A DNA stretch of 13,543 nucleotides, from assembly GCA_046597055.1 (NCBI GenBank), contig JBKJLC010000223.1, positions 1 to 13,543 on the forward strand, read 5' to 3'. The position numbers and the translations under genes are program-made. This DNA is from Kofleriaceae bacterium. Lineage in GTDB: Bacteria > Myxococcota_A > Polyangia > Haliangiales > Haliangiaceae. The notes beneath the pieces are model-generated. The model had not been told where the DNA came from, ran no database searches, and worked only from the letters and a program-made list of their open reading frames with translations. Below are positions 1 to 13,543 of the stretch, piece after piece (positions within the stretch are counted from its first letter, which is position 1; the number at the start of each line of letters is the position of its first letter).

Positions 1-825
1 GATCAGCACGCCACCCCAGATCGAGCGGGTCCGCATCGCCAGCGTGCCGAGGATCAGGCCGGCGCCGATCGCGCCGAAGGTCTCGGCCATCGGCTTGCCG
101 TAGTGGATCATGCAGTACGGGACGATCATCACGAAGATCGCGTTGGCCCCGAGCGCCCGCCGCAGCCCCTGCAGGAGGAAGCCGCGGAAGAAGAACTCGA
201 GCGACAGGAACTGCACCGCGTACATCAGCTCCCACGACCACAGGTCGAAGCTCGACCGGCTGGCCAGCTTGTAGAACGGGTACGTGTGGCGGAAGGTGTC
301 GGTGCCCGACGCGATCACGACCGCCGGCAGGATCAGCGCGAACATCAGCGCGTAGATCCACAGGTGACGGAGGAAGCCGCGCAGCGAGATGTAGTAGTCG
401 CCGAGGCGCTCGCCGGGCAGCGCGAGGATGACCGCGATCGGCATGAGCAGGTAGCCGACCACGCGCCACCCGGTCCACCACACGAAGCCCTTGAGCGACC
501 AGTACGGATCCGGGTGGGCCGGGTCGAACGGGAACCACTTCTCGTACAGGCCGCGCTGGCCCAGGTACTCCTGCAGCGTCAACGACACGCAGGCGGTGAC
601 CAGGATGATCATCACCTTCCAGTCGGTGCCGTGGACCCCGTCGGTGCCGGCCGGGCCGCGATCGGCGTCGATCGCGCGCCACTGGTGCACCGTCAGCCAT
701 GCCACCGCCCGCCACAGCCGGTGGTTGCGCGCGCGCGCCCACACCAGCAGACCGGTGACGCCGGCGATCCCGCCGCAGACCAGCAGCGTGACGCGGACCA
801 TCTTCCAGGCGACCTCCCAGGACAT
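1..825 (-). CDS. CPBP (CAAX/Abi-type) intramembrane glutamic endopeptidase, 3' end runs off the window
   Basis: Absent from the ORF track; hand translation from ATG 825 (in-frame TGA at 832-834 just upstream; alternative ATG 801) gives [19 protein letters not shown]...YPFYKLA...[14 protein letters not shown]...[41 protein letters not shown]. Multiple hydrophobic helices and CPBP-like motifs (EFFFRG, xxxxH, SIWGGVLI just before the expected final His). Confidence 0.88.
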
Positions 826-966
826 CAGCGCTCACGACCAGGACCAGTTCGCTGGCGCGGCTGGTCCGGCAGCTGGCCGAAGCCAGACCCCGCACACGAC
901 CGGTGACTCCGTACACCCAGCGTCATTGTTGATCGCTCGCTTCGCTCGCTCGCCGCGCTGCCGCGA

Positions 967-2421
<1,455 letters not shown>

Positions 2422-2429
2422 GGCTCTGG

Positions 2430-2438
2430 CCTATACCA
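2430..2438 (-). promoter_or_regulatory. Possible extended -10 element for gltX (TG-G-TATAGG), 8 nt upstream of the ATG
   Basis: Minus strand reads cgTGgTATAGGccagagccATG. There is no Shine-Dalgarno, the -10 lacks the final T, and no clear -35 is present. Confidence 0.35.
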
Positions 2439-2575
2439 CGACGACGATCGGGCCAGCGGCTGTGAAGCATTCGCTTCCCACCCGCCGTTTCGATCGGTCG
2501 GCCACCGGCCGGAGCCCGCGCCCGATCTGTACGGTGACGAGCCGGCTCGCTCCGCTCGCCGAGGGCCGGCGCCCG

Positions 2576-2614
2576 AAAGCGAAACGTGCCCACCTCCGGT
2601 CGGAGGCAGGCACG
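2576..2614 (-). terminator. Intrinsic terminator of the BlaI-M56-DsbA operon
   Basis: Minus strand CGTGCCTGCCTCC-GACC-GGAGGTGGGCACG (13-bp stem, two G-U pairs) followed by TTTCGCTTT, about 42 nt after the DsbA stop. Confidence 0.8.
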
Positions 2615-2656
2615 GTCACGGCCGCGGCTCGGGCTGGGCCCGACCCACGCGCGCGA

Positions 2657-3472
2657 TCACTTGACCGGGTCGAGCTTCTTGGCGCCCTTCTCGACCACCC
2701 ACGTCTTGTAGTAGCTCTCGCGCGGCGTGCCCTGCGCGACGCGCTCCTGGGCCTTCTTGAGCTCCTCGTCGATGATCGCCTTGAACGCCGGCAGCGGCTG
2801 GGCGCCCGACAGGAAGCGGCCATTGATGAAGAAGGCGGGCGTGGCGCCGACGCCGAAGTTGGTCAGGCTGGCCTGGTGCTTCTGCACCCACGGGGCGCAT
2901 TCGCCCTTGAGGTCGCTCTGGAACTTGGCCACGTCGACACCGGCCTCCTTGGCTGCGGCGATGATGTTGGCCTCCTCGAACTGGCGGGTCTTGAAGACCT
3001 TCTCCCACAGCGCCTCGTCGACCTCCTTGAACTTGCCCTGGCGGTGGGCAGCGCAGGTGGCCTGGGCCGGCAGGGTGGCCGTCTGCGGGTGGACGACGTA
3101 GGGCGCGTAGATCACGCGGACGTTGTCGCCGTAGTCCTTGTGGATCTGCTCGAGGGTCGGGCGGACCTTCTCGCAGAACGGGCAGGCGTACTCGTACGCC
3201 TTCACGATCGTGATCAGCGCGTCGGGGCGACCGATCGCGGGCATGTCGTCGACCGGGACCGCGTAGGTCTTGGCCGGGTCGGCGGCCGGGCGCTGCGGGC
3301 GCTGCTGGCCACCGGGGGCGCCGGCCGGGCGCTTCTCCAGGCGATCGAGGCGCTGGGCGATGTCGTCGAGCTTCTTGACGACTTCCTTGTTGTCCTGGGT
3401 GCAGCTGGTGAGGCCGCCGAGGGCGACCGCGCCGAGCGCGAGCGCGAGCGCGAAGGTGTTGTTCTTCATCAT
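2657..3472 (-). CDS. DsbA-family (BdbD/Com1-like) thiol-disulfide oxidoreductase, predicted lipoprotein
   Basis: Start at ATG 3472 (or 3469) with GAGGA RBS, overlapping the upstream stop (ATGATGA). Signal peptide with lipobox LTS-C, a short coiled coil, active site EYACPFC, cis-Pro loop GVGATPAFFING, LSGAQPLPAFKAIIDEEL, and two extra Cys (ATC, GEC) in the helical domain. Confidence 0.92.
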   Translation of the reverse strand: MMKNNTFALALALGAVALGGLTSCTQDNKEVVKKLDDIAQRLDRLEKRPAGAPGGQQRPQRPAADPAKTYAVPVDDMPAIGRPDALITIVKAYEYACPFCEKVRPTLEQIHKDYGDNVRVIYAPYVVHPQTATLPAQATCAAHRQGKFKEVDEALWEKVFKTRQFEEANIIAAAKEAGVDVAKFQSDLKGECAPWVQKHQASLTNFGVGATPAFFINGRFLSGAQPLPAFKAIIDEELKKAQERVAQGTPRESYYKTWVVEKGAKKLDPVK

Positions 3473-4836
3473 GGATCGGTTCCTCGAACGCAGGTGGGGA
3501 TAGCGGAACGGACCGTCACCGGGTCGGCGGCGGCAAGGGTGGAAGTGGCCCCGCCTGCGGCGGGGTCGGGACAATTACAGCAGAGGTCCTCGGACGCAAG
3601 GGCCGACGCCAGCGTGGGGCCGGCCGCGCTGGCATCGAGCGCGAGGTCGCTCTGGGCGGGTGAGGTCAGCGCGTCGTCGCCGTGGCGGCGGCGCAGCGCG
3701 AGCTGGTACTCGCAGACCTCGTCGTGCGACAGCGCGCCGTCACCATCGGCATCGGCCGCGGGATGGGCGGCCATGATCGACGTCGCCACGTCGGGCGTGA
3801 ACAGGCACACGCGCGGGCCGGTCGCCGCCGGCGGCGCCGACGACGCGGCGCCGGTCAGGCCGACCAGCGCCCAGCCACCGACCAGCGCCATGCCCGGCCG
3901 GCCGAGCCCGGGCCGCGCGGTGCGCGCCGGATGCGCGACCAGCGCGTCGACCCGGCGCCGCAGGGTGCCGGGCCGGGCCAGCGCGAGCGCGGCGGTCGGC
4001 GCGTCGAGGCGCGCGCGCGCGACCTCGACCAGCATGCGGGCGTAGGCGGCGGCGCCGAGCGGACCGATCGCGATCGCGTAGGCGTCGCACGCCTGCTCGC
4101 GGGCGAGATCGAGGCGCCGGTTGACCCAGCGCACCACCGGCCAGAAGAAGAAGGCGGTCGCGGCGACGACCTGCACCACCCGCAGCGCGGCGTCCCCGCG
4201 GCGGACGTGGGCGAGCTCGTGCGCCAGCGCGGCGCGGCGCGCGTCGGCGCGGTCGCCGGCCAGCGCGGTGGCGGGCACCACCACGATCGGCGCGCGGAAG
4301 CCGACCAGGTACGGCGTGGCCTCGCCCGCGGCGACCCGGACCTCGATCGCGCCGCGCACGCCGATGCGCGCCGCCAGCGCCGCGACCTCGCCGACCAGCC
4401 AGTCCGGGGCCGGCGCGGCCTGCCGGGCCTGGGCGCGGGCCCGACCGGCGGCGCGCAGCTGGCGCGCCGCGACCACCGATGCGCCCGCCAGCCACAGGCC
4501 GAGCACCGCGAGCGTGCCCCACGCAACCGGCGGGGCGGCCGGGGCGGTCGGGACCGCCAGCGCCGACGGCCCGGTGACCACGATCGGCTCGGCGGCGGTG
4601 TCGCCGTCGCGCAGACTGTCGACCAGCGACGCCAGCGAGAACCGCGCGCCGGGCCCGACCGGGACCAGAAACTTGAGCAGGACCACCGTCCACAGCGCCG
4701 CGATCACGCCAGGCCGGGCGCGGCGCAGCACGGTCGCGGACAGCGCGAGCGCGATCATCGCGAGCAGGGTGCCGTGCAGGAGGGCGGCGCCGAGCACCCC
4801 GAGCACGCCGTCGAGGCCGGCAGCGAGCGCGGTCAC
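3469..4836 (-). CDS. M56 family (BlaR1/MecR1-like) membrane metallopeptidase with Cys-rich EF-hand C-terminal domain
   Basis: Three N-terminal TM segments, PYLVGFRAPIVVVP, zinc motif LAHELAHVRRGD, FFWPVVRWVNRRLDLAREQACD, LRRRV, a further TM, then the DADGDGALSHDE EF-hand loop. The GTG start overlaps the repressor stop (GTGA). Confidence 0.92.
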   Translation of the reverse strand: MTALAAGLDGVLGVLGAALLHGTLLAMIALALSATVLRRARPGVIAALWTVVLLKFLVPVGPGARFSLASLVDSLRDGDTAAEPIVVTGPSALAVPTAPAAPPVAWGTLAVLGLWLAGASVVAARQLRAAGRARAQARQAAPAPDWLVGEVAALAARIGVRGAIEVRVAAGEATPYLVGFRAPIVVVPATALAGDRADARRAALAHELAHVRRGDAALRVVQVVAATAFFFWPVVRWVNRRLDLAREQACDAYAIAIGPLGAAAYARMLVEVARARLDAPTAALALARPGTLRRRVDALVAHPARTARPGLGRPGMALVGGWALVGLTGAASSAPPAATGPRVCLFTPDVATSIMAAHPAADADGDGALSHDEVCEYQLALRRRHGDDALTSPAQSDLALDASAAGPTLASALASEDLCCNCPDPAAGGATSTLAAADPVTVRSAIPTCVRGTDP

Positions 4837-5372
4837 GACCGGGCCTTCTTGCGGCGCGGCTCGGCCGCCGGTTGGGCCGCCGCGACCGGCGCCTCAGCCG
4901 TGGCAGCTGGCGCCGCCGGCGCACGCTCGTCGATCCCACGGGGGGCCCTGCCCCCCGCCCCACCAGCGGAGCTGGCAGGGCCCCCACCCTCCGTCTCCTC
5001 GCTGCGCTCGTCGATCCGCCGCTCGATGTCGCGGAGCTCGTCGAGCGACAGCGACTCGTCCTCGACCAGACCGAGCACCATCGCATCGGCCTCGCCATCG
5101 AAGACGTCGTGCAGGAACGCGCGCAGCCGCTCCTTCAGCACCGACTCACGCTGGAACGCCGGCTGGTACACGAACGGCTCGCGGTCGCGATCGACATTGA
5201 CCGCGCCCTTGCCGGCCAGGCGCCCCAGCAGCGTCATGACCGTGGTGTACGCCAGCTCGCCGCCCTTCTTGTTGAGCTCCGCGCGCGCCTCGGCCACGGT
5301 GGCCTTGCCTAGATTCCACAGCACCTTCATGAGGTTGAACTCGGCGGGCGTGAGGTCGGGGGCGCGGGACAT
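4833..5372 (-). CDS. BlaI/MecI/CopY family transcriptional repressor
   Basis: LTPAEFNLMKVLW...ATVAE...LAYTTVMTLLGRLAGKG winged HTH and FLHDVFDG...LSLDEL dimerisation domain. AGGA RBS 6 nt before the ATG. Low-complexity C-terminal tail. Confidence 0.95.
   Translation of the reverse strand: MSRAPDLTPAEFNLMKVLWNLGKATVAEARAELNKKGGELAYTTVMTLLGRLAGKGAVNVDRDREPFVYQPAFQRESVLKERLRAFLHDVFDGEADAMVLGLVEDESLSLDELRDIERRIDERSEETEGGGPASSAGGAGGRAPRGIDERAPAAPAATAEAPVAAAQPAAEPRRKKARS
4924..5017. repeat. Palindromic element inserted in frame in the repressor gene, flanked by 13-bp direct repeats
   Basis: CGCTCGTCGATCC at 4924-4936 and 5005-5017 (81-bp period). Between them, a perfect 12-bp inverted repeat GGGGGCCCTGCC (4941-4952) / GGCAGGGCCCCC (4974-4985). 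Confidence 0.7.
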
Positions 5373-5406
5373 CGGGCTTCCTGGTGCGGTTCCTACTGGC
5401 CTCGTA

Positions 5407-5436
5407 TTGCTACTACGAGTGTAGTTTGAAGGTCAA
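5407..5436 (-). promoter_or_regulatory. Candidate sigma-70 promoter of the BlaI-M56-DsbA operon
   Basis: Minus strand TTGACC (5436-5431), 18-nt spacer, TAGCAA (5412-5407), in a locally AT-rich patch. The -10 is imperfect. Confidence 0.55.
5412..5425. promoter_or_regulatory. BlaI/MecI-type operator palindrome ACTAC-GAGT-GTAGT
   Basis: One mismatch to the established TACA-NN-TGTA BlaI/MecI/CopY box; lies 40 nt upstream of the repressor ATG, between its candidate -35 and -10. Confidence 0.8.
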
Positions 5437-5499
5437 GCACGACCTTCCGCGCGTGATACCCGCCGTGACCCCCACGGCATTCCGCCCTGCCGGTTCGAG

Positions 5500-5505
5500 T
5501 AGAGT
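5500..5505 (+). promoter_or_regulatory. -10 element (TAGAGT) for a leaderless GST transcript
   Basis: TANNNT hexamer 6 nt before ATG 5512; no SD sequence. Confidence 0.5.
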
Positions 5506-5511
5506 CCGCGG

Positions 5512-6126
5512 ATGCGTCTGTACCAGGATTCCCGCGCGCCCAATCCCCGCCGCGTTCGCATCTTCCTCGCCGAGAAGAACCTGACCAGCGCGGTCGAGCT
5601 GGTCGACGTCAGCATCAACGCCGGCGCCCACCAGTCGCCCGAGCACCTCGCGCGCCACCCGCTCGGGCTGGTGCCGGTGCTCGAGCTCGACGACGGCCGG
5701 CTCCTGCGCGAGTCGATCGCGATCTGCCGCTACCTCGAGGAGCTGTACCCGCAGCCGGCGCTGTTCGGCACCGACCCGTGGTCGCGCGCGACCATCGAGC
5801 AGTGGGACCGCCTCGCCGAGCTCGAGATCCTGGGGCCGGTCGCGCAGGTGTTCCGCAACAGCCACGCGTTCTGGGAGGGCCGCATCAAGCAGAGCCCCGA
5901 GTTCGCCGAGATCACGCGCGAGCGCCTGCAGGAGCGGTTCACCTGGCTCGACGGCGAGCTCGCCGGCCGCCGGTTCCTGGCCGGCGACACCTTCTCGGTC
6001 GCCGACATCACCGCGCTGTGCGCGCTCGACTTCGCCAAGGTCTCCGGCATCCGGGTCGGCGACGCCACCCCGCACCTCAAGCGCTGGCACGCCGAGATGT
6101 CGGCCCGGCCGACTGCCAAGGCCTGA
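5512..6126 (+). CDS. Glutathione S-transferase family protein (Gtt2-like)
   Basis: APNPRRVRIFLAEK N-terminus, HPLGLVPVLELDDG (cis-Pro), ESIAICRYLEE, FLAGDTFSVADITA N-capping box; 204 aa. Confidence 0.95.
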   Translation: MRLYQDSRAPNPRRVRIFLAEKNLTSAVELVDVSINAGAHQSPEHLARHPLGLVPVLELDDGRLLRESIAICRYLEELYPQPALFGTDPWSRATIEQWDRLAELEILGPVAQVFRNSHAFWEGRIKQSPEFAEITRERLQERFTWLDGELAGRRFLAGDTFSVADITALCALDFAKVSGIRVGDATPHLKRWHAEMSARPTAKA

Positions 6127-6165
6127 CCGGCACGACCAGCCGGCGGCGCGCAGCGCCCGGTCAGG
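6122..6165. terminator. Inverted repeat between convergent GST and membrane-protein genes (possible bidirectional terminator)
   Basis: CCTGACCGG (6122-6130) / CCGGTCAGG (6157-6165) include both stop codons; internal GGCGC-GCA-GCGCC hairpin; no U-tract. Confidence 0.35.
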
Positions 6166-7282
6166 ACCGGACGACCGCGCGCGGCAGCGGCTGCGGCCCG
6201 GCTGCCTTCTTCGCGCGGCGCCTGGCCAGGGCAGGCGGGATGCTGAGGAAGCCGATCGCCGCGATGATGAGGCCGGCGCCCACGATCTCGTCGGTCGACA
6301 GCGGCCCGTAGCCGGCGAAGAGCGCGCCCAGGATCACCGAGCCGACGATGCCGGCGAGCACGCTCGACGCCCGGTTGACCGGGACGCAGAAGGTGTTCTC
6401 GTTCTTGTCGAGCAGGATCAGTCCGCCGAAGATCCCGGTGCACTGCGACAGCACGCCGATGACGAGCGCGTACGGCACCACCGGCCGATCCCAGAACGTG
6501 GTGAACCCGGCCCGCATCGACGCGCCGAACTCGCCGCCGGCGAACAGCGCGGCCAGGCCGAGCAGCAGGAGCAGCACCGGCCCCGAGGTCATGCCCTCCT
6601 CGACGAAGTAGCGCAGGTTGGCGTTGCTGTCGGCCGACTTCGCCAGCTTGCTCATCAGCGACAGCCGCACGAAGTAGAAGCCGAGATAGAGGAGGACGTC
6701 GATCGCGCACGCGGTCGTGAGCAGGGTCGAGCCACCCCCGAGGAACGCCGCGAGGAGCGAGCCGATCGACAGCAGCAGCGCGACCAGCGAGAACCAGCGC
6801 ACGTGGCGGCCCGCGAACGCGTCGACCACCGGCGCCAGCACCAGCAGGCCGCCGCGCATGAGGAGCATGACGAACACGATGCTGACGTCGACGAACGTGT
6901 AGGCCAGCGTGGTGGTCGCGATGATGCCAGACGTGCACACGCCCGAGAGGAACGTCAGCTTCTGCGGCATCGGCACCGACACGCCGAGCACGCGCCGCCG
7001 CCCGGCGTGGCGCCACCAGCCGGTCGCCAGCAGGAACACCACCAGGGTCGCGACCGTGGCGGTCACCGTCGGCGGCAGCATCTCGAGCCCGTCGATGCCG
7101 GGGTCCCTGGCCGGCGCGACCTGCGGGATCCCGTCGCTGTCGATCAGGCCCTTGGAGACGACCTTGGTCAAGGCGGCGAAGGGGACGTAGCAGGCGAAGT
7201 AGCCAAACGCCCACCACCAGATCGAAGGTCCGCTCGCGGAATGGGTCGTCGCCGCCGCCACTGGCTTGAGAATGTCACTCAC
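6161..7282 (-). CDS. Uncharacterised polytopic membrane protein, DMT/EamA-superfamily-like
   Basis: About 10 hydrophobic segments in two halves, with DMT-like features (LAYTFVDVSIVFVMLLMRGGLLVLAPVV; EIVGAGLIIAAIGFL). Start uncertain: GTG 7282 preferred, GTG 7300 in the ORF track. Confidence 0.7.
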   Translation of the reverse strand: MSDILKPVAAATTHSASGPSIWWWAFGYFACYVPFAALTKVVSKGLIDSDGIPQVAPARDPGIDGLEMLPPTVTATVATLVVFLLATGWWRHAGRRRVLGVSVPMPQKLTFLSGVCTSGIIATTTLAYTFVDVSIVFVMLLMRGGLLVLAPVVDAFAGRHVRWFSLVALLLSIGSLLAAFLGGGSTLLTTACAIDVLLYLGFYFVRLSLMSKLAKSADSNANLRYFVEEGMTSGPVLLLLLGLAALFAGGEFGASMRAGFTTFWDRPVVPYALVIGVLSQCTGIFGGLILLDKNENTFCVPVNRASSVLAGIVGSVILGALFAGYGPLSTDEIVGAGLIIAAIGFLSIPPALARRRAKKAAGPQPLPRAVVRS

Positions 7283-7341
7283 GCGCCATCTTGTCGCCAC
7301 ATTTGACAGGAGTGCCAGCTCGCGCCGTCAGGTTCCGCACC

Positions 7342-8391
7342 TCAGCCCGCGACCGACGCCAGCTGTCCGCACGCGGCCGCGATGTCGCCCCCGCCCGAGT
7401 AGCGGCGATGGCTGCCCAGCCCGGCGCGGTCGAGCTCGGCGCGGAACGCCGCGGTCGCCGGGTCCGACGCCCGCGCGAACTCGTCGCCGGGGCCGATCGA
7501 GTTGTAGGCGATGATCGACAGCCGCGGCCGCAGGCCGGTCTCGGCGGTGAACGCGTGGGCCCGGGTCGCCAGCGCCTGGGCGTCCTCGGCGGTGTCGTTG
7601 ACCCCGGCGAGCAGCGTCACCGCCCACATCGGGGCCAGCCGGGTCGCGCGCGCGTGATCGGCGGCCGCCGCCAGCACCTCGTCGAGCGGGTGGGCGCGCT
7701 CGACCGGCATCAGCGACCGCCGCACGGCCGGCCGCGCGCTGGCGATCGACACGCCGAGCCGGACGTTGGGCGCCTCGCGGGCCAGCCGCCGGATGCCGGC
7801 GGGATGGCCCGACGTGCACACGGTGATGCTGCGGGCGTCGATGCCCTGCGCGCACGGCTCCGACAGCACGGCGATCGCGGCGAGCACGCGGTCGAGGTTG
7901 GCCATCGGCTCGCCCATGCCCTGGAACACCACGCCGTGGACACGCTCGCCGGGGCCCAGGGTGGCGCGGACCGCGCGGACCTGCTCGACGATCTCCCAGC
8001 GCTCGAGGTTGCGGCGCAGGCCGAGCCGGCCGGTCGCGCAGAACCCGCAGGCCAGCGCGCAGCCGACCTGCGAGCTGACGCAGGCGGTGAACCGGCCCGG
8101 CTTCTCGAGCGGGATGCGCACCGCCTCGATCACCTCGCCATCGGCGAGCGCGAGGACCAGCTTGATGAAGGGGTCGATCGCGCTCTCGGCGCGCTCGCGC
8201 ACCTCGAGCGTCGGCACGTGGCCGATCGCGCGGACCGCCTCGGCCGCCACCCGGCGTACCGCCGACGACGGCGCGACCGGCTCGCCCCGGTGCACCATCG
8301 CGATCAGCTTGCGCGCCTCGGCCAGCGTGATCGCCGGCACGGCCGCGGCCAGCTCGGCCGGCGTCACCGCTTGCAGTGCGAGGCGCGTCAT
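7342..8391 (-). CDS. RlmN/Cfr-family radical SAM RNA methyltransferase, divergent paralog
   Basis: IEAV, TACVSSQVGCALACGFCATG (resolving Cys plus CxxxCxxC), VFQGMGEP, LAGVND, DIAAACGQL (methyl-carrier Cys). ATG 8391 is preceded by a TATCGT -10. Confidence 0.9.
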   Translation of the reverse strand: MTRLALQAVTPAELAAAVPAITLAEARKLIAMVHRGEPVAPSSAVRRVAAEAVRAIGHVPTLEVRERAESAIDPFIKLVLALADGEVIEAVRIPLEKPGRFTACVSSQVGCALACGFCATGRLGLRRNLERWEIVEQVRAVRATLGPGERVHGVVFQGMGEPMANLDRVLAAIAVLSEPCAQGIDARSITVCTSGHPAGIRRLAREAPNVRLGVSIASARPAVRRSLMPVERAHPLDEVLAAAADHARATRLAPMWAVTLLAGVNDTAEDAQALATRAHAFTAETGLRPRLSIIAYNSIGPGDEFARASDPATAAFRAELDRAGLGSHRRYSGGGDIAAACGQLASVAG

Positions 8392-8397
8392 CGGCGC

Positions 8398-8403
8398 ACG
8401 ATA
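8398..8403 (-). promoter_or_regulatory. -10 element (TATCGT) for a leaderless RlmN-like transcript
   Basis: Minus strand TATCGT-gcgccg-ATG; no SD. Confidence 0.55.
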
Positions 8404-8500
8404 CTCAGAATTCCGTGACGTGGCTCGTCCGCGAGCACGGACCTCCGTGCCCCTGACGGGGCGACGCGCGCCAAGTCCGCGTCCCGACGGCAGTCCCGGG

Positions 8501-8517
8501 CTGGCCACGCTCTTGCT
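8501..8517 (+). promoter_or_regulatory. Sigma-54 (-24/-12) promoter for the beta-propeller gene
   Basis: CTGGCCACGCTCTTGCT has TGGC and TTGCT with exact GG-N10-GC spacing (GG 8503-8504, GC 8515-8516). Confidence 0.6.
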
Positions 8518-8529
8518 TCAGCGGTCGGC

Positions 8530-10584
8530 ATGAGCCTAACCATCGCTCGCGCGTTCACGCTCGCGCTGTGCGGGATCGGGCTGGCCGCCTGCGCCAGCGA
8601 CGAACCGCACGCCATCTCCCGGACCACCGAGCTGGTCCAGTACGACTCGTGCCTCAGCCTCGAGGGCGACCTCAAGCGAGTCCTCATCCAGGAGGTCGAG
8701 GCCAACATCGATCGCGCCAGCGACCCACGCTGGGGCAGTCCGGAGGACTCCGCCGGCGACCCCGCCAGCGGCGACAGCGGCGGCGGTCGCGAGGAGGGCG
8801 TCGACTACTCCGGGACCAACAACCAGGAGGGCGGCGTCGACGAGGCCGACTTCGTCAAGACCGACGGCTACCACCTCTACACGATCAACGGCAACCGGCT
8901 GCACGTGTTCGGCGTGCCCACGTTCGGCACCCTGGTGCCCGAGAGCGAGACCGAGCTCGAGGGTCATCCGCAGCAGATGCTGCTCGACGGCGACAAGGTC
9001 GCGGTGTTCTCCACGATCAGCGTCGGCACCCTGCCCGTGGGCCATCCGCTGCGGGCCCTGGTCGGCCGCAGCGACCAGGACGACGGCAACTGGTACTGGC
9101 GCAGCGACATCCTCACCAAGCTGACCATCCTCGACCTCGCCGACCGGACCGCGCCCCGGCTGGTCCGCGAGCTGTACCTCGAGGGCTGGTACCAGACCGC
9201 GCGCGAGGTCGACGGCTCGGTCCGCCTCGGCGCGTACAGCTCGATCAACACGCCGTGGAACTGGTGGCGCTTCTGGGACCAGGCCAACCAGGATCCGGTC
9301 CGCGCCAAGCGGCTCGCCCGGCGCCAGATCAGCGCGATGTCGCTCGACGACCTGCTGCCCAACCTCTACGTCCGCAGCCCGGACGGCGCGATCGCGACCC
9401 GGGCCCTGGTCGGCACCGCGTGCCAGTCGTGGTACCGCCCGACCGACAGCCACGCCCACGGCGTCACCTCGATCGTCTCGGTCGACCTGCGCTCGGCCGA
9501 CCTGCGGGTCGAGTCCGATCACGTCATCACCAACTGGTCGACGCTCTACGCCTCGACCGACACGCTGGTCCTCACCGAGGCCGCCCACGACTGGTGGTGG
9601 TTCTACCGGTGGGACGGCGATCCCGAGCAGCTCAACGTCCACGCGTTCGACATCTCGACGCCCGGCCGCACCCGCTACCTCGCCTCGGGCCGGGTCGAGG
9701 GCTACCTCACCGATCAGTTCGCGATCGACGAGCAGGATGGCTACCTGCGGCTGGCGACCACGACCAACCTGTGGCGACGCTGGTGGCTCGACAATGACGA
9801 TCAGGCCCCGCCCGAGACCCACGTCTGGGTGCTGTCGCAGCTCGGGACCCAGCTGCGCACGGTCGGGCACCTCGACGGCATCGCGCCCGGCGAGCGCCTG
9901 TTCGCGGCCCGGTTCATGTCGGACCGCGCGTACCTGGTCACCTTCGAGCAGATCGATCCGCTGTTCACGATCGACCTGACCGACCCGGTGCAGCCGCGGG
10001 TGGTCGGCGAGCTCGAGATCCCCGGGTTCTCGACCTACCTGCACCCGATCGCCGACGGCAAGCTGCTGTCGATCGGCGTCGGCGGCGACGCCAACGGGGC
10101 CAACTGGCGCACCCAGGTCTCGCTGTTCGACGCCAGCGACATGGCGATGCCGAAGCTCGATGACGTCGAGGTCCTCGAGAACGACGGCGGCTGGGGCTGG
10201 TCCGAGGCGATGTGGGAGCACAAGGCGTTCCAGTACTGGGCGCCCAAGGGCCTGCTCGCGATCCCGATGACGAGCTACGCCAACGACTACGACCCGCAGA
10301 CCGGCCGCTACAACTACCGCTACCTGAGCCGGCTCGAGCTCATCAACGTCGACCTGGCGACCGGCCTGTCGCGGCGCGGCTCGATCGACCACTCGGCCTA
10401 CTACAACAGCGACCCCGATCACTACTGGTACTACCGCGACGTCCGCCGCTCGATCTTCATGGGCGACTACGTCTACGCGATCAGCGACCGCGCGATCACG
10501 GTGCACCGGGTCAGCGACCTCGGCCAGGTCGCGGCCGAGCGCCTGCCCGGCTACGACCAGGCCGACTTTTACTGGTGGTGGTGA
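8530..10584 (+). CDS. Beta-propeller domain lipoprotein (Beta_propel / PF09826-like)
   Basis: Signal peptide with lipobox LAA-C. Family hallmarks YSGTNNQEGGVDEADFVKTDG, GRVEGYLTDQFAIDEQDGYLRLATT, GERLFAARF...AYLVTFEQIDPLFTIDL...GELEIPGFSTYLHP, SEAMWEHKAF, VRRSIFMGDYVYAIS. Confidence 0.9.
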   Translation: MSLTIARAFTLALCGIGLAACASDEPHAISRTTELVQYDSCLSLEGDLKRVLIQEVEANIDRASDPRWGSPEDSAGDPASGDSGGGREEGVDYSGTNNQEGGVDEADFVKTDGYHLYTINGNRLHVFGVPTFGTLVPESETELEGHPQQMLLDGDKVAVFSTISVGTLPVGHPLRALVGRSDQDDGNWYWRSDILTKLTILDLADRTAPRLVRELYLEGWYQTAREVDGSVRLGAYSSINTPWNWWRFWDQANQDPVRAKRLARRQISAMSLDDLLPNLYVRSPDGAIATRALVGTACQSWYRPTDSHAHGVTSIVSVDLRSADLRVESDHVITNWSTLYASTDTLVLTEAAHDWWWFYRWDGDPEQLNVHAFDISTPGRTRYLASGRVEGYLTDQFAIDEQDGYLRLATTTNLWRRWWLDNDDQAPPETHVWVLSQLGTQLRTVGHLDGIAPGERLFAARFMSDRAYLVTFEQIDPLFTIDLTDPVQPRVVGELEIPGFSTYLHPIADGKLLSIGVGGDANGANWRTQVSLFDASDMAMPKLDDVEVLENDGGWGWSEAMWEHKAFQYWAPKGLLAIPMTSYANDYDPQTGRYNYRYLSRLELINVDLATGLSRRGSIDHSAYYNSDPDHYWYYRDVRRSIFMGDYVYAISDRAITVHRVSDLGQVAAERLPGYDQADFYWWW

Positions 10585-10723
10585 CCCGGCGGCCGGCACT
10601 CCCGGCGCTGGTGCGCTGATATCGCACCCATCCTGGCGACCCGGGTATCCAGGGCGGCACCCCACAAACCACGGGTGGATGGCTGGCGGGTCCGCCGGTA
10701 GCCGTGCTTGATTCGAACTCTCC

Positions 10724-11821
10724 GTGTCAGGTCCTGTTCCGTCGGTCCGCCGCATCCCGTCGCTCGACGGCCTGCGGGCCATCTCGATCGCGCTGGTGTT
10801 GCTCTCGCACCTGCTGGGGACGCGGGGCTTCCCGGTCGGCGACCGCGCGCTCGGCGCGATCGGCGACTTCGGCTACCTCGCGGTGCGGGTGTTCTTCGTG
10901 ATCTCGGGCTACCTGATCACGAGCCTGCTCATCCACGAGCACCAGAAGACCGGCACGATCTCGCTGCGCGGGTTCTACGCCCGGCGGTGCTGGCGCATCT
11001 TCCCGGCGTTCTACACGTTCGTGGCCGCGATGTGCCTGGCCTCGGTGGTCGGCTCGCTCGCGCTCTATCGCGGCGACGTGCTGGCCGCGGTCACGTACAC
11101 GATGAACTACCACTACGAGCGCTCGTGGGAGCTCGGCCACATCTGGTCGCTGTCGATCGAGGAGCAGTTCTACCTGCTGTGGCCGGCGCTGGTCCTGCTC
11201 GGCGGTCGCCAGCGGATCATCCCGATCTCGATCGCGATGATCGCGCTCGCCCCGGTGCTGCGCGGGATCGCCTGGTTCGTCGCCCCCTACCCCGACGACG
11301 TGATCATGGAGGCGTACCCGTGCGTGATGGACGCGATCGCGACCGGCTGCCTGCTGGCCGCGATCCGTCCGCGCCTCGACGGCCACGCGCGCTACCAGCG
11401 CTTCCTGCGCTCGCCGATGTTCCTGCTGGTGCCGCTCGCGGTCGCCGGGTTCAACCTGCCGATGTGGTTCCCGGTCGAGTACACGCTCAACATCAGCGTG
11501 ATGAACGTGGGGATCGCGCTGATCGTCGACCGCTGTGTCCGGGTCCCGGACGACCTGGTCGGCCGCTTCCTCAACTGGGCGCCGGTGGTCTGGGTCGGGA
11601 CCCTGTCCTACTCGCTGTACCTGTGGCAGGAGCCGTTCCTGAACCACCTCGCGAAGTCCGAGGTCAACCGGTTCCCGATCAACCTCGTGCTCGCGGTCGC
11701 CTGCGCGTGCGCGTCGTACTACCTGGTCGAGAAGCCGTTCCTGGCCTGGCGCGACCAGCGGGCCCGGCGCGCCCGCGAGCGGGCCGAGCCCACCGCGCCG
11801 CCCGCGGGCCCGGCACCCTGA
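10724..11821 (+). CDS. Acyltransferase family 3 (OafA/YrhL-like O-acyltransferase), standalone membrane domain
   Basis: RIPSLDGLRAISIALVLLSH, GYLAVRVFFVISGYLIT, FYARRCWRIFP, HIWSLSIEEQFYLLWP, GTLSYSLYLW, SYYLVEKPF; no fused SGNH domain. Confidence 0.93.
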   Translation: MSGPVPSVRRIPSLDGLRAISIALVLLSHLLGTRGFPVGDRALGAIGDFGYLAVRVFFVISGYLITSLLIHEHQKTGTISLRGFYARRCWRIFPAFYTFVAAMCLASVVGSLALYRGDVLAAVTYTMNYHYERSWELGHIWSLSIEEQFYLLWPALVLLGGRQRIIPISIAMIALAPVLRGIAWFVAPYPDDVIMEAYPCVMDAIATGCLLAAIRPRLDGHARYQRFLRSPMFLLVPLAVAGFNLPMWFPVEYTLNISVMNVGIALIVDRCVRVPDDLVGRFLNWAPVVWVGTLSYSLYLWQEPFLNHLAKSEVNRFPINLVLAVACACASYYLVEKPFLAWRDQRARRARERAEPTAPPAGPAP

Positions 11822-11885
11822 CGGAACCAGCCGCGCTCGAGCTCGATATTTCGTGACCCGGGAGCGCCGTGGCGGCTGCGGTGGT

Positions 11886-11914
11886 TTGCACCCAACAGCC
11901 ACGAGAGGTACGGT
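11886..11914 (+). promoter_or_regulatory. Sigma-70 promoter of the Deg protease gene
   Basis: TTGCAC (11886-11891) - 17 nt - TACGGT (11909-11914), 8 nt before ATG 11923. Confidence 0.6.
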
Positions 11915-11922
11915 CGAAGGTC

Positions 11923-13323
11923 ATGGCGTATCCCGAAGTCGTGCGCGTCTTTGCCACCACGCAGGAGCCGGACTACGACGCGCCCTGGCAGACCCGCAAC
12001 CCCTCGTCCTCGACGGGCTCGGGGGTCGTCATCGCGGGCGGCGCGATCCTGACCGGGGCCCACGTCGTCGCCGACGCGACGTTCCTGCAGATCCAGAAGC
12101 CGTCGCATCCCGACAAGGCCATCGCCCGGGTTCGCGCGGTCAACCACGACTGCGACCTCGCGCTGCTCGAGGTGGTCGAGCCCGCCCACTTCCTCGACGA
12201 CGTCCCCCCGGCCGAGATCGGCGACATGCCCAAGCTGCGCGATCAGGTCGCGGTGATCGGGTATCCGGTCGGCGGCGAGGAGATCTCGATCACCGAGGGC
12301 GTGGTCTCCCGTATCGAGGTCCAGCGCTACAGCCACTCGCAGCGTCACCTCCTGGCCGTGACGGTCGACGCCGCGATCAACGCCGGCAACAGCGGTGGCC
12401 CGGTGTTCGGCGGCGGCAAGGTGGTCGGCATCGCGTTCCAGAAGCTCACCGGCGTCGACAACATCGGCGAGATGGTCCCGCCGCCGGTCATCCGCGCGTT
12501 CCTGGCCGGGGTCGGCACCGGCAAGCGCCCCGAGATCCCGGCGCTCGGCATCCAGACCCAGAACCTCGAGAACATGCTCCTGCGCAAGCGCCTGGGCGTG
12601 CCCGAGGGCGTGTCGGGCGTGATGGTGATCCACGTCGACCACAACGGCGCCGCCGATGGCGTGCTCGCGCCGCGCGATGTGATCACGCACGTCGACGGCC
12701 TGGCGATCGCCAGCAACGGCACCGTGCGCTGGGACGAGCGCCACCGGACCCGCTACGACGTCGTGCTCGGCACCCACTACGTCGGCGACACCGTGCCGCT
12801 GCGGGTGATGCACGCCGGCGTGGCCCGCGAGGTCGAGGTGACGCTGGCGCCGTACCAGCCGCTGGTGCCGCGCTCGCGCTACGACCATCCGCCCCGCTAC
12901 TTCGTGTACGGCGGGCTGGTGTTCCAGACCCTGACCCGCGACTTCCTGTCGACCTGGGACAAGTGGTGGAACAAGGCGCCCAAGGAGTTCCTGAACTACT
13001 ACTACATGGGCGTGCGCACCGCGCAGCGGCACGAGGTCGTGATCCTGACGCAGATCCTCGCCGACGAGATCAACGTCGGCTACGGCCACCTCTACAACGA
13101 GGGGGTCGCCAGCGTGAACGGCGCGATCCCGCGCGACCTCGCCGACTTCGTCGAGCGCGTGAGCGCGGTGCGCGGCCTGGTCGAGATCACGACCACCTCG
13201 GGCGGCGTGATCATGTTCGACAGCGAGGACGTCGCCCGCGCCACGCCGCGCATCCTGAACCGCTACCGGATCCCCAACGACCGGTCGGTCGACATCGCGC
13301 CGCCAGCCTCGAACGCCGGGTAA
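11923..13323 (+). CDS. HtrA/Deg serine protease with PDZ domains, plant Deg2/Deg9-type, no signal peptide
   Basis: PDYDAPWQ...GSGVVI, triad LTGAHVV / DCDLALL / AAINAGNSGGP, PDZ region, second PDZ-like PRYFVYGGLVFQTLT and VVILTQILADEINVGY. ATG 11923 chosen for promoter fit (track start GTG 11869). Confidence 0.92.
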   Translation: MAYPEVVRVFATTQEPDYDAPWQTRNPSSSTGSGVVIAGGAILTGAHVVADATFLQIQKPSHPDKAIARVRAVNHDCDLALLEVVEPAHFLDDVPPAEIGDMPKLRDQVAVIGYPVGGEEISITEGVVSRIEVQRYSHSQRHLLAVTVDAAINAGNSGGPVFGGGKVVGIAFQKLTGVDNIGEMVPPPVIRAFLAGVGTGKRPEIPALGIQTQNLENMLLRKRLGVPEGVSGVMVIHVDHNGAADGVLAPRDVITHVDGLAIASNGTVRWDERHRTRYDVVLGTHYVGDTVPLRVMHAGVAREVEVTLAPYQPLVPRSRYDHPPRYFVYGGLVFQTLTRDFLSTWDKWWNKAPKEFLNYYYMGVRTAQRHEVVILTQILADEINVGYGHLYNEGVASVNGAIPRDLADFVERVSAVRGLVEITTTSGGVIMFDSEDVARATPRILNRYRIPNDRSVDIAPPASNAG

Positions 13324-13328
13324 GTCCC

Positions 13329-13349
13329 CCGGACGGTCGGCCCGTCTGG
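13329..13349. terminator. Weak hairpin between convergent genes
   Basis: CCGGACGG-tcggc-CCGTCTGG, 8-bp stem with one G-U, 5 nt after the protease stop; no U-tract. Confidence 0.3.
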
Positions 13350-13396
13350 CTCGGCGACGGCTCAGGCCTTCGCGGTCGCCGCAGCCGGCGCGGGCA

Positions 13397-13543
13397 CTAC
13401 GGCGCGGCCGGCGCGGGGGCTGCCACCGGCGTGGTCTCGACCAGCGGCAGGCCCATCTTCTGGCTCCACCACAGCAGGCCGGTCACCAGCTGGCGGCGAT
13501 CGTCCACGAACGACGGCTTCTTGCCTTCGAACGCGTGGCCCAC
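13397..13543 (-). CDS. DUF962/Mpo1-like protein, 3' end only
   Basis: Hand translation VGHAFEGKKPSFVDDRRQLVTGLLWWSQKMGLPLVETTPVAAPAPAAP*; GHxFEGKKPSF is the family's C-terminal motif. Confidence 0.8.
   Translation of the reverse strand: MGHAFEGKKPSFVDDRRQLVTGLLWWSQKMGLPLVETTPVAAPAPAAP

What the first reader, a model, noticed from the sequence alone, without database searches (positions are those of the whole stretch)
2576..5436. Self-contained BlaI-BlaR1-like circuit controlling a DsbA lipoprotein: candidate periplasmic disulfide-homeostasis sensor system
Seen: three genes joined by GTGA (4833-4836) and ATGATGA (3466-3472) overlaps, a BlaI-type operator in the promoter, and a strong terminator right after the third gene, so the unit is exactly repressor + M56 peptidase + DsbA. 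Known: in BlaI/BlaR1 systems, sensor activation leads to repressor inactivation and induction of a beta-lactamase or PBP2a. Here no beta-lactamase or penicillin-binding domain is present; the cargo is a disulfide oxidoreductase and the sensor is Cys-rich. Inference: the sensor's own disulfide state may report Dsb capacity, so a reduced or mis-oxidised sensor derepresses dsbA (negative feedback). I know of no described system of this kind, but cannot exclude one.
Basis: partly seen in the sequence, partly recalled or inferred. Interest (0 to 1): 0.82.

Follow-up and report, generated by a model that had tools for sequence, protein, structure and literature searches.

The report
Cysteine-sensor protease switch for DsbA
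A family of myxobacteria keeps a repressor and membrane protease of the penicillin-sensing BlaI/BlaR1 type, whose outer sensor is a cysteine-flanked calcium-binding-type loop and whose predicted DNA binding site sits before disulfide- and thiol-handling genes, so it likely reports the state of disulfide bonds in the cell envelope.

Summary
blaI (PF03965), an M56 protease (PF05569) and a DsbA-family lipoprotein (PF13462) form an overlapping operon with an ACTAC-N4-GTAGT palindrome in front and a terminator behind. It is conserved: the sensor is in 100 of 117 sampled family genomes (Kofleriaceae), and dsbA follows it in 38 of 41 readable loci. In the 3 exceptions the relocated dsbA carries its own operator. 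The sensor's outer domain has an EF-hand between two invariant Cys (88 of 88) and an even Cys count in 85 of 88. New here: the operator defines a thiol-redox regulon. 35 of 47 other exact sites precede gpmI-tlpA (also in this genome), yceI, a bacillithiol operon or dsbA paralogues; none precedes a recognised copper or beta-lactam gene. A RegB/RegA-like pair follows dsbA in 20 of 41 loci, so 'exactly three genes' is not family-wide. Best reading: loss of the sensor's disulfides activates BlaI cleavage (0.6; untested). Copper, calcium or general envelope stress remain rivals. The scan noted BlaI/M56-DsbA circuits earlier on other DNA (mostly CPR bacteria), none listed with this sensor. New variant of a known kind; closest are BlaR1/BlaI and PetRP.

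The parts
5431..5436 (-). Putative -35 hexamer TTGACC
   Evidence: Sequence; TTGAC or TTGC at the same place in many orthologous promoters; not found by the consensus scan
5411..5426 (.). BlaI-type operator palindrome, core ACTAC-N4-GTAGT at 5412-5425, between the -35 and the start codon
   Evidence: Exact core before blaI in 57 genomes read; best of two strong sites in the genome
4833..5372 (-). blaI-like repressor, 179 aa, no Cys, low-complexity C-terminal tail
   Evidence: PF03965 E=4.2e-26; below NCBIfam BlaI, MecI and CopY cut-offs; 0 Cys
3469..4836 (-). BlaR1-like M56 membrane zinc protease, 455 aa
   Evidence: PF05569 E=1.1e-28; model pLDDT 80.8; top five Foldseek rows are S. aureus BlaR1, best E=1.7e-3
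4084..4221 (-). Gluzincin motifs H206ELAH210 and E247xxxD251
   Evidence: H206, E207, H210, E247, D251 invariant in 88 sequences; same 41-residue spacing as BlaR1 H201/E242 (PMC9834060)
3469..3834 (-). Predicted periplasmic sensor domain: C344, EF-hand loop D362-E373, C375, then C419-C420-x-C422 and C449
   Evidence: topology inferred from BlaR1 and from charge bias
2657..3472 (-). DsbA-family lipoprotein: lipobox Cys24, N-terminal helix, CPFC, Thr-cisPro (T211-P212), second Cys pair C140/C192
   Evidence: PF13462 E=7e-20; invariant columns in 39 sequences; PDB relatives include DsbA, ScsC and BdbD
2585..2614 (-). Intrinsic terminator-like hairpin
   Evidence: 13 pairs, 9 G-C, T-rich tail
5512..6126 (+). 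Divergent glutathione S-transferase gene, 86 nt from the operator core; co-regulation possible but untested, neighbour only within this genus

Best explanation
This is a conserved blaI-M56 protease-dsbA operon of Kofleriaceae in which the repressor likely binds ACTAC-N4-GTAGT, and the protease likely cleaves it when disulfides in its predicted periplasmic Cys/EF-hand domain are lost or scrambled, which would induce DsbA and other thiol-redox genes. Shown: gene identities, intact catalytic motifs, synteny, Cys conservation, and where the palindrome lies. Inferred from BlaR1 and PetP: BlaI binding and direct cleavage (about 0.9). Inferred from Cys parity and the target list: the signal is envelope thiol-disulfide state (about 0.6). 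Least certain: the direction. I commit to 'correctly oxidised, Ca-stabilised domain = off; reduced or mis-paired = on', with the induced DsbA restoring the sensor and closing a negative loop.
For: dsbA follows the sensor in 38 of 41 loci while outer neighbours change. In the 3 exceptions (G021, G034, G063) the best dsbA match lies elsewhere with an operator 18-31 nt upstream: exact in two, one mismatch in G034. The 10 other dsbA paralogue loci checked in G021, G034, G063, G069 and G031, apart from the tandem copies next to those genes, had no match within 2 mismatches. Of 47 exact non-blaI sites read, 35 precede four classes: gpmI-tlpA 10, yceI 12, DUF2911-bshC operon 7, dsbA 6 (identities). 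These targets differ by genus, which suggests separate gains with one theme (inference). C344 and C375 are in 88 of 88 sequences; the outer domain has 4 Cys in 30, 6 in 55 and 5 in 3. Acidobacterial homologues have EF-hands and a similar palindrome but lack these Cys and an adjacent dsbA. A RegB-like kinase with GGxxNPF (5 of 5 checked) follows in 20 of 41 loci. Precedent for DsbA-read periplasmic Cys sensors: CSS-domain phosphodiesterases (PMC13712737, abstract).
Against: No experiment. Paired Cys may be purely structural. The first gene behind the operator is gpmI (glycolysis) in this genus and DUF2911 in the bacillithiol operon, so the thiol genes are second in line; gpmI-tlpA is an older operon that lacks the site in 12 of 12 other-genus genomes. 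YceI is not a thiol enzyme. 12 of 47 sites fit no class (4 other genes, 3 no gene, 5 inside ORFs). The targets mix an oxidase-like protein with reducing systems, so direction is unclear. G012 has the gpmI site but no sensor match (92% complete). The EF-hand is as conserved as the Cys. The Cys-rich tail is poorly modelled (pLDDT 35-56) and Cys-Cys distances could not be read. Kin are not independent.
Confidence: 0.6

Rival explanations
1. Copper (or other thiophilic metal) sensor like PetRP: metal bound to the CCxC cluster activates the protease, and the DsbA-family protein, TlpA and bacillithiol repair or buffer metal damage.
For: PetP degrades PetR in a copper-dependent way (10.1101/2020.07.31.226407). 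The cargo resembles ScsC proteins, which counter copper (PMC8900818). The CCxC motif is present.
Against: No copper pump, oxidase or chaperone was recognised behind the 47 sites. Outer domain His 1.3% and Met 1.4%; Cys count varies in steps of two; CCxC is the variable part. A second, short BlaI/M56 pair precedes a metal-type RND efflux operon in this genome.
Confidence: 0.13
2. General envelope or folding-stress sensor, or a sensor of an unknown ligand. The Cys are structural disulfides, and dsbA is co-expressed partly to fold the sensor.
For: Most M56 sensors have unknown signals; only about 6% carry a transpeptidase domain (PMC13492132 section 12). A 3D-domain (cell-wall) gene is divergent in several genera. 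YceI and lipoproteins are envelope proteins.
Against: Relocated dsbA keeps an operator. Cytoplasmic bacillithiol genes are not needed to fold the sensor. The divergent neighbour varies between genera.
Confidence: 0.17
3. Calcium sensor: the EF-hand is the input and the Cys staple it.
For: D362, D364, D366, G367 and E373 are almost invariant. EF-hands persist in Cys-less Acidobacterial homologues.
Against: No calcium-related target was recognised among the operator sites. The Cys-plus-EF form, not the EF-only form, goes with dsbA in the loci seen.
Confidence: 0.1

Closest known systems
BlaR1/BlaI and MecR1/MecI of Staphylococcus aureus (PMC9834060, passages read)
   Same: BlaI-family repressor, M56 gluzincin with HExxH and ExxxD at the same spacing, top structural match, palindromic operator, autoregulated operon.
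   Different: No penicillin-binding domain and no beta-lactamase or PBP2a target; Cys/EF-hand sensor; repressor gene first; below all NCBIfam cut-offs.
PetR/PetP of Synechocystis (10.1101/2020.07.31.226407, abstract and Discussion read)
   Same: Non-beta-lactam BlaI/BlaR pair, small regulon, protease-controlled repressor.
   Different: PetP lacks a C-terminal outer domain and is proposed to use loop Met residues for copper; the motif is GAC-N5-GTC; the targets are electron carriers.
CenIR of Clostridioides difficile (PMC13492132, passages and one section) and PvmSR of Pseudomonas aeruginosa (10.64898/2026.08.03.742534, abstract)
   Same: Atypical BlaIR pairs without a transpeptidase domain.
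   Different: CenIR's signal was not identified and its targets are envelope genes; PvmSR affects virulence genes. 'Disulfide' and 'EF-hand' do not occur in the CenIR text.
CSS-domain phosphodiesterases PdeB/C/G of E. coli (PMC13712737, abstract); PhoQ-MgrB-DsbA link (PMC11825808, passages)
   Same: A periplasmic Cys pair, set by DsbA/DsbB, controls a cytoplasmic output.
   Different: Different folds and outputs (c-di-GMP, phosphorelay), not a protease switch whose main target is dsbA.
ScsC, BdbD and related DsbA-like oxidoreductases (PMC8900818, passages)
   Same: CxxC plus Thr-cisPro thioredoxin fold with an N-terminal helical extension.
   Different: Lipoprotein with an extra C140/C192 pair; oligomer state and activity are unknown.

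Membership tests
BlaI/BlaR (M56) regulatory pairs, broad | PF03965 repressor adjacent to a PF05569 membrane protease | tested here: met
   both over Pfam cut-offs, genes overlap
BlaI/BlaR (M56) regulatory pairs, broad | Gluzincin HExxH plus ExxxD | tested here: met
   Invariant in 88 sequences; spacing as in BlaR1
BlaI/BlaR (M56) regulatory pairs, broad | Palindromic operator upstream of its own operon | tested here: met
   (sequence only; binding not shown)
BlaI/BlaR (M56) regulatory pairs, broad | Protease cleaves the repressor on signal | not testable with these tools
   Needs an immunoblot or in vitro assay
Canonical beta-lactam BlaR1/MecR1 | C-terminal penicillin-binding domain and a beta-lactamase or PBP target | tested here: not met
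   No such Pfam hit; NF000326 34 bits against a cut-off of 400; no such target seen
CopY/TcrY copper repressors | C-terminal Cys metal site in the repressor (recalled) and NCBIfam cut-off | tested here: not met
   0 Cys; TIGR02698 60 bits against 122
PetRP | No C-terminal outer domain; GAC-N5-GTC motif; petE/petJ targets | tested here: not met
   About 120-aa outer domain, different motif and targets
PetRP | Copper-dependent repressor degradation | not testable with these tools
   Needs an experiment
DsbA-like thioredoxin-fold oxidoreductase | CxxC, cis-Pro loop, export signal | tested here: met
Trimeric ScsC-type isomerase | Trimer formed by N-terminal helices; isomerase activity | tested here: inconclusive
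   N-terminal helix-like segment seen in the sequences; oligomer state and activity remain open

The most novel reading that the evidence does not exclude
A dedicated envelope 'disulfide thermostat': a BlaR1-type protease whose Cys-stapled EF-hand is itself a DsbA substrate, and which runs a thiol-redox regulon (DsbA, TlpA, YceI, bacillithiol, RegBA-like) across a whole myxobacterial family. It would be a defined redox signal for the large class of M56 sensors without a known ligand.
Probability: 0.55. Interest if true: 0.82.

Novelty: new variant of a known kind. Interest (0 to 1): 0.66.

Why it matters
Only about 6% of roughly 15,000 M56 proteins carry the beta-lactam-binding domain (PMC13492132); among the papers read here, the only signal shown for one of the others is copper for PetP. 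This family gives a short operator, a coherent target list and a small sensor with countable Cys, so the signal can be tested directly, probably in E. coli dsb mutants since PetP worked in E. coli extracts. If true, it is a simple feedback loop by which a cell measures its own disulfide-forming capacity, and a possible genetically encoded periplasmic redox reporter.

Tried and rejected
Complex prediction of three DsbA copies returned no verdict (score 0.25, mark 0.42); it is not used for or against a trimer. The Atlas search of the sensor domain gave only scores of 0.76 or less. Foldseek gave no row at E<=0.001. The consensus promoter scan found nothing. Weak operator-like sites in this genome (16.4 bits and lower, for example before a His-first exported protein on C66 and an ABC transporter on C238) were set aside as likely chance; their conservation was not tested. 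No operator was found before this genome's yceI, regB, 3D-domain or HTTM genes, and bshC, bshB1 and DUF2911 gave no tblastn hit at 1e-10. DsbB (PF02600) was not found; a DsbD/CcdA-type gene and a VKOR-like/DsbA fusion (by eye) are present. Loose W-ended patterns gave as many control hits as real hits in several genomes, so counts use the strict pattern only. An ACTACC-NN-GGTAGT variant, frequent in one genus, was left out; it may belong to other BlaI paralogues (not tested). Rows corrected by hand: the G019, G021 and G090 sites are blaI sites my gene caller missed, and one G004 row is a duplicate. Literature searches listed no paper on a BlaI/M56 pair controlling dsbA; the library covers open-licence papers only and supplements were not read.
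Full report
1. Observation. Pfam gives Penicillinase_R (4.2e-26), Peptidase_M56 (1.1e-28) and Thioredoxin_4/DSBA (7e-20). All three score below the NCBIfam cut-offs of the named BlaI, MecI, CopY, BlaR1 and DsbA families. Record titles of the closest loci name Kofleriaceae or Myxococcales. The genome is 8.38 Mb and 94% complete, with two BlaI/M56 pairs and seven Thioredoxin_4 matches.

2. The sensor. H206ELAH210 and E247xxxD251 are invariant in 88 aligned homologues, with the same spacing as H201/E242 of BlaR1 (PMC9834060, passages). The model (pLDDT 80.8) ranks BlaR1 structures first, although the best E is only 1.7e-3. BlaR1's last membrane helix leads to an outer domain. Here the helix at 312-327 is preceded by 3.7 Lys/Arg on average and followed by 1.7, so the C-terminal 120 residues are inferred to be periplasmic. 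They hold an EF-hand loop (D362-E373) between C344 and C375, each in 88 of 88. The 88 were chosen from the top 95 hits by leaving out five long forms without the Cys-flanked EF-hand, one truncated and one near-duplicate sequence; in all 95 the counts are 91 and 90. The domain has 4 Cys in 30 sequences, 6 in 55 and 5 in 3, and little His or Met. That fits disulfide pairs better than a fixed metal site (inference). Acidobacterial relatives keep EF-hands and a similar palindrome but lack these Cys and an adjacent dsbA. An Ala-x-Ala stretch follows the last helix in many homologues (by eye); BlaR1's sensor is shed by signal peptidase, so shedding is possible here but untested.

3. Distribution and synteny. 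The profile finds the sensor in 100 of 117 family genomes and 0 of 7 from other families of the order (the tally includes unpublished G098 as a hit and G103 as a miss). It finds none in 148 other-family genomes of the phylum at E<=1e-35, with 11 candidates scored per genome. dsbA follows the sensor in 38 of 41 loci with readable downstream DNA, and a RegB-like kinase follows in 20 of 41. The kinase and regulator match the ActS/PrrB/RegB and ActR/PrrA/RegA models below cut-off; GGxxNPF is present in 5 of 5 checked (its quinone role is recalled). Outer neighbours vary: GST and gltX in this genus, 3D-domain or HTTM genes elsewhere.

4. Operator and regulon. ACTAC-N4-GTAGT stands before blaI in 57 genomes read, with a variable centre. 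This genome has two exact sites in 8.37 Mb. The second lies about 55 nt before gpmI, which overlaps a TlpA/ResA-like CPPC lipoprotein gene. I read the fully listed strict sites of 70 genomes (two blaI sites were judged by coordinates and not fetched) plus those shown for six more, whose list was cut at 150 rows. Of 47 non-blaI sites, 10 precede gpmI, 12 yceI genes, 7 DUF2911-bshC (bshB1 seen in 2, bshA in 1 where the locus reached), and 6 stand-alone dsbA genes. Four precede other genes, 3 no gene, and 5 lie inside ORFs by my crude gene caller. G002, G005 and G015 have near-exact gpmI sites; 12 of 12 other-genus gpmI promoters and 11 of 11 further yceI promoters have none within two mismatches. 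The core (blaI, sensor, dsbA) is therefore constant and the periphery is lineage-specific. In nine scanned genomes with no sensor match, the four strict sites were all inside ORFs; G012 has a gpmI site but no sensor match. The strongest natural test: in G021, G034 and G063 dsbA is not beside the sensor, and the best dsbA match elsewhere has the operator just upstream.

5. The cargo. A lipoprotein with CPFC, Thr-cisPro, a conserved C140/C192 pair and an N-terminal helix-like segment. PDB relatives include DsbA, ScsC and BdbD. Such proteins can be monomers or trimeric isomerases (PMC8900818, passages). Its oligomer state and activity remain open. The genome has a DsbD/CcdA-type gene and a VKOR-like fusion (by eye); DsbB was not found.

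6. Mechanism. Likely: BlaI represses its operon and one or two others. The sensor is off while its outer disulfides are intact. When envelope thiol chemistry fails, the protease cleaves BlaI; DsbA, TlpA, YceI and in some genera bacillithiol synthesis and a RegBA-like pair rise; the sensor is restored. Repression and cleavage are inferred from BlaR1 and PetP. The signal is inferred from Cys pairing and the targets (0.6). The direction is a commitment by analogy with PdeB/C/G, which are more active without their periplasmic disulfide (PMC13712737, abstract). Against it: gpmI and DUF2911 come first in two operons, YceI is not a thiol enzyme, and the EF-hand is equally conserved. Rivals: general envelope stress 0.17, copper 0.13, calcium 0.10.

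7. Known and new. It is a member of the broad BlaI/M56 class and fails membership of canonical BlaR1, CopY and PetRP. Non-canonical pairs are the rule (PMC13492132, section 12). Nine literature searches (listings only) showed no paper on such a pair controlling dsbA. The scan's own unchecked notes report BlaI/M56 pairs tied to DsbA on other DNA, mostly CPR bacteria, some with four outer Cys and often with copper genes. Those notes gave me two papers and are not counted as support. Verdict: real, conserved, new variant of a known kind, signal testable; interest 0.66.

Noticed in passing
L181:1504-2304, L182:1459-2277, L185:300-1103, L186:1450-2295, L192:1480-2352, L195:1477-2349: DsbA paralogues in two genera have an in-frame TGA exactly at the first active-site Cys (x-P-F/H/Y-C), likely selenocysteine. 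In G021 such a copy sits directly before the operator-controlled Cys copy; G034 has the same tandem layout. SECIS not checked.
   Followed up: partly
L059:4298-11000 (G000 C41): Second, short BlaI/M56 pair heading an outer-membrane factor, CzcB/CusB-like adaptor and probable RND gene; no match to this operator upstream; candidate metal sensor.
   Followed up: partly
L111:853-1541 (G008): An exact site plus neighbouring ACTAC repeats upstream of an ECF-sigma-like gene (by eye); seen in one genome only.
   Followed up: no
L214 region and rows for G031, G063, G069: About a dozen ACTAC-N4-GTAGT matches per genome, mostly the ACTACC-NN-GGTAGT variant and often tandem 14 nt apart, in one genus with several other M56 paralogues: possibly a second BlaI regulon.
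   Followed up: no
L078:2164-3090 (G088): Lipoprotein with no Pfam hit directly behind an exact operator.
   Followed up: no
window 6164-7300 (-): 379-aa membrane protein with no Pfam hit at E<=0.01, conserved near this locus within the genus.
   Followed up: no
L044:9534-10208: A DUF2911 gene lies about 3 kb from the Cys-less Acidobacterial EF-hand M56 locus; may be chance.
   Followed up: no
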